DNA from: a virus
Lineage: Duplodnaviria; Heunggongvirae; Uroviricota; Caudoviricetes
Virus record (IMG/VR): IMGVR_UViG_2541047822_000003
DNA length: 53,032 nt
Direction: 5' to 3' (one strand)
Shown here: one piece after another, positions 1 to 53,032 of the stretch
Layout of the letters: each line of letters begins with the position of its first letter
How positions within the stretch are numbered: the first letter of the stretch is position 1
Notes under the pieces: model-generated
Databases searched by the model: none
Told to the model about the DNA's origin: nothing
Seen by the model: the letters and a program-made list of their open reading frames with translations, nothing else
Translations under genes and position numbers: made by a program

Positions 1-1236
1 CTACGATAACCGCGCATTCAACATGGCTATCTGTTCGTCGTTCATGTCATCAATCCACATACCGTAAATTTCATACACCATCTGCGCAGTTTCATGCCCC
101 ATTTGGCTGGCTATAAATGCCGGGTTCGCTCCTGCCGTCAACAGCCAGCAGGCAAAAGTATGCCGCGTATGGTACGGATTACGGCGGCGAATACCAGCAC
201 GTTTTACTGCTGCATTCCACCTTGCCCCCAAACTGCTTACCGAGTAATAAGGTTTTTGTTTTCCGTTACACACCCTGGGCATGAAAACAAAATGCAGTTT
301 TTGCTTTTCGGTTCTGCCGTACTCCCGATGATAAAAGGTGATTTCGCTTTTGCGATGATGCCCGGTCAGTTTGTATTGCTCCTTCAGTGCTTCAAGAGCA
401 GGCTGCAGTAGTGTTACTGTTCGGATCCCGGCATTTGTTTTTGGGGGACCGAACATATCAAGTATCGTCAGGTTTCTTCTGACATTCACTATTCCCTTTT
501 CGAGATCCACATCCTCCCACGCCAGAGCTGCCAGTTCCCCGTGACGAAGTCCTGAGTAAACGGCAAATTTCCACAAGTTCTGGCTCTGTCCTTTTTCACT
601 TTCCATTAATGCATTGAATTCTGTTTTAGATAACGGATCAGGCTTTATTCTGTTTCGCTGTAATTTTTTTACTCCTTCAAATGGTTTAGTTGATATAAAT
701 CCCGACTGATACGCAAAACGCAACAGCGAACAGAGCAGGGCGATATAGTTATCAACTGTGCGCACGGTTCTTCCTTTTTTGTTGGATCTTGGATTATCCA
801 GGTAAAGCGTTTCTCCATGCAGCAGTTCATTCCGGTAGTTTAAGATATCGCTATAACGAATATGTGATATCGGGGTACTTTCACAAATTATTATTCTGAG
901 TGTTTTTAATTGTGATTTCGTTTTCTTCATTGTGTTTGTTGTTAACTCTGTCTCTTTAATTTTTGTCCAGATATCACAAAGCTCTCCGAACGTTTTTATG
1001 ACTCTCGTTGTCACCATTTTTGCCCCAGTGCTGGACTGGGGAAAACGTCTTAAATACTCAAATTCACCGGAGTTTATTTCATGAACTATCAGCGATCTTA
1101 AATTTCCGGCCTTTTTAATATTACTGTTTGTAATCTCCCAGCCTTTTAATGTTTCCCGACATCGTTTTCCTCGAAACATGAACCAGATGCGAATGTATCT
1201 ACCTCTAATCTCGACACCTGTTGGTAATTTAGACAT
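1..1236 (-). CDS. intR: Tyrosine-type site-specific integrase (Rac prophage IntR)
   Basis: 411-aa ORF; translation recognised as Rac IntR (C-terminal catalytic region with R...HxxR...Y-type residues, HTRHTFACWLL). Complete in window. Confidence 0.9.
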   Translation of the reverse strand: MSKLPTGVEIRGRYIRIWFMFRGKRCRETLKGWEITNSNIKKAGNLRSLIVHEINSGEFEYLRRFPQSSTGAKMVTTRVIKTFGELCDIWTKIKETELTTNTMKKTKSQLKTLRIIICESTPISHIRYSDILNYRNELLHGETLYLDNPRSNKKGRTVRTVDNYIALLCSLLRFAYQSGFISTKPFEGVKKLQRNRIKPDPLSKTEFNALMESEKGQSQNLWKFAVYSGLRHGELAALAWEDVDLEKGIVNVRRNLTILDMFGPPKTNAGIRTVTLLQPALEALKEQYKLTGHHRKSEITFYHREYGRTEKQKLHFVFMPRVCNGKQKPYYSVSSLGARWNAAVKRAGIRRRNPYHTRHTFACWLLTAGANPAFIASQMGHETAQMVYEIYGMWIDDMNDEQIAMLNARLS

Positions 1237-1237
1237 A

Positions 1238-1453
1238 TCATGAGTCTTTGATAAACTGATTTATCTTTGGATAGTTGTACCAGATAATCCCTCGTTTGCT
1301 GTCTGGCTTACCTAAAGGAGATACTCGTTTGAAGTGGAAGCCCTCCACCCAACAGTTCTGGCGGTATGCTTCAATTTGTCTGGCCCCCAGACCAGTGCGA
1401 AGCATCAGGCCGTATTCAACCATCCACTCTTCATTAAAGATTACTTGTGCCAT
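1238..1453 (-). CDS. xisR: Excisionase / AlpA-family DNA-binding protein (YdaQ/XisR)
   Basis: ORF 1238-1477; start set at internal ATG (cat at 1451-1453) giving [16 protein letters not shown]..., 71 aa, recognised as Rac YdaQ; directly upstream of int on the same strand. Confidence 0.75.
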
Positions 1454-1531
1454 CGCATCACCTCTGGCAGGCGCCAATGTTAGACTGAAATTGACGCCCG
1501 ATGTTGATTATTAATAATCAGCTATGAAGTT

Positions 1532-1753
1532 TTAATTTGAATACAATGCAATTCTCGAGGACTGAAGTTTCTCGCAATTAAAATTTATCAGTTTTACTTT
1601 CTGCTCTCTGGAAACGCCTGCTTCTTTTTTACCTGAGAGCATTTTTTCGCATTCTGATTTCGTTAGTTTAGATTTTGAATATCTTGTCCAGTTAGTAGGA
1701 GTGCCACCTTCCTTTTCAATAGTGGCGGTAATTTTATACATGAACACCTCCAT
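1532..1753 (-). CDS. ydaC: Small Rac protein YdaC-like (function unknown)
   Basis: ORF 1532-1813 in a different frame from ralR; position between xisR and ralR matches Rac order. Start codon uncertain (chosen at MEVFMYK). Confidence 0.5.
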   Translation of the reverse strand: MEVFMYKITATIEKEGGTPTNWTRYSKSKLTKSECEKMLSGKKEAGVSREQKVKLINFNCEKLQSSRIALYSN

Positions 1754-1928
1754 TATTATTTCCAGTGGTTCGTTTATTCCATCTTTCGAGTGCTTCTTTT
1801 TCACTTCCACCATAACCGGTTCGGGATTCGCATCCGTTACACTTCGCTCGGTAATATCCTGAAATGGCTTTCACCGTTACTGATGGACAACCACAAAATG
1901 GACATGGTTTAACATTGTCATATCTCAT
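1734..1928 (-). CDS. ralR: RalR (Lar) restriction-alleviation protein / type I toxin DNase
   Basis: 64-aa product MRYDNVKPCPFCGCPSVTVKAISGYYRAKCNGCESRTGYGG... with Cys-rich motif; ATG at 1926-1928 (minus strand); recognised as Rac RalR. Confidence 0.8.
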   Translation of the reverse strand: MRYDNVKPCPFCGCPSVTVKAISGYYRAKCNGCESRTGYGGSEKEALERWNKRTTGNNNGGVHV

Positions 1929-1984
1929 AATTTTTCTCATAAAAAATATTTCAAGTTGGCGGTGCATTACACCGCCAGGCTGAA

Positions 1985-2794
1985 TTATTCCTCTGAATTA
2001 TCGATTACACTGTATTCCCCGGTTAATACAGAGGAATCTGCAGGATCGATTGTCAGTGGTTCCTTTTCATCCATTGATACTGCACGCTGGATCTCAATTG
2101 ATACGGGCAGATATTTGAACAGGCGACGAATAGCCGTTTTCTTTGCCATTTCTTCCCAGTGAGTTACCCACGGCCCGTTATTACCAGCTTTACTCAGGCT
2201 GCGCACCAGCTCAATCTGTTTGCGCGTCATAACTTCAAACTGAGTACCTCCGTCTTTCAGTCTTGCGACAGCATAGACGTGGGTAACCGGGGCATCTTCG
2301 TTTTCTCCCGGGCGGTGTATTAACTTTTCATCAAGGCCAAATTCGAAGCTAAACTCGTCACCTTCACGGACAACACGGGCTGACAGGCTGGCGATTTGAC
2401 CAGAACGGCGAGCCAGATCAATCATGCCGCGATAGCCAATGATTAGCTGAACGTTCTTTTTACCGCTCTTTTCGTTTTTATTACCAAAAGGCAGTAAATA
2501 TGCATGACCGAGGGCGCTACCTGGCTCAAGTCCGAGCTGTGAACACTGTACGATCGCACTGACAAAACTCATAGTGTCACAGTTTCCTAACGCCGGAACT
2601 TTACGAATTTCTGTGGTGGCGATACGGATCATACGTTCAGCCGTCATATGGCGTGGAAGAGCTGCTGCCAGTTGCTCTTTCATTGATGGCTGGTTAATAA
2701 AACTAATCACGTCGCTATTTTTAACTGCTGCTGGTGCACGGTTTCCCTGAGTTTTTTGCAGATCGGCTTTTGCGATTGGTGGTTGCTTAGTCAT
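1985..2794 (-). CDS. recT: RecT single-strand annealing recombinase
   Basis: ORF 1985-2851; start set at [13 protein letters not shown] (cat at 2792-2794); recognised as Rac RecT; overlaps the recE stop. Confidence 0.9.
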
Positions 2795-5378
2795 TTGCAT
2801 ATTCCTTAGCCCAGCGGGGCAGTGATAATGTCTTAATAGCTGGCCATTCATCGGTATTCAGGCAGTCAGACAGGGTTCGCAGATTGCGGTGATATTCCTG
2901 TTGACCTGCCAGTTTTGCTTCTTCGCCCATCATGAAAATTTCAACCGGATAACGTCCGCATTCAATAGTTGTGCTGGCAACCAGAAAAACGAAAGTTGGC
3001 TGCACTCCAAACTGTGCTTCATAACCGTCACTGTAGAATGCATCCTGAACGTGATAGCGGTAGTCGTAATAAGCGGTTTTGAATCGTTGAATATCCGCCG
3101 TAGTTTTCACGTCCATGATCCAGTGAAATTCAGGGATAATTTTGTCCGGACGGCACCGACACAAAATTCCTGTTTCAGGATCTTCCCAGTAAATTGATGA
3201 TTCAGCGTGTCCGGCGCTTTCAACAAGCCATTGCCCCAGCGGCAAAGCCATAACGCTTTGATACATGAGTTCAATTTTCCGGCCTTCTTCCGCAGTGATA
3301 ACCGTTTTTCCTGTGCTTGCGCATTCCATCAGAAACGCTTTCTCTTCTTCTTTTCCGGCGTTTGTACGGCGGTTAAATTCAGGTGCTACGATAAAGCGGT
3401 TACTGAATTCTTCCGGTTCAAGTACCCGGCAGTGGAAAGCAGTTCCTAAATCGAGCGTTTTTGTCTTTGTGGTGTCCACGGGGGCATTTTTACGCCACAA
3501 ATATAGTGCCGGAGTATCAGCAATGTCATCGAGCTGAGACTTACTGATACCGGGACCCGCGTGGTAATTCTCATTCGAAATTCCGTAATAAATACCTGGC
3601 TCTATGTCTTCTACGATTACGGGATCTGCGACTTCGCCAGTTTCATCACTGCAATCGCGATGCGGATCGCTGCCAGCATTCTCATTGTGCGGATGTTCAG
3701 CGCCTTCCATTTCCTCCGGATCATTTTCCTTAGCTTCAACCTGACTCTCTTCAGCGAATGTTTCCTGGTATGTTGCGTCGCCCATCACCGCACCACAGTC
3801 AGGGCAGTTATCCCCGCCAGTCTGGCCGCAGGCATTGCAGGCTATTTCCGGTTCCTGTTGCACTACTGGCTCAGGTTGATTCATATCTGGGCTGGTTTTT
3901 TCCGTTTCTGGCTGGTTCTGGTACACACAATCGCGAGTCTGGATCCCCTTTACCCATTTCGGATCGCTAATTCCGTCAACAAATTCACCACGTGATGCAG
4001 CAAGCAATTTATCGTCATCGACAGGATTTTTTGATGGAATGTTTTTCCGGGCTTCATGGAGTTCTGCCCGCAGTTCCTGATATTTCGCATCAACAGAATT
4101 TACCTGTGACTGAGCATCCAGCGGCTGCGTGTCCTGATGATGTTCAGTTGCGTCCGGTTCCATTGTTTCAGCCTCTCCCTGTTCAACTGCCGTTGTTCCA
4201 GATGGTTGCGGTTTTTCTTCATCATCCTGTTTTCCTTCTTCTGTTACTCGCTGCGGCATCGGGGCAGAGGAGCGACCGCAGGCAATATCCACGATTTCCG
4301 GATCAGGGTTGGCATGATCGGTTTCAGTCAGTACTTTGTTCAGATATTCAGTGACGTGCGCGGGGATGACCTCGATCCCAATTGGTGCTTCTTTTACGGA
4401 CGCAACCACGATGGCGCGGGAATAATCCAGCCCGCCAGGCATGGTGATGAATTTGTCGCGGAAAACAGAAAAGGGCGGTTTATTTTCAGCGATAATTTCC
4501 TCAATGCGTTTAGCGTGTGCCGGATGAAGGTTATAGATGTCCAGATCCATTGAACGGGCCAGTACGCCAGTGGCTACGTCGCGCGCCAGTGACGTCAGAT
4601 CGTGTACGAAACCTTCGCCGCGATCGGTGAGGTTTCCGCCGCCAGCATTAGCACCGGAAGCCGTGCGAGTGATGTGTGAAACACGATTACCCTTCATCCA
4701 CTCTTTTGTCAGCAGTCCTCGATCGGTGTAGTCAGCGTTCAGGTATGCTTCGAAAAAAGCAGTTATCAGTCCCAGGTTTGAATTACCAGGATTAGGGAAA
4801 ACTTTGTCAGTGTCACGAACCAGTTTGTGGAGTTCGCGAATTTCCAGCGGGTCGAGCAGGCTGGTTTTGTGGGAAACAGCCAGGGCAGTAACAGCCGGTA
4901 GTTCTTCAGCCCGAGCAATGTGTAATGCCTGGAGTCCGTCGCGTGAAACGTGCGTTACCGGTTTTTCGCTGCCGTGTTGAGCAAGCCAACGAATGGGCAG
5001 TTCCTGGCCAGAAATTGGGAGTAGCATATTCTCCTCAATCTCAGTCATGTCTTCGCCGTTGACGTTGGTATTGCCTTGATAGTGAGCGTTGTCTGGTGCT
5101 GCTCCCGGTTTTAGTTCCCATGTCATGGAGTCTTTGCTGAGTTGATAGCGTTCACTCCAGGTAAAATCGATCTCACCTTCAGCGGGCAGGTCATTAACGA
5201 CAGGAAAATTCGTGGCAACAGCTTTAAAATAGCTGCTCAGTTTTTTACCTGACTTAACGATCAGGTAGTCCAGAGTGGCACAGGTCGATTCAAAATCGTT
5301 GCTTGCCCACAGGACGACGTCAGGTTCACCGGATGATTTTTTCGCTTTCCGTAACAGGAAGAGTGGTTTTGTGCTCAT
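2787..5378 (-). CDS. recE: RecE exonuclease VIII
   Basis: 863-aa [32 protein letters not shown]...; recognised as Rac RecE, upstream of recT. Confidence 0.9.
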
Positions 5379-5479
5379 TGTTTTTTAACCTCAACTCAGA
5401 TTAAAATTCGTTTTGTTCAGTGAATGATCTTGCCGGATACACACTGTTCATAGCCTGCGCCATACGCAGGCTATTTCTT

Positions 5480-5755
5480 TCAGATTTCACCTTTTAATTT
5501 CATTGCAATTAGAGTTGCCAGAAATTCGGCTTTTTTTTCTGCGGGCAGATTCTTTCCGATATGCACCAGGCACATTTTTTTGACACCTTCATCAAGTGTT
5601 TTTACGTTGCCTGATGGACCATCGATATCAACCACAGTGAATGGGGTTTCTTTATTTTCTGTTTTAATTACGTAGCCAATGCGCTTTCCTTCCAGATTCA
5701 CCTCGTGAACAATGTCATCGGTAGTTACAACAGTGGCTTCATAATTGGTAATCAT
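5480..5755 (-). CDS. racC: RacC protein
   Basis: ORF 5480-5803; start set at MITNYEATVVTTDDIVHEV (cat 5753-5755), 91 aa; recognised as Rac RacC. Confidence 0.8.
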   Translation of the reverse strand: MITNYEATVVTTDDIVHEVNLEGKRIGYVIKTENKETPFTVVDIDGPSGNVKTLDEGVKKMCLVHIGKNLPAEKKAEFLATLIAMKLKGEI

Positions 5756-5829
5756 GTTTTTCTCCTTAATTAAGGTTAAGCGAATACCTGCCATTTCTGG
5801 CATAAATTCAGTTTCGAATAGTCAATTAA

Positions 5830-6000
5830 TTAAAGTTCATGTGCCATCTGGTCTTTTTCGGCACAAGCTTCACTGCAATATTTTCTCGGTTCGTCTTTTG
5901 ATAAAATCCCGTGCATGAAGTGAAGCATTCTTTCAATAGCTTTGCTTTCTTCAACGTCTTTTTTGCAAAGGTGGTAAGCACATTTTATTTTCTTAGTCAT
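5830..6000 (-). CDS. ydaE: YdaE small Cys/His-rich (putative Zn-binding) protein
   Basis: 56-aa ORF below the 60-aa track threshold, translated by hand: [56 protein letters not shown]; ATG overlaps the kilR stop (ATGA). Confidence 0.7.
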   Translation of the reverse strand: MTKKIKCAYHLCKKDVEESKAIERMLHFMHGILSKDEPRKYCSEACAEKDQMAHEL

Positions 6001-6221
6001 CACCATGACTCCGCCTTTACAGGTAAACCATCACGACCGAGGAAGACTTTAATCATGCGGTCAGTAATGAATGTTTTTGTGGTCAGGTTACGAATATATA
6101 GTTTTCGCTTTTTAATATTGTTTGCCGAGGCAATATATGTCCGGCCTTCATGAAGAACATAATCGCCAGGAGTCACACACTGACGTGGTATTTCATCAGT
6201 TCCGAAGTGATGTGCAATCAT
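6000..6221 (-). CDS. kilR: KilR, FtsZ-inhibiting cell-division toxin
   Basis: ORF 6000-6233; start set at [22 protein letters not shown] (cat 6219-6221), 73 aa; recognised as Rac KilR. Confidence 0.85.
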
Positions 6222-6662
6222 AATTATCTCCATTTTTACAAATGAACTTTGTTGATGCGGTGTCTGGTGCCTCCAGGTGACTGCAACCAGTTAACAATTA
6301 CAGTCGGCTTTCCCACCCAAACCAATAAGGACTGACATGACTTTTAACTGTGCCACGTGCGCTTAGCCGCATTCACCGCATCACAAAATTCACTTTAAAA
6401 AGGGCGGACATCAGCCGAACTTCAAGAAAAAAACTGATGCCGCCAGGACTACACACAGCAATGTCGTTATTTACAACCGGAGGCGCACTCCCACCATTTA
6501 AATTTAACAGACAAGACCGACTCTTTATGGATATCGGAAATGCGCCTTCGTGTTGTGCCCGGTTTTATTTCACCACCTCCGGGCTTCGGTGGTCTCGGCT
6601 ATACCCCTACAGCGAGAGCTTGTGTTAACATTTCAATACCCTTACAGTTGAGAGTTATTGAT

Positions 6663-7151
6663 ATGTTGGATGTATTTACTCCATTGTTGAAACTTTTTGC
6701 TAACGAGCCACTCGAAAGACTTATGTATACGATTATCATTTTTGGTCTCACTCTCTGGCTGATACCGAAAGAGTTTACTGTCGCATTCAATGCTTATACT
6801 GAAATACCTTGGCTCTTTCAGATTATCGTTTTTGCCTTTTCTTTCGTGGTCGCCATTTCCTTCTCAAGATTGCGAGCACATATTCAAAAGCATTATTCAT
6901 TACTACCAGAGCAACGAGTATTGCTTCGTTTATCTGAGAAAGAAATCGCTGTATTTAAAGATTTCCTTAAAACAGGAAATCTTATTATCACTTCTCCTTG
7001 CCGTAACCCGGTTATGAAAAAATTAGAACGGAAGGGCATCATTCAACATCAGAGTGATAGCGCAAACTGTTCTTATTATCTCGTCACCGAAAAATACTCC
7101 CATTTTATGAAGTTATTCTGGAACAGCAGGAGTAGACGTTTTAATCGTTAG
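6663..7151 (+). CDS. sieB: Superinfection exclusion protein B
   Basis: ORF 6540-7151; start set at ATG 6663 (MLDVFTPLLKLFANEPLERLMYTIIIFGLTLWLIP...), 162 aa with TM helices; recognised as SieB. Confidence 0.85.
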   Translation: MLDVFTPLLKLFANEPLERLMYTIIIFGLTLWLIPKEFTVAFNAYTEIPWLFQIIVFAFSFVVAISFSRLRAHIQKHYSLLPEQRVLLRLSEKEIAVFKDFLKTGNLIITSPCRNPVMKKLERKGIIQHQSDSANCSYYLVTEKYSHFMKLFWNSRSRRFNR

Positions 7152-7303
7152 CTTACTGTGTGCTTCTCCAACCATCGGCGCGCACCAGTTTCGGTTTTAA
7201 ATGTTTTGCTTTTGGTATACGTCATGGCAGTGAACGTTCCATCCTGGTTGGGGAACACGCCGCACACCAGGGATTCGTTGTTGCCGAGGTCGATTTTTTG
7301 CAT
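7148..7303 (-). CDS. ydaF: YdaF small protein
   Basis: 51-aa ORF translated by hand: MQKIDLGNNESLVCGVFPNQDGTFTAMTYTKSKTFKTETGARRWLEKHTVS; position matches Rac ydaF. Confidence 0.7.
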   Translation of the reverse strand: MQKIDLGNNESLVCGVFPNQDGTFTAMTYTKSKTFKTETGARRWLEKHTVS

Positions 7304-7313
7304 TTTGCGAATC

Positions 7314-7448
7314 TCACATCTTGTTGCTACGTATAGCGACTTCTGCCTGCCAGAGATCCCAGTCGTTGCTGCGTAAAGCCTGCACAGCCTGGTTGTAAGT
7401 GATACCGCAACAATCCATCAAATACTGAACTACTTCGTAATGCACCAT
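7314..7448 (-). CDS. ydaG: YdaG small protein
   Basis: 44-aa ORF translated by hand: MVHYEVVQYLMDCCGITYNQAVQALRSNDWDLWQAEVAIRSNKM; first gene of the leftward operon. Confidence 0.7.
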   Translation of the reverse strand: MVHYEVVQYLMDCCGITYNQAVQALRSNDWDLWQAEVAIRSNKM

Positions 7449-7623
7449 CTTATCTCTCCCCTTAACGCCGGGTGGCGGAACTAACTGCTGCACTGCAAAA
7501 TTTGAATCCCGCCGTCATGTTCTTACGCCTCGGGCTGGCTACTTAACCCCTGACCACTGCCTGGTAACTCGAAGTATTGCCCTGCATTCTGTGGGGCGGG
7601 GTGGGTTGGTATGAAAAGAAGGA

Positions 7624-7660
7624 TACCCATAGGTATTTAAAAAGTAAATACCCATGGGTA
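7624..7660. promoter_or_regulatory. Left operator-like region: two 12-bp palindromic sites (TACCCATAGGTA at 7624-7635; perfect palindrome TACCCATGGGTA at 7649-7660)
   Basis: Read directly; same motif recurs inverted at 8182-8193; lies between the racR 3' end and the ydaG start, where a pL/OL analogue is expected. Confidence 0.6.
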
Positions 7661-7702
7661 ACTTTTTGCGGTGTCTTAACTGGTGACTAGTTGTTTGGTG
7701 AG

Positions 7703-8122
7703 CTATGATGCGTTTTGTGCTTTCTTTTTACGGATTTCTTCGTAGATCATATTGTAATACTGTTTTTTCTCTTCAAGAGTTTTTAATAAGTTATCCGCTT
7801 CACTTTCTGGCAGTTCGTCTAAGAGATCTAAAAAAATACGTTGTCGTGGCGTTAGAACCCTTGTTTCATAACTGGAGGCTGTGTTCGTTGATGATGAAAC
7901 GATACCATCCATCCATCCCCGGGGTAACCCAAAGGACTCTTCGATAATCTCCACCATATCATCAGCGATCCGTTTTTTTCCCTTTTTCCCCTCTGGGTAC
8001 AACATTCTTGATACATAAGAAGGCTCGCGCCCGATCTTTCTGGCCACGTTAACCGCTTTACCATCGCATTTCTCATCACGAATTTTGATGAGTTGCTGTC
8101 GTCTAAATTCATATTTGTCCAT
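7703..8122 (-). CDS. racR: Prophage repressor (HTH), RacR-like
   Basis: 139-aa ORF with an HTH-like segment (GKAVNVARKIGREPSYVSRML); divergent from ydaS-ydaT and flanked by operator palindromes. Symbol assigned by synteny with Rac. Confidence 0.65.
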   Translation of the reverse strand: MDKYEFRRQQLIKIRDEKCDGKAVNVARKIGREPSYVSRMLYPEGKKGKKRIADDMVEIIEESFGLPRGWMDGIVSSSTNTASSYETRVLTPRQRIFLDLLDELPESEADNLLKTLEEKKQYYNMIYEEIRKKKAQNAS

Positions 8123-8150
8123 AGGTAAATAATAGATGCGATTACTGCAA

Positions 8151-8193
8151 GGTAAACAACCTGTGGGTATTGACTTTTGTTTACCTATGGGTA
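8151..8193. promoter_or_regulatory. Right operator-like region: 9-bp inverted repeat GGTAAACAA/TTGTTTACC (8151-8159, 8177-8185) plus sites CCTGTGGGTAT (8160-8170) and TACCTATGGGTA (8182-8193)
   Basis: Read directly in the 100-bp divergent racR/ydaS intergenic region; the second site is the reverse complement of the 7624-7635 site. Confidence 0.6.
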
Positions 8194-8222
8194 TTCTTTG
8201 CTGTGTTTACTAAGGAGTAGCT

Positions 8223-8504
8223 ATGGAAGAATTAAGAATATTTCTCAATTCTCTTTCGTCAGATGAACAGCGTATGTTTGCATGCGAGTGTGGTACCAGC
8301 ATCGGTTATCTAAGAAAGGCATTGAGTAAAGGTCAAGTGTTAGGGGCATCGTTATGTGTCCTTATTGAGCGAGCCAGTAATGGTGAAGTTACACGTCAGC
8401 AACTAAGGCCTTTTGATTGGATGAATATTTGGCCCGAGCTGGAAGATACCAAAATGTTAACACAACCACTTTCTAGGAGCTTGATTCATGAAAATCAAGC
8501 ATGA
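8223..8504 (+). CDS. ydaS: YdaS, Cro-like HTH protein (toxic when derepressed)
   Basis: 93-aa ORF; AAGGAG RBS at 8212-8217; recognised as Rac YdaS. Confidence 0.8.
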   Translation: MEELRIFLNSLSSDEQRMFACECGTSIGYLRKALSKGQVLGASLCVLIERASNGEVTRQQLRPFDWMNIWPELEDTKMLTQPLSRSLIHENQA

Positions 8505-8913
8505 ACACATCCGCATGGCGATGAATGCCTGGGCGCATCCGGACGGTGAAAAAGTTCCGGCAGCTGAAATAACCAGGGCTTATTTTGAACTGGGTATGAC
8601 GTTCCCAGAACTGTATGACGACAGCCATCCGGAAGCCCTGGCTCGCAATACCCAGAAAATTTTCCGCTGGGTAGAGAAAGACACCCCTGATGCAGTTGAA
8701 AAAATTCAGGCGTTGTTACCAGCTATCGAAAAAGCAATGCCACCTCTGCTGGTGGCCCGAATGCGCAGCCATAGCTCAGCCTATTTTCGGGAACTAGTGG
8801 AGACGCGGGAACGACTGGTGAGAGACGCTGATGATTTTGTCGCAGTGGCGATCGCTGGTTTCAACCAGATGAATCGTGGTGGCCCTGCAGGAAATATTGT
8901 GGCTGTGCATTGA
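8488..8913 (+). CDS. ydaT: YdaT (toxin partner of YdaS, CII-position protein)
   Basis: 141-aa ORF MKIKHEHIRMAMNAWAHPDGEK...; AGGAG RBS at 8475-8479; overlaps ydaS 3' end; recognised as Rac YdaT. Confidence 0.8.
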   Translation: MKIKHEHIRMAMNAWAHPDGEKVPAAEITRAYFELGMTFPELYDDSHPEALARNTQKIFRWVEKDTPDAVEKIQALLPAIEKAMPPLLVARMRSHSSAYFRELVETRERLVRDADDFVAVAIAGFNQMNRGGPAGNIVAVH

Positions 8914-8984
8914 CTCGCAATATTCATACCGGATCACTTCCGGCAATTTGTGAGTAAAAAGATTCGGTATCAAAAGAGGTGAGT

Positions 8985-10055
8985 ATGGCTAACGCCTGGC
9001 TCAGATTATGGCATGACATGCCAAATGACCCTAAGTGGCGAACAATTGCCAGGGTGTCAGGACAGCCAATTGCAACAGTGATGGCAGTGTATATCCACCT
9101 CCTGGTGAGCGCGTCACGAAATGTCACGCGAGGTCACATTGATGTCACGACAGAAGATTTGGCAAGTGCGCTCGACGTGACAGAAGAGGTAATTGATTCA
9201 ATTTTGCAGACGATGCAGGGGCGGGTACTTGATGGTGATTTAATCACTGGATGGGAAAAACGCCAGGTGCTTAAAGAGGACAACGGCAATATTTCGCAAA
9301 CCGCAAAATCTCCTGCAGAGCGCAAGAGGGCGCAGCGAGAGAGGGAAAGAAAGCGGGAACAAAATGGCGATTGTCACGGCGCGTCACGAAATGTCACGCA
9401 CATGTCACGACGAGTCACGACAGATAAAGATACAGATAAAGATACAGATCAAGAAGATCAAAACACTATGGTCCATGGCGTAAAAAACGCCACGAACCAG
9501 GCAGGGGATGTTCAGACCGTCAATCTTGGTCAGCCAGCAGGCACGACACCGGAAGCCGATTCAGCGTATGCGCTGAAAGCCGATTCGGGCGCTGTGCAGC
9601 AGGTGATGACCGCAAGGGCGGAGCAATCACACCAACTGCAGCAGCCTGAAGCCGATTCCGCCATTCAGCGGGAAGCCGATCGGGTAGTCCCGGAAAACAC
9701 CGGGCAGTCTGTGGGACGAGTGGATTATCCGGATGTGTTCGAACAGGTCTGGCGGGAGTACCCGTTGCGTGCTGGGGCAAACCCGAAGAAATCCGCTTTC
9801 AGTGCCTGGAAGGCCAGATTACGCGAGGGGGTGCCACCAGAGGCCATGCTGGATGGCGTGAGGCGTTACGCAAGATACTTGGCGGCTACCGGGAAAACGG
9901 GAACGGAATTTGTTCAGCGAGCGACGACGTTTTTTGGACCGGACCGGAATTTTGAGAACCCCTGGTTGCTCCCGGTAAGCGGCACGAACAACCAGCGTTG
10001 TGTGAATCATATTTCTGAACCGGATAACGAAATTCCGCCGGGCTTCAGGGGGTAA
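8985..10055 (+). CDS. Replication initiator, lambda O-like (replisome-organizer N-terminal domain)
   Basis: N-terminus MANAWLRLWHDMPNDPKWRTIARVSG... resembles phage replisome-organizer domains; the gene contains two iteron clusters and an acidic TDKDTDKDTDQEDQ linker. ATG 8985 preceded by AGAGG. Confidence 0.7.
   Translation: MANAWLRLWHDMPNDPKWRTIARVSGQPIATVMAVYIHLLVSASRNVTRGHIDVTTEDLASALDVTEEVIDSILQTMQGRVLDGDLITGWEKRQVLKEDNGNISQTAKSPAERKRAQRERERKREQNGDCHGASRNVTHMSRRVTTDKDTDKDTDQEDQNTMVHGVKNATNQAGDVQTVNLGQPAGTTPEADSAYALKADSGAVQQVMTARAEQSHQLQQPEADSAIQREADRVVPENTGQSVGRVDYPDVFEQVWREYPLRAGANPKKSAFSAWKARLREGVPPEAMLDGVRRYARYLAATGKTGTEFVQRATTFFGPDRNFENPWLLPVSGTNNQRCVNHISEPDNEIPPGFRG
9108..9150 (+). 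repeat. Iteron cluster 1 (4 x GTCAC[G/A] units) inside the O-like gene
   Basis: gcgcGTCACGaaatGTCACGcgagGTCACAttgatGTCACGac read directly; the first 21 bp recur exactly at 9379-9399. Confidence 0.7.
9371..9420 (+). repeat. Iteron cluster 2 (5 x GTCACG units) inside the O-like gene
   Basis: ttGTCACGgcgcGTCACGaaatGTCACGcacatGTCACGacgaGTCACGa read directly; candidate origin (ori) iterons. Confidence 0.7.
9421..9445 (+). repeat. Tandem direct repeat CAGATAAAGATA x2
   Basis: cagataaagatacagataaagatacagatc immediately after iteron cluster 2; encodes the acidic DKDTDKDTD linker. Confidence 0.6.
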
Positions 10056-10095
10056 GTGTTAATTTCTGGTCATGAGGTAATTTTCAGGAGGGCTT

Positions 10096-10518
10096 GTGGC
10101 AAAAGTTTTTACACAAGAAGAGCGGGAAAAAATTAAAGGGCAGGTTCTTGAACTCGTACGCCAGAGTGGACGCGAGACGTTACGACAACTGGAAGCTAAA
10201 ACTGGGGCAACAAGATATCTGATGAGCGTTCTGGCCAGAGAGCTGGTTGCCAGTGGCGATGTATACAATTCTGGCTACGGGTTATTCCCGTCTGAACAGG
10301 CTCGTAAAGACTGGCAAAATGCCCGCAAAAAATTATCGAGGGCAAAGCTGAAGAAACCGGTTGTGGTTGATCCGGACCTTATCTGGTCATTACCTGACGG
10401 AGAAATACGTCGCTACGACAGTCGCCTAAACATAATCTGTCGCGAGTGCCGGAAGAGCGAAGTTATGCAGCGCATATTGTCGTTTTATCAGGGGGATGTT
10501 CGGTATTTATTGAAGTGA
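10096..10518 (+). CDS. Hypothetical protein of the replication module
   Basis: 140-aa ORF with GTG start preceded by AGGAGG; downstream of the O-like gene; no recognisable motif. Confidence 0.5.
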   Translation: MAKVFTQEEREKIKGQVLELVRQSGRETLRQLEAKTGATRYLMSVLARELVASGDVYNSGYGLFPSEQARKDWQNARKKLSRAKLKKPVVVDPDLIWSLPDGEIRRYDSRLNIICRECRKSEVMQRILSFYQGDVRYLLK

Positions 10519-10574
10519 CGAGATTAAAGTGCATTAGTTCAGATGCAAATTGACATTTTGTGGCACAGGGTAGA

Positions 10575-10602
10575 GCTAGCGTGGTTGTCCGCTTTGTGCC
10601 AA
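10575..10602 (+). repeat. 28-bp palindrome-like junction element, copy A (ttgtccgcttt-GTGCCA-agagcagacgc)
   Basis: 11-6-11 architecture with GTGCCA core, shared with copies at 14258-14285 and 15424-15451; lies 250 bp upstream of the BCCT gene. Confidence 0.55.
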
Positions 10603-10852
10603 GAGCAGACGCTGGTAATTCGTGCCTAATATACTTCACTTAACTTATATCCCAGCTTTGATACAGATCATACAAATTAAATGCCCCAGTAATTGGCAGG
10701 CTGAGTAACTTAAAACTCCTTAGAATATAGGATGATTTGTATCGGCACTCATTCCACCATGCATTCCGATTAACCCCGCATAGCCAGTTGAACTTTGCTA
10801 CTCTGTGAGAGGTAGTACCTTCTATCCAGTGCGGATTTAATTAATGGAATAA

Positions 10853-12856
10853 ATGATTATGAGTGAAAATGATACAACCCCAAAGAAGTCTACAAGCCAG
10901 ATTAACAAAGCGGTATTCTTTACATCTGCTTTGCTAATTTTCCTTCTTGTCGCCTTTGCCGCCGTATTCCCGGATGTCGCCGACAAAAATTTTAAACTAC
11001 TTCAGCAACAAATCTTCACGAATGCCAGCTGGTTCTACATACTTGCTGTGGCCCTGATTTTACTGAGCGTCACGTTCCTTGGACTCTCACGTTACGGTGA
11101 TATAAAGCTGGGCCCAGACCATGCGCAGCCTGATTTCAGCTACCACTCCTGGTTCGCGATGCTTTTTTCGGCAGGGATGGGGATCGGCCTGATGTTCTTT
11201 GGCGTTGCCGAACCTGTGATGCATTATCTTTCGCCACCTGTCGGCACTCCAGAGACCGTTGCGGCAGCGAAGGAAGCCATGCGCCTGACGTTCTTCCACT
11301 GGGGTCTGCACGCATGGGCAATTTATGCCATCGTGGCGCTGATTCTGGCCTTTTTCAGTTACCGTCACGGTCTGCCTTTAACGCTGCGTTCTGCGCTCTA
11401 TCCCATTATCGGCGATCGCATTTACGGGCCTATAGGCCACGCGGTTGATATCTTCGCCGTGATAGGCACTGTCTTTGGCGTTGCAACATCGCTGGGTTAC
11501 GGTGTATTGCAGGTGAATGCCGGTTTGAACCATCTTTTCGGCGTGCCCATCAATGAAACGGTACAGGTCATTTTGATCGTGGTCATCACGGGGTTAGCGA
11601 CGATTTCGGTGGTGTCCGGCCTGGACAAGGGAATACGCATCCTGTCTGAGCTTAATCTGGGCCTGGCGGTGTTGCTCCTGGCGCTGGTCTTGTGCCTGGG
11701 TCCCACTGTGCTTCTGCTGAAGTCATTTGTGGAAAATACGGGTGGTTATCTGTCGGAACTGGTGAGTAAAACGTTCAACCTTTACGCGTATGAACCCAAG
11801 TCGAGCAACTGGCTGGGGGGCTGGACATTATTATACTGGGGATGGTGGCTTTCATGGTCGCCGTTTGTAGGTATGTTCATTGCACGCGTTTCCCGCGGCA
11901 GGACAATTCGTGAGTTCGTGACTGGCGTGTTGTTTGTTCCCGCCGGCTTTACGCTCATGTGGATGACGGTGTTTGGAAACAGCGCCATCTATCTCATCAT
12001 GAACCAGGGCGCCACTGACCTCGCCAATACCGTTCAGCAGGATGTTGCGCTTGCCCTGTTTAATTTCCTGGAGCATTTCCCGTTCTCTTCCGTGCTGTCA
12101 TTCATTGCAATGGCGATGGTCATCGTCTTCTTTGTAACGTCTGCTGATTCGGGGGCAATGGTTGTGGATACTCTGGCATCAGGTGGGGTGGCAAACACGC
12201 CCGTCTGGCAGCGAATTTTCTGGGCATCGCTCATGGGCGTTGTTGCTATTGCCCTGCTGATCGCAGGGGGGCTGAGTGCGTTGCAAACCGTAACGATAGC
12301 GAGTGCATTGCCCTTCTCAGTTATCTTATTAATATCCATATACGGACTGTTAAAAGCCCTGCGTCGGGATTTGACCAAGCGTGAAAGCCTTAGCATGGCG
12401 ACTATTGCTCCTACGGCTGCACGTAACCCAATTCCCTGGCAGAGAAGGTTACGCAATATCGCGTATTTGCCGAAGCGCTCTCTTGTGAAACGTTTTATGG
12501 ACGACATTATCCAACCCGCCATGACGCTGGTTCAGGAGGAACTTAACAAGCAGGGAACGATAAGCCACATCAGTGACGCCGCCGAGGATCGTATTCGCCT
12601 TGAAGTCGATTTGGGCAACGAGCTGAATTATATATATGAAGTGAGGCTTCGCGGGTATAACTCACCGACCTTCGCGCTCGCTGCGCTGGATAATGATGAG
12701 CAGCAGAGTGAACAACATCGATATTATCGCGCTGAAGTCTATCTCAAAGAGGGCGGCCAAAATTATGATGTAATGGGCTGGAATCAGGAACAGCTGATTA
12801 ATGACATACTGGACCAGTACGAAAAACACCTGCACTTCCTGCATCTGGTTCGTTAA
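10853..12856 (+). CDS. BCCT-family transporter, BetT-like (choline/betaine-type osmoprotectant uptake)
   Basis: 667-aa polytopic membrane protein with the BCCT signature GWTLLYWGWWLSWSPFVGMFIARVSRGRTIREF and a BetT-like C-terminus (DILDQYEKHLHFLHL). Alternative start ATG 10859. Confidence 0.8.
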   Translation: MIMSENDTTPKKSTSQINKAVFFTSALLIFLLVAFAAVFPDVADKNFKLLQQQIFTNASWFYILAVALILLSVTFLGLSRYGDIKLGPDHAQPDFSYHSWFAMLFSAGMGIGLMFFGVAEPVMHYLSPPVGTPETVAAAKEAMRLTFFHWGLHAWAIYAIVALILAFFSYRHGLPLTLRSALYPIIGDRIYGPIGHAVDIFAVIGTVFGVATSLGYGVLQVNAGLNHLFGVPINETVQVILIVVITGLATISVVSGLDKGIRILSELNLGLAVLLLALVLCLGPTVLLLKSFVENTGGYLSELVSKTFNLYAYEPKSSNWLGGWTLLYWGWWLSWSPFVGMFIARVSRGRTIREFVTGVLFVPAGFTLMWMTVFGNSAIYLIMNQGATDLANTVQQDVALALFNFLEHFPFSSVLSFIAMAMVIVFFVTSADSGAMVVDTLASGGVANTPVWQRIFWASLMGVVAIALLIAGGLSALQTVTIASALPFSVILLISIYGLLKALRRDLTKRESLSMATIAPTAARNPIPWQRRLRNIAYLPKRSLVKRFMDDIIQPAMTLVQEELNKQGTISHISDAAEDRIRLEVDLGNELNYIYEVRLRGYNSPTFALAALDNDEQQSEQHRYYRAEVYLKEGGQNYDVMGWNQEQLINDILDQYEKHLHFLHLVR

Positions 12857-12863
12857 CAGCAAC

Positions 12864-12890
12864 ATGCCGCCACAGAGGCGGCATTTATTT
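12864..12890 (+). terminator. Rho-independent terminator-like hairpin after the BCCT gene
   Basis: ATGCCGCC-acaga-GGCGGCAT followed by TTATTT, 8 nt after the BCCT stop. Confidence 0.6.
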
Positions 12891-12919
12891 ATCCCGGCTG
12901 CAATATGAGGGAATGCAGA

Positions 12920-14197
12920 ATGATTTCACGCTGGAAATGGATGCTGAAGCAGACATTTAAAAAACTATGGTTCAGGGCAACGTTATTCGCAATTGTCGCA
13001 ATAATAACGGCCCTTTTATCAATTCTTTTTAAATCAATGATACCTGAGTCGGTTTCCGTGAAGGTTGGTGCGGAAGCAGTCGATAACATTCTGAACATAC
13101 TGGCATCGAGTATGCTGGCAGTGACCACATTTTCGCTGAGCATCATGGTCACAGCCTACGGTTCAGCCACTACTAATGTGACTCCCAGAGCTACTCGTTT
13201 AGTTGTTGAAGACGTCACCACACAAAATGTACTGGCCACCTTCATCGGTTCTTTTCTCTTCAGTCTGGTAGGGATTATTGCCCTCAATATGGGAGCTTAT
13301 GGAGAAAGGGGGAGAGTCATTTTATTCATTGTAACACTGGTTGTCATTGCCTTAATCCTCATCACATTGCTTCGCTGGATACAGCATTTGACCTCTCTGG
13401 GGAGGGTTGGTGAGACAACGGCAAAAGTAGAACAGGCGGCCATCGAAACATTTATTGCGAGAGCAAGAAATCCCTGTCTCGGCGGATATCCATGGCTTGA
13501 GAACAATGAACAGCCGAAAGGAACGGTTGCAGTTTATCCGAAAAAGATTGGCTATGTTGAATATGTTGATATGGTGAAACTCAGCAAGCTGCTGACCAAT
13601 GATCCCCGTCATGTATACCTCGTGGCGCAGCCGGGCAGTTTCATACATCCGTCCACGCCAGTTTTGTACCTGAGTCAGGGCCAGGAGTCATCAATCAGCA
13701 CCGATTTACTTGAGACGATTATTGTCTCGGATGTACGTTCATTTGCTCAGGACCCCCGATTTTGTCTTAGCGTCATGGCCGAAATAGCCTGCCGAGCCCT
13801 TTCCCCCGCAGTGAACGATCCTGGAACCGCCATTGATGTCATTGGCAGAGGTGTACGTATACTTTCCGCTTACGCGCAGAATAAATCTGATGAAATAGAA
13901 GTGAAATATCCTTCTGTACATGTTGCACCACTTCAGAATAACGATCTACTTGAAGACTTTTTCTCACCTGTTGCGCGCGATGGTGCCAGTATGAGGGAAA
14001 TTCAGATAAGGGTACTTAAAGGACTGTCGATGCTGAGTAAGGGTTGGCCTGGAATTTTTGCTGAAGCCGCACAAACCCTAGCATTTGAAACATTAGAGCA
14101 TGCTACTCGTGCTGACCATATAGATTCTGATAGATATCTAATAAAATCAATTTATTATAATTTATTTAGTGGCGAAGATTCTAATAAAAAACCATAG
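12920..14197 (+). CDS. Membrane protein, DUF2254-like (4 N-terminal TM helices plus soluble C-terminal domain)
   Basis: ORF 12905-14197; start preferred at ATG 12920 (GAGGGA 7 nt upstream). Four hydrophobic helices then a soluble domain; family call is from recall, not a search. Confidence 0.65.
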   Translation: MISRWKWMLKQTFKKLWFRATLFAIVAIITALLSILFKSMIPESVSVKVGAEAVDNILNILASSMLAVTTFSLSIMVTAYGSATTNVTPRATRLVVEDVTTQNVLATFIGSFLFSLVGIIALNMGAYGERGRVILFIVTLVVIALILITLLRWIQHLTSLGRVGETTAKVEQAAIETFIARARNPCLGGYPWLENNEQPKGTVAVYPKKIGYVEYVDMVKLSKLLTNDPRHVYLVAQPGSFIHPSTPVLYLSQGQESSISTDLLETIIVSDVRSFAQDPRFCLSVMAEIACRALSPAVNDPGTAIDVIGRGVRILSAYAQNKSDEIEVKYPSVHVAPLQNNDLLEDFFSPVARDGASMREIQIRVLKGLSMLSKGWPGIFAEAAQTLAFETLEHATRADHIDSDRYLIKSIYYNLFSGEDSNKKP

Positions 14198-14257
14198 TTG
14201 CGGAGCAAGCGATACGGTTGTTGGCAAGTCAAGGGCAAAGCATTCGCGTGAGAGTGG

Positions 14258-14285
14258 GCGTCTGCTTTGTGCCATGAGCGGACAT
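14258..14285 (+). repeat. 28-bp palindrome-like junction element, copy B (gcgtctgcttt-GTGCCA-tgagcggacat)
   Basis: Same 11-6-11/GTGCCA architecture; 61 bp downstream of the DUF2254 stop. Confidence 0.55.
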
Positions 14286-14489
14286 GGGCCTCCTCAGCAG
14301 TTCTGCAGACAGCTCTCGTGTAGTAAGAAACTGGAAAGCAGGGTTTCGATATCTGGTCATGAGTCTAAGATAGTCAGGACTGCGGCAGAATCGGATGTTA
14401 CTAAGCTTGGATCAACAGTATCTTCGATGTAAGAAAATTACCTTGAAAATATTTGGGGCCAAGGTTACGCTAATAAAAAATTGTCAAGT

Positions 14490-14522
14490 AAAACGCAATT
14501 ATTATATTAATAGTTGCGTTTT
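14490..14522. terminator. AT-rich hairpin between convergent genes (AAAACGCAA-15 nt-TTGCGTTTT)
   Basis: 9-bp inverted repeat read directly between the DUF2254 gene and the 3' end of the 225-aa gene; weak stem with long loop. Confidence 0.3.
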
Positions 14523-14556
14523 AATAATATCTTGCAGATGTAATAATATTGGGTGT

Positions 14557-15234
14557 TTATGTCAAACCTGCTCTACGTCCTCTTGACATAATTTCCTTCT
14601 GATAAGGAATTGTTCCATCTTTAATAAGCCTTGAGAGCTCGTTCAATCCACCATCAATTCTCTGAGAGACGTTAAAGAGAATATTTCTATTTGCTAGCAC
14701 AGGGATTAAGTATTCATACTCCTCATAGTCATCACAAAAATCCATAGCACACATACCCCACTCAGCATTTATAAATGGATCTATAACCTCATAAATAAAT
14801 TGAGATGTCAGCATTGAGACATCTTTATTAGGAGCAGCAAAATGTTGAATAGAGTTCCTCAATTTCCCAAAATCATTGTATAACTTAAGATTATTAATCT
14901 TCTTTCCAGTTGCAGCCCAAACCTTCTCAGGCAACTCTGAATAAGTAATTGTTTGCCCTTTTTCTAATAAGCTTTCAAAATCAAGAAGCCCTGTAGTTTT
15001 ATTTACGCAATCAGCTGTTGATTTTGGTAATGACTCAAAAATTAAAAGAGGGTGTTCCTGAGCAAGACGAGCTTTGAGAAAAATCTCACAAGCATGGGCT
15101 GCCTGTAAGACGCCCAATTGTGACCACATAGAGTTACTCATATCATAAAAATGAGCAAGGTAGTTGGCATGAGCAAGTGAACCTGCTCCCAAAACAATCA
15201 TATGCTCATGAACTTTTTTTAAATTAACATCCAT
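14557..15234 (-). CDS. Hypothetical protein with a HEPN-like Rx4H motif (putative RNase / abortive-infection-type protein)
   Basis: 225-aa ORF in AT-rich DNA; GAGGAG RBS 7 nt upstream; predicted alpha-helical with motif GKLRNSIQHF (R-N-x3-H) typical of HEPN catalytic sites. Motif-level inference only. Confidence 0.6.
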   Translation of the reverse strand: MDVNLKKVHEHMIVLGAGSLAHANYLAHFYDMSNSMWSQLGVLQAAHACEIFLKARLAQEHPLLIFESLPKSTADCVNKTTGLLDFESLLEKGQTITYSELPEKVWAATGKKINNLKLYNDFGKLRNSIQHFAAPNKDVSMLTSQFIYEVIDPFINAEWGMCAMDFCDDYEEYEYLIPVLANRNILFNVSQRIDGGLNELSRLIKDGTIPYQKEIMSRGRRAGLT

Positions 15235-15360
15235 TTAACACTCCTCAAAAAACATTTGTTTACGTTATCAAAAAAAGATGGGTATTGCCCACATTTTAAG
15301 ACGATTATATTTAAATTTGTTATGTGGTGTTACTTAAGTTTCGGATGAATAATATGTCTG

Positions 15361-15395
15361 CTCTTCGCTCTTCGCTCTTCGCTCTTCGCTCTTCG
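15361..15395 (+). repeat. Tandem heptanucleotide repeat (CTCTTCG)x5 plus a degenerate sixth unit
   Basis: ctcttcgctcttcgctcttcgctcttcgctcttcgctcaccg read directly; flanked by GTCTGCT (15356-15362) and GCGGAC (15402-15407), resembling arms of the junction palindrome. Confidence 0.85.
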
Positions 15396-15423
15396 CTCAC
15401 CGCGGACCTTCAGCTTCGTTAAC

Positions 15424-15451
15424 ATGTCCGCTCCGTGCCAGGAGCGGACAT
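15424..15451 (+). repeat. Perfect 28-bp palindrome, copy H (ATGTCCGCTCC-GTGCCA-GGAGCGGACAT)
   Basis: 11-bp perfect inverted arms around a 6-bp GTGCCA core; no flanking T-tract, so not a canonical intrinsic terminator; lies between the two minus-strand cargo genes. Confidence 0.8.
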
Positions 15452-15582
15452 TAATGAGTTAAGTTCTGAAAGTAGCATTAAATACGCACATGCTTTTCCT
15501 AATAACTCGATTGTCATTTATATCGTTAAACAGTTCCGGAGACAACTCTGACTTACAGGAATATCGCTAAGCCTCTGCCTCC

Positions 15583-16464
15583 CTAAGCAATATCCTGATT
15601 GCTGAGTTGAGGCATTAATCGCTCAAATAATTCATCACTTTCATAGGGGATGTTATTAATATGCCGAGAATAAATTAACCCTCTAGGACAAAGCTTGGAC
15701 AAAGAACTTTCACATAAAACACCTATACATTTTTTGTTTTCCCCTGCCATAAAGTCTTCTAAATTCCTCAAGATAAAATTTCGTGACAACTCACGATGTT
15801 CGCTTATTGCCATTCTCGCATCTTCAGAATTAATGAGAGACAGGTTAGGAAGCAAATCAGTAACATTAACGGCCACCATGCCTAGATTTTTAAGTGATGA
15901 GCTATCCTTTATCCTGCGCACGATCTGCTGGTTTGCAACTTTTATGTTTTTAGATAGTTTTTTTAACGACTTAACTCGTTTGCATTCTACAAAAAGAATT
16001 TTGCCGTCAGAGAGTTTCACTTCGATATCACAAATGCTTTTAAGAGAAATTTTATATCCTGCACGTAGAAATCTTGCAGCCATTGACAACTCAAACAGAA
16101 AGTCCCTTGCAGGATCGTTCTCAGAAGTAGCACGAAATTCTTGACCAGTGATAACCTTCTTTATTTGATCGAGATACTCCTTGATATCAAGCCATTTAAG
16201 ATCATTGTAAACTCTTATAATTTCATTAGCTTCCACGTGAGAATTCATCATCTCCTTCATAAAGGCAACTAAATTTTCATCGGGTGTATCTTTGAAAATT
16301 TTTTCACCATTTGATAGTGCTTTCAATTTTTGAAGGTTTTTGTGGTATACCCCATATCTTGTTACTGCAAACCTAAAACCCAAACTATCGAACCAAGTAC
16401 AAACCTCTTCAAATTTAGTTAACAAACCTGAAAACTCATGCTCGTATATTTCCTTGCCTTCCAT
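15583..16464 (-). CDS. Hypothetical protein with a PD-(D/E)xK-like nuclease core motif
   Basis: ORF runs to 16542 (TTG); start preferred at ATG 16464 (MEGKEIYEHEF, AAAGAGAAG upstream). Motif pattern E(FLFELSMAARFL)...D(ICDIEVKL)-SDG-KILFVECK fits a beta-hairpin D...ExK nuclease core. AT-rich. Inference. Confidence 0.6.
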   Translation of the reverse strand: MEGKEIYEHEFSGLLTKFEEVCTWFDSLGFRFAVTRYGVYHKNLQKLKALSNGEKIFKDTPDENLVAFMKEMMNSHVEANEIIRVYNDLKWLDIKEYLDQIKKVITGQEFRATSENDPARDFLFELSMAARFLRAGYKISLKSICDIEVKLSDGKILFVECKRVKSLKKLSKNIKVANQQIVRRIKDSSSLKNLGMVAVNVTDLLPNLSLINSEDARMAISEHRELSRNFILRNLEDFMAGENKKCIGVLCESSLSKLCPRGLIYSRHINNIPYESDELFERLMPQLSNQDIA

Positions 16465-16704
16465 ATTCTTCTCTTTAAATAAACCCAGATTCGTATTAGT
16501 GCTTGTCAAATTCATAGGGGCTGTGCCCCTTAAAATCATCAAGTGGGAGCTTGACCTGTAAAGATTGTGAAGCTATTCGCATCTCGATTAAATGCTCTAT
16601 ATAGTTGACCAGACCAATTTATACCAAACGGCAGAATAAAAGAAGGAATCCTCTCTGCACTTAACTAGTCATTCCTTGACTACTGTGATTAAGATCACTT
16701 CCAA

Positions 16705-16730
16705 AGTCCGCTTATCGCTCAAAGCGGACT
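16705..16730 (+). repeat. Palindrome related to the junction element (AGTCCGCTT-atcgctca-AAGCGGACT)
   Basis: 9-bp perfect arms sharing GTCCGCT/AGCGGAC with copies A, B and H but with a different 8-bp centre; upstream of the PD-(D/E)xK-like gene. Confidence 0.5.
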
Positions 16731-16908
16731 AGAAGGTTAGCTTGCGTCGGACTTGGCGTATTTAAAGAAGTGCTGGTGGTGACTGGTTGTTGTGTTCCAT
16801 TTCTACAGAACAAAATCACAGAAACTATACCCAATAGTTATATTGAATCAATGATGAGACAGCCTCATATTTATCAGAACTGGTGTACGTCCAATACAGG
16901 AGGTTGTC

Positions 16909-16998
16909 GTGCTGGTTCTCAAATGTGCGCTAGCTATTGCGGCTGTAATGGCAATTTATTGTCTTGCTGTTGTTCTTATGGAGCGGCTTTCTGATTGA
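16909..16998 (+). CDS. Candidate small hydrophobic peptide (29 aa, type I toxin-like)
   Basis: GTG start 5 nt after a perfect AGGAGG (16898-16903); product MLVLKCALAIAAVMAIYCLAVVLMERLSD is one predicted TM helix with a charged tail. Speculative; overlaps a 74-aa Cys-rich frame that I rejected. Confidence 0.3.
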   Translation: MLVLKCALAIAAVMAIYCLAVVLMERLSD

Positions 16999-17145
16999 TT
17001 ACATACTGGCTAGAAAAAAGGTGTTACCTTGGTTTATCTTTGTCCGGCAAGGTGCGCTCATTAATCTTAAGTAAATTTATTGCTCAAGTATTCAGATTAC
17101 TTCTTATGGTTGAAGTCTCCTGTCAATGTAGAACCAATATATTTA

Positions 17146-17182
17146 CAAAAATGAGACCCGTCGGGGATAGCCCTGCCGGGTC
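17146..17182 (-). terminator. Rho-independent terminator-like hairpin downstream of the 17213-17551 gene
   Basis: GACCCG...CGGGTC stem followed by a T-run on the minus strand (plus-strand caaaaatga). Confidence 0.45.
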
Positions 17183-17212
17183 TGACTGTTAAAGCATTTT
17201 TAATATGATCAT

Positions 17213-17551
17213 CTATTTTTTGGTGCTATAGACTTTTTCGCCCGAGAAGTCTGGAGCGACCCAAAAGTTAATATTAAACTGAGCATCATCGCTTAGTTCA
17301 ACACGGTGCCAGTATTGTGGTGGGCTTGTTGCAAAAGCGCCAGCATTAATGACTACTTTTATCTCCGGTTCAGTAGCATTCTCATCAGTAAAACCATAAT
17401 ATGTTACAGTGCCTTCCATTACGCACAACTGCCCAAAAACACCTGCTGCTGTATTATGATGTGTTAATAACGCTGAAGGTACGTTCTCTTTTGTGAAGAA
17501 CGGAGTTGAGCGTTTGATTACCCAATCTTTAGGAATTCTCTTGTGTGTCAT
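17213..17551 (-). CDS. Small conserved protein, possibly cupin/DUF1971-like (function unknown)
   Basis: ORF 17213-17575; start at ATG 17551 (MTHKRIPKDW) with strong GGAGG RBS; family assignment is tentative. Confidence 0.6.
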   Translation of the reverse strand: MTHKRIPKDWVIKRSTPFFTKENVPSALLTHHNTAAGVFGQLCVMEGTVTYYGFTDENATEPEIKVVINAGAFATSPPQYWHRVELSDDAQFNINFWVAPDFSGEKVYSTKK

Positions 17552-17876
17552 AACCACCTCCTCAAAAACATGCATTATAAATGCGTGTTTTTGAGGGTTA
17601 TGTCAAGCTGTTATGAAACACATAATTGATATGTTGATTAGAGGAGAAGATATAATAAATATGGTTGTTTTTCGTATAACTATTTGTTTTACTTTTAGTT
17701 TATGCATTCTGTGTGTTAGGAATAAGTTATTAAAGTTTAATCAAAAAATCTCGATGTAGTCCACATAGATTATTGTTACTGAACCTTACTGTGTGTATTA
17801 GTTGTGTTCTGAAATTTCAGCTTAATTATTTATGATGTATTTTTTAACGATAAATATTTTCCCAGGATACCTTTAC

Positions 17877-17903
17877 TGTGTATATAAATAAATTATATAC
17901 ACA
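17877..17903. repeat. Perfect 10-bp inverted repeat TGTGTATATA-aataaat-TATATACACA in an AT-rich ORF-free region
   Basis: Read directly inside the ~780-bp AT-rich segment 17580-18360, which has no convincing ORF. Confidence 0.6.
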
Positions 17904-18364
17904 TAAATAATGTAAAGGCGTCCTTTTAGATATATCTTATCAAATGTTAATGACTTGAGTGGGAAATATGATTCCAGCAACTTATCATGTGGCTACTTTA
18001 TAAAAATAATGCCCATATAAAACAACAAGCGAAAAGGATTACGGATAAAAAAGGAGCGAGATGTGCGAACTTGTTATTTTCCATGTTTAACCACCTTAAA
18101 TAATTGATGATGACGGGATGATTGCATCTGTAATGCTTTTATTGAAATGTTATGATAAAAAAGAACTTTTGCATAACATTAAAATGTAATTTATCTAATC
18201 GTTTTTAATAATAAATGTCGTATTTCTATCCTTGTACCAGCTATTTGATATGTAGTGTTTGTTCATGCTATGTGGGGCTTTACACCATAGCCAGTTTATT
18301 TATACTTTATTCGTCAGCCTGAACAACTGGCATCTGCTGCGCTGCGCCATCGAGAGATTGAGAA

Positions 18365-18964
18365 ATGGCGCATATACAACTGGTCAAACAAACTTCTTCT
18401 GGTTTACTTCTCCCGGCGACGCCGGAGAGTTGCGATTTTCTGCATCAAATCAAAATAGGTGAGTGGATACACGCAGACTTTAAGCGTGTGCGTAACTACG
18501 CATTCCACAAGCGTTTTTTCAAACTCCTGCAACTGGGATTCGATTACTGGACTCCGGTCGGTGGGGCGATCACGCCTCGCGAACGAGAACTGCTGTCTGG
18601 TTTCGTTGATTACCTGTGCGAATCAGTTGGTCGGGAACACACGCCAGCCCTGAGTGATGCCGCAGAGCAATACCTTAACACCGTTGCGACTCGTAGAACC
18701 CGGGATACGGCGTTGCTAAAGTCGTTTGAGGCTTTCCGCGAGTGGGTAACCATTCAGGCCGGATTTTACACCGAGCATATTTATCCGGACGGTAGCCGTG
18801 GGCGTCGGGCAAAATCCATCGCTTTTGCGAATATGGACGAAGTCGAGTTTCAGCAGGTTTATAAATCTGTACTGAATGTGCTGTGGAACTGGATTCTGTT
18901 TCGTAAATTCTCCTCTCAGGAGGAAGTTGAAAATGTGGCCGCACAACTACTGGAGTTTGCGTAA
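18365..18964 (+). CDS. nin-region protein, NinB/YbcN-like (putative recombination/DNA-binding)
   Basis: 199-aa ORF at the head of a three-gene block ending in the Q-like gene; assignment by position and weak motif resemblance. Confidence 0.5.
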   Translation: MAHIQLVKQTSSGLLLPATPESCDFLHQIKIGEWIHADFKRVRNYAFHKRFFKLLQLGFDYWTPVGGAITPRERELLSGFVDYLCESVGREHTPALSDAAEQYLNTVATRRTRDTALLKSFEAFREWVTIQAGFYTEHIYPDGSRGRRAKSIAFANMDEVEFQQVYKSVLNVLWNWILFRKFSSQEEVENVAAQLLEFA

Positions 18965-19254
18965 TGGTGAATTTACGTAAAGCGGCTAAAGGCCAGATGT
19001 GCCAGATCAGAATCCCTGGCTACTGCAATCACAATCCCGAAACCTCTGTGCTGGCGCATTACAGGCTGGCGGGGACGTGCGGAACAGCGACAAAACCACA
19101 CGATATGCAGGCGGCGATAGCCTGTAGCTCATGCCACGATCTAATCGACGGGCGGGTAAAAACCAGCGATTACACCAAAGAAGAATTGCGCCTGATGCAT
19201 GCTGAAGGGGTTTTTCGCACACAAGAAATCTGGAGAAAGAAAGGTCATTTATGA
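18964..19254 (+). CDS. Small Cys/His-rich protein, YbcO/DUF1364-like (putative nuclease)
   Basis: 96 aa with CxxxxxxxC ... H ... CxxCH pattern (MVNLRKAAKGQMCQIRIPGYCNHNPETSVLAH...ACSSCHDLIDGR); stop overlaps the next gene start (ATGA). Confidence 0.55.
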   Translation: MVNLRKAAKGQMCQIRIPGYCNHNPETSVLAHYRLAGTCGTATKPHDMQAAIACSSCHDLIDGRVKTSDYTKEELRLMHAEGVFRTQEIWRKKGHL

Positions 19255-19793
19255 TTTACCCAACGAATACAGGAAAAAGCGGAGAACACCTTCGCCTCAC
19301 CACGCTGGAAAGTGTCTGGATTCAGGGAAAACTACGTATGTGGGGGCGCTGGTCGTATATTGGCGGTGGCAGGTCAGGGAATATGTTCAATCAGTTGTTG
19401 GCATCCAAAAAACTGACGAAAACAGCCATTAATGAAGCCCTGCGCAGAATGAAAAAAGCGGGAATAGAGAAAGCTGAGCTGGAAGCGTTTTTGCGAGAGA
19501 TGATCAACGGCAAGCAAAAGAGCTGGCTGGCGCATTGTACTGATGCAGAGGCGTTATGTATTGATCGAGTCATAAGTGAGGTGCTGGCAGAGCATCCAGG
19601 ATTGATTTGCATTCTCCGGCAACGCTATGAAGGGCGGGGGATGACTAAGCGCAAAATGGCTGAATTGCTAAATGATGCACACCCAGAGTGGTGTTTTAGC
19701 ACATGCGAAAAACGGATTGCTAATTGGTTAGCTGTTGCTGAGTATGCCCTATATATTCCCATGCGTGAATCATTTGCTGAGAAAATGGCTTGA
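19251..19793 (+). CDS. Late-gene antitermination protein Q-like (phage 21/82/P22 gp23 family)
   Basis: 180 aa, contains RMWGRWSY resembling the conserved WGxW segment of Q21-type antiterminators; followed by a strong terminator 80 bp downstream and located upstream of the lysis cassette. Confidence 0.55.
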   Translation: MIYPTNTGKSGEHLRLTTLESVWIQGKLRMWGRWSYIGGGRSGNMFNQLLASKKLTKTAINEALRRMKKAGIEKAELEAFLREMINGKQKSWLAHCTDAEALCIDRVISEVLAEHPGLICILRQRYEGRGMTKRKMAELLNDAHPEWCFSTCEKRIANWLAVAEYALYIPMRESFAEKMA

Positions 19794-19873
19794 TTTCTTA
19801 CGTATAAACTGCTTCAATTTTGCTATGCTTCGCAAAGCTGTATCGCGAGGCGGATTGCAGACATGGACATCGT

Positions 19874-19900
19874 AAAAAAACCGCTTAATGCGGTTTTTTT
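19874..19900 (+). terminator. Bidirectional Rho-independent terminator (candidate tR')
   Basis: AAAAAAACCGC-ttaat-GCGGTTTTTTT read directly, downstream of the Q-like gene. Confidence 0.8.
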
Positions 19901-20220
19901 ACGTCAGGAAAGCAGGGGAGAATGCTGCTAGTTGGGCAACTGGTCTTTCTGCTCCAAATTATAACAGAGACCAGTTATAGTTTCGGTGCTGTGTTTTTTT
20001 TACAATATTGTGATAACACATTGCTGGCGGGAGTTTTGATATTTCTTGGCAGGGGCTGATGATGCGTTATCCTGATGTCGTCAACTCATATAAAATGAGA
20101 TGAGAGATCATTGCAGGGTGGTTTGTAATTCGCTGTTTAGCGGGACAATATGTTGTCTGATACAAGACACCCGACGCCTCAGATTACTATAATAAAGACG
20201 AAGCATCCTTTGTATTGACC

Positions 20221-20246
20221 AACCGCCTGTTTAGGCGGTTCTTTTT
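20221..20246 (+). terminator. Rho-independent terminator
   Basis: AACCGCCT-gttt-AGGCGGTT followed by CTTTTT. Confidence 0.7.
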
Positions 20247-20837
20247 GGGCTGGTTTATTGTATGCCAAATGATTATTAAAAAGGTTGTGTTAATAACAAA
20301 ATCCGAAATAATATGCCTGCATATTTTTATCTTGCTTATATTCTGCATATTGTGCATAGCAGGCTCATCCCTGCAATCAAAACTGTATGATGAGTATTTT
20401 TTGTTTTCCTTTTTTCCAGTCATCTGATGATGACCTGCTTCTTTTTAATCCGGATCGACATCAGTTTTTTAAGATAATTCCTGCGAGTTATATGCATAAA
20501 TACCACAAACTCCGCATTTTATGTGGTTGGGAGTTGCCGGGTGCGCAGTGAGTTTGCTAAGAAAACTCCTGCATGGTGAATCCCCCTGTGCGGTGGGGTG
20601 ATACCATTAACCTTTTCTGTCGCCGACAGGTATCACGAACATTTTGTTCACCGGGAGGCACCCGGCACCATGCACTTCAATAGATTCTCTCCACATTATG
20701 GATATTCTTTCAGAATATCCCACGCAGACTTTGTGTAAATGTTAACAAATGTGCGTTTTATTTGATCTGATTCGCTGTTTGAGCGTCCAAAACAACGGTA
20801 TATATAATCCTTTACTATATGACATATGTGAGGAAAA

Positions 20838-21266
20838 ATGGGTTTTCGTAGCGCATCAATTCTTACGTTGATTATTAGTGGGATTATTATCGGGTGCACT
20901 GATGCTGTATCGACAAATTATCATGACCGTACATCATATTACTCCGATAAAGCAATAGAGACACAGTATGTGAGTTCATCTGAACGTACTTCTGATGTTA
21001 GTGAGGATATCCGTCTGTATGCCCATCAAATCAAGAGCGCCATCGAAAAACAGTTCGGGGATGCGAGTAAGTATTCAGGAAAAGAGTGTACACTGAGAAT
21101 GCATATGGCCCCGAATGGCCTTCTACTGGAGGTTAAAAGAGAAAGTGGAGACCTCGATTTATGTCGTGAAGCGATGAATGCGATAAAGAATGCTGATATA
21201 CCTGCCCCCCCTTCGCCGGAAGTATATAAAGTATTTCAAAATGGGGTGCTGGATTTTAAACCCTGA
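20838..21266 (+). CDS. Lipoprotein with a TolA C-terminal (domain III)-like domain
   Basis: Lipobox IIGC; C-terminal ~85 aa (YAHQIKSAIEKQFGDASKYSGKECTLRMHMAPNGLLLEVKRESGDLDLCREAMNAIKNADIPAPPSPEVYKVFQNGVLDFKP) closely parallels the E. coli TolA C-terminus as I recall it, including the terminal LDFKP. Confidence 0.8.
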   Translation: MGFRSASILTLIISGIIIGCTDAVSTNYHDRTSYYSDKAIETQYVSSSERTSDVSEDIRLYAHQIKSAIEKQFGDASKYSGKECTLRMHMAPNGLLLEVKRESGDLDLCREAMNAIKNADIPAPPSPEVYKVFQNGVLDFKP

Positions 21267-21416
21267 TATTTATTGTTTTGTAATAAACGGTTTCGGCTTA
21301 GGTTTGTTCTGACACAGCTACGGCACTGAGCTAAATTTAGCGGATAGTCAGCTCTGAGCCAGTGGCGGACGTAACAACTACTATTGCTGAGATTTTAATG
21401 GATTGAGGAGCAAGAA

Positions 21417-21812
21417 GTGGGATTAAAGAAAATCGTTATGTTGACTTTTTGGGTCGGTTTTGTTGCGGGATGCACACCTTTACACCCTTCAGATTGCCAC
21501 AAAACTACTGCTACAGGTAGTTGCAGTTCAGGACGCTGGGATGATCAGGATGAATGGGGGGCGCAAGCGCGGGGAATCAGAGCTGCAATTAATGCCAAAC
21601 TTGATGAGCCGCATAACTGGAAAGGGAAAAAATGCAGGTTGCATATGGAATTCTCTCAGGATGGCACGGCGTTAAAAATATCTACCAGTAACGGTGATAA
21701 AGCCTATTGCGAAGCGATAAAGTCCGCAGCTCATAAAGCCAAATTTCCGGCCTTCAACAATCCGGAAGTCTACAGAGATTTTCAGAAATCTGGCTTTGAC
21801 ATGCGAGGTTAG
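21417..21812 (+). CDS. Lipoprotein, divergent paralog with TolA C-terminal-like domain
   Basis: Lipobox VAGC; conserved Cys pair and K-x-x-A-x-x-P-x-x-x-PEVY motif (KKCRLHMEFSQDGTALKI...YCEAIKSAAHKAKFPAFNNPEVYRDFQ) matching the upstream paralog. Confidence 0.7.
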   Translation: MGLKKIVMLTFWVGFVAGCTPLHPSDCHKTTATGSCSSGRWDDQDEWGAQARGIRAAINAKLDEPHNWKGKKCRLHMEFSQDGTALKISTSNGDKAYCEAIKSAAHKAKFPAFNNPEVYRDFQKSGFDMRG

Positions 21813-22063
21813 CTCTTCAATTACTATATCTCATTCATAGCAAACTGACAGATTTGATGATGTTCTATATACGAAACCTGTGATGTCAAGTCTGAGCTAA
21901 TACAAATAAACATAATATCAGAGAAATACATTTTATTAGCTCGCTACGGCGAGCTTTTTATATTGCATCGTCTCCAGCATATATATTAATTAAGGCTCTG
22001 ATTGATGTGTCTGAAAGCCTACACATAATAACTATGCCATCCGTTCCGTGCGGAGGTGAGGCT

Positions 22064-22279
22064 ATGAAATCCATGGACAAAATTTCAACAGGCATTGCCT
22101 ACGGCACCTCCGCAGGCAGTGCTGGCTACTGGTTTTTACAGTTGCTCGATAGAGTAACTCCGTCACAGTGGGCTGCAATCGGTGTGCTGGGTAGTCTGGT
22201 ATTTGGCCTGCTGACGTACCTGACAAACCTTTATTTCAAGATTAAAGAAGATAAGCGCAAGGCTGCGAGAGGTGAATAA
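22064..22279 (+). CDS. Holin, phage-21 S-type (pinholin) with dual-start motif
   Basis: ORF 22007-22279; start at [14 protein letters not shown] (ATG 22064, GGAGGTGAG upstream); 71 aa with two TM segments; MK-SMDK dual start as in S21. Confidence 0.8.
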
Positions 22280-22776
22280 TGCCTCCATCATTACGAAAAG
22301 TCGTTGCTGCTGCTATTGGTGGCGGAGCAATTGCCATAGCATCTGTGTTAATCACTGGCCCAAGTGGTAACGATGGTCTGGAAGGTGTGAGACATAATCC
22401 TTACAAAGACATAGTTGGTGTATGGACTGTATGTTACGGGCATACAGGAAAAGACATCATTCCCGGTAAAACGTATACCGAAGCAGAATGCAAAGCCCTC
22501 CTGAATAAAGACCTTGCCACGGTCGCCAGACAAATTAACCCGTACATCAAAGTCGATATACCGGAAACAACGCGCGGCGCTCTTTACTCGTTCGTCTACA
22601 ACGTGGGTGCTGGCAATTTCAGAACATCGACGCTTCTTCGCAAAATAAACCAGGGCGATATCAAAGGCGCATGTGACCAGCTACGTCGCTGGACATACGC
22701 TGGCGGTAAGCAATGGAAAGGGCTGATGACTCGCCGTGAGATTGAGCGTGAAGTCTGTTTGTGGGGGCAGCAATGA
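22279..22776 (+). CDS. Endolysin (lysozyme-type, SAR signal-anchor-release N-terminus)
   Basis: 165 aa; Gly/Ala-rich N-terminal TM segment ([18 protein letters not shown]) followed by a lysozyme-like domain; start overlaps the holin stop. Confidence 0.8.
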
Positions 22777-23237
22777 GCAGGTTAACCGCGATTATCTCCG
22801 CTCTGGTTATCTGCATCATCGTCTGCCTGTCATGGGCTGTTAATCATTACCGTGATAACGCCATCGCCTACAAAGAACAGCGCGACAAAAATGCCAGAGA
22901 ACTGAAGCTGGCGAACGCGGCAATTACTGACATGCAGATGCGTCAGCGTGATGTTGCTGCGCTCGATGCAAAATACACGAAGGAGTTAGCTGATGCGAAA
23001 GCTGAAAATGATGTTCTGCGTGATGATGTTGCCGCTGGTCGTCGTCGGTTGCACATCAAAGCAGTCTGTCAGTCAGTGCGTGAAGCCACCACCGCCTCCG
23101 GCGTGGATAATGCAGCCTCCCCCCGACTGGCAGACACCGCTGAACGGGATTATTTCACCCTCCGGGAACGACTGGTAATGATGCAGGCCCAACTTGAAGG
23201 TGCTCAGCAATACATAACCGAGCAGTGTTTAAAGTAA
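22773..23237 (+). CDS. rzpR: Inner-membrane spanin Rz (intact; pseudogene rzpR in K-12)
   Basis: ORF 22761-23237; start at [19 protein letters not shown] (N-terminal TM then coiled-coil); follows the endolysin. Confidence 0.8.
22993..23178 (+). CDS. rzoR: Outer-membrane lipoprotein spanin Rz1, embedded in Rz in the +1 frame
   Basis: 61 aa [20 protein letters not shown]..., lipobox VVGC, proline-rich mature part; entirely within the Rz reading frame. Confidence 0.8.
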
Positions 23238-23374
23238 AATCTTAACTACAATATGATTCATTTTGATGATTGTTTCATAAGGAACAGTGAAGTAAGATCT
23301 AAGAGGAGTTAAATTTTATACAGTATAATCATAATATTGCAGCAAGGTGGTTATAATTGAAAGAATATTTAGAT

Positions 23375-24832
23375 ATGAATACATCTCATGTAAGAGTTGT
23401 TACTCATATGTGTGGGTTCCTGGTTTGGCTCTATAGTCTTTCAATGTTGCCACCAATGGTTGTAGCATTGTTTTATAAAGAAAAAAGCCTGTTCGTTTTC
23501 TTTATAACTTTCGTTATATTTTTTTGCATTGGTGGCGGAGCGTGGTATACAACTAAGAAATCTGGCATTCAATTACGTACCCGTGATGGGTTTATTATAA
23601 TTGTAATGTTTTGGATTTTGTTTTCTGTTATTAGTGCATTCCCTTTATGGATTGACTCAGAACTTAATTTAACGTTCATTGATGCTCTGTTTGAAGGGGT
23701 TTCTGGAATAACAACAACAGGAGCAACTGTAATTGATGATGTTAGTTCATTACCTCGGGCATATTTGTACTATCGGTCACAGTTAAATTTTATAGGTGGT
23801 TTAGGAGTTATTGTTCTGGCGGTTGCTGTATTGCCATTATTGGGTATTGGTGGTGCAAAGCTTTATCAGTCAGAAATGCCGGGGCCATTTAAGGATGACA
23901 AACTCACTCCCCGCCTGGCCGATACGTCACGGACACTGTGGATAACTTATTCTTTATTAGGTATTGCTTGTATTGTCTGTTATAGACTTGCAGGAATGCC
24001 TTTGTTTGATGCTATTTGTCACGGGATTTCCACAGTTTCGCTTGGTGGTTTCTCAACTCATAGCGAGAGTATCGGATATTTTAATAACTATTTGGTTGAG
24101 CTGGTGGCTGGTTCTTTTTCCCTGCTATCGGCTTTCAACTTCACTCTTTGGTATATTGTTATTAGCAGGAAAACGATAAAACCTTTAATCAGAGATATTG
24201 AACTTCGTTTCTTTCTGTTAATAGCCTTAGGGGTGATCATTGTTACCTCTTTCCAGGTCTGGCATATAGGTATGTATGACTTGCATGGAAGTTTTATTCA
24301 TTCGTTTTTTCTTGCCAGCTCCATGCTCACTGATAATGGTTTAGCTACGCAGGATTATGCAAGTTGGCCCACGCACACGATAGTGTTTTTGCTGTTGTCA
24401 AGTTTCTTTGGGGGATGTATAGGTTCAACTTGTGGTGGAATTAAGTCACTTCGATTTCTTATACTTTTCAAACAAAGCAAACACGAGATAAATCAGCTTT
24501 CTCATCCCAGAGCGTTGTTGAGTGTAAATGTAGGAGGGAAGATAGTTACAGATCGTGTAATGAGGTCTGTATGGAGTTTCTTTTTTCTTTATACTCTCTT
24601 CACGGTGTTTTTTATACTGGTGTTAAATGGTATGGGATATGATTTTCTTACATCATTTGCAACAGTGGCTGCATGTATTAATAATATGGGATTAGGTTTT
24701 GGGGCTACTGCATCGTCATTCGGAGTGCTTAATGACATTGCAAAATGTTTAATGTGCATAGCTATGATTCTTGGTCGCCTTGAAATTTATCCTGTTATTA
24801 TATTGTTTTCAGGTTTTTTTTGGCGCTCCTAA
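23375..24832 (+). CDS. trkG: Potassium uptake protein TrkG (Rac cargo)
   Basis: ORF 23357-24832; start at MNTSHVRVVTHMCGFLVWLYSL; 485-aa polytopic membrane protein; AT-rich; recognised as Rac TrkG. Confidence 0.9.
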   Translation: MNTSHVRVVTHMCGFLVWLYSLSMLPPMVVALFYKEKSLFVFFITFVIFFCIGGGAWYTTKKSGIQLRTRDGFIIIVMFWILFSVISAFPLWIDSELNLTFIDALFEGVSGITTTGATVIDDVSSLPRAYLYYRSQLNFIGGLGVIVLAVAVLPLLGIGGAKLYQSEMPGPFKDDKLTPRLADTSRTLWITYSLLGIACIVCYRLAGMPLFDAICHGISTVSLGGFSTHSESIGYFNNYLVELVAGSFSLLSAFNFTLWYIVISRKTIKPLIRDIELRFFLLIALGVIIVTSFQVWHIGMYDLHGSFIHSFFLASSMLTDNGLATQDYASWPTHTIVFLLLSSFFGGCIGSTCGGIKSLRFLILFKQSKHEINQLSHPRALLSVNVGGKIVTDRVMRSVWSFFFLYTLFTVFFILVLNGMGYDFLTSFATVAACINNMGLGFGATASSFGVLNDIAKCLMCIAMILGRLEIYPVIILFSGFFWRS

Positions 24833-24969
24833 TATATGGCTGATTTATAATTGTGAGTTTAATATTATGTTGACTCACTCATTGATCCAATACCTAACTT
24901 TACCAGCAACCCCTCCGTCCCCAGTAGCACTGGCTGCTGGGGTGCGTTTTATTCATAAAGCAAGGCTGT

Positions 24970-25761
24970 ATGAGCGAGAAATTAAAGATAGTCTATCGCC
25001 CATTACAAGAATTGTCACCGTATGCGCACAACGCCAGGACGCACAGCCCTGAGCAGGTGGCACAACTGGTAGAAAGTATTAAGCAATTCGGCTGGACTAA
25101 TCCGGTGCTGATTGACGAAAAGGGCGAAATTATTGCGGGTCACGGTCGTGTTATGGCGGCTGAAATGCTCAAAATGGATTCTGTTCCGGTCATTGTTCTG
25201 TCTGGCCTGACGGATGAGCAGAAAAAGGCGTACCGCCTGGCAGATAATCGCCTGCCGATGAATGCTGGCTGGGATGAAGATCTGTTGCGGATGGAGCTGT
25301 CGGACCTAATCAATGCTGATTTTGATGTCTCCCTGACAGGCTTCATCCCGACAGAAATTGATGAACTGTTGACGGATGTTTTGCCCGGTACAGGAAATGA
25401 GGAGGAGCCGTATACGACGAAAATTGATACGCCTGTTTATGAGCCGTCGGGCGGTAAACCGGATATCAGTGAACTGTACGACGATACGAAAACTCAGGAG
25501 CTGATCAGCCGGATACGTTCGGCGTCCCTTGAGCCTGATATTGAGAAATTCCTCCTGTGTGCGGCAGAACGTCACACGGTGTTTAATTTCAGCAGAATTG
25601 CGGACTATTACGCTCACGCCCCCTCTGAAATTCAGTGTTTTTTCGAGGAGTCGGCGCTGGTGATCATTGATTATCAGCAGGCTATTGAAAATGGATTTGT
25701 CCGGATGACGCAGCGCATGGTGGAGATCATGCATGGTGGTGAGGAGGAGGAATATGCGTGA
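24970..25761 (+). CDS. ynaK: ParB-like nuclease domain protein (full-length YnaK-like)
   Basis: 263 aa; N-terminal ParB/Srx-like segment (LSPYAHNARTHSPEQVAQLVESIKQFGWTNPVLIDEKGEIIAGHGR); precedes the packaging genes. Symbol by synteny with Rac. Confidence 0.65.
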   Translation: MSEKLKIVYRPLQELSPYAHNARTHSPEQVAQLVESIKQFGWTNPVLIDEKGEIIAGHGRVMAAEMLKMDSVPVIVLSGLTDEQKKAYRLADNRLPMNAGWDEDLLRMELSDLINADFDVSLTGFIPTEIDELLTDVLPGTGNEEEPYTTKIDTPVYEPSGGKPDISELYDDTKTQELISRIRSASLEPDIEKFLLCAAERHTVFNFSRIADYYAHAPSEIQCFFEESALVIIDYQQAIENGFVRMTQRMVEIMHGGEEEEYA

Positions 25762-26686
25762 TGATTTTTGCGCCTTTATTCTGACTCACGGGCGACCGGA
25801 CAAAGTTCTGACTTACCGGACGTTGCGTCGTGCTGGCTATACCGGGAAAATTTTTATCGTTGTTGATGATGAAGATAAGACACGGAATCAGTACATGGCT
25901 GAATTTGGTGAACAGGTGCTGGTGTTTTCCAAAGCCGATATCGCCAGTCGTTTTGACGAAGCCGATAATTTCTGTGACCGCCGCTCAATTTTTTACGCCC
26001 GTAATGCCTGTTTCGACCTGGCAAAACTGGTCGGGTGTAAATACTTCATTCAGCTCGATGATGATTATCACGAGTTCCAGTTTCGGGTGGATCGCAACTA
26101 TGACCAGGCCTATTTTCCGATAAGGAAACTGGATGCGATCCTTTCTGAAATGCTGGCGTACTACGAATCAATACCTGCTCTTTCCATCGCTATGTCGCAG
26201 GGCGGGGATTTTCTTGGTGACAATGGCGGCCATGCTTCGTGGGTGAAACGCAAGGCAATGAACAGCTTTATCTGTTCGGTTGATCGACCGTTCTCATTCA
26301 TGGGGCGCATTAACGAGGATGTGAATACGTACACGAATCTCGGTCGCTGTGGTGAATTGTTTATGACGATCGGTGCTGTCCAGTTAGGGCAGAAACAGAC
26401 GCAGAAAAACAGCGGCGGAATGACCGAGCTGTATCTGGATTCCGGAACCTACGTTAAAAGTTTTTACTCCGTCATGTATGCGCCGTCGTGCGTAAAAATC
26501 TCACTGATGGGTGCCAGCCATAAACGCATTCACCATCAGGTCACCTGGAACAACGCTGCAGTAAAAATCCTTCACGAAAAATACAGGAAGAAGACACCCT
26601 GCATATCAATGGGGGTGACAAATGATTCCGTATTCGAAAGTCGAGTCTCTGGCAGCGTGCCGGATGACTGCACAACAAATCGCTGA
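25754..26686 (+). CDS. Hypothetical protein with GT-A glycosyltransferase-like motif pattern
   Basis: ORF 25733-26686; start at ATG 25754 (GAGGAGG upstream). Pattern beta1 FILTHGRPD, beta2 KIFIVVDDEDK, then QLDDDY resembles a GT-A Rossmann-like nucleotide-sugar transferase core with DxD motif. Inference. Confidence 0.55.
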   Translation: MRDDFCAFILTHGRPDKVLTYRTLRRAGYTGKIFIVVDDEDKTRNQYMAEFGEQVLVFSKADIASRFDEADNFCDRRSIFYARNACFDLAKLVGCKYFIQLDDDYHEFQFRVDRNYDQAYFPIRKLDAILSEMLAYYESIPALSIAMSQGGDFLGDNGGHASWVKRKAMNSFICSVDRPFSFMGRINEDVNTYTNLGRCGELFMTIGAVQLGQKQTQKNSGGMTELYLDSGTYVKSFYSVMYAPSCVKISLMGASHKRIHHQVTWNNAAVKILHEKYRKKTPCISMGVTNDSVFESRVSGSVPDDCTTNR

Positions 26687-26873
26687 CGTTCTGGATGTTG
26701 ATCTGAACCGACTGAAAGAAAATCGGGAAGCAATGACAGATTTTTATGCGGCCATCCGTAAGGGCAGAGCGAAAGGTGAAGCCGAGTTACGAGCGGCATT
26801 GTTTAAGCTTGCCAGAAAAGGGGATGCCTTTGCTCTGCGCGAACTACTCAGGGTGGATAAAAATCAGGACTAA
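26622..26873 (+). CDS. Small hypothetical protein upstream of terminase
   Basis: 83-aa ORF overlapping the 3' end of the preceding gene; basic and helical; could be spurious. Confidence 0.35.
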   Translation: MIPYSKVESLAACRMTAQQIADVLDVDLNRLKENREAMTDFYAAIRKGRAKGEAELRAALFKLARKGDAFALRELLRVDKNQD

Positions 26874-26876
26874 CTG

Positions 26877-27971
26877 ATGAGCAGACCGGACTGGGGGGCG
26901 TTGCAGCAGGAGTATATTGCTGAATACACCCGCTCCGGTATATCTCCGGTGGCATGGTGTGAAGCAAGGGGACTGAATTACGCAACAGCCCGTCGTTACA
27001 TCAAAAAAACTCCGAAAAATGCGCAGACAGAAATGTGCAAAACTGCGCAAAAAAGTGCGCAGAAAAAATCTGCGCAGACTGCACAAAAGCGGAACGAAAA
27101 ATCTCAGGAAAAAAAGCCAGTATTCGATGCGGGCCTGAATGAGGGCGACGCGGAGGAATTTTCGTTCTGTCCCGATGAATTCGGCATTTCTGACCAGCAG
27201 GCTAAGTTTGCGATGCTTGTTGCTCAGGGTAAAAAGCCGACAGAGGCGTACCGACTAGCCGGTTATGAGGGGCAAGGTGCGACAGCTAACAGCAACGCCA
27301 GTCGTATGCTTAGAAATGCCAGGGTTTTTCGCGCTATCAGCTACTTCCGCAATCAGTACCAGAAACGCTATACCGCAGACCTGGATTTACTAGTGAGTCA
27401 GTTGATGGCTATTGTCCTGGCCGACCCCAATCAGCTTGCACAATTTCGCCGTGTTAACTGCCGTTATTGCTGGGGCGAGAATCATCTCTACCAGTGGCGC
27501 GATATAGCAGAATTCGACAAGGCAGCGGCGCAGGCTTCCAGAGATGGCAAACCCGAACCGGAATATGGAGGCCTCGGCTTTGTTGATAACGCCATACCCA
27601 ATCCGGACTGCCCGAAGTGCTGCGGTGAGGGAACGGGACAGCTTTATATGGCTGATACCACTCTGCTTGATGGGGATGCGCGGCAATTATATGCAGGGGC
27701 AAAATTCGGAAAATTCGGCGTTGAGATCCTGCTGGAGGATAAGGCTGCCGCCCGGCGTGAATTGTTGCGTTTGTTTTCTGCTGGCGGGGCTTTATGTGCA
27801 GATAAACGGCTACAGGAACTGGAAATTGAACGGCGCAGAATGGAAAACCAGAAGCTGCGCAAAGAGATCGAAACGGTGGAAGATAATGAACATCCCCAGC
27901 CTGTGGCGATCAATATTAATGTGGTTGATGCCAGAGTAAGGAGTGATGAAGATGATCTCTCCGACGCTTAA
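26877..27971 (+). CDS. Terminase small subunit (N-terminal HTH)
   Basis: 364 aa; N-terminus with HTH-like segment (GISPVAWCEARGLNYATARRYIKK); immediately upstream of the large subunit. Confidence 0.7.
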   Translation: MSRPDWGALQQEYIAEYTRSGISPVAWCEARGLNYATARRYIKKTPKNAQTEMCKTAQKSAQKKSAQTAQKRNEKSQEKKPVFDAGLNEGDAEEFSFCPDEFGISDQQAKFAMLVAQGKKPTEAYRLAGYEGQGATANSNASRMLRNARVFRAISYFRNQYQKRYTADLDLLVSQLMAIVLADPNQLAQFRRVNCRYCWGENHLYQWRDIAEFDKAAAQASRDGKPEPEYGGLGFVDNAIPNPDCPKCCGEGTGQLYMADTTLLDGDARQLYAGAKFGKFGVEILLEDKAAARRELLRLFSAGGALCADKRLQELEIERRRMENQKLRKEIETVEDNEHPQPVAININVVDARVRSDEDDLSDA

Positions 27972-29253
27972 TGTGCCTCAGGCGCGATTTCTTTCAATGC
28001 CCCATAAATTTAAAGCCTATATTGCTGGTTTTGGCTCGGGCAAAACATGGGTTGGGTGTGGCGGCATATGCAAGGGGATTTGGGAGCATCCAGGTATAAA
28101 TCAGGGATATTTTGCGCCAACGTATCCCCAAATTCGCGATATTTTTTACCCTACAGTGGAAGAAGTTGCTGCTGACTGGGGATTGAACGTAAAAATTAAT
28201 GAGGGAAATAAAGAGGTTCACTTTTATTACGGACGCCAGTATCGGGGAACCACTATCTGCAGATCGATGGAGAAGCCACAAACGATCGTCGGTTTCAAAA
28301 TTGGTAATGCGTTGGTGGATGAACTGGACATTTTGCCGAAGGAAAAAGCCAGAACGGCGTGGCGCAAGATAATTGCACGTATGCGTTATAAGATTGATGG
28401 ACTTCGCAACGGTATTGACGTTACAACCACGCCGGAAGGATTCAAATTTGTCTACGAGCAGTTTGTTAAAGCCGTGCGTGAAAAAACAGAGCTGGCCTCA
28501 CTGTATGGTCTGGTGCAGGCATCTACTTTCGATAATGAAAAGAACCTGCCAGCAGATTACATTCCTTCGCTTCTTGAATCATACCCTCCAGAGCTGATTA
28601 AAGCCTATCTTCGAGGACAGTTTACTAACCTGACAAGTGGTACTGTTTACCATCAGTTTGACCGGAAACTGAATAATTGCGAAGAAGTGGAGCAGCCAGG
28701 GGAGCCGATTTATATTGGGATGGATTTTAACGTTGGAAAGATGGCGGGAATCGTCCATGTGCTGCGTTTGGGGCTTCCATGTGCGGTAACTGAAATCATC
28801 AATGCCTACGATACGCCGGATATGATCCGCATCATTAAAGAACGCTTCTGGCTGTATGATGGGAATGATTACCGGAAAGTGAGGGAAATTTATATTTATC
28901 CAGATGCTTCCGGGGATTCCAGAAAATCAAGTAACGCAAGTACGACGGATATAGCCCAGCTTAAGCAGGCTGGTTTTAACGTTGTGGTGAACAGCTCGAA
29001 CCCGCCAGTAAAAGATCGCGTTAACTCAATGAATGCAATGTTCTGCAATGCCAATGGTGAGCGTCGCTATAAAGTTAATGTGAAGCGTTGCCCGTTATAT
29101 GCCGAATCTCTGGAGCAACAGGTCTGGGATGAGAAGGGGGAGCCTGATAAAAAATCTGGCAATGATCACCCGAATGATGCCGGAGGTTATTTCATCGTTA
29201 AGCAATTCCCTATTGTCAAACCGACCGGAAGAGTCACATCACTTCGGATTTAA
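27943..29253 (+). CDS. Terminase large subunit
   Basis: 436 aa; Walker A-like GFGSGKT near the N-terminus; followed by the portal gene. Confidence 0.8.
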   Translation: MMKMISPTLNVPQARFLSMPHKFKAYIAGFGSGKTWVGCGGICKGIWEHPGINQGYFAPTYPQIRDIFYPTVEEVAADWGLNVKINEGNKEVHFYYGRQYRGTTICRSMEKPQTIVGFKIGNALVDELDILPKEKARTAWRKIIARMRYKIDGLRNGIDVTTTPEGFKFVYEQFVKAVREKTELASLYGLVQASTFDNEKNLPADYIPSLLESYPPELIKAYLRGQFTNLTSGTVYHQFDRKLNNCEEVEQPGEPIYIGMDFNVGKMAGIVHVLRLGLPCAVTEIINAYDTPDMIRIIKERFWLYDGNDYRKVREIYIYPDASGDSRKSSNASTTDIAQLKQAGFNVVVNSSNPPVKDRVNSMNAMFCNANGERRYKVNVKRCPLYAESLEQQVWDEKGEPDKKSGNDHPNDAGGYFIVKQFPIVKPTGRVTSLRI

Positions 29254-29255
29254 TT

Positions 29256-30662
29256 ATGGCTGATATATCAACACCCAACCTCGACTATAACGATATGCTG
29301 GAGGCGTGGGATATTAACGACGCACTGATGGGCGGTACGCTTGAAATGCGCAGGCAGGGGGAAAATTATCTCCCAAAATGGCCTAACGAAGATGAAGACG
29401 CTTATAAAAAACGCCTGTCTGTGGCTACGCTACTTCCTGTGTATGAAGAAAGCATCAAGCAAAATATTGGGCGCATATTTGCAGAGCCGACAGTATTGAG
29501 TGAGGAAACGCCGGCAAAAATCAGGGAATATGCAGAAAATATCGACATGGAGGGGAGCCGACTGGATGTGTGGGCGCAGCAATTTTTCAGCCTCGCATTT
29601 CAGTATGGTGTGGCACATGCGCTGGTGGACTATCCACGAACGGATATGAAAGAGATTCGGACAAAAGCCGATGAAAACGCGACCGGTGGTCGTCCGTACG
29701 TTACGATGCTGAATCCACGCCAGGTTATTGGATGGAAATCGAAAGTTGAAAAAGGGAAAGTTGTTCTCACTGATTTGCGTATAAAAGAGATCATCATTAT
29801 TGATGGTGATGATTTCGGGCAGAAGAAGGTGGAGCAGATCCGCCATATTATGCCCCGTCGAGTTGAAATTTATCGACGTAGCGAAGGCACTAATGGCGAA
29901 TCTGTCTGGACGCTTCATGAGTCATGGAATACCAGCCGTGATGATATTCCTCTGGTAACACTGTACACGAAGAAAACAGGATTTATGCGTGGTACACCGC
30001 CATTGCTTAATCTTGGCTTGCTGAATATCAAGCACTGGCAAAGCCAGAGCGAGCAGGACAATATTCTTCATGTTGCCCGCGTTCCATTGCTGGTGGCCTA
30101 CGGGCTGGACAGGAATGAAGAACTGACGGTTGGTGCATCCACCGCTACGATTTTTGAGGACAGAACAAAAAATGGCCTCGAATATGTTGAACATAGTGGC
30201 GCAGCGATAGAATCTGGCGAAACATCACTTGAGAAGCTGGAAAATCAGATGCGTCATGCCGGCGCTAAACTTCTGCGTGCTGAAAATACATCCACCAAAT
30301 CTGTTGATCAGACTAATGAAGAGCGAATGCAGGAAAACTCGCCGCTTTATACAATGGCGAACTCCCTCGAAGATGCCCTCGATAATATTCTCCAGATAAT
30401 GGCGGAATGGATCGGAGAGAGTTGCGGTGGCAATGTGGATGTGCGCACTGAACTGGATGTATCTGCCCAGGTGTTTGACTCATCCTCCGCGCTGGCTGTT
30501 CAGTCATTGCGTCAGGGCGGTGATATACGTCAGATTGATGCGGTTCGGGTGTTGCAGGCGTTGAAATTTATCGATCAGGATTCCCGTCCAGAGGAAGTGA
30601 TCGATGAATTAAAAAATCAGAGTGTAATGCTGATGGAAATCAATGATGCAAACCGTGAATGA
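29256..30662 (+). CDS. Portal protein
   Basis: 468 aa; position between terminase and head-morphogenesis genes; acidic C-terminus typical of portals. Confidence 0.75.
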   Translation: MADISTPNLDYNDMLEAWDINDALMGGTLEMRRQGENYLPKWPNEDEDAYKKRLSVATLLPVYEESIKQNIGRIFAEPTVLSEETPAKIREYAENIDMEGSRLDVWAQQFFSLAFQYGVAHALVDYPRTDMKEIRTKADENATGGRPYVTMLNPRQVIGWKSKVEKGKVVLTDLRIKEIIIIDGDDFGQKKVEQIRHIMPRRVEIYRRSEGTNGESVWTLHESWNTSRDDIPLVTLYTKKTGFMRGTPPLLNLGLLNIKHWQSQSEQDNILHVARVPLLVAYGLDRNEELTVGASTATIFEDRTKNGLEYVEHSGAAIESGETSLEKLENQMRHAGAKLLRAENTSTKSVDQTNEERMQENSPLYTMANSLEDALDNILQIMAEWIGESCGGNVDVRTELDVSAQVFDSSSALAVQSLRQGGDIRQIDAVRVLQALKFIDQDSRPEEVIDELKNQSVMLMEINDANRE

Positions 30663-31758
30663 ACGGCTGCGTGATGAATCAATTGCTCATGCAGTCTGGA
30701 TATCCCGCTATAGCACTGGCGTGGCTGCCAGAATGGTGAAAATACTGAATGACAGCGATGCGGAACTTACTGCTCGCCTGCTGATAGCACTGGACAGCCT
30801 CGATCCAGGTAGTTTTACCGTTAAGCGCCTGGAGTCACTTCTGGCGAGCGTCAGAGAGGTTAACCGCACTGCTATTAACAGCATGTTTACCAGTCTCTCC
30901 GGAGAGCTGAACGAGCTGGCAATTTATGAGGCTGGTTATCAGTTAAGTCTGTTTGATTCTATGCTACCTGATTTTGTTGCTGATGTTCACCCTCTGGTTG
31001 GTATCTCTCCTGATGCACTTTATGCCGCTGCAATGGCGCGACCATTCCAGGGACGACTGCTCAGTGAGTGGGCCTCAGATCTTGAGGCGGATCGGCTCAG
31101 ACGCATAACAAATACAGTGCGTCAGGGTTTTTTGCTGGGGGATACCAATGAGCAGATCGCAAGAAAAATTCGGGGACATGTCAGTAAGGGATTTCAGGAT
31201 GGTGCATTGCAGATGAGCCGGGCTAATGCGGCCAGCATTGCAAAAACAGCGGTTGGACATCTTGCTGCTACTGCCCGTGAGAGTTTTGCCAGCGCGAATA
31301 ATGATTTGATTAAGGGTAAGCAATGGTTATCAACGCTTGATAATCGTACTACGCCACAATGTCGAATCAGGGATCGCCTCAAATATACGCTGAATAATAA
31401 ACCTGTAGGTCACAGCGTGCCTTATTTGCAGGGGCCGGGAAAAATTCATTTCTGCTGCCGCTCAACGGAAACGTTCATTCTGAAATCAGCGAAGGAACTG
31501 GGTATTGATGTTCGCGATATTTCCCCGGCTGAGCGGGCCAGCATGGATGGCGTGGTGGCCGGAGATACAACCTACAGGGAATGGTTTTTGCGTCAGCCTT
31601 ACACCAGACAAAAACAGATTGTGGGGGAAACCCGAGCAAAGCTGATTCGGGATGGTGGTATGTCGCCAGATGAATTTTACACCGATAAAGGCGAATGGCT
31701 GACGCTGAAGCAGCTCCGTGAGCGTGATGCACAGGTATTCAGAAAAGCAGGGATTTAA
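30643..31758 (+). CDS. Head morphogenesis / minor head protein (Mu F / SPP1 gp7-like)
   Basis: 371 aa; follows the portal gene; assignment by position and general similarity. Confidence 0.6.
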   Translation: MMQTVNERLRDESIAHAVWISRYSTGVAARMVKILNDSDAELTARLLIALDSLDPGSFTVKRLESLLASVREVNRTAINSMFTSLSGELNELAIYEAGYQLSLFDSMLPDFVADVHPLVGISPDALYAAAMARPFQGRLLSEWASDLEADRLRRITNTVRQGFLLGDTNEQIARKIRGHVSKGFQDGALQMSRANAASIAKTAVGHLAATARESFASANNDLIKGKQWLSTLDNRTTPQCRIRDRLKYTLNNKPVGHSVPYLQGPGKIHFCCRSTETFILKSAKELGIDVRDISPAERASMDGVVAGDTTYREWFLRQPYTRQKQIVGETRAKLIRDGGMSPDEFYTDKGEWLTLKQLRERDAQVFRKAGI

Positions 31759-31777
31759 ATAAATCATTTATTACAAC

Positions 31778-31802
31778 AGGCTACCTTCGGGTGGCCTTTT
31801 TT
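31778..31802 (+). terminator. Rho-independent terminator
   Basis: AGGCTACC-ttcg-GGTGGCCT followed by TTTTTT, downstream of the head-morphogenesis gene. Confidence 0.7.
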
Positions 31803-31862
31803 ATTGCTGCGATCCGGATGGTGAGCAGCGTAACTGTCGGAAGACTTAAACCAGGTACTAAT

Positions 31863-32627
31863 ATGAAACTGAAAACGGTCGAGATTAACGGAAAACAATA
31901 CGCAGAAATTGATACTGCTGGCCTGCCAGTTTATGTGCACGACGATGGTAAAGAAATTGGCTTCGATGCACCGCTGGCGACAAAAAAAATTACAGAGCTT
32001 AATGGCGAGGCAAAAAATCATCGCCTGGCTAAAGAAGCTGCAGAGGAAAAACTGGCTAAGTTTGCCGCTATCGAAGACCCGAAGAAGGCGATCGAGGCAC
32101 TGGAAATGCTGTCAAAAATCGACCAGAAAAAGCTGCTCGATGCGGGACAGGTTGACCAGGTTAAGGCAGAAATTACGAAAAATTTTCAGCAGCAATTAGA
32201 TGAAGAAAAGCAACGCTCTCAGATGCTGGAGAAGCAGCTTTACGATTCTATGATTGGCGGTAGTTTTGCGGGTTCAAAATATATTGCCGATAAAATTGCA
32301 ATCCCGGCAGATTTATTACAAGCCCGCTTCGGGCAGGCATTCAAAGTGGAAGAAGGGAGGATCGTTGCTTATGACGCTTCCGACAACAAAATTTATTCCC
32401 GCGCGAAGCCTGGCGAACTGGCGCAGTTTGATGAGGCGCTGGAGTTCCTTGTCGAAAATTACCCTCAGAAAGACTACATCCTGAAAGCCAGTGGCAACAA
32501 TGGCGGCGGCTCCCGTCCGACACAGCATGATATTGGTCAGAAAACGATGAAACGCTCTGCTTTTGATGCACTGGATGTTGCAGGTAAGCAAAACGCATTG
32601 AAAGACGGTATCACAATCGTTGATTAA
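31863..32627 (+). CDS. Head scaffolding protein
   Basis: ORF 31791-32627; start preferred at MKLKTVEINGKQ (ATG 31863), beyond the terminator; helical, charged, immediately upstream of the capsid gene. Confidence 0.65.
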   Translation: MKLKTVEINGKQYAEIDTAGLPVYVHDDGKEIGFDAPLATKKITELNGEAKNHRLAKEAAEEKLAKFAAIEDPKKAIEALEMLSKIDQKKLLDAGQVDQVKAEITKNFQQQLDEEKQRSQMLEKQLYDSMIGGSFAGSKYIADKIAIPADLLQARFGQAFKVEEGRIVAYDASDNKIYSRAKPGELAQFDEALEFLVENYPQKDYILKASGNNGGGSRPTQHDIGQKTMKRSAFDALDVAGKQNALKDGITIVD

Positions 32628-32725
32628 CACATTTGTCAGCTTCCGGATGGGAGCTGGTGTCAGGGCTGGATAGCTCATTACTCCATCTATTCACAATTAC
32701 GCAAATTTTTAAGGAATATTTAATT

Positions 32726-33865
32726 ATGGCTGGAAATACCCTGACCGGGTTGATCCCGACTATTTATACCGCCCTGGATGTTGTATCCCGTGAGCAGGTA
32801 GGTTTTATCCCTGCGGTAGCAAAAAACGCAAAAGCTGACGCCGCAGCAAAAGATCAGACGGTAACCGCGCCAGTTGCGCCTGAGGCGAAAACCGAAGATA
32901 TCGTACCGGGGCCGTCAGCTCCGAATACCGGTGATCAAAATATTGGCACTGTTGATGTAAAAATTACTAAATCCAAAATGGCACCGGTTAAATGGAATGG
33001 TGAAGAACAACTGGCTCTTGGCCCTTCAGGGACTTACAACACCATTCTGGCTGATCAGTTCAAGCAGGCTTTTCGCGCCCTTGCAAACGAGGTTGAGGCT
33101 GATCTTGGTGCGTTGTATTTCGGTGCTTCCCGCGCCGTGGGAACCGCGGGGACAACGCCGTTTGGTGTTAAAGATGATCTTTCTGATGCTGCTCTGGCTC
33201 GTCAGGTTCTGGAGGATAACGGCGCACCGACAACCGATCTGCAGATGGTGCTTGGCTCCACTGCCATTGCTAATTTGCGCGGAAAACAGTCTGTATTGTT
33301 TAAAGTGAATGAATCCGGCACTGAACAGCTACTGCGTGAGGGCGTGTTGGGGCGTCTGGAGGGATTCAATATTCACAGTTCGGCAGGTGTGAAACGAGCG
33401 TCAAAGGTTGCTGCAACTGGTTATCTCGTGAATGGAGAGAAAAAAGAAGGCGATGTTCTTATTTCCATTGATACTGGTTCGGGGAGTATTTCTGCAGGTC
33501 AGATTGTTACGTTCGCTGGTGATCCGAATCAGTATGTTGTGGCAGCAGCGACCAGCAATCTGATTACTCTTGCAGCGCCCGGACTGCGTCAGGATCTGGC
33601 CGATGATACTGCCATCACAGTTGTTGGGGCCTTTACTGCAAATATGGCGTTTGATCGCAACGCGTTTCTGCTGGCATCCCGTACTCCGGCAATGCCGGAA
33701 GGTGGCGATAATGCTGATGATGTAATGAATGTTACGGACCCGATTTCAGGGATTACGTTCCAGATTGCACTGTATCGTCAGTATCGCCAGGTGCGCTATG
33801 AAGTTGGACTGGCATGGGGTGTTTCATCAGTGAAGCCGGCACATGGTTGTCTGATTCTTGGTTAA
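32726..33865 (+). CDS. Major capsid protein
   Basis: ORF 32633-33865; start at MAGNTLTGLIP (ATG 32726, AAGGA RBS); ~380 aa; followed by a strong terminator. Confidence 0.75.
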   Translation: MAGNTLTGLIPTIYTALDVVSREQVGFIPAVAKNAKADAAAKDQTVTAPVAPEAKTEDIVPGPSAPNTGDQNIGTVDVKITKSKMAPVKWNGEEQLALGPSGTYNTILADQFKQAFRALANEVEADLGALYFGASRAVGTAGTTPFGVKDDLSDAALARQVLEDNGAPTTDLQMVLGSTAIANLRGKQSVLFKVNESGTEQLLREGVLGRLEGFNIHSSAGVKRASKVAATGYLVNGEKKEGDVLISIDTGSGSISAGQIVTFAGDPNQYVVAAATSNLITLAAPGLRQDLADDTAITVVGAFTANMAFDRNAFLLASRTPAMPEGGDNADDVMNVTDPISGITFQIALYRQYRQVRYEVGLAWGVSSVKPAHGCLILG

Positions 33866-33875
33866 ACATTCAAAC

Positions 33876-33896
33876 GGGGCTTCGGCCCCATTTTTA
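33876..33896 (+). terminator. Rho-independent terminator after the capsid gene
   Basis: GGGGC-ttcg-GCCCC followed by ATTTTTA. Confidence 0.75.
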
Positions 33897-33907
33897 ATGG
33901 GGGGCAT

Positions 33908-34084
33908 ATGGCCGGATTAACTAAAGAGCAAAGAGCACAGCGTGAAGCCGCACAAAAAACGCAAATTGAGTTAGTGGTTATGGTGACCGATTATCAGATG
34001 TTTCCCGGCGCACCAACTATCGCTAATGTTCATCCTGATGAAGTTGACAACTGGAAGGCTATGGGCTGGAAAACTCAGGAGTAA
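33908..34084 (+). CDS. Small head-associated protein (58 aa)
   Basis: Hand-translated: MAGLTKEQRAQREAAQKTQIELVVMVTDYQMFPGAPTIANVHPDEVDNWKAMGWKTQE; below the track threshold; tightly packed before the connector gene. Confidence 0.5.
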   Translation: MAGLTKEQRAQREAAQKTQIELVVMVTDYQMFPGAPTIANVHPDEVDNWKAMGWKTQE

Positions 34085-34087
34085 CAC

Positions 34088-34483
34088 ATGATCACTTACG
34101 TGACCTGTGATGACGTTGATAATGCGTTTGGGAACGCCTGGACGAGTGAGAACGCTAAAAATAAAGCTGTTTTAATGGCTAATGCCTGGCTTAATGGCTT
34201 CAACCTGAAAATTAACCCATCCCGTATTCCGGAAGAGGTAAAACTTGCGGGAGCATATGCAGCCAGAATTGCCTCATTCGGTAAGTTGTTTCAGCAGAAA
34301 AATGATTCTGGCGTTGTTATCAGTAAAGCCGTGTCGGCTGACGGGGTCAGTGTATCGAAATCATTTTCTGAGTTGCCAGCAAACAGCACTGCATTGCTTG
34401 AACCCGATTTACAGCTTGCGATAGCACTGCTGAAACCGTACGGACTTAGTCGCTCACAAGTCAGGGTTGTGAGGGGGGGATAA
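34088..34483 (+). CDS. Head-tail connector protein
   Basis: 131 aa; position and size in the head-tail joining block. Confidence 0.55.
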   Translation: MITYVTCDDVDNAFGNAWTSENAKNKAVLMANAWLNGFNLKINPSRIPEEVKLAGAYAARIASFGKLFQQKNDSGVVISKAVSADGVSVSKSFSELPANSTALLEPDLQLAIALLKPYGLSRSQVRVVRGG

Positions 34484-34866
34484 TGGGGCTTCGTGAAGAG
34501 ATTCAGTCAGAGGTTGCCGCTGCTTTTGATGAGGATTTAGCGGACGCCGTGAGTGATTTTTCTGGTTCTTACGTTACGCACCGGCACTGGGATCCTGTGA
34601 CGGAAACTGGCGGCGAATCCACCGCAATCTATACCGGGCGAGGCGTGTTGACACGTTATAAGCTGGGCAGAATTGATGGGATTAATATTTTGCATGGTGA
34701 CCTTAAATTAACCGCTCTGGTATGCGAGGTTACGGATAAACCAGCTGTCGACCATATTATTGAGATTTATGATCCTGTATCAAGGCAGTTACAACGATAC
34801 GAGGTAATTACAGCAAGTGTAGATCCTTCCGCATCAGTTTACTCTATCCAGTTAAGGAGAGCGTAA
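34483..34866 (+). CDS. Head-tail adaptor / head completion protein
   Basis: 127 aa; start overlaps the upstream stop; synteny-based call. Confidence 0.55.
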   Translation: MGLREEIQSEVAAAFDEDLADAVSDFSGSYVTHRHWDPVTETGGESTAIYTGRGVLTRYKLGRIDGINILHGDLKLTALVCEVTDKPAVDHIIEIYDPVSRQLQRYEVITASVDPSASVYSIQLRRA

Positions 34867-35247
34867 ATGGCAAAGGCATGGGATATAGAACCGTCAATAT
34901 TTGCCGGGATGATTGAGGAAGATGTAGGGCTGAAGATTCGCTACATCGCTATGCAGATTCTTACTGCTATTGATATTGCTGCTCCGGTTGATACCGGACG
35001 TTTCAGAAATAACAACCTGGTGTCGTTACAGCATCCCGATTTTGGTATATCTGATAACGTGGATCCGAACGGTACGATTGCTGTTCAGCGTGGGATCGGG
35101 GTTATTTCGAAAGCTGCAAATTACGGGGTTATTTATATCCAGAATAACCTTCCTTATGCAGAGGCTCTTGAAAACGGTCATTCACAACAAGCGCCAACTG
35201 GCGTGTATGCCAACGCTTTTCATAGTGTTTTACAGGCTTACAAATGA
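34867..35247 (+). CDS. Tail completion protein (HK97 gp10-like)
   Basis: 126 aa; synteny-based call. Confidence 0.5.
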   Translation: MAKAWDIEPSIFAGMIEEDVGLKIRYIAMQILTAIDIAAPVDTGRFRNNNLVSLQHPDFGISDNVDPNGTIAVQRGIGVISKAANYGVIYIQNNLPYAEALENGHSQQAPTGVYANAFHSVLQAYK

Positions 35248-35636
35248 AGTTTACTGAAATCAGAAATACGGTTATTTCCAGAATGACGGCACAGACGATT
35301 ATTGATGGAAAAGACGTATTGTATCCGAACGGGCCAACGTTCGATCCTTCCGGTAAGTTAATCTGGGCGCGGTTAAGTAATATTCCCGGGCAGGCTGGAG
35401 TTAATGAAATTGGCGCGGGGCCGGTTGTTTATCGCACGGGGATAATCATTATTCAGTTATTTGTCCCCGCAGGTTCTGGTTCAAAACTCATTACTGAGAC
35501 AGCCGATAAATTGCGGGAACTGTTTGAGTTTCAGGATGACGATCGTCTCAGTTACCAGGCTGTTTCCTCAATAGCCGTCGGCGAAAAGAATGGCTGGTTC
35601 CAGCTTAATCTTCAAATTCCATATCGCGCGCTCTAG
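35244..35636 (+). CDS. Tail terminator / tail-tube joining protein
   Basis: 130 aa; overlaps the upstream stop (ATGA); synteny-based call. Confidence 0.5.
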   Translation: MKFTEIRNTVISRMTAQTIIDGKDVLYPNGPTFDPSGKLIWARLSNIPGQAGVNEIGAGPVVYRTGIIIIQLFVPAGSGSKLITETADKLRELFEFQDDDRLSYQAVSSIAVGEKNGWFQLNLQIPYRAL

Positions 35637-35662
35637 CGCAATTAATGACATAGGAGGCTCCT

Positions 35663-36625
35663 GTGAGTTCAGGTGCAAAGGTTATCTCGGCATTTATCCG
35701 GGAGACAGTTGCAGGCACTACGCCAGCAAGTGGTGACTGGAGTTTATTAAAACGCACAAGCTGGGGAGTAAAACCCACCCAGAATAAAGGCGAAAATAAT
35801 GAGATTGGTGGCTCCCGGATGGCTCAGGGGGCGACGCCTGGCACTGTGGATGTCGGCGGTGATGTTGGTACCAAATTTCGCTGGGGTCAACATGATGATT
35901 TTCTTGCATCCTGTTTCGGCGCGGAATGGTCAGGCGATTCTCTGACAATGGGGAATGAGCGAATAACATTTTCTCTGGCGACCTATGCGTCCGATGTCGG
36001 AATTGCCTCTGTCGTCAGAGGAGCGCAGGTTGGCTCATGGAAAATGCAGATCCCTAACGACGGCGATATTACAGCGACCGTAACCTTTGCCGGGCTGGGC
36101 TGGGAATCAAAGGCCGATGATACGAATTTTATCAAAGGCGAACCTGTGGATAGTGCAGGAAAGTTACGCTATTCGTTTAAGGAGGTTTCAGCAGTAAGCC
36201 TGAATGGTGTTGCCGGAGGTAACGGTTTTTGTATCGACAGTTTTGATATTCAGTTCGATAACAAACTCCAGACACAGCGTTGTATCGGGACTGGCTCGCC
36301 TTATGCAGGAGCAAATATTCCGACTACTTTTACACCGTCCGGTACGGTGACGCTTTCATGGTCTAAAGCCGCGTGGGAAATCTGGAGTAAAACACTGACT
36401 GGAGAAACAGTTCCGTTCAGCTTCACGCTTTCGAATGGAGAGGGGGCATACACTTTCAGTTTCCCGAAGGTTCAGGTGTCAGGTGAATGGCCTGATGGGG
36501 GTAATACTGACATTATCCAGGTTCAATTGAGCATTACCGCAGCAGATGAAGCACCTACGATAACCAGAAAAAAATGCTCCCCGACTGCCGTGATCGCAAA
36601 AGCCAGTGCTGTTGCGATTAGTTGA
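35663..36625 (+). CDS. Major tail (tube) protein
   Basis: 320 aa; GTG start preceded by AGGAGG; immediately upstream of the chaperone frameshift pair. Confidence 0.65.
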   Translation: MSSGAKVISAFIRETVAGTTPASGDWSLLKRTSWGVKPTQNKGENNEIGGSRMAQGATPGTVDVGGDVGTKFRWGQHDDFLASCFGAEWSGDSLTMGNERITFSLATYASDVGIASVVRGAQVGSWKMQIPNDGDITATVTFAGLGWESKADDTNFIKGEPVDSAGKLRYSFKEVSAVSLNGVAGGNGFCIDSFDIQFDNKLQTQRCIGTGSPYAGANIPTTFTPSGTVTLSWSKAAWEIWSKTLTGETVPFSFTLSNGEGAYTFSFPKVQVSGEWPDGGNTDIIQVQLSITAADEAPTITRKKCSPTAVIAKASAVAIS

Positions 36626-36673
36626 TTTTCCGTTATTCCCCCTGTGGTACTGCACTACAGGGGGACGCATTGA

Positions 36674-37135
36674 ATGAGGTTATGGATGTTTATTCTTAAT
36701 CAGAAAATTATCATCGGTGGAGAACGCTGGTTTACGCCAATGAAGGACTTAAAACCTGTAGACGGGTTAAAACTGTTGGTGGCAAGCAGCGATAACGATC
36801 AGTATCGCTCCCGTAATGCATTAATCCGTCGTCACATTGAGAAAATGGATGCCAGTTTGCACGTCGGAACGAAGGAGTTTGATATTTCAAAGGTTTCCGA
36901 GGTAGATTCTGTTGATGATTTACTCATTGATAATGCTGCTCGTTATCTGCTGAAAGACTGGAAAGGGGTTGGTGAACTGGTTAATGGTGCTGAGGTTGCA
37001 CTGGAATATACGCCAGAACGAGGGATCGCGCTGCTTAAGCAGAATCCAGAGTTGTACTGGCAGATCCTTGCAGAAGCAGCCAGCATCGCCCAGGGTAAAG
37101 AGCAGCAGAAGCAGGATACGATAAAAAAGCCATAG
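36674..37135 (+). CDS. Tail assembly chaperone (lambda G-like)
   Basis: 153 aa; ends just after the AAAAAAG slippery site; the downstream -1 frame continues as a T-like extension. Confidence 0.7.
   Translation: MRLWMFILNQKIIIGGERWFTPMKDLKPVDGLKLLVASSDNDQYRSRNALIRRHIEKMDASLHVGTKEFDISKVSEVDSVDDLLIDNAARYLLKDWKGVGELVNGAEVALEYTPERGIALLKQNPELYWQILAEAASIAQGKEQQKQDTIKKP
37123..37129 (+). other. Programmed -1 ribosomal frameshift slippery heptamer A_AAA_AAG
   Basis: In the G zero frame (...ACG ATA AAA AAG CCA TAG); X_XXY_YYZ pattern 6 nt before the G stop. Confidence 0.65.
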
Positions 37136-37443
37136 CCGCCCAGCGGTGGTTATCGGAGTTCGGGGGAGAAAGGGGGGAAAAGGCAAGATGGAAGCGAGAA
37201 AAACTCAGGTTGCCACCGATACCGGAACCAGAAATAGACCCGGTGCTTAAGGAATTGTTGTACGCCTATTCGGTAATATCCCGTGCCCGACGTTATGCTG
37301 GAATGACCGGGGTGCCTTTGCCTTTATCTCTGACAGAGATAAATGAATATTTAGCCACTCATCCGGTATTGATTGAGCGCGATGAGTTTGAAGCAGTGAT
37401 CTTTGCACTGGATGACCAGTATTTTCAGGAGCAGTGTGTGTAG
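37123..37443 (+). CDS. Tail assembly chaperone frameshift extension (lambda T-like part of the G-T fusion)
   Basis: The -1 frame is open from the slippery site to 37443 (the ORF track lists 37210-37443 from its first Met); standard G/GT arrangement. Confidence 0.6.
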   Translation, partial: KKAIAAQRWLSEFGGERGEKARWKREKLRLPPIPEPEIDPVLKELLYAYSVISRARRYAGMTGVPLPLSLTEINEYLATHPVLIERDEFEAVIFALDDQYFQEQCV

Positions 37444-39352
37444 TTGTTAATTACGTACACTCTGTTACAGAGATGTGATGGTGTCTTTAATTAAATCGAT
37501 GATGCTCCTGGAGAAAAGCATTGCGTGGCCTCGTAATCGCTATATCTACTATTATGTCGCCTGAAACCCACTTCGGTGGGCTTTTTGTTGTCTGGAGTTT
37601 TAATAAATGGCAGAGCAAACCTCGCGTCTCGCAATAATTATTGATAGCACTGGAGCAAAAAATAATGCTGACAATCTGACCTCCTCATTAGTCAAAATGA
37701 CGCAGGCCGGGGAAACTGCTGCAAATAGCGCAGGGAAAGTGACTAAGGCAACAGAAGATGAGAAGAACGCGCTCGCAAAATTAAAAGCAGCTATTGATCC
37801 AGTTGGTGCCGCAATTGATACTGTCGGTCGACGCTATTCTGAATTAAAGAAATTTTTCGATAAAGGGCTTATTGATAAAGAAGAATATGAATTTCTTGTC
37901 CGTAAACTTAATGAAACCACAGAGGAATTGAGCGGGGTTGCGCAAGCGCAGAGAGAAGCCGAGAAGGCCGGAAAACTTGCTGCCGCCCAGCAGGAATCGC
38001 AGGCTCAGGCCTTTCAAAGAATGCTGGACAAGATCGACCCTCTGGTTGCGGCGCTAAGAAATCTTGAACAACAGCAGGATGAACTTAATGCTGCGTTTGC
38101 ATCCGGGAAAATAAATGGTTCTCAGTTTGAGAATTATAGCCGAAAAATACAGGAAACACGGCGAGAGCTTACCGGAGAGGCTCAGGCAGAGCGAGAAGCA
38201 GCAAAAGCGCATGATGAACAGGTTGCTGCTTTGCAACGTCTGATTGCTCAACTTGACCCTGTCGGAACTGCTTTTAATCGTCTGGTAGAACAACAGAAAC
38301 AGCTCAATGAAGCAAAAGCTAAGGGGATGCTCTCTCCTGAAATGTATGAGGAACTTTCTGGAAAACTTCGTGCTATGCGGAGTGAGCTTGAGGTTACTCA
38401 ATCTCAATTAAGCAAAACCGGAATGTCGGCAAAACAAACGGCTTTTGCTATGCGCATGTTGCCTGCACAAATGACGGATATTGTTGTTGGGTTGTCCACT
38501 GGTCAGTCGCCTTTTATGGTGTTAATGCAGCAGGGCGGCCAGCTAAAAGATATGTTCGGTGGGATTGGCCCGGCGATCAAAGGTGTTGGTTCTTATGTGC
38601 TGGGATTAATTAATCCTTTTACCCTGGCCGCAGCAGCCGTTGGCGTCTTAGGGCTGGCTTACTATAAAGGCTCTCAGGAGCAGGACGAATTTAATAAATC
38701 TCTTATTCTTACCGGAAATCAGTTGGGGACAACCAGCGGGCAATTGGCCGATATAGCTCAACGTGCCGGGAATGCGGCTGATTCGACAACTGGCGCTGCG
38801 GCGGCAGTATTAAACCAGCTTGTGCGTTCGGGAAAGGTAGCGAGCAGTTCGCTGGAGCAAGTGACGACAGCGATAGTAAAAACGAGCGAAGTAACAGGAA
38901 TATCAACCGAACAACTGGTTAATGACTTCAATGAAATTGCAAAGGATCCTGTCAGTGCCATATCAAAACTTAATGATCAGTACCATTTTCTGACAATTGC
39001 GACTTATAACCAGATTAAGGCGCTACAGGATGAAGGGAACCAGCAGGAGGCCGCCCGCATTGCGACAGAAGCATACTCATCCTCAATGATCCAGCGCACC
39101 AACCAGATTAAAGAAAATCTTGGTTATCTTGAGACTGCATGGAAAGCTGTCGCAGACTCCGCAAAATGGGCATGGGATTCCATGCTGGACATTGGCCGTG
39201 AGGCCTCCCTTGATCAAAAAATCTCAGATGTTCTCCGTCAAATTGATGAAATAGAAAAAAATACCCGACCCGGAGTTTTCGGGTTAGGTGGCATTGGAGA
39301 TGGCGGAGCTCAAAATAAAAGGCTGGCACGATTAAAGCAGCAATTGGGCGTA

Positions 39353-39361
39353 CTTCAAGCA
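39353..39361. repeat. IS1 target-site duplication, left copy (CTTCAAGCA)
   Basis: Identical 9-mer directly abuts both IS1 ends (39353-39361 and 40130-40138). Confidence 0.85.
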
Positions 39362-39376
39362 GGTAATGACTCCAAC

Positions 39377-39880
39377 TTATTGATAGTGTTTTATGTTCAG
39401 ATAATGCCCGATGACTTTGTCATGCAGCTCCACCGATTTTGAGAACGACAGCGACTTCCGTCCCAGCCGTGCCAGGTGCTGCCTCAGATTCAGGTTATGC
39501 CGCTCAATTCGCTGCGTATATCGCTTGCTGATTACGTGCAGCTTTCCCTTCAGGCGGGATTCATACAGCGGCCAGCCATCCGTCATCCATATCACCACGT
39601 CAAAGGGTGACAGCAGGCTCATAAGACGCCCCAGCGTCGCCATAGTGCGCTCACCGAATACGTGCGCAACAACCGTCTTCCGGAGACTGTCATACGCGTA
39701 AAACAGCCAGCGCTGGCGCGATTTAGCCCCGACATAGCCCCACTGTTCGTCCATTTCCGCGCAGACGATGACGTCACTGCCCGGCTGTATGCGCGAGGTT
39801 ACCGACTGCGGCCTGAGTTTTTTAAGTGACGTAAAATCGTGTTGAGGCCAACGCCCATAATGCGGGCAGTTGCCCGGCAT
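39377..39880 (-). CDS. insB: IS1 transposase InsB
   Basis: 167-aa ORF recognised as IS1 InsB. Confidence 0.85.
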
Positions 39881-40074
39881 CCAACGCCATTCATGGCCAT
39901 ATCAATGATTTTCTGGTGCGTACCGGGTTGAGAAGCGGTGTAAGTGAACTGCAGTTGCCATGTTTTACGGCAGTGAGAGCAGAGATAGCGCTGATGTCCG
40001 GCGGTGCTTTTGCCGTTACGCACCACCCCGTCAGTAGCTGAACAGGAGGGACAGCTGATAGAAACAGAAGCCAC
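39799..40074 (-). CDS. insA: IS1 protein InsA
   Basis: 91-aa [46 protein letters not shown]... recognised as IS1 InsA. Confidence 0.85.
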
Positions 40075-40129
40075 TGGAGCACCTCAAAAACACCATCATA
40101 CACTAAATCAGTAAGTTGGCAGCATCACC

Positions 40130-40138
40130 CTTCAAGCA
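40130..40138. repeat. IS1 target-site duplication, right copy (CTTCAAGCA)
   Basis: See left copy. Confidence 0.85.
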
Positions 40139-41609
40139 GAAAAAATTGCTCAGGACGTCCTAAATTCATCAATAAACGATTACAACAAGCGACAACAGGA
40201 AGGAATTGAACTCAGACAGAGAGCAGATGCCTTTTCAAAACAATATCAGACCCGGGAGCAGCAGAGAGCTAGTGAACTTGCAAAACTGGAAAAGCTAAAG
40301 AGTCAGTATTCAAAGGAAGAATATAATAATTTTATCGCTCAAATAAATGAGCGTTATAAAGATCCAAAGCAACCAAAGGCGAAAGGTTATTCGGATGATG
40401 CTGCCCAACGAATGATTGATCATCTGAATCAACAGAATGCGTTACTAAGTTCACAAACTGAATTAACCGTTAAATTAAGTTCCTCTGAACAGGAACTGGT
40501 TAAGTGGCGTCAGCAGATTGCCGACCTGGAGTCACGACCGTTATCGAAATTAACCCAGGATCAGAAATCGCTTCTCTTACACCGGGAAGAAATAACCGCG
40601 TTGATGGAGAAAAATGTTGCGATTGAAAAAAATAACAGGCTAATCAAGGAATCCGCCGAAATAGCTGCATGGCGTGATTCATTGCAGGCTTCGATTGATA
40701 ATCGTCAACAGGGGTATGATATTCAGATTGCTGGTTATGGGGTTGGCGATAAAAATCAGCAACGCCAGCAGGAATTACTGCGGATTGAACGTGAATATAA
40801 CAATCAGCGTCTGCAACTTGAACGTGACTATGCAGATAAATCCCGTGGGATGTCAAATCATGTTTTTCAGGAGAAAATGCAGGCTCTGAATGATGCTCTG
40901 GAACGAGAAAAAGAAATTGTCAGACAGAAAAACGAGCAGCTCGATATTCAGGCAGGAGACTGGGTTAGTGGTGCCTCCCAGGGATTCAATAACTGGCTGG
41001 ATGACACTAAGGATATCAGTGAGCAGATAAAATCAACCACGACTCAGATGTTTGATGGAATGACCGATGCGCTGGGTGATTTTGTCACGACAGGCAAGGC
41101 AAATTTTCGTTCTTTCGCTACTTCCGTGATTTCGGATCTTAGTCGAATAGCATTAAAGGCTTCAATTACTGGGATTTTCGACAGCATTAGTAACAGTTCT
41201 TCTGGGGGGATTTTAGGAACTATCGGGAGTGCTATTAGTAAATTTATTCCGAATGCAAAGGGCGGTGTTTATGAGTCTCCGTCATTGAACACGTATTCGA
41301 ACGGTATTTATGATTCCCCGCAATTTTTTGCTTTTGCAAGAGGGGCTGGTGTTTTTGGTGAGGCTGGTCCGGAAGCCATTATGCCATTAACACGAACTTC
41401 CGATGGTTCTCTTGGTGTCAGAGCTATTAATAGTAAAAGTGGTAATGGAGGCGGAGATATTACCTATGCCCCTGTATACCAAATCACTATTCAAAATGAC
41501 GGCCAGAATGGAGAGATTGGCCCTCAGGCAATAAAAGCACTTATGGGGATGGTTGATCAGCGGGTGCAGGGCAATCTGTTAAATATGCGACGTGATGGGG
41601 GAATGTTAA

Positions 41610-41948
41610 GTGGCTAATACGGAAGAATTTCACTGGTTACCAGAGGATGGAATGAAAACAGAAAATAAACCATCGATAAAAACTGTAAGATTTGGCGATG
41701 GTTATGAGCAACGAAGTCCAAATGGACTTAATCATTCTCTGCGCGTTTTCACCTGTGATTTCAAAGTTGAGGCGAATGAACGTGATTCATTTGAAAAATT
41801 TTTAGCCCGGCATGAAGGCTATAAATCTTTTTTTTGGCGCCCGCCGGGTATTAACAGAAAAATCAGAGTGGTGTGTCGAACGTGGTCAGCGACAGAACAT
41901 ATCACCTATACCGATTTTTCGTGTCAGTTTGACGAAGTGGTGATCTGA
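41610..41948 (+). CDS. Minor tail protein M (lambda gpM-like)
   Basis: 112 aa with VRFGDGYEQRSPNGLN and FxxxFDEVVI resembling lambda M; GTG start overlapping the tape-measure stop. Confidence 0.8.
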   Translation: MANTEEFHWLPEDGMKTENKPSIKTVRFGDGYEQRSPNGLNHSLRVFTCDFKVEANERDSFEKFLARHEGYKSFFWRPPGINRKIRVVCRTWSATEHITYTDFSCQFDEVVI

Positions 41949-42646
41949 TGCAGGACATACAACAGGAAACGCTGAATGAATGCATTCGTGCGGAGCAGTC
42001 GGCCAGCGTGGTGCTCTGGGAAATCGACCTGACCGAGGTAGGCGGGGATCGCTACTTTTTCTGTAATGAGCAGAACGAAAAAGGTGAGTCTGTCACCTGG
42101 CAGAGTCGGCAGTATCAGGCCTATCCCATTCAGGGGAGTGGATTTGAGATGAACGGCAAGGGCAGTACTGCCCGTCCGACACTGACGGTCTCTAACCTGC
42201 ACGGCATGATCACCGGGATGGCGGAAGATCTGCAGAGTCTGGTCGGCGGAACGGTGGTCCGGCGTAAGGTTTACGCCCGCTTTCTGGATGCGGTGAACTT
42301 CGTCAACGGAAACAGCGAAGCCGATCCGGAGCAGGAGGTGATCAGCCGCTGGCGCATCGAGCAGTGCAGCGAACTGAGCGCGGTCAGTGCCTCTTTTGTA
42401 CTGTCCACGCCGACTGAAACGGATGGCGCTGTTTTTCCGGGACGTATCATGCTGGCCAACACCTGCACCTGGACCTATCGCGGCGATGAGTGCGGTTATA
42501 GCGGTCCGGCGGTCGCGGATGAATATGACCAGCCGACGTCCGATATCACGAAGGATAAATGCAGCAAATGCCTGAGTGGCTGTAAGTTTCGCAATAATGT
42601 CGGCAACTTTGGCAGCTTCCTTTCCATTAACAAACTTTCGCAGTAA
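41948..42646 (+). CDS. Minor tail protein L (lambda gpL-like)
   Basis: 232 aa; C-terminal Cys cluster (CTWTYRGDECGY...KCSKCLSGCKFRNN) as in lambda L. Confidence 0.8.
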   Translation: MQDIQQETLNECIRAEQSASVVLWEIDLTEVGGDRYFFCNEQNEKGESVTWQSRQYQAYPIQGSGFEMNGKGSTARPTLTVSNLHGMITGMAEDLQSLVGGTVVRRKVYARFLDAVNFVNGNSEADPEQEVISRWRIEQCSELSAVSASFVLSTPTETDGAVFPGRIMLANTCTWTYRGDECGYSGPAVADEYDQPTSDITKDKCSKCLSGCKFRNNVGNFGSFLSINKLSQ

Positions 42647-42651
42647 ATCCC

Positions 42652-43395
42652 ATGACAGAGACAGAATCAGCGATTCTGGCGCACGCCCGGCGATGTGCGC
42701 CAGCGGAGTCGTGCGGCTTCGTGGTGAGAACGCCGGAGGAGGAAAGATATTTTCCCTGCGTGAATATCTCCGGTGAGCCGGAGGCGTATTTCCGGATGTC
42801 GCCGGAGGACTGGCTGAGTGCAGAAATGCAGGGAGAGATTGTGGCGCTGGTCCACAGCCACCCCGGTGGTCTGCCCTGGCTGAGTGAGGCCGACCGGCGG
42901 CTGCAGGTACAGAGTGATTTGCCGTGGTGGCTGGTCTGCCGGGGGGCGATTCATAAATTCCGCTGTGTGCCGCATCTCACCGGGCGGCGCTTTGAGCACG
43001 GGGTGACGGACTGTTACACGCTGTTCCGGGACGCTTACCATCTGGCGGGAATTGAGATGCCGGATTTTCATCGCGGGGATAACTGGTGGCGTAACGGTCA
43101 GAATCTCTATCTGGATAATCTGGAGGCCACAGGGCTGTATCAGGTGCCGTTGTCAGCGGCGCAGCCGGGCGATGTGCTGCTGTGCTGTTTTGGTTCATCG
43201 GTGCCGAATCATGCCGCCATTTACTGTGGTGACAGCGAGCTGCTGCACCATATTCCTGAACAACTGAGCAAACGAGAGAGGTACACCGACAAATGGCAGC
43301 GACGCACACACTCCCTCTGGCGTCACCGGGCATGGCACGCATCTGCCTTTACGGGGATTTACAACGATTTGGCCGCCGCATCGACCTTCGAGTGA
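42652..43395 (+). CDS. Tail assembly protein K (NlpC/P60 plus JAB/MPN domains)
   Basis: 247 aa; JAMM-like HSHPGG...SEAD motif and Cys/His residues consistent with lambda gpK. Confidence 0.75.
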   Translation: MTETESAILAHARRCAPAESCGFVVRTPEEERYFPCVNISGEPEAYFRMSPEDWLSAEMQGEIVALVHSHPGGLPWLSEADRRLQVQSDLPWWLVCRGAIHKFRCVPHLTGRRFEHGVTDCYTLFRDAYHLAGIEMPDFHRGDNWWRNGQNLYLDNLEATGLYQVPLSAAQPGDVLLCCFGSSVPNHAAIYCGDSELLHHIPEQLSKRERYTDKWQRRTHSLWRHRAWHASAFTGIYNDLAAASTFE

Positions 43396-43940
43396 AAACG
43401 GGGTCCGAAGCCATCCGGGCGCTGGCCATGCAGATCCCGGCATTTCGTCAGAAACTGAGCGACGGCTGGTACCAGGTACGCATTGCCGGGCGTGATGCAG
43501 GTGAAACTGAATTGTCTGCCCGTCTTAATGAGCCGCTGGAAAATGGTGCCGTGATCCACATCGTACCGCGTCCGGCGGGTGCTAAAAGTGGCGGTATTTT
43601 TCAGGCAGTGCTGGGGGCGGCGCTGATTGCGGTTGCATGGTGGAACCCTGTGGGCTGGCTGGGGGCCACGGCTGTATCGGGTATGTATGCGGCAGGGGCC
43701 AGTATGATCCTGGGCGGTGTGGCGCAGATGTTGGCACCGAAAGCCAGGACGCCCACGGCAGCCAGTACAGATAACGGCAAACAGAACACGTATTTCTCGT
43801 CACTGGATAACATGGTTGCCCAGGGCAATGTTCTGCCCGTTCTGTACGGTGAAATGCGCGTGGGGTCGCGGGTGGTCTCTCAGGAGATCAGCACGGCAGA
43901 CGAAGGGGACGGTGGTCAGGTTGTGGTGATTGGTCGCTGA
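43332..43940 (+). CDS. Tail assembly protein I (lambda gpI-like)
   Basis: ORF 43293-43940; start preferred at MARICLYGDLQRFG (ATG 43332); follows K. Confidence 0.75.
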   Translation: MARICLYGDLQRFGRRIDLRVKTGSEAIRALAMQIPAFRQKLSDGWYQVRIAGRDAGETELSARLNEPLENGAVIHIVPRPAGAKSGGIFQAVLGAALIAVAWWNPVGWLGATAVSGMYAAGASMILGGVAQMLAPKARTPTAASTDNGKQNTYFSSLDNMVAQGNVLPVLYGEMRVGSRVVSQEISTADEGDGGQVVVIGR

Positions 43941-44000
43941 TGAAAAACGTTTTATGTGAAACCGCCTGCGGGCGGTTTTGTCGTTTATGGAGCGTGAGGA

Positions 44001-47000
44001 ATGGGTAAAGGCAGCAGTAAGGGGCATACTCCGCGCGAAGCGAAGGACAACCTGAAGTCCACGCAGTTGCTGAGTGTGATCGATGCCATCAGCGAAGGGC
44101 CGGTTGAAGGTCCGGTGGATGGATTAAAAAGCGTGCTGCTGAACAGTACGCCAGTGCTGGACACTGAGGGGAATACCAACATCTCCGGCGTCACGGTGGT
44201 GTTCCGGGCCGGTGAGCAGGAGCAGACACCGCCGGAGGGATTTGAATCCTCCGGCTCCGAGGCGGTGCTGGGTACGGAAGTGAAATACGACACGCCGATT
44301 ACCCGGACCATCACGTCGGCAAACATCGACCGTCTGCGCTTTACCTTCGGTGTGCAGGCACTGGTGGAAACCACCTCAAAGGGGGACCGGAATCCGTCGG
44401 AAGTCCGCCTGCTGGTTCAGATACAGCGTAACGGTGGCTGGGTGACGGAAAAAGACATCACCATTAAAGGCAAAACCACCTCACAGTATCTGGCCTCGGT
44501 GGTGGTGGATAACCTGCCGCCGCGCCCGTTTAATATCCGGATGCGCAGAATGACGCCGGACAGCACCACAGACCAGCTGCAGAACAAAACGCTCTGGTCG
44601 TCATACACCGAAATCATCGATGTGAAACAGTGCTACCCGAACACGGCACTGGTCGGCGTACAGGTGGATTCGGAGCAGTTCGGCAGCCAGCAGGTGAGCC
44701 GTAATTATCATCTTCGCGGGCGCATTCTGCAGGTGCCGTCGAACTATAACCCGCAGACGCGACAATACAGCGGTATCTGGGACGGAACGTTAAAACCGGC
44801 ATACAGCAACAACATGGCCTGGTGTCTGTGGGATATGCTGACCCATCCGCGCTACGGCATGGGGAAACGTCTTGGTGCGGCGGATGTGGATAAATGGGCG
44901 CTGTATGTCATCGGCCAGTACTGCGACCAGTCAGTGCCGGACGGCTTTGGCGGCACGGAGCCGCGCATCACCTGTAATGCGTACCTGACCACACAGCGCA
45001 AGGCGTGGGATGTGCTCAGTGATTTCTGCTCGGCGATGCGCTGTATGCCGGTATGGAACGGGCAGACGCTGACGTTCGTGCAGGACCGACCGTCGGATAA
45101 GGTGTGGGCCTATAACCGCAGTAATGTGGTGATGCCGGATGATGGCGCGCCGTTCCGCTACAGTTTCAGCGCCCTGAAAGACCGCCATAATGCCGTTGAG
45201 GTGAACTGGATTGACCCGGATAACGGCTGGGAGACGGCGACAGAGCTTGTTGAAGATACGCAGGCCATTGCCCGTTACGGTCGTAACGTCACGAAGATGG
45301 ATGCCTTTGGCTGTACCAGCCGGGGGCAGGCGCACCGCGCCGGGCTGTGGCTGATTAAAACGGAACTGCTGGAAACGCAGACCGTGGACTTCAGCGTGGG
45401 TGCGGAAGGGCTTCGCCATGTACCGGGGGATGTCATTGAAATCTGCGATGATGACTATGCCGGTATCAGCACCGGCGGGCGCGTGCTGGCGGTGAACAGC
45501 CAGACCCGGACGCTGACGCTCGACCGTGAAATCACGCTGCCATCCTCCGGTACCACGCTGATAAGCCTGGTTGACGGTCAGGGTAATCCGGTCAGCGTGG
45601 AGGTTCAGTCCGTCACCGACGGCGTGAAGGTGAAAGTGAGCCGTGTTCCTGACGGCGTTGCCGGATACAGCGTGTGGGGGCTGAAGCTGCCGACGCTGCG
45701 CCAGCGCCTGTTCCGCTGTGTGAGTATCCGTGAGAACGACGACGGCACGTATGCCATCACTGCCGTGCAGCATGTACCGGAAAAAGAGGCCATCGTGGAT
45801 AACGGAGCGCACTTTGACGGCGACCAGAGCGGCACGGTGAATGGTGTCACGCCGCCAGCGGTGCAGCACCTGACCGCAGAAGTCACCGCAGACAGCGGGG
45901 AATATCAGGTGCTGGCGCGCTGGGACACGCCGAAGGTAGTGAAGGGTGTGAGCTTTATGCTTCGCCTGACCGTGGCCGCCGATGACGGCAGTGAGCGGCT
46001 GGTCAGCACGGCCCGGACGACGGAAACCACTTACCGCTTCAGGCAGCTGGCGCTGGGGCGTTACACGCTGACGGTCCGGGCGGTAAATGCCCGGGGACAG
46101 CAGGGCGATCCGGCGTCGGTATCGTTCCGGATTGCCGCCCCGGCAGCGCCGTCGCGGATTGAGCTGACGCCGGGCTATTTTCAGATAACTGCCACGCCGC
46201 ATCTTGCGGTTTATGATCCGACGGTACAGTTTGAGTTCTGGTTCTCGGAAACGCGGATTACCGATATCAGGCAGGTTGAAACCACAGCCCGCTACCTTGG
46301 CACGGGGCTGTACTGGATAGCCGCCAGTATCAATATCAAACCGGGCCATGATTATTACTTTTATATCCGCAGTGTGAACACCGTTGGCAAATCGGCATTC
46401 GTGGAGGCCGTCGGTCGGGCGAGCGATGATGCGGAAGGTTACCTGGATTTTTTCAAAGGCAAGATAACCGAATCCCATCTCGGTAAAGAGCTGCTGGAAA
46501 AAGTTGATCTGACGGAGGATAACGCCAGCAGACTGGATGAGTTTTCGAAAGAGTGGAAGGACGCTAACGATAAATGGAATGCCATGTGGGGCGTCAAAAT
46601 TGAGCAGACCAAAGACGGCAAACATTATGTCGCGGGTATTGGCCTCAGCATGGAGGACACGGAGGAAGGCAAGCTGAGCCAGTTTCTGGTTGCCGCTAAC
46701 CGTATCGCGTTTATTGACCCGGCAAACGGGAATGAAACGCCGATGTTTGTGGCGCAGGGCAACCAGATATTCATGAACGACGTGTTCCTGAAGCGCCTGA
46801 CAGCCCCCACCATTACCAGCGGTGGCAGTCCTCCGGTATTTTCCCTGACATCAGACGGAAAGCTGACCGCTAAAAATGCGGATATCAGTGGTAGTGTGAA
46901 TGCGAACTCAGGAACGCTCAACAATGTCACGATTAACCAGAACTGTACGATTAAGGGCATGCTGGAGGCGACCCAGGTCAGAGGGGATTTCGTTAAAGCT

Positions 47001-47414
47001 GTATCAAAAGCCTTCCCGAAAAAAGTCGGTACGTGGGGTAACACGGAAACACCAAACGGTACGGTTACAGTCACCATCAGCGATGATCATAACTTTGACC
47101 GCCAGATTATTATTCCGCCCATTATTTTTAACGGTATAGCGTATGACGATCCGGGGAGCGGAAATAACCCGGGAGGCACGCGATACACGGGTTATGGTTT
47201 TGAAGTTCGCAAAAACGGCGTATTAATCGCATCCAGAGAAACTAAAGGGGCCATTCCCGGTAGTTACAGTGCAGTTATTGATATGCCTAGTGGTGGTGGT
47301 AGCGTCACTCTGGAGTTTAAGATTTTCCAGAAAGGCAATCAGGGGGCAGGCAATATCACCGACTGTACGGTGATTGTGACCAAAAAAGCCGCTTCCGGCA
47401 TCAGTATTCGTTGA
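44001..47414 (+). CDS. Tail tip / host specificity protein J
   Basis: 1137-aa ORF directly after I; size and position match lambda J. Confidence 0.85.
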
Positions 47415-47435
47415 AATTGTTATAACCCATATAAG

Positions 47436-47459
47436 GGCACCAGAAATGGTGCCTTTTTT
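47436..47459 (+). terminator. Rho-independent terminator after J
   Basis: GGCACC-agaaat-GGTGCC followed by TTTTTT. Confidence 0.75.
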
Positions 47460-47483
47460 ATTGCAGAAAAGCGAGAGGTAATT

Positions 47484-48083
47484 ATGCGTAAAGTTTGTGC
47501 AGCAATTTTGTCCGCAGCCATTTGTCTGGCCGTATCCGGTGCGCCTGCATGGGCATCTGAACATCAGTCCACGCTGAGCGCGGGGTATCTTCATGCCTCG
47601 ACGAACGTTCCCGGCAGCGATGATCTGAACGGGATTAACGTGAAATACCGTTATGAGTTTACGGACACACTGGGGCTGGTGACGTCATTCAGCTATGCAG
47701 GAGACAAGAATCGCCAGCTTACCCGTTACAGCGATACCCGCTGGCATGAAGATTCCGTGCGTAACCGCTGGTTCAGCGTGATGGTGGGGCCGTCTGTGCG
47801 CGTGAATGAATGGTTCAGCGCGTATGCGATGGCGGGTATGGCTTACAGCCGTGTGTCGACTTTCTCCGGGGATTATCTCCGCGTAACTGACAACAAGGGG
47901 AAAACGCACGACGTGCTGACCGGAAGTGATGACGGTCGCCACAGCAACACGTCTCTGGCGTGGGGAGCTGGCGTGCAGTTTAACCCGACCGAATCCGTGG
48001 CCATTGATATTGCTTATGAAGGCTCCGGCAGTGGTGACTGGCGCACTGACGGTTTCATCGTGGGTGTCGGTTATAAATTCTGA
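47484..48083 (+). CDS. lomR: Lom/Ail-family outer membrane beta-barrel protein (intact)
   Basis: 199 aa with signal peptide ([13 protein letters not shown]) and C-terminal aromatic GVGYKF; Ail/Lom-like. Confidence 0.8.
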
Positions 48084-48109
48084 TTAGCCAGGTAACACAG
48101 TGTTATGAC

Positions 48110-48136
48110 AGCCCGCCGGTTCAGGCGGGCTTTTTT
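48110..48136 (+). terminator. Rho-independent terminator after lomR
   Basis: GCCCGCC-ggttcag-GCGGGC followed by TTTTTT. Confidence 0.75.
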
Positions 48137-48147
48137 GTGGGGTGAAT

Positions 48148-51100
48148 ATGGCAGTAAAGATTTCAGGTGTACTGAAAGACGGCACAGGAAAACCGGTACA
48201 GAACTGCACAATCCAGCTGAAAGCAAAACGTAACAGCACCACGGTGGTGGTGAACACGCTGGCCTCAGAAAATCCGGATGAAGCCGGGCGTTACAGCATG
48301 GACGTTGAGTACGGGCAGTACAGCGTTATTCTGTTGGTGGAAGGATTCCCGCCGTCACATGCCGGGACCATCACCGTGTATGAAGATTCCCGACCCGGTA
48401 CGCTGAATGATTTTCTCGGTGCCATGACGGAGGATGATGCCCGTCCTGAGGCTCTGCGCCGTTTTGAACTGATGGTGGAAGAGGTGGCGCGTAACGCGTC
48501 CGCGGTGGCACAGAACACGGCAGCCGCGAAGAAGTCAGCCGGCGATGCCGGCACATCTGCCCGTGAGGCGGCAACCCATGCGACTGATGCTGCAGGCTCA
48601 GCACGCGCAGCCAGCACGTCAGCCGGACAGGCCGCTTCGTCGGCTCAGTCAGCGTCTTCCAGCGCAGGAACGGCATCAACAAAGGCCACTGAAGCGGAAA
48701 AAAGTGCTGCCGCTGCAGAGTCCTCAAAAAGCGCGGCAGCTACCAGTGCCAGAGCCGCGAAAACGTCAGAAACGAATGCTGCAGCGTCACAACAATCAGC
48801 AGCCACTTCTGCATCCACCGCGACTACGAAAGCGTCAGAAGCTGCCACCTCAGCCCGGGATGCGTCGGCTTCAAAAGAGGCGGCAAAATCATCAGAAACG
48901 AACGCATCCTCGAGCGCCAGTAGTGCCGCTTCCTCGGCAACGGCGGCAGCAAATTCCGCGAAGGCGGCAAAAACGTCCGAGACGAACGCCAGGTCTTCTG
49001 AGACGGCAGCGGGACAGAGCGCCTCAGCTGCGGCAGGCTCAAAAACAGCGGCTGCGTCGTCTGCCAGTGCCGCGTCAACAAGTGCCGGGCAGGCCTCAGC
49101 CAGTGCCACCGCTGCCGGAAAGTCGGCAGAAAGCGCCGCATCATCCGCTTCAACAGCCACAACGAAGGCTGGCGAAGCCACTGAACAGGCCAGCGCAGCA
49201 GCGAGGTCAGCTTCCGCAGCGAAGACATCCGAAACGAACGCGAAAGCGTCGGAAACCAGCGCAGAATCCTCAAAAACGGCTGCCGCATCGTCCGCCAGTT
49301 CGGCGGCGTCATCTGCATCATCGGCGTCTGCTTCAAAAGATGAGGCGACCAGACAAGCGTCCGCAGCGAAGGGCAGCGCCACGACAGCATCCACGAAGGC
49401 GACAGAGGCAGCTGGCAGTGCGACGGCGGCAGCACAGAGCAAAAGTACGGCGGAATCCGCAGCAACGCGCGCCGAGACAGCAGCAAAACGGGCAGAGGAT
49501 ATTGCATCCGCTGTGGCGCTTGAGGATGCGAGCACGACGAAAAAGGGGATAGTACAGCTCAGTAGTGCGACTAACAGCACTTCCGAGTCACTGGCGGCAA
49601 CACCAAAAGCCGTTAAGGCCGCGTATGACCTGGCTAACGGGAAATACACCGCACAGGATGCAACGACAGCACAGAAAGGGATAATCCAGCTAAGCAGCGC
49701 GACCAACAGCACGTCTGAAACGCTTGCCGCGACACCAAAGGCAGTAAAAACAGCCTATGACAATGCTGAGAAACGTCTGCAGAAAGATCAGAACGGTGCG
49801 GATATCCCTGGCAAAGACACCTTTACGAAAAATATTGGTGCCTGCCGTGCCTTTGGTGGGTCAGTAAGCACAATAACAGGAAACTGGACGACTGCACAGT
49901 TTATCGAGTGGCTGGATTCTCAGGGAGCATTTAACCATCCCTACTGGATGTGCAAGGGTTCCTGGTCTTATGGCAATAATAAAATCATTACTGATACTGA
50001 CTGCGGTAATATTCATCTCGCCGGAGCTGTCATTGAAGTAATGGGGATAAAGTCAGCGATGACGATCCGCATTACCACACCGACCACCTCCACTGGTGGT
50101 GGAACAACTAACGCCCAGTTTACCTATATTAATCACGGAACAGATTATTCACCTGGCTGGCGAAGGGACTATAACTCCAGAAATAAGCCAACGGCATCAG
50201 AGATCGGGGCGTTACCGTCAGGTGGAACAGCAGTATCATCAGTTAATCTGTCTTCAAAAGGTCGGGTAACCGCGCTGACAGACAATACGCAGGGGGCAAC
50301 AGGTCTTGAGTTATACGAGGTGTATAACAACGGATATCCAACAGCGTATGGAAATATCATTCACCTGAAAGGGATGACAGCCGTTGGCGAAGGTGAGTTA
50401 CTCATCGGCTGGAGTGGTACAAGCGGTGCTCATGCTCCGGCATTTATTCGTTCACGACGGGATACGACCGACGCAAACTGGTCGCCGTGGGCGCAGCTTT
50501 ACACCTCGGCTCATCCTCCTGCAGAGTTTTATCCAGTCGGTGCACCAATCCCGTGGCCATCAGATACCGTTCCGTCTGGCTATGCCCTGATGCAGGGGCA
50601 GACTTTTGACAAATCTGCATACCCGAAACTTGCAGCGGCTTATCCGTCAGGCGTGATCCCTGATATGCGTGGCTGGACGATTAAGGGCAAACCTGCCAGT
50701 GGTCGGGCCGTATTGTCTCAGGAACAGGACGGCATTAAATCGCATACCCACAGCGCCAGCGCATCCAGTACGGATTTGGGGACGAAAACCACATCGTCGT
50801 TTGATTACGGCACTAAATCCACGAATAACACTGGTGCGCATACCCATAGTTTAAGTGGCAGCACGAATGCAGCTGGTAATCACAGCCATAGAGATGGCCG
50901 TCGATTTAACCCCAGTGTTTTTAAAGATACTTATCAATATGGTTATACAAGCTCAGGTCAAAATACCTGGGGTGTACAAGGCTCAGTAGGTATGTCTACG
51001 GGGTGGTTAGCTAATACCAGTACAGATGGTAATCATAGCCACTCACTGTCCGGCACAGCAGCATCTGCAGGTGCACACGCGCATACTGTCGGTATTGGTG

Positions 51101-51219
51101 CTCATACGCACTCCGTTGCGATTGGTTCACATGGACACACCATCACCGTTAACGCTGCTGGTAATGCGGAAAACACCGTCAAAAACATCGCATTTAACTA
51201 TATTGTGAGGCTTGCATAA
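48148..51219 (+). CDS. stfR: Side tail fiber protein
   Basis: ORF from 48142 (GTG); ATG 48148 preferred ([16 protein letters not shown]); long Ala/Ser-rich repeat tract then C-terminal His-rich repeats (GAHTHS, GNHSHS). Confidence 0.85.
48540..49500 (+). repeat. Repetitive Ala/Ser/Thr-rich coding tract inside stfR (recurrent AAKTSETNA-type units)
   Basis: Repeated KTSETNA, SAAAS and ASTSAGQAS units; GC-rich repetition explains long open frames on five other frames here. Confidence 0.7.
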
Positions 51220-51794
51220 TGGCATTCAGAATGAGTGAACAACCACGGACCATAACAATTTATAATCTGCTGGCCGGAACTAATGAATTTATTGGTGAAG
51301 GTGATGCATATATTCCGCCTCATACAGGTCTGCCAGCAAACAGTACCGATATTGCACCGCCAGATATTCCGGCTGGCTTCGTGGCTGTTTTCAACAGTGA
51401 TGAGTCATCGTGGCATCTCGTTGAAGATCATCGGGGTAAAACGGTTTATGACGTGGCTTCCGGCAACGCGTTATTTATTTCTGAACTCGGTCCGTTACCG
51501 GAAAATGTTACTTGGTTATCGCCGGAAGGGGAGTTTCAGAAGTGGAACGGCACAGCCTGGGTGAAGGATACGGAAGCAGAAAAACTGTTCCGGATCCGGG
51601 AGGCGGAAGAAACAAAAAACAACCTGATGCAGGTAGCCAGTGAGCATATTGCGCCGCTTCAGGATGCTGCAGATCTGGAAATTGCAACGGAGGAAGAAAT
51701 CTCGTTGCTGGAAGCATGGAAAAAGTATCGGGTATTGCTGAACCGTGTTGATACGTCAACTGCACAGGATATTGAATGGCCAGCACTGCCGTAG
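51219..51794 (+). CDS. tfaR: Tail fiber assembly protein
   Basis: 191 aa; start overlaps the stfR stop (TAATG); recognised as Tfa family. Confidence 0.85.
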
Positions 51795-51891
51795 GGTAAA
51801 ACATATAAATTCTATAATTAGATGTATCTTTCCATTTACGGCAAGGAAGGGGGCTTGGAAGACGTAAAGCATCTCACACCGAGATTATTTT

Positions 51892-52482
51892 TTATATGTC
51901 AGGTGTCTGAAGTTTTGCTTTGGCTCTTAAAATGGTTTGCCGCGAGGTTTTGAATTCCCGGGCAATGGCACTTATACTTACACCTGACTTAATTCGTTCG
52001 AATACCACCTGTTTCTGTTCTTCATTTAACACAGGTGGTCGACCAAAACGTTTCCCTGCGCCGCGGGCTCTTACTATCCCGGAATGAGTGCGTTCAAGTA
52101 AAAGGTCTCGTTCAAATTCAGCGACTGCTGAAATTACTTGCATCATCATTTTTCCTGTTGGACTGGTCAGGTCAATGCCACCCAATGCTAAGCAATGCAC
52201 TCTGATACCTGTTTCGGTCAGTTGTTCCACTGTTTTCCTGATATCCATTGCATTACAACCAAGGCGATCCAGTTTTGTCACAATCAATTGATCACCACAT
52301 TTCAGGCGAGCAAGCAACCGGTTAAAACCAGGACGCTCACTGGTTGCTGCTGAGCCGCTAATGTGTTCTTCGATTATTTGCTGAGGTTTGATTTTAAAAC
52401 CTGCACTTTCGATTTCCCGGCGTTGATTTTCGGTGGTCTGATCCAGCGTTGATATCCGACAGTAAGCAAAAATTCGAGACAT
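51892..52482 (-). CDS. pinR: Serine recombinase / DNA invertase (Pin family)
   Basis: 196 aa [20 protein letters not shown]... with catalytic Ser motif and C-terminal HTH; convergent with tfaR. Confidence 0.9.
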
Positions 52483-52798
52483 AGTGAGACTCTATACGAA
52501 ATTGGTGTTCATATCATAATGCATCTCAGAAAATAATTATGATTATTTTTGTGCATATTTGTATGTACACGTTCGAAAATAAACGAATGCGTATGCAACC
52601 CCGTAATTTTGGTGAGACCCAAAATCGATTTTGTGAAAAATGGCTTTGACTCGGTTTGTTTTTCGAGTTCCGGGCGGACTCAAGGAAGAAGAATAGTGTT
52701 GCGTGTTATTTTAACCAGATTTCAAGTTGTTTGGTCGTGGAAAAGTGGAGCAAAATGTTGTTAAAGTGGAAAAATGATAAAAAAGTAAGTTTATTATA

Positions 52799-53032
52799 TT
52801 ACATTTTACCATTTAAATTTTGGTTGTCTTTAAGAACTGATATCGCTGTTTGTAATAATTCTTTGTTATCCAGCCATGATTTTTTCTTTATGTTTCCTTC
52901 AATGTAATCAAGCAATGTTCTGGTATTGATAGGTCTTCCCTGTTTTGCTACTTCCACTACAGCATCCCCTAGGATAATTCTTACTTCAGGAAGCTGCGCA
53001 GGGAACCACTTTAGGGTGTCTTTTGATTTCAT
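52799..53032 (-). CDS. ynaE: YnaE/YdfK-family small protein (cold-shock-induced)
   Basis: 77-aa ORF MKSKDTLKWFPAQLPEVRIILGDAVVEVAKQGRPINTRTLLDYIEG...; start codon is the last three bases of the window. Confidence 0.8.
   Translation of the reverse strand: MKSKDTLKWFPAQLPEVRIILGDAVVEVAKQGRPINTRTLLDYIEGNIKKKSWLDNKELLQTAISVLKDNQNLNGKM

Follow-up and report, generated by a model that had tools for sequence, protein, structure and literature searches.

The origin of phage lambda lies inside its initiator gene, in the stretch coding for the linker between the DNA-binding N-terminal domain and the partner-binding C-terminal domain. In phage SPP1, the oriL repeats are located inside gene 38, the gene of the initiator G38P itself, and in P4 (ori and crr), P1 (incA) and F (incC) one initiator binds the same short repeat in two clusters, one of them serving as an auxiliary or control site. 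G38P binds two separate regions, oriL and oriR (PMC3485210), and SPP1 encodes its own helicase and loader (PMC3561973). The replication of 'O-only' lambdoid phages was termed not yet understood in a 2025 survey (PMC12315714). Here we analysed a 53,032-nucleotide stretch of prophage DNA (the window; IMG/VR record IMGVR_UViG_2541047822_000003), in which two arrays of a GTCACG hexamer lie within a gene for a putative initiator. Judging from sequence comparison and structure prediction, we estimate at roughly 75% the probability that both arrays, an A-rich tract and the surrounding gene together constitute a self-contained origin cassette for phage replication. As in lambda, the core of this origin would be in the linker code, and the cassette very probably is an origin embedded in its initiator gene, within a widespread class of one-gene replication modules. 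In the searchable literature we found no description of this initiator family's origin, nor of binding, unwinding or replication. [quoted passage not shown]

The gene (8985-10055, + strand) encodes a protein of 356 amino acids in which a DnaD-like winged helix at the N-terminus is joined by a disordered linker to a helical C-terminal domain. In the predicted structure, the N-terminal domain was a confident winged helix of the DnaD N-terminal-domain type, its closest folds being that domain and a RepA_N-type plasmid initiator. The gene is annotated as 'hypothetical', and a Pfam scan of the protein gave no family match, including to PF04492, PF09681, PF21984 and PF17948. Remote PHROG matches (E 2e-4 to 1e-9) were to families of the 'replisome organizer' and of the 'DnaD-like helicase loader' type, the replisome-organizer matches being phrog_4880 (E 6e-6) and phrog_5968 (E 2e-4), and NCBI names the relatives 'phage replisome organizer'. 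An earlier note on this DNA had called the gene 'O-like', which is appropriate as an analogy of function and not as a statement of homology: comparison of the family profile with lambda O by hhalign gave a probability of 0.1%, and the protein was not filed in the lambda O family (PF04492, Phage_rep_O). In a Pfam scan of 37 family members, DnaD_N was found in 5, HTH_36 in 6, Phage_rep_O in 1 and PF17948 in 6. We infer that the DnaD_N, HTH_36 and Phage_rep_O members are proteins sharing the C-terminal domain only; several of them are recorded with HTH_36.

Array 1 (9113-9149, + strand) consists of four GT(C)AC(G/A) hexamers starting at 9113, 9123, 9133 and 9144, with spacings of 10, 10 and 11 bp. 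Array 2 (9373-9419, + strand), the proposed origin core, consists of five GTCACG hexamers starting at 9373, 9383, 9393, 9404 and 9414, with spacings of 10, 10, 11 and 10 bp. Each array therefore has at least three direct copies of one short word in helical phase (4 and 5 copies every 10-11 bp), and the two lie about 230 bp apart inside one gene. These nine forward GTCAC(G/A) units in two clusters had been recognised before, and a tenth hexamer had been overlooked, which is inverted (CGTGAC on the + strand) and located at 9176-9181. The exact 21-bp repeat also reported, gcgcgtcacgaaatgtcacgc, was present at both clusters on the + strand (9109-9129 and 9379-9399), its in-frame copies comprising two hexamers and a spacer; their offset is 270 bp (9109 to 9379) rather than 271. 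Mapping onto the structure showed that array 1 codes for the end of helix 29-45 and for loop 46-55 of the N-terminal domain, that the inverted hexamer codes for the turn of the helix-turn-helix (D64-V65-T66), and that array 2 codes for the start of the disordered linker (pLDDT <50 for residues 135-235). GTCACR was matched 46 times in the 53 kb, with 10 of these matches inside 307 bp, and three or more GTCAC/GTGAC per 50 bp were found in the window only at arrays 1 and 2 (expectation 0.08 per 50 bp). This clustering excludes a chance origin of the arrays, and the comparative evidence from relatives, described below, removes the residual doubt that the repeats are real.

Directly 3' of array 2 lies an A-rich tract (9420-9466, + strand), a candidate DNA-unwinding element whose top strand is 72% purine. 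Within it are the tandem of two ACAGATAAAGAT copies noticed earlier, both exact (9420-9443), a degenerate third copy at 9444-9455 (83%) and two GATC sites. The gene's GC minimum (0.30) was found at 9420-9459, and its least stable 30-mer starts at 9424, with a dG of -31.9 versus a mean of -42.6 (sd 3.2), a difference of 3.3 sd. An easily melted A+T-rich region is thus found beside the iterons. Counting against the origin reading, four nearby 30-mers in intergenic or promoter regions are as unstable as the one at 9424, and the A+T content of the tract is only moderate (70%). In 24 of 35 loci, the motif AGAT[AT] begins exactly 8 nt past the last iteron, a fixed junction that occurs in three codon phases; when read in other frames in relatives, the AGATAA junction encodes PQIRE or SHDRLDK in place of TDKD. 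The tandem, put forward as the code for an acidic linker, is therefore also a conserved DNA element, kept in the other reading frames of relatives. The copy number of this 12-mer tandem is polymorphic among alleles. An imperfect palindrome (9469-9499), TGGTCCATGGCGT-aaaaa-ACGCCACGAACCA, with 13-nt arms and 11 Watson-Crick pairs, directly follows the tract, and the lambda origin has a palindrome at the same relative place. Relatives often have a G+C-rich inverted repeat at this position, with a different sequence and so not conserved as such. Because inverted repeats of such score are frequent by chance, the palindromes of the relatives are suggestive only, and the significance of the one here is uncertain. 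A DnaA-dependent origin was dropped as a candidate, the DnaA box TTWTNCACA being absent from the initiator gene. An Rfam search of the gene gave nothing credible, and promoter and terminator scans gave matches at chance level.

The hexamers occur in all three codon phases. In an alignment of 23 homologues (median nucleotide identity 69%), the mean entropy of synonymous third positions, counted at conserved degenerate codons only, was 0.21 bit within hexamers versus 1.42 bit at 37 other positions (Mann-Whitney p = 5e-6), and an Arg third position between two hexamers was free to vary. The gene offsets of array 1 (+129, 139, 149 and 160) are common to about 26 relatives. The inverted copy, at +193 in most relatives of the GTCACG class, is partly conserved, with majority-base frequencies of 0.70-0.87 per position. 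Array 2 is represented in relatives by 3-5 copies at +369 to +499, its start varying from +369 to +479, and copy number changes by single repeats (4-6 in array 1, 3-5 in array 2). The two-array layout with 10-11 bp spacing was found in phages and prophages of Escherichia, Pseudomonas, Aeromonas, Bordetella, Acidovorax and Stenotrophomonas, among others. Relatives without GTCACG have GTAACG or CGAACG, with the same word in both arrays, and in 38 of 43 loci array 2 repeats the hexamer that is commonest in array 1, a word rare elsewhere. No relative with array 2 but without array 1 was seen among those compared. Hexamer substitutions were confined to one of 47 near-identical IMG/VR alleles; the best 80 matches of that scan were all near-identical copies, informative on population variation and not on new motif classes. 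These data show that the repeats are conserved as DNA and co-evolve with the initiator. Inspection by eye across the motif classes revealed no residue of the recognition helix or wing that was specific to a class. Within the N-terminal domain, only the loop that array 1 encodes differs between the classes, so that no class-specific reader residues could be identified, a point against the origin reading. The array 1 site might encode part of its own reader, and the invariant residues NVTRGH appear to be held by constraint on the DNA-binding site rather than by protein function.

Upstream of the gene lie immunity and early-control genes (7703-8913), namely a cI-like repressor (7703-8122, - strand), a cro/YdaS-like gene (8223-8504, + strand) and a cII/YdaT-like gene (8488-8913, + strand), with promoter-like hexamers on both strands at 8129-8197. 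Rightward transcription from this region would traverse the proposed origin. Downstream is a DUF977/Ren-like gene (10096-10518, + strand; Pfam DUF977, E 2e-28; phrog_142, 'Ren-like exclusion protein'), which is not a recognisable helicase or loader. A mosaic junction was located at 9442-9451, where similarity to E. coli and E. albertii relatives with other C-terminal halves drops from 80-100% to about 50%; similarity to Pseudomonas phages stops at query position 467, corresponding to 9451 in the window. The N-terminal domain and the arrays thus recombine or are inherited together, the junction falling near 9442. Decay of the prophage in the window is evident from an IS element and truncated tail and coat genes, and this counts against function in place. 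The initiator gene is intact and differs from that of Tritos by 12 nucleotides, none of them in 9100-9470 (identity 98.9%). Tritos is a plaque-forming phage (PMC9928086). It has no other annotated replication gene, and the DUF977/Ren-like neighbour is also present. It is plausible from these comparisons that the replication module is still functional despite prophage decay. Among 5426 complete E. coli genomes, 1561 cover the 2.4-kb module to 80% or more. Relatives are encoded on no fewer than 590 IMG/VR contigs, and matches were obtained to 952 protein clusters from gamma- and beta-proteobacteria. The 11 matches in a plasmid collection were all large 'non-mobilizable' or chromosome-sized entries and are uninformative on autonomous replication.

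Could the repeats be a by-product of protein-level repetition or replication slippage, with no function at the DNA level? The 21-mer is in frame and ASRNVT is encoded twice, the linker is of DK/DT low complexity, and the 12-mer tandem varies in copy number as expected from slippage. However, the three codon phases yield different peptides, four-fold and six-fold degenerate third positions are fixed in the hexamers with their neighbours free, the AGATAA junction is kept across frames, and both arrays switch motif together. The first three of these points contradict codon-level repetition, the case that would have refuted the proposal in the earlier note, and we regard the by-product explanation as extremely improbable. 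The synonymous-site conservation could also stem from the structure of the mRNA or from a signal for translation instead of a DNA site, given that the inverted copy is able to pair with a forward copy. RNA pairing, however, leaves unexplained why nine of the ten copies are direct and at helical-turn spacing, and no Rfam family matches the gene. Copy changes by whole repeats and the joint switch of motif are as expected of DNA repeats bound by a protein, and we give the mRNA explanation next to no chance of being correct.

If the repeats are protein-binding sites, the protein could be another one (the cII/YdaT-like or DUF977 protein, or a host factor), or the arrays could be a partition or packaging site, their location in an initiator gene being incidental. 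Plasmid centromeres such as R1 parC do have 10-11 bp direct repeats in two clusters, and YdaT-like and DUF977 genes often accompany the initiator gene in E. coli. Yet across genera the arrays are precisely inherited together with the N-terminal domain, whereas the genes on either side differ: other neighbours are found in Pseudomonas and Aeromonas phages, and most relatives lack the DUF977 gene. In addition, the motif class follows the gene lineage, the layout of iterons, A-rich tract and palindrome is origin-like, and no partition genes are present. We therefore consider another reader or function very unlikely. A better case can be made that only array 2 and the A-rich tract form the origin and that array 1 is a control element outside the initiation complex, either a site for copy control or 'handcuffing', where the initiator is titrated or paired, or a roadblock by which the initiator throttles transcription of its gene and, in turn, transcriptional activation of the origin. 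Second iteron arrays are used for control in P1 (incA) and F (incC). No A-rich tract adjoins array 1, and its architecture of four direct copies and one inverted copy is conserved however many copies array 2 has. Relatives also differ in how far apart the two arrays lie, with array 2 starting anywhere from +369 to +479, which disfavours strict phasing between them. On the other side, no relative was seen with array 2 alone, and control and assembly roles are compatible, the present evidence not separating them. A pure control role for array 1 is, in our view, a possibility to be taken seriously without being the likely one.

The origin cassette comprising both arrays remains our preferred reading, and the proposal that origin iterons lie inside the initiator gene is supported by DNA-level conservation, concerted motif change and a lambda-like layout at the same gene offset. 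Our model is that the winged-helix N-terminal domain would bind the hexamers with one protein for each helical turn, all on the same face of the DNA. The layout and the duplex stability suggest that array 2 (9373-9419) and the A-rich tract (9420-9466) would be the core where the duplex opens. Array 1 and the inverted copy may act as an auxiliary binding array about 230 bp upstream, the weakest step of the model; array 1 would probably pair with array 2 via protein-protein contacts, looping or wrapping the DNA, or control initiation. Its role in initiation is a guess on our part. The exchangeable C-terminal half would bring in the helicase, and its DnaT-like tail would probably act by recruiting the host's DnaC/DnaB or its restart primosome, since no phage helicase or loader is encoded here.

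The C-terminal helical domain (9717-9974, + strand; residues 245-330, pLDDT 81-95) also occurs behind HTH_36-type N-terminal domains and once behind a Phage_rep_O N-terminal domain. On sequence grounds, C-terminal halves behave as exchangeable adaptor modules that track the downstream helicase or loader gene. The tail SGTNNQRCVNHISEPDNEIPPGFRG (9978-10052, + strand) resembles the last 25 residues of host DnaT, with 15 of 25 identical (60%; BLASTP E 2e-8). The NCBIfam match is weak and limited to the tail (positions 156-179 of 179 in the DnaT model NF002770), and the initiator family profile matches the DnaT C-terminal-domain structures 6aep and 9zbt_D. The DnaT DNA-binding domain PF17948 is absent from the window protein, of which only the last 24-25 residues are DnaT-like; many N-domain relatives are recorded as having it. 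Downstream of the initiator, no gene for a phage helicase or loader was recognised here, and some relatives have a P-like gene at that place. Tails of the (P/A/D)GF(R/N/S) type occur with DnaC-like loaders or without a loader (6 loci) and never with P-like loaders, which pair with lambda-O-like LDxxxDW tails, a small co-occurrence pattern. In a 2026 paper on the preprimosome structure, the contacts of the DnaT C-terminal tail are not stated and the handover from DnaT to DnaB/DnaC is left open (PMC13377028). We tentatively suggest, as a conjecture more likely to fail than to hold, that O-only phages replicate by means of one protein that reads a bipartite array of hexamers, one per turn, opens the AGATAA repeat tract in its fixed register and recruits the host helicase by a short C-terminal peptide copied from DnaT, the support being the tail pattern above. 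If so, the DnaT-like peptide would be a portable recruitment signal for DnaC/DnaB or the primosome, and a pointer to how DnaT itself hands over to DnaB/DnaC.

The initiator family is very common, yet it is 'hypothetical' in annotation and has no Pfam model. A defined cis-acting origin, with two arrays, an A-rich tract and three classes of iteron word, would provide a testable minimal replicon for prophage-derived vectors, and would make it possible to predict incompatibility or specificity of replication between prophages, relatives from pathogenic E. coli and Shigella among them. The locus also offers an entry point to how lambdoid phages without a helicase loader initiate replication, and its arrays within a gene are a clean natural case of overlapping codes.

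Among known systems, E. coli DnaT shares with this family the C-terminal pattern ...VNxxSEPDxxIPPGFRG, and many relatives have the full PF17948; the N-terminal half of the initiator is a predicted origin-binding winged helix, unlike the DnaT N-domain. The relatives' name 'phage replisome organizer', the remote PHROG matches and the N-domain fold nearest to DnaD recall SPP1 G38P. In contrast to SPP1 and the Firmicutes DnaD-like initiators, there was no PF09681 match here and the hosts are proteobacteria, and both arrays are in one gene, 230 bp apart, instead of tens of kilobases. No sequence similarity was detected to RepA_N-type plasmid initiators (e.g. the staphylococcal multiresistance-plasmid RepA, PDB 4pta), which belong to Gram-positive plasmids with a single central array and whose C-terminal domain has other host partners. 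In P4, P1 and F the clusters are kilobases apart or flank the gene rather than lying within it, and the initiators are unrelated, the P4 alpha protein being a primase-helicase. The likeness to lambda that the earlier note drew holds for array 2, the A-rich tract and the palindrome, in their order and gene offset: in both, iterons are followed by an A-rich purine-skewed tract and then a palindrome, with the lambda O iterons spanning +349 to +433 and the least stable 30-mer located at +446, versus +389 to +435 and +440 here. As in lambda, the N-terminal domain and origin are swapped as a unit among mosaic phages, and the gene is in the rightward early operon, after the cro and cII analogues. The lambda iterons, however, are 18-19 bp long with internal dyad symmetry and a spacing of 20-24 bp, whereas a 6-bp direct core recurs here every 10-11 bp, and a DUF977/Ren-like gene occupies the downstream position where no P-like loader gene is found. 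Array 1, 230 bp upstream within the code of the DNA-binding domain, has no lambda counterpart.

The earlier note had described nine GTCAC(G/A) units in two clusters between 9108 and 9445, and all nine were recovered on the + strand. Array 1 consists of GTCACG or GTCACA hexamers at 9113, 9123, 9133 and 9144 (spacing 10, 10 and 11 bp) and array 2 of the same hexamers at 9373, 9383, 9393, 9404 and 9414 (10, 10, 11 and 10 bp), approximately one copy per helical turn in both. A tenth, inverted copy, overlooked until now, lies on the - strand at 9176-9181. The two clusters do share an exact 21-mer, on the + strand and in frame, but its copies start at 9109 and 9379 and are therefore 270 bp apart, not 271 bp as first stated. 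The ACAGATAAAGAT tandem also held, with two exact copies adjoined by a third at 83%. Within the 53-kb window, 10 of the 46 GTCACR matches fall inside 307 bp, and at least three GTCAC/GTGAC within 50 bp occur nowhere else (expectation 0.08 per 50 bp).

The repeats are contained in a 356-aa ORF (8985-10055, + strand) with a good ribosome-binding site, preceded by a cI-like repressor, a cro/YdaS-like gene and a cII/YdaT-like gene and followed by a DUF977/Ren-like gene. This initiator ORF, annotated as hypothetical in RefSeq, aligns over its full length with phrog_3729 'replication initiation protein'; no Pfam family was found for it. The 2.4 kb carrying these genes (8200-10600) are 100% identical to E. 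coli EC21Z-048. There they belong to a Rac-type prophage, located at ttcA, whose coat and tape-measure genes are truncated and which also contains an IS3 insertion and cargo transporters. Plasmid matches were uninformative, no DnaA boxes were found within the initiator gene, and promoter and terminator scans gave results at chance level. Just past the end of the cI-like gene is a perfect-looking palindrome with a 16-bp stem (7624-7660, TACCCATAGGTATTTA...), which scored as terminator-like on the - strand.

In both arrays the hexamer is found in all three codon phases and thus encodes different peptides. The gene was compared with 39 relatives from one-genome-per-species contigs, plus phage records. 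In about 26 of the relatives (Escherichia, Pseudomonas, Aeromonas, Bordetella, Acidovorax, Stenotrophomonas, Chromobacterium and others), GTCAC is conserved at offsets +129, +139, +149 and +160 of the gene, usually together with the inverted copy at +193, and array 2 has three to five copies starting between +369 and +499. Copy number steps by whole repeats; two Escherichia relatives, for instance, have 6+4 and 6+5. Across 23 GTCACG-class genes (median nucleotide identity 69%), the mean entropy at third positions of conserved degenerate codons was 0.21 bit inside hexamers versus 1.42 bit at 37 comparable outside positions (Mann-Whitney p = 5e-6), and an Arg third position between two hexamers was free (1.75 bit). 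GTCACG is replaced in both arrays by GTAACG in four relatives' loci (L027, L031, L037, L039) and by CGAACG in four others (L034, L036, L038, L041); in 38 of 43 loci, array 1's commonest hexamer is found again in array 2 and seldom in the flanks. Among 47 near-identical IMG/VR alleles, substitutions within 9100-9470 lie in spacers, only one being inside a hexamer; the best 80 matches listed from the IMG/VR scan were near-identical copies only. Together, these data show phased arrays under selection at the DNA level, with motif classes concerted across both, as is the signature of protein-binding iterons co-evolving with their initiator.

The loop encoded by array 1 (9113-9149, aa 43-55) is the only segment of the winged-helix N-domain that differs between iteron classes, reading SRNVTRGH in one and NATERGRTQ or NETRGNATV in others (compare L034, L036, L037, L038 and L039). 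What keeps its seemingly invariant residues fixed may be the DNA site and not protein function, or the loop may contribute to recognition; no class-specific recognition-helix residues were identified among the relatives compared. A Serratia/Pantoea pair (L042 2501-3691 and L043 2501-3805) keeps the N-domain with no recognisable hexamer arrays, L043 having TACGTAGTA-like repeats instead, and the C-terminal part of both is longer and quite different.

Directly 3' of the last copy of array 2, the gene reaches its GC minimum (0.30 at 9420-9459), and its least stable 30-mer starts at 9424 (dG -31.9 versus a gene mean of -42.6, sd 3.2). This A-rich tract (9420-9466), 70% A+T and 72% purine on the top strand, is followed by an imperfect palindrome with 13-nt arms (9469-9499). 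The junction to this easily melted tract is fixed: in 24 of 35 loci AGAT[AT] begins exactly 8 nt past the final repeat of array 2. Seven loci read the tract in another frame, as PQIRE..., SHDRLDK... or SNAQIRLDK and not as TDKD. The ACAGATAAAGAT 12-mer is polymorphic in copy number, with three exact copies in L123 and L124, among IMG/VR alleles that are otherwise 99% identical, versus two in the window (9420-9455). The tract is thus a DNA element in its own right. Against E. coli and E. albertii relatives whose C-terminal halves are of other kinds, similarity drops sharply at ~9442, and against Pseudomonas phages it stops at 9451; the N-domain and the two arrays are therefore inherited as one module together with the first part of the tract.

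Two GATC (Dam) sites 9 bp apart lie in the tract (9447-9459, CAGATCAAGAAGATC), and GATC is present at its end in several relatives too (AAAGATCTAAAA). A G+C-rich element, CCCCCC-N(3-6)-CCCCCC then GGGGG, recurs after the tract, 40-70 nt past the last iteron, in L003, L012, L016, L018, L021, L027, L029 and L031; it is translated into PPLNPP-type peptides and is able to pair as an inverted repeat, and the window has a different palindrome there.

An AlphaFold model built on a 37-sequence alignment predicted a confident N-domain (10-residue block means of 77-96 for residues 11-90) with helices 2-14, 16-25, 29-45, 56-63 and 67-77 and a beta wing, then a basic helix (110-127), a disordered region (135-235) and a confident helical C-domain (245-330). 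Mapped onto this model, array 1 codes for the end of helix 29-45 and loop 46-55, the inverted copy for the helix-turn-helix turn, and array 2 with the A-rich tract for the start of the disordered linker. Remote PHROG matches and the fold suggest that the protein belongs to the replisome-organizer family. The N-domain defines a large family of 952 matches, which are called 'phage replisome organizer' or 'DnaT-like ssDNA-binding domain-containing protein' and whose C-terminal halves differ; the window's C-domain is also joined to HTH_36-type N-domains and, in one case, to a Phage_rep_O N-domain. The C-terminal half is an exchangeable adaptor.

The next gene is a lambda-P-like loader in L005, L007, L008 and L029, a DnaC/IstB-like loader in L004, L031, L039 and L022, a primase-helicase in L003, L017 and L021, and a DnaB-like helicase in L019 and L037, with no recognisable partner gene downstream in the window, L018 and L026. 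An LDxxxDW end, like lambda O's ...LDLTNTDWIYGVDL, closes three of the four initiators before a P-like gene (L005, L007 and L029, not L008), and (P/A/D)GF(R/N/S) tails occur only with DnaC/IstB-like loaders or without a loader. In this small sample (L003-L039), kinship being ignored, the C-terminal tail tracks, and is matched to, the downstream partner. KVIEG(K/N)Y... ends accompany DnaB-like helicases. The window's tail (aa 332-356, 9978-10052, ...VNHISEPDNEIPPGFRG) matches the final 25 residues of E. coli DnaT at 60% identity, and the family profile matches solved DnaT C-terminal-domain structures. The whole DnaT DNA-binding domain is present in many relatives. A structural paper on DnaT assigns no partner to its tail (PMC13377028).

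Tritos, an E. coli LF82 prophage, was obtained from a plaque and grown on a derivative of MG1655 (PMC9928086). Its initiator gene is 98.9% identical to the window's, the 12 differences causing four amino-acid changes and none lying within 9100-9470; it has the same DUF977 neighbour, and its annotation holds no other replication gene. Because a plaque-forming phage carries this near-identical gene as its sole annotated replication gene, the window cassette is very probably competent, though the surrounding prophage is degraded. Directly 3' of the DUF977 gene, the window carries BCCT-family transporter and DUF2254 genes (10853-14197), cargo in the lambdoid nin-region gene position, where Tritos has other genes.

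We consider that the arrays and the tract within the initiator gene form a replication origin, with a probability of about 0.75; the individual steps of the mechanism are less certain. Each helical turn of both arrays would be bound by one N-domain, the duplex would open at array 2 with the A-rich tract, and array 1 with the inverted copy would form a second complex that pairs with array 2 (~230 bp loop) or regulates initiation. Transcription running rightward through the gene may help, as it does in lambda, and the DnaT-like tail could recruit host DnaC/DnaB or restart proteins. That array 1 is a control element outside the assembly would be compatible with the origin reading and is, in our judgement, a rather doubtful option. 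Sites for another protein or function are unlikely, because the arrays follow the N-domain while the flanking genes change. Mere codon-level repetition, a possibility raised in the earlier note, is excluded by the codon phases, the relatives' layout, the synonymous entropy, the concerted words and the allele data together, and protein-level repetition or slippage is contradicted by the first and third of these and by the tract being read in other frames. An RNA structure is disfavoured by the direct, helically spaced repeats and by the absence of any Rfam match.

Such an origin is unsurprising in principle, well supported and very widespread. A 2025 survey recorded an O-homologue-only module in 34 of 314 enterobacterial lambdoid phages, none of them studied and their replication not understood (PMC12315714); the origin offers a testable route into it. 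No published description of this origin was found in the searchable literature. The analogy with the lambda origin stands for layout: in the lambda O gene the four iterons span +349 to +433, the least stable 30-mer is at +446 and a palindrome comes next, and the corresponding offsets here are +389 to +435 and +440. Membership of the lambda O family was rejected because sequence tests failed. DnaD-like initiators of the SPP1 G38P and RepA_N type are alike in fold and in-gene repeat position. Particular to the present element are the 6-bp core that recurs with each turn, a second array that the model places within the DNA-binding-domain coding region, three related word classes and an AGATAA repeat tract in fixed register, and, here, the absence of a loader gene with a DnaT-like tail present.

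Follow-up and report, generated by a model that had tools for sequence, protein, structure and literature searches.

Palindromic sites with two core types, probable double-stranded recombination sites, in a cassette array of an Escherichia coli Rac prophage

Organization of the Rac locus

We analyzed a stretch of 53,032 nucleotides (hereafter the window), which is a Rac prophage of E. coli. Between its DUF977 and DUF1971 genes lie five palindromic sites, A, B, M, H and R, and the arms of all five are GTCYGCT and AGCRGAC. The cores fall into two classes, GTGCCA in A, B and H (G-type) and TCGCTC in R and M (T-type), the core of M being expanded as a heptamer repeat. The order of the array is A(G), BCCT/DUF2254, B(G), one gene, M(T), linker, H(G), one gene, R(T), and the features are as follows.

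10529..10584, plus strand: leader before the first site, with a -35-like TTGACA at 10550-10555
10585..10612, plus strand: site A, G-type, TTGTCCGCTTT GTGCCA AGAGCAGACGC, core 10596-10601, exact match to the pattern
10602..14268, plus strand: cassette 1, annotated with a BCCT transporter (10859-12856) and a DUF2254 membrane protein (12920-14197)
14258..14285, plus strand: site B, G-type, GCGTCTGCTTT GTGCCA TGAGCGGACAT, core 14269-14274
14275..15364, minus strand: cassette 2, a 225-aa hypothetical protein (14557-15234, minus)
15354..15409, plus strand: site M, T-type, ATGTCTGCTCT (TCGCTCT x4 + TCGCTC) ACCGCGGACCT, core expanded by a heptamer microsatellite
15410..15423, plus strand: 14-nt linker of the T-linker-G junction module, sequence TCAGCTTCGTTAAC
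15424..15451, plus strand: site H, G-type, ATGTCCGCTCC GTGCCA GGAGCGGACAT, perfect 11-6-11 palindrome, core 15435-15440
15441..16714, minus strand: cassette 3, a 310-aa hypothetical protein (15583-16515, minus)
16704..16731, plus strand: site R, terminal T-type, AAGTCCGCTTA TCGCTC AAAGCGGACTA, core 16715-16720
16732..17010, plus strand: backbone sequence to the right of the hotspot, conserved and common to Rac-like prophages
17213-17551, minus strand: DUF1971 gene (annotation), beyond the right flank

Exact matches to the pattern GTCYGCTNNGTGCCANNAGCRGAC were found for A (10587-10610), B (14260-14283) and H (15426-15449), and R (16706-16729) matches it with two mismatches. Shuffled sequence gave 0.00 matches to it, and the pattern with a free core has four exact matches against 0.33 expected. 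No further site was found in the rest of the 53-kb window, where the sole relaxed match (39460) has four mismatches. Thus, the recurrent palindromic element described in an earlier note on this DNA is real. That note had placed B, H and R correctly and had recognized the perfect 11-6-11 palindrome of H, but its copy A (10575-10602) is misplaced by about 10 bp, since the 28-mer lies at 10585-10612, and the arm identity, claimed to be 8-10 of 11, is 6-10 of 11 in pairwise comparison. R and the microsatellite copy M, described there as a related palindrome and an interrupted copy, are not degenerate GTGCCA sites and make up the second class. The two non-interchangeable core types and the fixed junction of T site, 42 bp and G site had escaped that reading.

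Site A joins the left arm of the backbone to the right arm of cassette 1, site B joins the left arm of cassette 1 to the right arm of cassette 2, and site R has the left arm of cassette 3 with the core and right arm of the backbone. The leader contains TGGCAC (10562-10567), which is the G core in inverted form. Rac-like, P2-like and ICE-like backbones all have this same leader of approximately 55-70 bp (GYATTAGYTCA ... TGGCACAGRGTARAGC ...) ahead of their first G site. The distance between the starts of M and H is 70, that is, the canonical 42 plus 28 for four extra heptamers. Similar linkers, with a consensus of about TCAGCTCAGTTACC, lie between the T and G sites of 23 distinct junctions from other loci, and in a blastn comparison the segment 15387-15453 resembles the junctions of L031, L044, L048, L087 and others. 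The right flank is shared by Rac-like prophages carrying SIR2, AbiH, PD-T7-1, SMEK, DUF4209 and other cargos.

The genes of cassettes 2 and 3 had been regarded as nuclease-motif genes, which was not confirmed: a Pfam search matched neither product, and PADLOC gave only weak matches of the 225-aa protein to PDC-S64, DUF3644 and HEPN-like models and nothing for the 310-aa protein. A 5'-UTR string said to be shared by minus-strand cargo genes, ATGTTTTT(T)GAGGAG, does occur before two minus-strand genes, at 15241-15255 (minus) before the gene at 14557-15234 and at 17558-17571 (minus) before the DUF1971 gene, but it is absent before the second hypothetical gene.

Array grammar and exchange of cassettes at the cores

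Scans of sequence collections yielded at least 120 loci. The general layout of the site is GTCYGCTNN, 6 bp, NNAGCRGAC. Conservation across the family as a whole is limited to 7 bp in each arm; the half-sites are inverted around a spacer that is asymmetric in both GTGCCA and TCGCTC. Dozens of loci follow one grammar, in which a G site, a cassette and a T site are followed after 42 bp by the next G site, always in the same orientation, and the junction modules reassort at both cores. The half-site is conserved from Enterobacterales to Hyphomicrobiales. E. coli and its relatives have a handful of sites per genome, all within mobile-element hotspots. The refuting case named in the earlier note, a widespread chromosomal repeat that has nothing to do with cassette boundaries, does not appear to apply to E. 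coli. In the scanned contigs of Hyphomicrobiales metagenome-assembled genomes, copies are numerous, spread over many contigs and for the most part arranged in arrays. In other taxa, a class of sites with a 7-nt centre (ACCCCCR) was found, which is awkward for a single recombinase with a fixed spacer.

Related genomes differ by whole cassettes, and the breakpoints are within the 6-bp cores. The sister Rac prophage S21 has LysR/GGCT/MFS genes in place of the two hypothetical genes. It is 99.9% identical to the window through 14285 and again from 16706, and the switch points are directly after the core of B and directly before the core of R: at B, the left arm and core are kept and the right arm (GAAGCGGACATACG) and the genes differ, and at R the difference is confined to the left arm. 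The comparison of related Rac prophages that the earlier note had proposed thus gave a whole-unit difference with its breakpoints inside B and R. Strain JMF1 carries the BCCT/DUF2254 unit with 99.8% identity, from 10587 to 14283 of the window, and has it between trbL and other genes. In an ICE-like island, the A-to-B unit, 99.8% identical, is present core to core, and the hybrid sites keep the arms on the cassette side and have changed outer arms; site A and its counterpart at the ICE-like locus L003 agree in the core and right arm and differ in the left arm and flank. Homology with the chromosomal BCCT locus stops at 14274, and in at least 25 further loci, whose left-hand cassettes are unrelated, homology to the window sets in at 16697-16715 and continues to the right. 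These swaps support the earlier suggestion that recombination sites bound a cassette array.

A set of 148 distinct sites, taken from IMG/VR and from E. coli loci, was also compared in 292 flank-sharing pairs, which are not phylogenetically independent. Pairs sharing only the left flank (n=224) retain about 100% identity as far as position 14, where the core ends, and are at background level at the variable positions 15, 16 and 20; pairs sharing only the right flank (n=68) show the mirror image. The break in the identity profiles lies between positions 8 and 15. In more than 120 viral contigs, the two arms are freely reassorted, and there are 120 distinct 28-mers among approximately 165 sites. 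The hybrid arms of A, B and L003, each with the left arm of one partner and the right arm of the other, are as would be expected of tyrosine-recombinase sites with strand exchange inside the spacer. The hybrid cores GTGCTC and TCGCCA had 0 matches in the 2.9 million viral contigs of IMG/VR, where G sites are present in at least 120 contigs, in keeping with the spacer identity that simple tyrosine-recombinase sites demand. The predicted deletion products of A x B and M x R were absent from 5,426 E. coli genomes searched, and no truly empty Rac-type site was found.

Candidate recombinase and alternative explanations

From these findings, the five palindromes are probably double-stranded targets of site-specific recombination that delimit a cassette array in Rac, with an Xer-like recombinase acting in trans as the likeliest enzyme. 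Each site would consist of two inverted half-sites (GTCYGCT and two variable bases) around an asymmetric 6-bp crossover core. The G and T cores share their arms and apparently recombine only like with like, so the minimal unit would be G, cassette, T. Recombination of G with G or of T with T would make the array grow or shrink, either by integration and excision of putative cassette circles or by exchange between co-resident elements, and a double exchange would replace the cargo as in engineered recombinase-mediated cassette exchange. Such events would presumably be enzyme-catalyzed and conservative, and the sites would make a cassette array of the region between the Rac replication genes and the nin/Q-type genes.

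The window encodes neither the candidate nor any other tyrosine recombinase. The enzyme is most likely a 200-aa, catalytic-domain-only, Xer-like tyrosine recombinase that would act in trans. Its best matches are Xer catalytic domains, and inspection of its sequence revealed the residues R-K-H-R-H-Y. In E. coli, Proteus and most of the viral contigs that have it, this PF00589 protein is encoded within co-oriented G..T cassettes. A GTGCCA-NN-AGCGGAC half-site lies 26-30 or 49 bp past the recombinase stop codon at 18 of the 34 loci, against 0.5% of control windows, and alphaproteobacterial homologues retrieved by protein identity alone are flanked by sites of the family. The gene is present in only 16% of complete E. 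coli genomes. Distant homologues (72-76% identity) are without canonical sites nearby, and thus the candidate could itself be cargo.

One alternative explanation is that the sites are conserved insulator or boundary sequences and that RecA or the RecET system of Rac shuffles cassettes by short homology on 24-bp patches, with no dedicated recombinase. RecE and RecT are encoded next door in Rac, and with hotspot flanks that exceed 99% identity between Rac prophages, flanking homology could account for most present-day swaps. Furthermore, no other invariant stretch of the site is as long as the core, so microhomology-guided recombination would also place the breakpoints there, and the lack of empty sites and simple excision products is compatible with it. 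Nevertheless, we regard this explanation as rather unlikely. Identity of 6 to 18 bp is far short of efficient RecET or RecA substrates, and almost no crossovers are located in the arms (left-shared pairs are 88-100% identical at arm positions 7-8 and at background at 15-16). In addition, short homology does not explain the two strictly separate core classes, the uniform orientation and exact 42-bp (or 91-bp) phasing of the junctions, the conservation of the half-site between distant orders, or its fixed offset behind a tyrosine recombinase gene.

The position of the breakpoints at the centre of the palindrome, the would-be loop, could also suggest single-stranded hairpins whose loops are nicked or recombined by an HUH/rolling-circle enzyme or in an attC-like manner, the cassettes extending from loop to loop. 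Single-stranded H and R fold strongly (z -6.7 and -5.5), the left and right end sites differ as ori and ter ends do, and the arrays superficially resemble integron arrays. However, A and B fold like shuffles (z 0.16 and -0.54), and the arm polymorphisms are independent (CG 65, CA 28, TG 18, TA 4), with a C-A mismatch in the 7-bp stem in 24% of sites and inner bases complementary no more than by chance. The lack of arm covariation, together with two of the four sites not folding, favours double-stranded half-sites over hairpins and terminators. The paired attC boxes of a folded hairpin (RYYYAAC ... GTTRRRY) are absent from the site sequences. No IntI or HUH gene was found near the arrays; among 1,784 ORFs of the 120 loci listed, three are weakly or strongly PF00589-like and none is IntI-like by context, and it is a classical tyrosine recombinase gene that is linked instead. 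Hairpin recombination is therefore very unlikely. Phage morons are classically bounded by a promoter and a terminator, and intergenic sites of which H and R could form stable stems would fit that description if each cassette carried its own regulatory ends (terminators, RNA stability hairpins or operators). We find this highly improbable, since such ends would move whole with the cassette and every site is instead a chimera split at the core, the hybrid arms destroying the pairing in A and B. In line with the earlier note, which had argued against ordinary terminators, none of the five sites is among the 14 terminator-like calls (GC stem-loop with a T/U tract); T-tracts are absent, A is upstream of the genes of its cassette, and an Rfam search of the sites gave no match. 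That note had likened the layout to dif/pdif-type sites and had proposed XerC/XerD or the prophage integrase for testing. The 11-6-11 layout is indeed the one found in dif, every host has XerCD, and the nearest named relatives of the candidate are Xer proteins. In sequence, by contrast, the sites are not dif-like: whichever orientation is compared, they match E. coli dif at 5-9 of 28 positions, which is the chance level, the arm consensus (GGTGCGCATAA ... TTATGTTAAAT) and its inner motifs TTATG and CATAA are absent, and the bases adjoining the core are variable. In pdif modules, the sites alternate in orientation, unlike the direct repeats of the present arrays, and P2-like phages and ICE-like islands, whose integrases are different, have these sites too. 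Host XerC/XerD or the Rac integrase IntR is thus an unlikely enzyme, and we give this attribution hardly any credence.

Relation to P2 and other known systems

Inverted repeats flanking Z/fun of P2-like coliphages were reportedly treated by Nilsson, Karlsson and Haggard-Ljungquist in Mol Biol Evol in 2004. In P2 (AF063097), we found a G site at 15335-15358 after gene G (GTCCACTCT GTGCCA AAAGCGGAC) and a T site at 17432-17455 before pF/FI (TTCCGCTTC TCGCTC AAAGGAAAC), which flank Z/fun and match the G and T classes of the window. According to a review (PMC8987985), Nilsson et al. described the inverted repeats at P2 Z/fun as site-specific recombination sites shared with bacterial genomes. Sites of this kind have thus already been reported, and the Rac sites belong to the same family. 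At both loci they flank a variable, defence-rich cassette. However, the Rac backbone is lambdoid, with the hotspot between replication and nin/Q genes, and the Rac array comprises three cassettes, one of them of G..G type, and contains an internal T-linker-G junction.

As in integrons, co-oriented, promoter-poor cassettes of 0.4-5 kb lie between short conserved recombination sites, exchange produces hybrid sites, defence genes are frequent cargo, and the primary site beside the recombinase gene resembles attI. In contrast to integrons, the sites are simple double-stranded palindromes rather than folded attC hairpins with R and L boxes, the crossover is at the site centre, and there are two to four non-interchangeable core types; the candidate recombinase (about 200 aa) is without the IntI-specific insertion and usually in trans, and the arrays are housed in a phage or ICE hotspot. 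Besides the layout and the Xer-like candidate, the arrays share with pdif modules and other Xer-dependent elements (IMEX) that site-bounded accessory modules move between replicons without a transposase. Small tyrosine recombinases of the FimB/FimE type ('tyrosine-type DNA invertase'), also of about 200 aa and essentially a catalytic domain, are matched weakly (NCBIfam NF007371, E 2e-6), with scores far under the family cut-off; they invert one promoter segment between 9-bp inverted repeats, whereas the present sites are direct and cassettes are exchanged. Heterospecific lox and FRT sites, with identical arms and differing asymmetric spacers that recombine only like with like, offer a further parallel. 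A cassette between two different sites would be exchangeable and not lost, which fits the G..T grammar and the absence of hybrid cores and of empty sites. Those variants are engineered 13-8-13 sites used with full-length Cre or FLP, of which the Rac and P2 sites would be a natural counterpart. Our results point to the possibility that phages trade defence and other accessory genes by a little-studied, integron-like route.

The site array of the Rac prophage

The window is 100% identical to the Rac prophage of E. coli strain Z0117EC0040. The Rac genes intR, xisR, recET, kilR and sieB lie on one side, and trkG and the terminase on the other, of an interval bounded by a DUF977 gene (10096-10518, the end of the replication block) and the DUF1971/DUF1367/DUF1364/DUF1133 genes. 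This interval contains palindromic sites of two types, G (core GTGCCA) and T (core TCGCTC), all in the same orientation.

Sites in the window
A, 10587-10610, G site, exact match to GTCYGCTNNGTGCCANNAGCRGAC
B, 14260-14283, G site, exact match to GTCYGCTNNGTGCCANNAGCRGAC
M, 15354-15409, T site, same arms, core of TCGCTCT x4 + TCGCTC
H, 15426-15449, G site, exact match to GTCYGCTNNGTGCCANNAGCRGAC, perfect 11-6-11 palindrome
R, 16706-16729, T site, same arms, core TCGCTC, match with the core left free

The order is A (G), BCCT + DUF2254 (cassette 1), B (G), a 225-aa gene (cassette 2), M (T), a 14-nt linker, H (G), a 310-aa gene (cassette 3) and R (T). Exact matches to GTCYGCTNNGTGCCANNAGCRGAC in the window were A, B and H, compared with 0.00 in shuffled sequence; when the core was left free in the pattern, R was added, giving four exact matches against 0.33 expected in the window. 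A sixth copy was not found elsewhere in the 53 kb. The earlier note had placed A about 10 bp too low, whereas its coordinates for the other sites, and its description of H as a perfect palindrome, were correct. It had also regarded R and the heptamer-interrupted copy M as relatives of these sites; this holds for the arms, but R and M belong to a core class of their own, TCGCTC rather than GTGCCA.

The core of M (15365-15398) is a heptamer microsatellite, which sets the arms 28 bp wider apart than in other T sites. The expansion may have inactivated the site, or may make its length variable through slippage; either way, cassettes 2 and 3 would be locked together. A string ATGTTTTT(T)GAGGAG, Shine-Dalgarno sequence included, is present 5' of the 225-aa cassette gene (15241-15255, minus strand) and of the backbone gene DUF1971 (17558-17571, minus strand); these are the only two copies, with about 0.1 expected by chance for one. 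Rac-like, P2-like and ICE-like backbones have in common a conserved leader of 55-70 bp (window 10529-10584; P2 AF063097 about 15275-15334) upstream of the first G site, in which there are a -35-like TTGACA/TTACAT and TGGCACAG, the G core in inverted form with adjoining bases. The leader could act as a promoter for the array or as an accessory region for binding.

Cassette exchange with breakpoints at the cores

In hundreds of E. coli genomes, the Rac prophage is 99.9% identical to the window through 14285 and again from 16706, and in the intervening interval genes for LysR, gamma-glutamylcyclotransferase and an MFS protein replace both hypothetical genes. The two versions of B have GCGTCTGCTTT GTGCCA in common and then diverge (TGAGCGGACATGGG versus GAAGCGGACATACG), and those of R differ in the left arm and have TCGCTC AAAGCGGACTAGAAGG in common. 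Thus, the swap of whole units exactly at these sites, which the earlier note had proposed to look for, was observed with breakpoints at B and R. The BCCT + DUF2254 unit (10587-14283) is 99.8% identical in an ICE-like island of strain JMF1, where it adjoins trbJ/trbL; the cores and the cassette-side arms are kept there, and the outer arms and flanks are changed. In the window, A has GTCCGC in the left arm and GCAGAC in the right, and B has the reverse. This odd mixture is explained by the chimeric make-up of the sites, each of which joins a backbone arm to a cassette arm. Alternative cargo between the same Rac flanks includes SIR2, AbiH, DUF4209, SMEK, an AAA-ATPase and the validated defence gene PD-T7-1. 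At least one Rac-like variant, which carries IteAS, has no sites, and the interiors of cassettes 2 and 3 had no match in any other locus compared.

An empty Rac-type site, searched for with a chimeric query of left and right flank, was not found among 5,426 genomes, which the separation of G from T sites explains: neither a G x G nor a T x T event can take out the last cassette. The query found only, in strain A20, a remnant of 240 bp whose T site has decayed.

Most E. coli have a chromosomal BCCT + DUF2254 paralogue with 94% identity (compared over 10750-14274 of the window). The homology stops at the last base of the B core, and beyond it lies a G-like palindrome that has decayed, GTATGCTTT GTGTCA AAAGCAAAC (locus L004, 8510-8533, E. 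coli O104:H4). Either the cassette was captured from this paralogue, or the paralogue is itself a cassette integrated long ago. The hotspot, the DUF977-to-DUF1971 interval of Rac, is interrupted by IS1A, IS903 or IS3 in several Rac prophages that are identical in other respects (E. coli genomes H2, H3 and H14-H18); transposition thus adds variability independently of the sites.

In IMG/VR, at least 120 viral contigs matched the G pattern. These contigs contain 120 distinct 28-mers, in which the pairing of left and right arms is almost free, and at least 32 T sites, which were not part of the selection. Site detection was by patterns of fixed spacing. When 148 distinct sites with 120-bp flanks were compared in register in all pairs, the 224 pairs with only the left flank in common showed about 100% identity over the left arm and core, then dropped to background where the right arm begins to vary (50%, 42% and 58%, with 45%, 38% and 63% as the background). 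The 68 pairs with only the right flank in common gave the mirror image. Pairs that share a flank are not independent, so these counts overstate the number of events, although the pattern is uniform all the same. The two profiles confine the crossover to the 6-bp core, plus or minus a base. Across the contigs the consensus flanks variable cargo, a point which the earlier note had proposed to check, and the breakpoints are at the cores.

The arrays follow a regular grammar: a G site, a cassette of 0.4-5 kb, a T site and, exactly 42 bp on from start to start, a further G site, with every site in the same orientation. The M-H pair of the window is one of these T-G junctions, and its spacing of 70 bp is 42 bp plus 28 bp of extra heptamers. 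The 36-bp piece from the T core to the G core recurs between unrelated cassettes, and thus both cores act as breakpoints. The hybrid cores GTGCTC and TCGCCA had no match in IMG/VR, so the G and T types stay separate; on the same count, we rejected exchange by a serine recombinase at the GC common to both core centres.

P2-like phages account for many of the viral loci, and in these the sites lie between genes G (tail-fibre assembly) and FI (sheath). The variable cassette locus Z/fun of P2 itself is flanked by GTCCACTCT GTGCCA AAAGCGGAC (15335) and TTCCGCTTC TCGCTC AAAGGAAAC (17432), and judging from these sequences the Rac sites belong to the Z/fun site family. The old/tin hotspot of P2 has no sites. 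In the P2-like Yersinia phage P37, the whole module is missing without a single hybrid site. Nothing lies between its gene G and the pF promoter (L131, 776-810), and its terminator AGGCGGGC-TTAT-TGTCCGCTTTTTC is similar to the pair of T right arm and G left arm, a resemblance that may be fortuitous or may point to where the sites came from.

According to a review (PMC8987985), Nilsson et al. (2004) described inverted repeats of P2 Z/fun as recombination sites. This kind of site was thus already reported for P2, and the Rac array adds an example from another phage family and another hotspot. Rousset et al. (2022) speculated on cos ends as the mechanism of hotspot turnover, Vassallo et al. (2022) and Egorov et al. 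(2024) listed the Z/fun hotspot and mentioned no site, and papers mapping phage defence hotspots state that the turnover mechanism is unknown. Full-text literature searches gave no match to the site sequences, and searches by keyword for a cassette system of integron-like or lambdoid type gave no relevant literature. Four points were not in the texts searched, among which the 2004 P2 paper was not included, and are provisionally new: the grammar with two cores, the mapping of the crossover, the occurrence in ICE-like islands and in Alpha- and Betaproteobacteria, and the linked small recombinase.

Distribution and a candidate recombinase

A scan of one genome per species gave at least 120 loci. 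The G/T grammar was found in Enterobacterales (Enterobacter, Pantoea, Serratia, Erwinia, Citrobacter, Rahnella, Cedecea, Kosakonia and Lelliottia, among others). Unexpectedly, the G site was also found in metagenome-assembled genomes (MAGs) of Hyphomicrobiales (Hyphomicrobium, Methyloceanibacter, Microvirga, Bradyrhizobium and Pseudolabrys), as well as in Nitrosospira, other Nitrosomonadales and a few other taxa. The Hyphomicrobium junction is a triple site: GGGTCA, about 45 bp on ACCCCCR (7 nt), and after a further 46 bp GTGCCA, with cassettes of 0.8-3 kb between junctions. Such arrays are present in Hyphomicrobium MAGs (L191, L195, L197 and L211) and in Hyphomicrobiales OFTM377 (L146-L162); their palindromes have identical arms (ATGTCCGCTTT / AAAGCGGACAT) and many copies per genome, often at contig ends. 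A site with a 7-nt centre, GTCCGCTTT RCCCCCA AAAGCGGAC, lies about 46 bp upstream of the G site in viral contigs L064, L066 and L067; thus, the third site type is not limited to Alphaproteobacteria.

Neighbouring genes were compared in the viral loci, and no protein cluster occurred in more than 32 of 125; the top clusters were P2 tail genes, that is, backbone. No recurrent protein was common to enterobacterial and alphaproteobacterial arrays, barring cargo-like remote homologues. E. coli E22 has, within a G/T array and adjoining PD-T7-1, a 200-aa PF00589 protein (the small recombinase, WP_023147793.1), in which the catalytic residues R, K, H-x-x-R, H and Y are seen by inspection of the sequence. 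Its best matches are the catalytic domains of XerA, XerC and XerD, far below the family cut-offs, and FimB/E resembles it in size only. The gene lies between a co-oriented upstream G and downstream T in about 14 of 18 viral contigs with a close homologue and enough flank, and likewise in a Proteus island at icd and a UPEC chromosomal island; its distances to G and T vary among the viral contigs, and hence the co-cargo differs.

The stop codon of the gene is followed by a short GC hairpin and then by a G half-site, GTGCCA-NN-AGCGGAC, whose offset is fixed (26-30 bp for gamma-type genes, 49 bp for those of alpha type). With at most two mismatches, the half-site was found at 18 of 34 distinct loci, including marine ICE homologues, against 0.5% of control windows, and some of the remaining loci have a variant core at a similar offset, such as CGGCCA (3-5 mismatches) or GGGTCG (4 mismatches). 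Alphaproteobacterial homologues picked by protein identity alone have family sites on their flanks. Homologues of 72-76% identity have no canonical site within 4 kb, and half-site adjacency was rejected for them, the best cases having 4-5 mismatches in 13 positions (GGGTCG + AG + TGCGGAC in L261), beyond the limit of three. Further points against the small recombinase are that its gene is missing from the window and that just 848 of 5,426 E. coli genomes have it. It is the leading candidate for the enzyme and would act in trans; from these sequence comparisons, we rate its chances as roughly even.

PD-T7-1 and the small recombinase occur in one Rac-type unit in E22 (L127, 4648-5997 and 6315-6917) and in L012, L049 and L096, bounded by a GTGCAA-core site and the half-site 3' of the recombinase gene. 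Within the 60 bp upstream of the recombinase start codon, a 5' leader CTGAAGTCTCCCCCAA...AATGGAGAGAGAC(C)ATG is found in several alphaproteobacterial clades (L261-L270 and L256), which suggests a conserved regulatory RNA or a translational control element.

Proposed mechanism and alternatives

The explanation that we consider most likely is that a tyrosine recombinase binds both half-sites of a site and exchanges strands across the 6-bp core. As the cores must match, G and T sites, and the X and C core classes of other taxa, would be separate recombination 'channels'. A G x G or T x T event within one array would excise a circle with the cassette and a junction, the reverse reaction would insert the circle at any site of the same type, and, between two elements, a G x G event paired with a T x T event would replace the cargo and leave the backbone intact. 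The comparisons show the sites, where the crossover lies, the grammar and how the cores keep apart; catalysis, circles and enzyme are inferred from them. The main rival holds that RecET or RecA recombines conserved boundary sequences through short homology. It is in keeping with the core being the longest invariant stretch of the site and with the lack of excision products, as neither the A x B nor the M x R product of this array was present in 5,426 genomes. However, it leaves unexplained the orientation, the phasing and the separate cores, as well as the conservation across phyla and the linkage to a recombinase.

A mechanism based on hairpins, into which H (z -6.7) and R (z -5.5) fold well as single strands, is disfavoured because A (z 0.16) and B (z -0.54) fold no better than shuffles, and because the one frequent arm polymorphism, C or T in the left arm and G or A in the right, varies in each arm with statistical independence from the other (CG 65, CA 28, TG 18, TA 4). 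The two core-adjoining bases are complementary only at the level of chance. Together, these observations indicate that the conserved unit is a 7-bp half-site, one per side. The logic of two half-sites is that of lox, FRT, dif and lambda core-type sites, and differs from that of attC hairpins, HUH origins and terminators; the reading as XerCD/dif sites themselves is disfavoured. IS200/IS605-type and IS91-type models were rejected, as the breakpoints are at the palindrome centre, not outside it, and arm pairing is unnecessary. No Rfam family matches the sites. The earlier note had doubted that they are ordinary terminators, and plain terminators are indeed disfavoured: no site is followed by a T tract or was called in the terminator scan, and the arms are chimeric between backbone and cassette.

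Our tentative reading, for which we judge the case to be slightly less than balanced, is that the sites and a Xer-like recombinase of about 200 aa, consisting of the catalytic domain only, form a widespread, unnamed integron-like system with double-stranded palindromes and mutually exclusive cores (GTGCCA, TCGCTC, GGGTCA and ACCCCCR). If so, it would drive the turnover of cassettes, both defence and accessory, in the P2-like and lambdoid prophages and the ICE-like islands of Enterobacterales, would build large chromosomal cassette arrays in Hyphomicrobiales and Nitrosomonadales, and would amount to recombinase-mediated cassette exchange in nature. The cargo of phage defence hotspots changes very fast; with a conserved site with a mapped crossover, rules of array building and a candidate enzyme, the question of their turnover is open to direct experiment. 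The G and T sites also provide a handle on cassette boundaries for mining defence genes in prophages, ICEs and environmental genomes. Furthermore, if the link to the recombinase holds, this would be a second cassette-capture system beside integrons, different in mechanism, and its natural orthogonal recombination sites might be of use in genome engineering.

Follow-up and report, generated by a model that had tools for sequence, protein, structure and literature searches.

Two adjacent genes of an Escherichia coli prophage as candidate independent single-gene nuclease effectors with HEPN and PD-(D/E)xK folds

Two neighboring genes in the cargo region of a lambdoid prophage, here called A and B, appear to be independent single-gene cassettes rather than one two-gene system, each probably specifying a solo nuclease effector that responds to a trigger; we put the probability of this joint reading at roughly 0.6. 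A specifies a HEPN-fold protein whose RNxxQH motif is invariant among its homologs. In the product of B, an E...D...ExK...Q set, likewise invariant, lies in a PD-(D/E)xK core. Both genes lie in a 53,032-nucleotide stretch of viral DNA (IMG/VR record IMGVR_UViG_2541047822_000003), which we refer to as the window.

The two genes are hosted by a Rac-type lambdoid prophage of E. coli, with recET, kilR, sieB and ydaS/T as marker genes. As the initial annotation had described, both open reading frames are on the minus strand, in an AT-rich segment that separates the replication module from the nin module: the GC content of positions 14501–16500 is 0.34–0.39, versus about 0.42–0.54 in the adjoining 500-bp intervals on both sides, and the flanking genes are a DUF977 replication-module gene on one side and DUF1367/nin genes on the other. 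Both genes are opposed to the phage early-right operon. Two further statements of that annotation, that neither protein has a Walker motif and that the genes are bracketed by copies of a junction palindrome, were also borne out: a sequence scan found no Walker A motif in A or in B, and palindrome copies surround the genes at 14260, 15356–15407, 15426 and 16706. A search for known RNA families between 14100 and 17300 returned none at E values up to 1. The pair is found in 8 of 5,426 complete E. coli genomes, and the E. coli copies are 99.6–100% identical. The positions of the features are collected in Table 1.

Table 1. Positions of genes, motifs and putative signals in the window
Feature	Position	Strand	Remarks
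G-type palindrome, left edge of cargo island	10587..10610		directly 3' of DUF977 replication-module gene
G-type palindrome, far end of cassette A	14260..14283		E. coli–Citrobacter homology stops at 14261
Putative terminator of A	14489..14523	-	AT-rich hairpin with 16-bp stem, 34 nt past stop; inverted repeat 94% complementary
Gene A	14557..15234	-	225 aa; RefSeq WP_000383005.1, annotated hypothetical; solo HEPN-fold protein
HEPN Rx4H motif codons of A, R126-N127-S-I-Q130-H131	14842..14859	-	from sequence
RBS of A, GAGGAG	15241..15246	-	6 nt before ATG, from sequence
Promoter-like site of A, GTAACA-18-TATAAT	15304..15333	-	consensus scan, 10/12 matches; putative function
T-type palindrome with 7-bp repeat in center	15356..15407		just upstream of promoter-like site of A
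G-type palindrome between cassettes A and B	15424..15451		ATGTCCGCTCC GTGCCA GGAGCGGACAT, 11-6-11; stable local hairpin
Gene B	15583..16515	-	310 aa; RefSeq WP_001054829.1, hypothetical; N-terminal helical domain and C-terminal PD-(D/E)xK core
Catalytic set of B, codons E142 to Q197	15925..16092	-	E142 in helix, D163, E177-C178-K179 in strand, Q197 in next helix
T-type palindrome upstream of B, right edge of cargo island	16706..16729		spacer TCGCTC

The inferred product of A contains the string GKLRNSIQHF (residues 123–132), from which a HEPN assignment had been proposed. An Rx4–6H string is by itself weak evidence, given that chance matches occur three times in B and that A has two matches, the second of which (R56-x4-H61) is also invariant. 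The HEPN assignment rests on fold and on invariance across homologs, and both sustain it: the AF2 model (pLDDT 91.9) is an up-down helical bundle, and 47 homologs of 45–93% identity all retain R126, N127, Q130 and H131, N127 being the polar residue that follows the arginine of the conserved motif. About 65 additional residues at the C-terminus of the model form a helical region. The dN/dS ratio of A is 0.15, which indicates purifying selection, and the AT-rich hairpin 3' of the gene is also kept beside the Serratia copy. The suggestion that each gene has its own ribosome-binding site held for A but not for B, for which no convincing Shine–Dalgarno sequence precedes any of three candidate starts.

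A frame of 319 residues had been given for B. This frame exists (15583–16542, minus strand) and contains the strings FLFELSMAARFL, ICDIEVKL and KILFVECK that had been picked out, but the TTG at 16542 from which it begins is only the longest possible start; the RefSeq protein begins at the ATG at 16515, and most homologs begin at the residue equivalent to the ATG at 16464 (293 residues). Of the three candidate starts, the homologs favor 16464, and AF2 confidence is below 50 at residues 1–10 and 17–19. The AF2 model as a whole (pLDDT 87.9) has the canonical core topology, helix-strand-strand-strand-helix-strand, in which a conserved catalytic glutamate is carried by the helix, an aspartate by strand 2 and the (D/E)xK element by strand 3. 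E142, D163, E177, K179 and Q197 are invariant both in 40 close homologs and in 46 distant ones of about 20–46% identity, and invariance thus falls on exactly the residues that the initial annotation had chosen in proposing a PD-(D/E)xK nuclease. The N-terminal helical domain, residues 28–122, has invariant residues of its own among the distant homologs (W41, R53 and Y57). The family is large, with about 2,600 clusters at 50% identity (2,605 representatives), all of about 300 residues. Searches of Pfam, NCBIfam and PADLOC (PADLOC-DB 2.0) with B matched no model, and the PADLOC-DB 2.0 models tried therefore miss this family. Nor did B give a significant profile match to named PD-(D/E)xK families (Mrr_cat, HSDR_N, SduA_C, NucS and others). 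Foldseek comparison of B with the PDB yielded weak matches only, and comparison of the A and B family profiles with PDB chain sequences yielded nothing useful.

The junction palindrome GTCYGC-N12-GCRGAC occurs four times in the 53 kb (starts at 10587, 14260, 15426 and 16706), as compared with 0.07 expected from shuffled sequences, and all four copies sit at cargo junctions. A fifth copy, at 15356–15407, is stretched by a tandem repeat of the 7-bp unit GCTCTTC (plus strand), of which the window has five; its Citrobacter form is unexpanded and 24 bp long. The number of heptamer units varies with strain, from 4 to 15 among nine near-identical E. coli copies. E. coli and Citrobacter share a 1.2-kb block of homology that has A as its sole gene and ends at palindromes. 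At the far end of cassette A the Citrobacter counterpart has its outer arm replaced and retains the spacer and the inner arm; at the other end the homology stops at 15457, 6 bp past the palindrome between A and B. The equivalent of the palindrome at 10587 follows the same DUF977 gene in phage Tritos. The palindrome at 16706 begins a stretch of about 100 bp common to 1,559 E. coli genomes, and the same element also precedes hokD in other prophages and in Tritos. The layout is regular, with cargo cassettes bounded by palindromes of 24–28 bp. Among other palindrome-bracketed cassettes, 5 of 10 sampled cargo proteins match PADLOC defense models, and some cassettes carry HAD- and GNAT-like genes, judged by the look of the sequence only. 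We considered and rejected two other identities for the palindromes. They are not intrinsic terminators, as a terminator scan flags none of them and no T-run follows them, and the palindrome downstream of B is not a relic attC, as the 136-nt fold is a local 11-bp hairpin only, with flanks that are not complementary and nothing of the long attC fold.

Elsewhere, the families of A and B occur almost only on prophages, integron arrays, integrative elements and conjugative plasmids. A is present alone in hotspots of P2-like and lambdoid prophages; the P2-like copy adjoins HicAB, a PDC-S19 protein and a PD-T7-4-like protein, and the Enterobacter copy is in the same lambdoid hotspot. In Vibrio integron arrays, B stands as a lone open reading frame flanked by two attC repeats, and its neighbors differ by strain (in one such array, which has 18 attC-type repeats, it lies exactly between two of them). 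It is also cargo of an ICE-like element and of a mobilizable element, in the latter of which it adjoins a TIR protein (PDC-S66/ThsB-like) and a type I restriction gene, and in Aeromonas it occupies a small chromosomal islet with no recognizable defense neighbors. Mobile-integron cassettes have been reported to encode phage defense systems (bioRxiv 10.1101/2024.07.02.601719). The island around A and B in the window also holds a BetT-like transporter, DUF2254 and DUF1971, that is, non-defense cargo, and so location in a hotspot is not by itself proof of a defense function.

As to what the two proteins do, we infer nuclease activity, substrates and triggering: most likely, each is a solo, trigger-activated nuclease effector. 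An anti-phage or toxin role is plausible for both, as we infer from the defense-rich hotspots, the integron cassettes and weak matches to PADLOC candidates. A would be a metal-independent endoribonuclease with an active site formed by dimerization, with HepS, Tha, AbiV and HEC-08 as working analogs. Having its own promoter-like site, it is probably expressed in the lysogen, where it would be inactive until an infecting phage triggered the cutting of tRNA, rRNA or mRNA, which would halt the infection while sacrificing the cell. B would be a metal-dependent PD-(D/E)xK nuclease fused to a family-specific N-terminal helical domain, this domain being most likely a sensor or oligomerization part, and once activated B would cut DNA, either that of the invader or that of the cell.

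The foremost alternative, which we regard as unlikely though worth keeping in view, is that A and B are nucleases with a role other than phage defense: in addiction or stabilization of mobile elements, as weapons against rival plasmids or prophages, or in host RNA or DNA metabolism under stress. The near-confinement of both families to mobile elements would suit such a role. Integron arrays hold stabilizing toxin genes, and HEPN proteins are the classical toxins of MNT-HEPN pairs, which are among the best structural matches of A. Immune systems that act against conjugative plasmids are reported in a 2026 preprint in which DUF3644 is named. An addiction module, however, normally needs an antitoxin or immunity partner, and no conserved gene of this kind was found beside A or B, their neighbors differing in every context examined. 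Moreover, HEC-08 and HepS, which among functionally tested relatives are the nearest by family or genomic context, act against phages.

For B, a more specific and rather improbable possibility is that it is a solitary modification-dependent (type IV-like) restriction endonuclease, the N-terminal domain of which reads the modification so that modified phage DNA is cut directly, with no abortive infection. That the gene stands alone, with no methylase, is consistent with type IV logic. The structural matches of B include McrC and several restriction enzymes, two or three of its 46 distant relatives have sub-threshold matches to named PD-(D/E)xK families, including Mrr_cat and HSDR_N, and one UniRef name calls a B homolog an Mrr-domain protein. 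On the other hand, B itself matches no restriction model of Pfam or PADLOC, and McrC needs the GTPase McrB, which is absent here.

Are A and B a single system? The initial annotation had presented them as a candidate two-gene module, and their context has already largely refuted this view, which we hold to be very improbable in any of its forms (sensor and effector, toxin and antitoxin, or a cooperating RNase/DNase dual effector). The two genes are immediate neighbors on one strand, and the eight matching complete E. coli genomes, like the window, all contain both, but the near-identity of these copies means that their co-occurrence traces to one recent ancestor. Outside E. coli, homologs of A and B were not found together, within 6–8 kb, in any of 10 genomic places examined: tblastn revealed A without B in Citrobacter, Serratia, Enterobacter and Vibrio, and B without A in Pectobacterium, Vibrio, Aeromonas and Trichlorobacter. 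Neither conserved co-occurrence nor an operon structure across genomes, as expected of a two-gene module, was thus seen. In the window itself, the genes are separated by a 348-bp gap that carries two junction palindromes and the promoter-like site of A; the Citrobacter block has A alone; and in one strain IS1 disrupts B and leaves A intact. There are precedents for a joint system. PD-T4-2-like pairs of GmrSD_N and HEPN genes exist inside one palindrome cassette, and in the EC042_2821 family a HEPN domain is fused to a restriction-type domain (PMC3710099). A also has an unrelated nuclease-like neighbor in Vibrio (an Mrr_cat protein) and, in Enterobacter, a 587-residue neighbor in which a D...EVK string was noticed only by visual inspection. 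The profile of B, however, is unrelated to the Vibrio Mrr-like, Serratia PDC-S19 and Enterobacter 587-residue proteins, and no A–B fusion is present among the matches listed (120 of the 456 for A; 49 and 150 for B), all of which are of single-domain size. The other part of the earlier proposal, that the genes were independently acquired cassettes, agrees with their separate contexts and with the palindrome-limited homology block that contains A alone.

Several candidate partners or homologs were rejected individually. The possibility that A and B are a split HEPN-restriction fusion of the EC042_2821 type was set aside, as the profile of B is unrelated to the DUF3644/PDC-S19 protein, the order of the genes does not fit such a fusion and co-occurrence is lacking. 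The 321-residue Mrr_cat-like gene upstream of the Vibrio A homolog is not a B homolog (hhalign probability of 0.1), the gene for the 587-residue protein after the Enterobacter A homolog showed no relation to B in a profile comparison, and the 142-residue genes that follow B in Aeromonas and Vibrio, considered as a conserved partner, show no similarity.

That A and B are decaying or inert cargo without current function is scarcely credible: the pair is rare and IS903 is found upstream of B in a strain other than that with IS1 in the gene, but both open reading frames are intact in eight of the nine E. coli copies, the catalytic residues are invariant over a wide phylogenetic distance, A is under purifying selection, and the AF2 models of both proteins are confident.

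Returning to the reading of A and B as independent solo effectors, we offer a tentative and rather speculative extension. The two genes may be units of a so far undescribed cassette system of lambdoid prophages in which cargo, including many defense genes, is exchanged as palindrome-bounded modules. Conceivably, each cassette would have a G-type palindrome (central GTGCCA) on one side and a T-type palindrome (central TCGCTC) on the other, such that a T-then-G arrangement would mark the junction of stacked cassettes. Exchange might take place at or inside the palindromes, either site-specifically, as at integron attC or plasmid pdif sites, or by recombination of the RecET/Red type between very short homologous stretches. 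A and B could then be the founders of new solo nuclease defense families, and the heptamer repeat in the T-type palindrome of A might tune the expression of A.

If each gene alone protects against phage, two compact single-gene nuclease families would join the defense repertoire. That of B is large and is spreading via prophages, integrons and integrative elements. A, for its part, would carry the theme of partner-less prophage HEPN proteins, exemplified by HepS, Tha and HEC-08, into a different HEPN lineage, and it raises the questions of what its trigger is and how the host prophage escapes self-targeting. Intervals from G-type to T-type palindromes could serve to mine lambdoid prophages for new cargo, as attC sites do for integrons.

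How do A and B compare with known systems? The earlier opinion that they are not any described system is in keeping with our profile searches, which assign B to no family and give A only partial matches to a HEPN core. HepS of the Salmonella prophage Gifsy-1 (PDB 9oik) is a partner-less HEPN protein in a place equivalent to that of A; it is activated by a siphovirus tail-tip protein and cleaves tRNA anticodon loops (PMC13043305). No sequence homology of A to HepS was found. The only sequence-level relatives of A that we found are PDC-S64, DUF3644 and HEC-08: in a PADLOC search with 47 members of the A family, PDC-S64 was matched by 47 (best 2.8e-11), DUF3644 by 41 and HEC-08 by 15. The matches are limited to the HEPN part of longer candidate proteins (for PDC-S64, residues 24–135 of A against positions 19–118 of a 339-position profile), and A gave no full-length match to the DUF3644, HEC-08 or PDC-S64 models. 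The Pfam DUF3644 model was not matched by A, and 3 of the 47 homologs matched it at E values of 0.005 or worse. HEC-08 is a validated single-gene DUF3644-HEPN defense protein in which the motif histidine is essential (bioRxiv 10.1101/2024.01.29.577857); A lacks its zinc-finger-like C-terminal domains, having no CxxC motifs in its 225 residues, and lacks the restriction-type C-terminus of EC042_2821. For PDC-S64, a PADLOC candidate, a literature search found no paper. The MNT-HEPN toxins (SO_3166, PDB 5yep; 7ae2; 8xdj) differ from A in being without its extra C-terminal helical region, and no MNT antitoxin gene lies beside A in E. coli, Citrobacter, Serratia, Enterobacter or Vibrio.

B, in turn, matches none of the PADLOC or Pfam models for the stand-alone or effector PD-(D/E)xK defense nucleases McrC, NucC, HamA (Hachiman), SduA (Shedu) and Can2/Card1, and it differs from them in its N-terminal helical domain and in having no partner helicase, GTPase, CARF or SAVED domain. 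Finally, we compared B with the integron defense cassettes known as BRiCs, among the tested members of which we know of no B homolog. The E. coli gene differs from these in having no attC and in being flanked by 24–28 bp palindromes that form a local hairpin only. Its Vibrio homologs, in contrast, are like the BRiCs in being single-ORF, attC-flanked cassettes in chromosomal integron arrays, and BRiCs with homologs outside integrons have indeed been reported (bioRxiv 10.1101/2024.07.02.601719).

The genes considered here, A (for a HEPN-fold protein) and B (for a protein with a PD-(D/E)xK core), lie in a segment of the Escherichia coli chromosome that contains a Rac-type lambdoid prophage. The gene order was read from an identical, annotated stretch in strain PEC1009: recT, recE, racC, kilR, sieB and ydaS/ydaT-family genes; a replisome-organiser-like gene and a DUF977 gene; a cargo island encoding a BetT-like transporter, a DUF2254 membrane protein, two hypothetical proteins and a DUF1971 protein; and then DUF1367, DUF1364 and DUF1133 (nin-type) genes, lysis genes and terminase. 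A and B are the two hypothetical proteins. Their AT-rich character, remarked on in the initial annotation, was borne out (GC 0.34-0.39 over both genes, versus about 0.42-0.54 in flanking 500-bp windows on both sides), the strings that it quoted from the two proteins are present, and a scan of both proteins found no Walker A motif. The BetT-like (BCCT choline/betaine), DUF2254 and DUF1971 genes are unusual prophage cargo and look metabolic or osmoprotective rather than defensive.

Coordinates of features in the window and in comparison loci
Feature	Position	Remarks
G-type palindrome	10587-10610	plus-strand reading; pattern starts at 10587; then BetT-like and DUF2254 genes
BetT-like (667 aa) and DUF2254 (430 aa) genes	10853-14197	cargo island
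G-type palindrome	14260-14283	plus-strand reading; pattern starts at 14260; then A (reversed)
E. coli-Citrobacter homology block	15457 to 14261	around A
Conserved non-coding segment	14268-14433	3' of A, just inside G-type palindrome
Gene A	14557..15234	minus strand; 225 aa
Second R-x4-H string of A	15052-15069	R56-H61
T-type palindrome	15356-15407	plus-strand reading; then G-type palindrome
Heptamer array	15360-15394	in T-type palindrome 5' of A
G-type palindrome	15424-15451	plus-strand reading; pattern starts at 15426; then B (reversed)
Gene B, RefSeq form	15583..16515	minus strand; ATG start; 310 aa
Gene B, longest form	15583..16542	minus strand; TTG start; 319 aa
Region equivalent to that with insertion sequences in two strains	~15583-16760	L016, L017
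T-type palindrome	16706-16729	plus-strand reading; pattern starts at 16706; after B
DUF1971 gene (120 aa)	17213-17575	right-hand part of cargo island
Palindromes, phage Tritos (L153)	2703 and 4504	
Palindromes, L012	7773-7839 and 14324-14385	
B paralogs, Vibrio array (L005)	2903-3802 and 6001-6894	
587-aa protein, Enterobacter (L029-L032)	8739-10502	

That both proteins have nuclease folds, as first proposed from motifs, we now regard as close to certain. The open reading frame of A is real, and its AF2 model is confident and all-helical (pLDDT 91.9, pTM 0.89). A profile search of Pfam and NCBIfam gave no match, and the PADLOC matches are all weak (PDC-S64, 5.9e-7; DUF3644, 2e-4; a Cas13a HEPN model, 7e-3; HEC-08, 0.013). 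PDC-S64 was matched by all 47 aligned family members (best 2.8e-11), DUF3644 by 41 and HEC-08 by 15. Sequence search returned 456 homologs, nearly all of 218-235 aa, and in the 47-member alignment (45%-93% identity) R126, N127, Q130 and H131 are invariant, as are H22, H47, E50, K54, R56, H61 and D152. By itself, an Rx4-6H string has no diagnostic value (A carries two, and B has three by chance); R126-H131 is taken to be the canonical motif because it lies in the segment that the DUF3644 and Cas13a models align with, and because it matches H128, an essential residue in HEC-08. The other R-x4-H string, R56-L-A-Q-E-H61 with P-L-L-I-F after it, is equally invariant and may contribute to the active site or fold. 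A dN/dS of 0.15 against the Serratia copy indicates purifying selection. The gene has a GAGGAG ribosome-binding site, a hairpin after the stop codon and a promoter-like site (GTAACA-18-TATAAT) in the gap between A and B. The non-coding segment of about 170 bp 3' of A is conserved (93% in Citrobacter, 72% in Serratia P2-like prophages, in which a PDC-S19 gene is inserted between A and its counterpart); an Rfam search with it gave no match.

The open reading frame of B is likewise real, the TTG-initiated version being only its longest form. Most homologs begin at the residue matching ATG 16464 (293 aa), and the true start is uncertain, since AF2 confidence falls below 50 at residues 1-10 and 17-19. 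The model (pLDDT 87.9) predicts a canonical restriction-endonuclease-like core, with E142 in helix 135-151, D163 at the start of strand 164-167, E177 and K179 in strand 173-180, and Q197 in helix 184-204. Eleven residues (W41, R53, Y57, R137, E142, D163, E177, C178, K179, R180 and Q197) do not vary among 40 close homologs, nor among 46 relatives whose identity falls as low as about 20%. B matched nothing in Pfam, NCBIfam or PADLOC, nothing useful in PHROG, nothing in a sequence search of the PDB and none of the named defence nuclease families; a few distant relatives gave sub-threshold matches to HSDR_N, Mrr_cat and SduA_C. A word-indexed search found 49 homologs, and a profile run against 1.84 billion cluster representatives recovered 2,605 relatives at E ≤1e-3 (1,526 at E ≤1e-10), the best 150 of the 2,605 being nearly all of about 290-320 aa and matched over most of their length. 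No consistent structural match emerged for the helical domain at the N terminus (about residues 28-122).

The proposal that A and B form a single module did not survive. We retrieved the contexts of homologs of each and searched every locus with both proteins; in the non-E. coli loci compared, the two never occur together. A stands without B in Citrobacter chromosomal islands; in the known variable region of Serratia P2-like prophages between the portal/terminase genes and gpA, near HicAB, a PDC-S19 (DUF3644) protein and a PD-T7-4-like DUF4145 protein; in Enterobacter lambdoid prophages right after the O and P replication genes, the same hotspot as in the window; and in a Vibrio island adjoining an Mrr-type gene and a SIR2/DUF87 pair. 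B stands without A in a Pectobacterium ICE-like element with integrase and type IV secretion genes; in an Aeromonas islet; in a Trichlorobacter mobilizable element adjoining a TIR protein (PDC-S66/ThsB-like) and a type I restriction gene; and in chromosomal integron arrays of V. parahaemolyticus, where neighbours differ between strains and, in an array with 18 attC-type repeats, the gene lies exactly between two of them. No conserved partner gene for either was found in the contexts compared. In E. coli the 2.5-kb stretch is rare (8 of 5,426 complete genomes, 99.6%-100% identity), the 348-bp gap between the genes holds two junction palindromes, a tandem repeat and the promoter-like site of A, and A is intact in one strain whose B is split by IS1. 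A and B are thus very probably independent genes.

Three further observations concern these loci. One of strains 22AR0750 and 4114 has the IS1 inside B and the other an IS903 about 220 bp upstream of B. Another V. parahaemolyticus array holds two B paralogs (37% and 46% identical to B) in separate cassettes. The Enterobacter A homolog is followed after 61 bp by a same-strand gene for a 587-aa protein, which matched nothing in Pfam or PADLOC; it has a D...EVK string, PD-(D/E)xK-like by eye, and comparison showed no relation to B. It may act as A's partner in Enterobacter, or be one more cargo gene independent of A.

The palindromes said to bracket the two genes are real: the window has four copies of GTCYGC-N12-GCRGAC (0.07 expected), each at a cargo junction. 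The elements are 24-28 bp long (GTCCGCT-N10-AGCGGAC), with an 11-6-11 layout, for example ATGTCCGCTCC GTGCCA GGAGCGGACAT, and are divided by their spacers into G-type (GTGCCA) and T-type (TCGCTC). Homology breakpoints lie at or inside them, where either site-specific or short-homology recombination might be at work. The block shared with Citrobacter around A (1,210 bp, 93%) begins slightly beyond one palindrome and ends within the other; at its far end the spacer and inner arm persist in Citrobacter but the outer arm differs. In phage Tritos a single cassette is present, in the order G, one reversed cargo gene, T and then hokD. The core pattern was found at at least 120 IMG/VR loci (L033-L152), where 17 of 26 consecutive pairs no more than 5 kb apart read G-cargo-T and none the reverse; three adjacent pairs (less than 100 bp apart) were all T then G. 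The palindromes bound lambdoid cargo cassettes in the regular order G, cargo, T, and T-then-G pairs mark the junctions of stacked cassettes. A shallow literature check found no description of this layout. Half of ten cargo proteins sampled from such cassettes matched PADLOC defence models, among them NsnA/PD-T4-2_A (accompanied by a HEPN partner gene), PDC-S35 TIR, PDC-S49 KAP NTPase and PDC-M68A HNH.

In the T-type palindrome 5' of A, tandem copies of a 7-bp unit, GCTCTTC when read on the plus strand and GAAGAGC on the coding strand, widen the centre; the unit coincides with the SapI recognition sequence. The Citrobacter counterpart is an unexpanded 24-bp palindrome with a single unit, and the array arose through expansion of the palindrome centre. 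Nine E. coli copies, otherwise 99.6%-100% identical, have 4, 4, 5, 5, 5, 6, 6, 14 and 15 units, the two longest arrays being in the strains with insertion sequences at B. The array lies immediately upstream of the -35 element of the promoter-like site, and unit number may tune expression of A.

In the best-supported reading, each gene would encode a stand-alone nuclease effector switched on by a trigger: A would be a HEPN-type RNase, and B a PD-(D/E)xK-type DNase whose own N-terminal domain would serve in sensing or assembly. To this explanation, two independent nuclease cargo genes with a plausible role in defence, we assign a probability of roughly 0.6, held at that level because defence is read from context and the hotspot also has non-defence cargo; an anti-phage role as such we favour by a little.

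A and B are new candidates for solo nuclease cargo of kinds already known, and many comparable candidates exist; what sets them apart is the large B family, devoid of any annotation, and the regular palindrome-bounded layout around both genes. For A, the strongest structural resemblance is to MNT-HEPN pairs, although A lacks their MNT antitoxin; HepS (6.9), AbiV (6.7) and LsoA (6.2) come lower in the list. Its closest tested sequence relative is HEC-08, with which it has the HEPN core alone in common. The closest working analog is HepS, a HEPN protein that resembles A in size, has no partner and comes from the corresponding region of Gifsy-1, although A falls outside the HepS family by sequence; HepS is an inactive tetramer at rest and, once activated by a tail-tip protein, cuts tRNA (PMC13043305).

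Follow-up and report, generated by a model that had tools for sequence, protein, structure and literature searches.

A hypermutable heptanucleotide repeat, apparently expanded within a cassette-boundary palindrome, in a Rac-type prophage of Escherichia coli

Among the closest precedents for the locus described here are the (ATCTTTC)n repeats upstream of hmw1A and hmw2A in Haemophilus influenzae. The hmw repeats lie in the transcribed 5'-UTR, where they number at least 11 units and pair with a G-rich region in a long hairpin that is processed by RNase III, and an inverse effect of repeat length on expression has been measured (PMC12721329). The tract that we analyzed is located in a 53,032-nucleotide stretch of viral DNA (IMG/VR record IMGVR_UViG_2541047822_000003), referred to below as the window. 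Like the hmw repeats, it consists of perfect pyrimidine-rich 7-bp units, is intergenic and upstream of a gene, and varies in copy number between close isolates, with a unit that is too long for mismatch repair. In contrast to the hmw repeats, it has a predicted position upstream of the promoter, shows no pairing in the RNA fold, and ranges from 4 to 15 units. A second precedent is the TAAA tract upstream of nadA in Neisseria meningitidis, for which distal operators (NadR, IHF) are defined and expression classes have been measured. As with the window tract, this SSR is positioned upstream of the core promoter, where a change in length would bring distal elements closer to RNA polymerase or move them further away (PMC4235727). 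Unlike the situation at nadA, all helical phase classes are seen for the window tract.

Other known loci resemble the window in different respects. The VNTR loci used for MLVA of E. coli and Shigella are short-unit repeats that vary between close isolates, many of them without a known function. The window tract is likewise built of short units whose copy number varies among close isolates; unlike the MLVA loci, it is restricted to a prophage found in 8 of 5,426 complete E. coli genomes. With respect to the surrounding sequence, the nearest counterpart is the Z (Z/fun) region of phage P2, for which a study by Nilsson, Karlsson and Haggard-Ljungquist (Mol Biol Evol 2004, PMID 12949155) reportedly proposes site-specific recombination in its title. 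In the GenBank entry for the P2-EC46 Z-region (AJ512680.1), palindrome sequences of the window are annotated as the left and right inverted repeats on either side of two lysogenic-conversion ORFs. The two palindrome types that we describe below as type A and type B correspond to the inner ends of the annotated P2 left and right inverted repeats, the right one reading CTTCGCT CCTCGCTCAA AGCAGAC in P2-EC46. In both the P2 Z region and the window, palindromes bracket foreign genes that possess their own promoters. The window differs in that it is a lambdoid, Rac-type prophage with an array of cassettes and B-linker-A junctions, one element of which bears an expanded SSR. Finally, type III toxin-antitoxin loci (ToxIN, AbiQ) share with the window the presence of tandem direct repeats, a terminator-like hairpin and an RNase-like gene, but the tract unit is 7 nt rather than ~35 nt, the repeats are dispensable in relatives, the position of the promoter differs, and the repeat RNA is without structure.

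The tract comprises (GCTCTTC)x5 followed by GCTC and occupies positions 15360-15398. It has no strand of its own, and reads (GAAGAGC)n on the minus strand, which is the coding strand of the neighbouring genes. Tandem Repeats Finder (TRF) returned a period of 7, 5.6 copies, 100% matches and 0 indels for the consensus GCTCTTC, and with at least four head-to-tail short units of high purity the tract can be classed as an SSR/VNTR. The first-pass annotation, which was made from the sequence alone, had described the array as (CTCTTCG)x5 between GTCTGCT and GCGGAC. In that register the repeat is indeed present at 15361-15395, and the two flanks are found at 15356-15362 and 15402-15407, respectively. 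The placement given there was also accurate: 126-164 bp separate the tract from the ATG of a downstream 225-aa gene, and a palindrome, termed palindrome H, is 25 bp away at 15424-15451. The 225-aa gene and a neighbouring 310-aa gene are both on the minus strand, and the tract falls in the spacer that runs from the 310-aa stop (15583) to the 225-aa start (15234).

Arrays of this kind proved to be rare. Two adjacent units with no more than one mismatch occurred 4 times versus 0.01 expected, and since all 4 occurrences were inside the tract, chance does not explain the array. As judged by TRF, the tract is the sole perfect array of at least 4 copies in the 53-kb window, and ~1.2 Mb of enterobacterial prophage DNA contained one other perfect array of period 5-9 with at least 4 copies. 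Three or more GCTCTTC units were present in only 8 of 2.9 million viral contigs, one of which represents the tract locus itself. Scanning viral contigs with the left flank of the tract recovered contig L160 only, and the corresponding metagenome scan recovered 0 contigs. Literature searches with the tract sequence recovered no paper that contains the heptamer repeat. Reading the GCTCTTC sites at the repeat junctions, which the first-pass annotation had noted, as restriction sites found no support: the window contains 10 such sites (5 in the tract and 5 outside) versus ~6.6 expected, and outside of the tract the site is neither enriched nor avoided.

The region is a Rac-type lambdoid prophage integrated next to ttcA. 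Between its replication genes and its nin/Q-type genes (DUF1367, DUF1364, DUF1133) it carries a cargo block, with a BCCT transporter and a DUF2254 gene on the plus strand, and the 225-aa gene, the 310-aa gene and a DUF1971 gene on the minus strand. The 225-aa gene (14557-15234, minus strand) is located downstream of the tract and is predicted to encode a protein of the HEPN superfamily. Both hallmarks of HEPN proteins, a conserved R-x4-6-H and an all-alpha fold, are present: the motif R126-N-x-x-Q-H131 (R126-N-S-I-Q-H131 in the window) is invariant in 22 diverse homologues, and the AF2 model is all-helical with a pLDDT of 90. Family comparisons gave weak PADLOC matches to PDC-S64 (6e-7), DUF3644 and a Cas13a HEPN (7e-3) and weak Foldseek matches of the AF2 model to HEPN toxins (E 0.75-5), and some relatives bear the database names 'HEPN AbiU2-like' and 'HEPN domain'; Pfam and PDB sequence searches yielded no match. 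Taken together, these findings indicate that the 225-aa gene probably encodes a HEPN protein that is a putative RNase.

The 310-aa gene (15583-16515, minus strand; 319 aa if translated from an upstream TTG) belongs to a separate cassette. Its product gave no Pfam, PADLOC or PDB sequence match. One relative is labelled 'Mrr domain-containing' by UniRef, and the protein is possibly a PD-(D/E)xK/Mrr-like nuclease. Scans of both proteins against Pfam, PHROGs, NCBIfam and PADLOC returned nothing beyond the weak PADLOC matches noted above for the 225-aa protein. The wording of the first-pass annotation, 'the two nuclease-motif genes', suggests a pair, but tblastn with the 310-aa protein found a relative within 2.5 kb in 0 of the 80 loci from other species that encode relatives of the 225-aa protein. 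We therefore rejected the view that they form a conserved two-gene system.

We compared the tract across 15 independent sequences, the window included. Every unit was perfect, and the number of units ranged from 4 to 15: 4 units were present in 2 sequences, 5 units in 6, 6 units in 3, 7 units in 2, and 14 and 15 units in 1 sequence each. The 2.4-kb region containing the tract is present in just 8 of the 5,426 complete E. coli genomes, at an identity of at least 99.6%, and match lengths among those 8 genomes differ by multiples of 7. Respective unit counts were 14, 15, 5, 5, 6, 4, 6 and 4 in these 8 RefSeq complete genomes, 7, 5, 7, 5 and 5 in further assemblies, and 6 in one IMG/VR contig. In public assemblies the protein accession WP_000383005.1, used to recognise carrier genomes, is indexed in 1,026 blocks. 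The flanks are nearly constant, with ~16 variable sites in ~8.4 kb among the 15 sequences. Shared derived SNPs define three two-member subclades, and within each of them the units are unequal (5/14, 5/6 and 6/5); the unmarked base SNP haplotype carries tract alleles of 4, 5 and 15 units. Together, the subclades and the flanking SNPs indicate that the 35-bp tract has changed about as often as several kb of flank combined. With whole-unit differences between close genomes on constant flanks, the tract is a hypermutable VNTR, in which whole 7-bp units are gained or lost far faster than substitutions accumulate in the flanks. Variation in copy number between strains, which had been anticipated from the sequence, is thus borne out by 4-15 whole perfect units on near-identical flanks, and the invariant copy number that the first-pass annotation had named as evidence against its proposal is not what we found.

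Several additional features of the alleles were apparent. In this small sample the distribution looks bimodal, with alleles of 4-7 and 14-15 units and none between. The 14- and 15-unit alleles sit on different SNP backgrounds. Both long-allele genomes carry an IS element in the 310-aa cassette, an observation that, with n=2, serves as a lead only: in one of them IS1 is inserted inside the 310-aa gene, with a target duplication of 15894-15902, and in the other IS903 is present at 16698-16706, where it touches a type B palindrome. An IS element in the 310-aa cassette was found in 0 of 13 short-allele sequences, and an IS3-family element was located downstream of the 225-aa gene in 2 of these 13.

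The sequence surrounding the tract belongs to a family of palindromes with arms GTCYGCT/AGCRGAC and a 10-nt loop, which reads YYGTGCCAWG in type A and YYTCGCTCAM in type B. Five family members are present in the window versus 0.5 expected by shuffling. One type A element (10587-10610) lies between the phage backbone, represented by a DUF977 gene, and the BCCT/DUF2254 cargo; a second (14260-14283; GTCTGCT TTGTGCCATG AGCGGAC) is at the 3' boundary of the 225-aa cassette; and the third, palindrome H (15424-15451), has a 24-bp core at 15426-15449 (GTCCGCT CCGTGCCAGG AGCGGAC) and is 133 bp downstream of the 310-aa gene stop. An unexpanded type B element (16706-16729; GTCCGCT TATCGCTCAA AGCGGAC) is located upstream of the 310-aa gene. 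The remaining member, identified by regex scan, is the expanded type B palindrome at 15356-15407, with arms GTCTGCT (15356-15362) and CGCGGAC (15401-15407), in which the repeat spans the end of the left arm and the loop. An 18-bp linker, CTTCAGCTTCGTTAACAT (15408-15425), lies between this element and palindrome H. The description of palindrome H as perfect applies to the window and one other genome, where its 11-bp arms match throughout; the other 13 copies read ACGTCC rather than ATGTCC, reflecting a T/C SNP at 15425.

Alignments of the cassette copies from E. coli, from Citrobacter-type sequences and from contig L099 place the limits of homology inside these palindromes. In the type B element, homology begins after the left arm plus 2-3 nt; it breaks off after TGGCAC of the type A element at 14260-14283, and the contexts outside of the shared cassette are unrelated among the three copies. 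Based on these alignments, the 225-aa gene, its predicted promoter and its putative terminator form a cassette of ~1.1 kb, with a type B element at the 5' end and a type A element at the 3' end. The tract element accordingly marks the 5' boundary of the 225-aa cassette, and the tie to cassette assembly that had been suggested for it is well founded.

The type A pattern was found in at least 120 viral contigs, and among the matches listed there were ~60 different left flanks and ~60 different right flanks. Identical flanks are joined to different partners exactly at the type A element. For example, the BCCT cargo found in the window adjoins a P2-type flank in L109 and L153, and the DUF977-side backbone flank joins other cargo in L103, L105 and L206. 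A linker similar to that at 15408-15425 is present in the B-A composites of L111, L130, L131, L164, L192 and L217, and in 11 of 79 distinct contexts among the matches listed, type A is preceded on its left side, at a distance of 14-24 nt, by a type-B-like element. The fourth position of the arms, again among the matches listed, was C/G in 57 cases, C/A in 11, T/G in 10 and T/A in 1, with no covariation. Arms that do not covary are better accounted for by independent reassortment, such as a crossover within the loop would produce, than by selection for a hairpin. In these contigs the palindromes bound gene cassettes of enterobacterial prophages, and the reassortment of flanks points to a cassette-exchange system in which they are candidate recombination sites. 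Literature searches for the palindrome sequence found no relevant paper. Three other interpretations of the palindromes were considered and set aside: they are 24 bp and on inspection are without the R''/R' core sites (RYYYAAC/GTTRRRY) of integron attC; the arms of palindrome H, read as a Xer/dif-like 11-6-11 site, are unlike the dif consensus; and the loop TGGCAC does not constitute a sigma-54 promoter, as TTGC is absent at -12.

Relatives of the 225-aa cassette reveal what preceded the repeat. Copies whose protein is 94% identical to that of the 225-aa gene are found in L096, L097 and L099 (Citrobacter and two metagenomic/Logan contigs), each of which possesses one unit where the tract lies (GTGAGCGAAGAGCAGAC), in the one-unit form GTCCGCTGTGAGCGAAGAGCAGAC. 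On the coding strand this position reads GTCCGCT-GTGAGCGAAG-AGCAGAC, meaning one unit after GAGC, or an 11-bp stretch of period 7. These three copies retain the promoter region and leader of the 225-aa gene. TRF analysis upstream of homologous genes from 80 other species found no comparable repeat. The single unit in close relatives indicates that the tract represents a lineage-specific expansion of a proto-repeat. When the window element is reduced to one unit, it reads GTCTGCT-CTTCGCTCAC-CGCGGAC, a 24-bp palindrome (7+10+7) with the type B pattern, comparable to the element at 16706-16729, the right repeat of P2-EC46 and those of L131/L164. The idea that the repeat had expanded inside another copy of the junction element is supported on both counts: the one-unit form is a 24-bp palindrome of the same family as that at 16706-16729, and the Citrobacter-type relatives carry it.

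These comparisons suggest the following model. The type B palindrome would have seeded the array by way of an 11-bp proto-repeat, GCTCTTCGCTC (1.6 units), which in the 24-bp palindrome runs from the last part of the left arm into the beginning of the loop. In this E. coli lineage, copy number would then have risen from 1 to at least 4, with slipped-strand mispairing during replication as the presumed mechanism of unit gain and loss. Loops of 7 nt fall outside of the range corrected by E. coli mismatch repair, and the tract may persist since its loops escape that pathway. Expansion leaves the arms of the palindrome 31-108 bp apart, and changes how far the junction palindromes upstream lie from the predicted HEPN promoter. 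We assign a probability of roughly 75% to the explanation as a whole, namely a hypermutable SSR that arose by slippage, was seeded in a cassette-edge palindrome and is most likely a by-product. For this last component, that the tract is a by-product of slippage with little or no selected function and at most a modest effect, we consider the odds to be somewhat better than even. Tuning of the HEPN promoter by repeat number ranks second, and inactivation of a recombination site ranks third.

Given its position, the tract may possibly affect expression of the 225-aa gene. The sigma-70 promoter predicted for this gene (15304-15333, minus strand) matches the consensus at 10 of 12 positions, with a -35 of GTAACA (15333-15328), an 18-nt spacer and a -10 of TATAAT (15309-15304). 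It is the only minus-strand promoter-like site that a consensus scan found in the intergenic region, and it is a consensus match in a scanned region that has 11 sites of this quality versus 9.9 expected. Citrobacter-type copies retain the hexamers as GTGACA/TCTAAT. Between the near end of the tract and the predicted -35 there are 26 bp, and at five units the tract extends from approximately -63 to -100 relative to the predicted start site, near 15297. Repeat number might serve as a rheostat, shifting the distance and helical phase between upstream elements (either the junction palindromes or read-through transcription) and the predicted HEPN promoter, such that clonal cells would differ in the level of a potentially toxic or defensive RNase, as in hmw1A or nadA. 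Precedent exists in that hmw1A expression is inversely proportional to the length of (ATCTTTC)n (PMC12721329) and upstream SSRs modulate nadA (PMC4235727). The hypermutability of the tract, its proximity to the -35 of the only predicted promoter, and the identity of the downstream gene, a probable HEPN with a weak match to a PADLOC defence candidate, are all compatible with such a role. Phase-variable defence genes are known.

Several findings argue against tuning by repeat number, which we regard as rather unlikely. Neither close nor distant homologous loci carry the repeat, meaning that the gene functions without it, and the tract is outside of the core promoter spacer, the ORF and, as predicted, the 5'-UTR. 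In the minus-strand RNA from 15460 to 15225, MFE and centroid folds alike leave the tract unpaired (whole region z = -1.36), and palindrome H is the only strong hairpin. A 5'-UTR hairpin like that of hmw involving the repeats was rejected on this basis. No relevant RNA family was identified when positions 10000-18500 were compared with Rfam at E up to 1. Finally, the helical phase classes {4,7}, {5,14} and {6,15} hold 4, 7 and 4 sequences, respectively; with all three phases populated at similar frequency, no face-of-helix constraint is visible. A more elaborate proposal is that the tract is a genuine SSR contingency switch that tunes a prophage HEPN toxin or defence gene, with 4-7 and 14-15 units as two expression states and the long state linked to IS inactivation of the nuclease-like cassette. 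The coincidence of long alleles with an IS in the adjacent 310-aa cassette could hint at selection, but we view a switch of this kind as improbable. SSR-based phase variation is generally held to be absent from E. coli.

We also considered whether expansion might lock the cassette in place. If the type B element is a recombination site, separation of its arms by the repeat would inactivate it and fix the HEPN gene beside the 310-aa cassette, an outcome that can coexist with either a by-product or a promoter-tuning role for the tract. Such a lock is consistent with cassette homology breaking exactly inside the junction elements, with the reassortment of flanks at these elements in many contigs, and with the lack of covariation at the fourth arm position, as expected if arms reassort by crossing-over in the loop. 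Moreover, in the 5,426 complete E. coli genomes the two cassettes occur only together (8 genomes, at least 80% of the query). This co-occurrence may, however, mirror one recent clonal prophage, and we hold the lock to be a distinctly unlikely proposal.

Three further explanations fare poorly. The order of repeats, a terminator-like hairpin and a putative RNase gene superficially recalls toxI-toxN, raising the prospect of a ToxIN-like type III toxin-antitoxin system in which the repeats encode an RNA antitoxin to the RNase-like protein, and a short hairpin, with a T7 run after it, in the predicted leader (15278-15292, minus strand; identical in L096, L097 and L099) acts as the terminator. This is very improbable: the unit is 7 nt rather than roughly 34-45 nt, relatives at 94% protein identity have one unit and 80 more distant loci have none, a predicted promoter intervenes between the repeats and the hairpin (15292-15278), and the repeat RNA is unstructured. 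We rejected it on the basis of unit length and the one-unit relatives. A small phase-variable ORF crossing the tract, either from a plus-strand ATG at 15354 (22 aa at 5 units) or from a minus-strand ATG/GTG at 15426 (32 aa), is comparably implausible. Both frames are open across the tract and the minus-strand frame has GGAG 5 nt upstream of its start, but the corresponding frames in Citrobacter-type copies stop within a few codons, all three post-repeat frames stop within 10-30 codons, and 13 of 15 copies have GTG in place of the minus-strand ATG; these ORFs were rejected, as they are not conserved in the one-unit relatives. Assembly artefacts can hardly account for the differences in copy number: short-read k-mer assemblies do break at the tract, as illustrated by Logan contig L229, which ends inside it, but 8 of the sequences are RefSeq complete genomes, all length differences are exact multiples of 7 with perfect units, and alleles of 28-49 bp, which include the common ones, are shorter than the usual assembly k-mers.

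Short-unit VNTRs and SSRs upstream of promoters were already known, and junction palindromes had been noted in 2004 for P2. What is new is a hypervariable locus in E. coli, its apparent origin in a cassette-junction palindrome, and the finding that a lambdoid prophage holds such palindromes, arranged as a cassette array. E. coli has few hypervariable short tandem repeats, and because of this rarity the tract is useful both as a high-resolution typing marker for the lineage carrying the Rac-type prophage, and as a naturally occurring system for studying repeat instability in an enterobacterium with proficient mismatch repair. The one-unit relatives suggest that a chance 11-bp periodicity across the arm and loop of a cassette-boundary palindrome sufficed as the seed of a microsatellite. 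Should the tract modulate the HEPN gene, E. coli would offer a case in which an SSR makes a population heterogeneous for a prophage-borne defence or toxin gene. The palindromes matter beyond the tract itself, as they bracket cassettes both in this lambdoid prophage and at sites on the Citrobacter chromosome.

Each cargo cassette of the prophage is bracketed by 24-bp palindromes with arms GTCYGCT/AGCRGAC, which occur with two loop types (A and B). Four of these palindromes lie at positions 10587-10610, 14260-14283, 15426-15449 and 16706-16729, and the element at 15356-15407, which bears the heptanucleotide tract, is a further member of the family. The third forms the core of palindrome H (15424-15451), which is polymorphic: position 15425, the second position of its left arm, is either T or C. 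Among 15 copies, perfect 11-bp arms were found only in the window and in CP195454, while C at 15425 in the other 13 leaves 9 consecutive perfect pairs.

Both genomes carrying long alleles of the tract (14 and 15 units) have an insertion sequence within or bordering the neighbouring 310-aa cassette, although this is a small sample (n=2). These are IS1 in CP195454 (L001; window 15894-15902) and IS903 in CP071328 (L002; window 16698-16706). None of the 13 short-allele sequences has an insertion sequence in or at the edge of that cassette.

On the minus strand, the leader of the 225-aa gene contains GTGGGCAATACCCAT, a terminator-like hairpin with a T7 run behind it (15278-15292), which lies downstream of the predicted -10 and ahead of the ribosome-binding site. 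The Citrobacter-type cassettes carry an identical hairpin. Together with its T7, the hairpin may act as a leader attenuator of this gene. The one-unit cassettes L096, L097 and L099 carry an additional 44-bp segment upstream of their 225-aa homologue, a partial duplicate of the type B right half (GAAGAGCAGACAT...ATCC is present twice in these cassettes); the E. coli copy lacks this segment. Downstream of the gene, from its stop codon to the type A boundary, ~270 bp (14284-14556) are non-coding and ~95% conserved relative to the Citrobacter-type cassettes. A 43-aa ORF within this stretch was excluded by a frameshifting 1-nt indel. The stretch also contains a palindrome with 16-bp arms (14489-14523), which is probably a terminator.

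Other tandem repeats occur in the window. Imperfect 10-bp (x5) and 12-bp (x2.9) repeats at 9372-9454 lie inside the ORF upstream of DUF977; this ORF may be a replication gene, and its repeats may be origin iterons. TRF also reported an imperfect 36-bp repeat at 27015-27088 (2.1 copies, 80% matches).

At least 120 viral contigs contain elements of the palindrome family, and the sequences flanking them are reshuffled; among other places, the elements follow P2 gene D-like and umuC-like genes (L116, L102). They are the same as the sequences annotated as inverted repeats in the Z-region of P2-EC46. The BCCT/DUF2254 cargo, which starts GCTGGTAATTCGTGCC and extends from 10611 onward in the window, is attached, with a type A element at the join, to three or more distinct backbones (contigs L109, L153 and L184 versus the window), comprising a P2-type flank, a lambdoid DUF977 flank and one of a third kind. 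This arrangement indicates that unrelated phages exchange the same BCCT/DUF2254 cassette.

Follow-up and report, generated by a model that had tools for sequence, protein, structure and literature searches.

The question raised by this locus is whether a reading frame of only 29 codons, lying beside a cargo island of a prophage, is a gene, and whether its hydrophobic product belongs among the small membrane toxins of type I systems. The window, by which the whole analysed stretch of 53,032 nucleotides is meant, is a Rac/Qin-like lambdoid prophage of E. coli, with YdaT-like and DUF977 genes followed by the DUF1367, DUF1364 and DUF1133 ‘nin’ genes as landmarks. An initial annotation had read the frame as a candidate toxin gene of the Hok/Ldr/TisB/Ibs class.

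The reading frame and its surroundings

The frame runs in the same direction as the early-right operon. It is flanked on the left by a cargo island of roughly 6 kb, made up of a BCCT transporter, DUF2254 and two genes read leftward, and on the right by a convergent DUF1971 gene with its terminator, which agrees with the prophage cargo setting proposed initially. The frame is part of a module of about 310 bp (about 16702-17013), and the genes upstream of this module differ from locus to locus. Two junction palindromes and a convergent terminator had been described around the frame; the terminator is confirmed, but only one clear palindrome was found, upstream of the frame, and in the homologues its right arm is invariant and its left arm degenerate without compensatory changes. 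The terminator hairpin reads ...GGGTCTCATTTTTGT on the minus strand, and the T-run that follows it there assigns it to the convergent DUF1971 gene. Transcription that proceeds rightward from the small gene probably meets its first stop here as well. All features with their coordinates are collected in Table 1.

Table 1. Positions of the features in the window (position 1 is the first nucleotide of the window).
Feature	Position	Strand	Basis	Remarks
RalA antitoxin RNA	1557-1735		Rfam	
Divergent RNA (predicted)	16817 to about 16700			
Palindrome	16705-16730			perfect, 9-bp arms; left edge of the ~310-bp module, border to the variable cargo slot
Overlapping 74-aa frame	16770-16994			+2 frame relative to the peptide frame
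Promoter-like site, back-to-back	16824-16851	-		TTGATT-16-TATAGT; points leftward to the cargo genes, away from the small frame
Predicted sigma-70 promoter	16843-16871	+		-35 TTGAAT 16843-16848, 17-nt spacer, -10 CATATT 16866-16871
Shine-Dalgarno sequence	16898-16903	+	window sequence	AGGAGG, 5 nt (TTGTC) upstream of the GTG
29-codon small frame	16909-16998	+	window sequence	GTG start, TGA stop; product MLVLKCALAIAAVMAIYCLAVVLMERLSD
End of homology to hok-linked loci	16999-17013	+		final 15 nt, stopping inside the hok -35 box
Intrinsic terminator of the DUF1971 gene	17147-17190	-		imperfect 20-nt arms, 17147-17166/17171-17190
DUF1971/TehB-N-like gene	17213-17575	-	Pfam DUF1971, 92 bits	PGAP start 17551; in place of hokD
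STnc100	20541-20727		Rfam	

The Shine-Dalgarno sequence, the GTG and the 29 sense codons closed by TGA (16996-16998) can be read directly in the sequence, as the initial annotation had stated. The 53 kb of the window contain three exact copies of AGGAGG-N5-RTG, with 0.49 expected and three reached in two of 100 shuffles. Of the other two, one opens the DUF1971 gene at its RefSeq start and one a 320-aa frame at a GTG, so that the motif marks real starts in this window. The product has a GRAVY of 1.81, and its best 19-residue stretch (residues 6-24) has a mean Kyte-Doolittle hydropathy of 2.70. With a lysine at position 5 and the tail ERLSD, its composition is consistent with one predicted transmembrane helix followed by a short acidic tail, in line with the description given earlier. 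The peptide thus combines what is demanded of a type I toxin at the protein level, i.e. fewer than 60 aa, hydrophobicity and a predicted transmembrane helix.

In most homologous copies hokD takes the place that the DUF1971 gene occupies here. Of 137 copies, about 125 of which have enough downstream sequence, 111 are followed by hokD in the same orientation, and the distance from the stop of the small frame to the ATG of hok is 212 nt in 105 loci and 192-213 nt in 112. The hok leader model (RF01794) matches downstream of the frame in two loci, L006 and L012 (115-119 bits), and has no match in the window; in L006 the leader maps to 1534-1708 and the frame ends at about 1491. The gap of about 40-43 nt between the end of the frame and the start of the hok transcript holds the hok promoter TTGGCG-17-TAGAAT, found in 10 loci and absent from the window, with the stop of the frame about 13 nt ahead of the -35 box. 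Since both leader and promoter of hok map beyond its end, the frame borders on the canonical hok/sok unit without being part of it.

In the window, the -35 box of hok is left as CTGGCT (17006-17011) where other loci have TTGGCG. No remnant of hok or sok was found in the window; past 17013 the DUF1971 cassette on the opposite strand takes the place of hok. This arrangement is present in 12 of the 137 copies; in a further locus (L135) a truncated hok is accompanied by DUF1971, the same cassette having cut hok at nucleotide 121 of 156. In complete genomes, 300 cover at least 80% of a window-type query of 651 bp. pINV retains the frame together with the promoter of hok and some 50 nt of its leader, and lacks hok itself.

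Conservation, selection and distribution

Judged by its pattern of substitutions, the 29-codon frame is a real and conserved protein-coding mini-gene. The window was aligned with 11 copies picked by DNA similarity alone; in all of them the frame is free of indels, the stop is identical and the Shine-Dalgarno sequence is present, and in the pINV lineage the start codon is ATG instead of GTG. The most divergent copies (L010-L012) have lost all homology upstream of the Shine-Dalgarno sequence but retain this sequence and the frame, while the window and L005 have lost the downstream homology and retain the frame as well. Of the 137 copies, representing 31 haplotypes of the frame, all have the start and 136 have the stop; start, stop, length and Shine-Dalgarno sequence are preserved in 136-137 of them. 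Across 88 module haplotypes the Shine-Dalgarno sequence occurs as AGGAGG, GGGAGG, AGGAGA or AGGGGG with a majority fraction of 0.96. The frame is the best-conserved block of the module, with 0.96 compared to 0.81 far upstream. Divergence within this main family is low, and one of the off-frames likewise gained no stops, so the integrity of the frame alone is weak evidence.

More telling is where the changes fall. The 37 variable sites of the 31 haplotypes are distributed 13:6:18 over the three codon positions, and all amino acid replacements in the 29-aa family are conservative (V/I, A/V/T, E/D/N, R/H, L/F). When every minor allele is scored once relative to the consensus, with 30% synonymous events expected, the peptide frame shows 21 synonymous to 18 nonsynonymous events (P=0.0016; pN/pS 0.36). 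For the same events in the main family no synonymous excess is found in the other two frames: frame +1 has 8:26 plus five stop-creating events (pN/pS 0.73), and frame +2 has 6:33 (pN/pS 0.86). The IMG/VR search, which found the frame on at least 120 contigs, used a pattern that fixed core codons, and the homologue set is biased for that reason; outside the stretch fixed by the pattern, the peptide frame still has 14 synonymous to 15 nonsynonymous events (P=0.041).

The strongest evidence for coding comes from comparing this family with a sister subfamily found by tblastn. Its 34-aa product MSDDISLVMEGALAVIAVVGVYCLVVFLMERLGN (WP_001278460.1, ‘hypothetical protein’) is preceded by GGGAGG and, 5 nt further on, an ATG, and it occupies the same position directly upstream of hokD. 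Over the 29 shared codons, identity between the two subfamilies is 61% at the DNA level and 55% at the protein level, and the differences are distributed 11:4:17 over the codon positions. The dN/dS between them is 0.14 in the peptide frame, 0.50 in frame +1 and 1.82 in frame +2. A core A-L-A-x-x-A-V-x-x-x-Y-C-L-x-V-x-L-M-E/D-R/H-L is conserved, and so is Cys19; the predicted helix comprises residues ~6-24.

Frame +2 is that of the overlapping 74-aa frame, which was suspected from the beginning to be an artefact. It is rejected as a gene, as it lacks a synonymous excess, has a dN/dS above 1 between the subfamilies and is broken in many homologues by upstream indels of 1 nt and 20 nt. Which of the two frames is preserved by the substitutions in homologues had been named as the point that could refute the small gene, and on this point the homologues favour the peptide. 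Frame-specific purifying selection and conserved translation signals, taken together as the mark of a protein-coding gene, are thus both found for the 29-codon frame.

The module including the frame is present in 1950 of 5426 complete E. coli genomes (2240 places), and the 34-aa sister in 674 genomes of the same set with at most five copies each, notably in O157:H7, O145, O111 and O55; the two sets may overlap. By tblastn with the peptide, 141 plasmids (124 Shigella, pINV-type) and four phages, i.e. Tritos, Evi, mEp460 and HannyBb, were found. BL21(DE3) and REL606 carry the variant MLVLKCTLAIVAVMAIYCLVIVLMDHLSD. Beyond the main species of the genera Escherichia and Shigella, the peptide was found only in E. 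ruysiae, in E. albertii and on a small number of MAG contigs; a species-level genome scan found its core in Escherichia/Shigella and in three MAG contigs, which are probably contaminated. Sequence similar to hokD is present in 4720 genomes, and its 10840 places outnumber the approximately 3700 of both small-gene subfamilies about threefold, from which it follows that the mini-gene is an optional companion of hok and that Hok needs no mini-gene. A protein search with HokD returned near-identical HokD sequences only.

It had been expected that a frame of this size escapes standard gene calling, and in 59 of the 60 RefSeq records listed no feature is annotated under the module match; in the remaining one, BL21(DE3), a DUF977 CDS overlaps the match. 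Among these records the 29-aa subfamily is omitted by PGAP, while some other gene callers predict it, and the same peptide appears in some older annotations (CDU35968.1, ‘putative membrane protein’; ACT39199.1 of REL606; UniRef A0A0M1UIT1). The database entries for the peptide and for its sister bear names such as hypothetical or membrane protein, without function, family or literature. Text searches of the literature found neither of the two peptide sequences nor WP_001278460.1. The frame is not mentioned in the hokW-sokW paper, in the Pas sRNA preprint or in the EHEC Ribo-seq small-gene paper, and the sister peptide was not found in the supplements of the latter. The hok locus itself has been dissected for decades without mention of the adjoining mini-gene. 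If translated, the frame would rank among the small-protein genes of E. coli that are most widespread without being annotated, with EHEC O157, BL21/REL606 and the Shigella virulence plasmid among the carriers of the two subfamilies. The evidence argues for a model of the 29-aa subfamily in annotation pipelines, and the mini-gene offers a concrete and cheap target for small-protein studies.

Expression signals and the search for type I control

The hexamers TTGAAT-17-CATATT agree with the sigma-70 consensus at 8 of 12 positions only, a weak match, and for this reason they are counted as a predicted promoter. Transcription from them would start near 16878 and give a leader of about 30 nt. Of 12 divergent loci, 11 retain them, L010 and L011 with their diverged spacers among these. 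In 88 unique module haplotypes the -10 box is kept in 87 (0.99), a value above those of the leader (0.90), the spacer (0.85) and the far-upstream region (0.81). In BL21-type loci the promoter is absent and the start of the frame overlaps the end of the DUF977 gene, which points to a second way of expression, by transcription together with the early operon. In hok-linked loci the mini-gene has no dedicated terminator.

The main rival to a membrane peptide of the phage accessory kind is a genuine toxin of type I, from a new family; it would depolarise the inner membrane, would be silenced by an unrecognised antisense or divergent sRNA or by folding of its mRNA, and would serve the prophage in addiction or abortive infection, like Hok. 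We consider this possible but unlikely. Size, single transmembrane helix and short charged tail match toxins of the TisB, ZorO, DinQ and ShoB type; the cargo site adjoins hok/sok, and the prophage also has ralR/ralA. The peptide, however, matched no family among the Pfam, NCBIfam and PADLOC profiles (Ldr, TisB, Ibs, ShoB, DinQ etc.) and gave one chance-level match (E = 0.84) in PHROGs. The HOK_GEF profile (PF01848) had no match to it at E<=10, compared to 32-86 bits for seven Hok-family controls. With an unfiltered Hok HMM, built from eight proteins (seven Hok-family sequences checked against PF01848, and the HokD of L006), the peptide scored 0.7 bits, a value equalled by 38-45% of shuffles and unrelated small transmembrane peptides. 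Rfam contains no antitoxin RNA that matches at or near the frame, and permissive E-values yielded chance matches only. The proposed assignment to the Hok/Ldr/TisB/Ibs class is therefore not supported by these tests.

As for an unrecognised antitoxin, the conserved back-to-back promoter-like site could yield a divergent RNA. The predicted duplex energy of this RNA with the mRNA of the frame lies at the 50th percentile of shuffles, without excess complementarity; a conserved fold was found neither in the RNA (alifold energy about 0) nor elsewhere upstream on either strand, and an 8-nt GTGCTGGT repeat of the candidate is deleted in several haplotypes. It was rejected as an sRNA antitoxin on account of its shuffle-level pairing, the missing conserved fold and the missing U-rich terminator. 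Antisense promoter-like sites inside the frame are weak (7/12) and lost from the sister subfamily, and an antisense promoter common to both subfamilies was not found. Sequence-based tests at the locus thus gave no antisense or complementary RNA of the kind that type I systems employ.

Silencing by mRNA folding seems doubtful as well. For the window haplotype, folding predicts a pairing between the Shine-Dalgarno sequence and CUUUCUG of codons 27-29, which leaves the former unpaired with a probability of 0.014; a value as low is reached in 1.7-3% of synonymous or codon-shuffled controls and depends on the assumed 5' end. Masking (probability unpaired below 0.1) is seen in only 24% of 46 haplotypes, the median of 0.28 equals the null, it is absent from the sister subfamily, and the alifold z is -1.1. 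Sequestration of the Shine-Dalgarno sequence by the 3' end of the frame was rejected, since it holds for the window haplotype and one assumed 5' end only and is not conserved; a translationally inert toxin mRNA is accordingly not indicated. A strong and mostly accessible Shine-Dalgarno sequence behind a conserved promoter is also hard to square with a potent unguarded toxin. As far as these analyses reach, the RNA-level hallmarks of type I systems were not found and only the make-up of the peptide fits. The peptide may still act in the manner of a small membrane toxin.

Proposed role and comparison with known systems

Starting from the conservation of the frame, the purifying selection on it and its position, we favour, with a probability of roughly 0.7, a conserved gene for a small single-helix inner-membrane peptide, predicted to form a compact unit in the hok-adjacent nin module of lambdoid prophages. 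The unit measures about 155 bp and comprises the weak sigma-70-like hexamers TTGAAT-17-CATATT, a leader of about 30 nt, a strong Shine-Dalgarno sequence and the 29-codon frame. It is found in lambdoid (Rac/Qin-like) prophages of Escherichia and Shigella, where it sits in the early-right ‘nin’ region in the orientation of the phage early genes, usually right upstream of the hokD/hokW promoter. The product is predicted to span the inner membrane once, by a helix of residues ~6-24 that is followed by a short acidic tail, and may act there as a phage accessory peptide. Its synthesis would be low from its own promoter and stronger from the read-through early transcript after induction; once made, the peptide would disturb or modulate the membrane in company with Hok, with an effect on the timing of lysis, on exclusion or on the membrane potential. 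Position and composition suggest that this action may take place together with Hok or in parallel to it. As the peptide is not a Hok homologue and no type I control was found at the RNA level, its control is more likely transcriptional. In the window, the hok partner has been swapped for the DUF1971 cassette, and the mini-gene survives alone.

It is rather unlikely that the peptide is either a partner of Hok at the protein level or a new membrane toxin restrained through transcriptional control by the prophage instead of an antisense RNA. As a Hok partner, it would tune Hok pore formation as an enhancer, timer or immunity factor during induction or abortive infection, and the prophage hok locus would become a three-component module of peptide, Hok and Sok.

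An effect in cis on hok is improbable. Here, transcription or translation of the short frame would modulate the hok promoter or give 5'-extended hok transcripts, the sequence of the peptide being secondary. The fixed spacing to hok (212 nt in 105 loci), the missing terminator between the frame and the hok promoter, and the same position of both subfamilies would suit such an element, but amino acids kept through heavy synonymous divergence (dN/dS 0.14) are unexpected for a purely cis-acting uORF. In addition, the frame stays intact without hok in the 12 window-type copies and on approximately 140 pINV plasmids of Shigella/EIEC, where only a 5' relic of hok is left, and most hokD-like loci lack the mini-gene.

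Very improbable is a non-functional chance frame that hitch-hikes in a young and widely spread recombination module beside hok. The low divergence of the main family, with its 31 haplotypes and 37 variable sites, and the absence of the 29-aa subfamily from PGAP annotation among the records listed would agree with it, but the frame-specific synonymous excess, the dN/dS of 0.14 between the subfamilies, the switch between GTG and ATG, the conserved Shine-Dalgarno sequence, the position of the frame as the best-conserved block and its retention when either flank is exchanged speak against it. The idea of a truncated Hok paralogue, i.e. the transmembrane half of a duplicated hok, draws on the tandem position with hok and on termini that by eye resemble what we take to be Hok-family motifs (MLxK-x-AL..., ...ERLSD vs ...R-E/D-x-L-C-E), but it was rejected by the Pfam scan (no HOK_GEF match at E<=10) and by the HMM-versus-shuffle test (0.7 bits, shuffle level), the Rfam hok-leader model also having no match upstream of the frame, and is hardly credible.

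The favoured reading, a gene for an accessory inner-membrane peptide, can be set beside three kinds of known systems. The toxins of TisB/IstR-1, ZorO/OrzO, DinQ/AgrB and ShoB/OhsC have 26-29 aa, one hydrophobic helix and a few charged residues at one end, and tisB/istR, zor/orz and shoB/ohsC share a divergent sRNA layout. The peptide is like these toxins in length, helix and charged end, and the promoter-like site on the opposite strand recalls the divergent layout. In contrast to them, it matches no family, its leader is predicted to be short (~30 nt) instead of long and structured, and the putative divergent RNA has neither complementarity beyond chance nor a conserved fold.

Hok/Sok (hokD, hokW-sokW) directly adjoins the mini-gene in most loci and shares its strand and prophage region, and both products are small single-helix inner-membrane peptides, as predicted in the case of the mini-gene. 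There is, however, no sequence relationship; the mini-gene encodes 29 aa and Hok has 50-52 aa, the peptide lacks a periplasmic domain, and the mini-gene has no mok, sok, tac or fbi elements. For hokW-sokW, experiments have established a functional toxin-antitoxin system which promotes the release of phage Sp5 (PMC8621323).

The mini-gene recalls prophage morons and effectors such as DicB of Qin (PMC6832061) as a compact and exchangeable unit inside an operon, with a predicted promoter-like signal of its own. The mini-gene differs from morons in its much smaller size and in having no terminator of its own in hok-linked loci, and its peptide is unrelated to DicB, which is soluble. Like these genes, it may plausibly be expressed in the lysogen and act on membrane functions of the host. 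Small hydrophobic prophage frames without assigned function are common, so the biological surprise is moderate. The kind is familiar, namely that of small hydrophobic prophage peptides considered as candidate membrane toxins; what sets this mini-gene apart is its prevalence and its fixed place beside hok.

Predicted Shine-Dalgarno masking and a palindrome of the sister subfamily

In the window, the 3′ end of the 29-codon small ORF (16984-16996) is predicted to form a helix with the region of its Shine-Dalgarno (SD) sequence (16896-16906). Haplotypes of the window type, which are linked to the DUF1971 cassette, carry a CGG codon where CGC is found elsewhere, and this exchange extends the predicted helix. 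As a result, the SD is predicted to be almost fully masked in these haplotypes (probability of being unpaired 0.004-0.03), which sets them apart from most hok-linked haplotypes. The masking may have arisen by chance, or it may damp translation in a compensatory manner in loci that lack hok.

A near-perfect palindrome, CCGTATGGGAATTCCCATATCGG, is located between the stop codon of the 34-aa ORF and the hok promoter in the sister subfamily locus L139 (1588-1625), which represents plasmid pNJS001-2 and O157 prophages. Its left arm is similar to the SD region (GGGAAT), and no counterpart of the palindrome is present in the 29-aa subfamily.

The loci around the small ORF

To the left, the small ORF is separated from the DUF977 gene by a cargo island of about 6.2 kb (window 10519-16700), which includes the genes for a BCCT transporter and a DUF2254 membrane protein as well as two genes that point leftward. 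In other genomes compared, the equivalent slot harbors DUF262, HEPN, NUDIX+HAD or acetyltransferase genes, and it is empty in BL21. This variable gene content marks the slot as a cargo/defence hotspot, with the palindrome at 16705-16730 as its right-hand boundary.

To the right, the DUF1971 cassette of the window takes the place of everything from the -35 region of hok onward, unlike in the IMG/VR contig L135, where hok is cut off at nt 121 of 156 and directly followed by the cassette. The left junction of the cassette thus exists in at least two forms, suggesting that recombination or deletion has occurred here repeatedly.

The small ORF is also found, with an ATG start, near icsP on about 140 virulence plasmids of Shigella/EIEC. 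Along with it, these plasmids retain a relic of the hok promoter (TTGGCG-18-TAGAAT) and roughly 50 nt of the hok leader. All three elements are located 190-360 bp upstream of icsP, are oriented towards it and fall within the much-studied icsP-ospZ regulatory region.

RNA families and feature coordinates

Features of the window prophage and of two homologous loci
Feature	Sequence	Position	Strand	Remarks
RalA sRNA	window	1557-1735	+	225 bits
BCCT betaine/carnitine/choline transporter	window	10853-12856		full-length; 662 bits
DUF2254 membrane protein	window	12905-14197
Cargo gene	window	14557-15234	leftward	weak PADLOC match PDC-S64/DUF3644
Cargo gene	window	15583-16542	leftward	no family matched
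STnc100 prophage sRNA	window	20541-20727	+	85 bits; downstream of nin genes
IS009 RNA-family match	window	51562-51760	+	221 bits; near tail-fibre end
Small ORF/hok relic segment	L010 (pINV plasmid NZ_JBLWKI010000002.1)	~1316-1500		icsP start 1680
Truncated hok and DUF1971 cassette	L135			about 300-870 nt downstream of small ORF start

Three RNA families were matched elsewhere in the prophage. One of them, RalA, is the antitoxin of the ralR/ralA type I system of the Rac prophage; a genuine type I toxin-antitoxin system is therefore already present at the left end of the window prophage.
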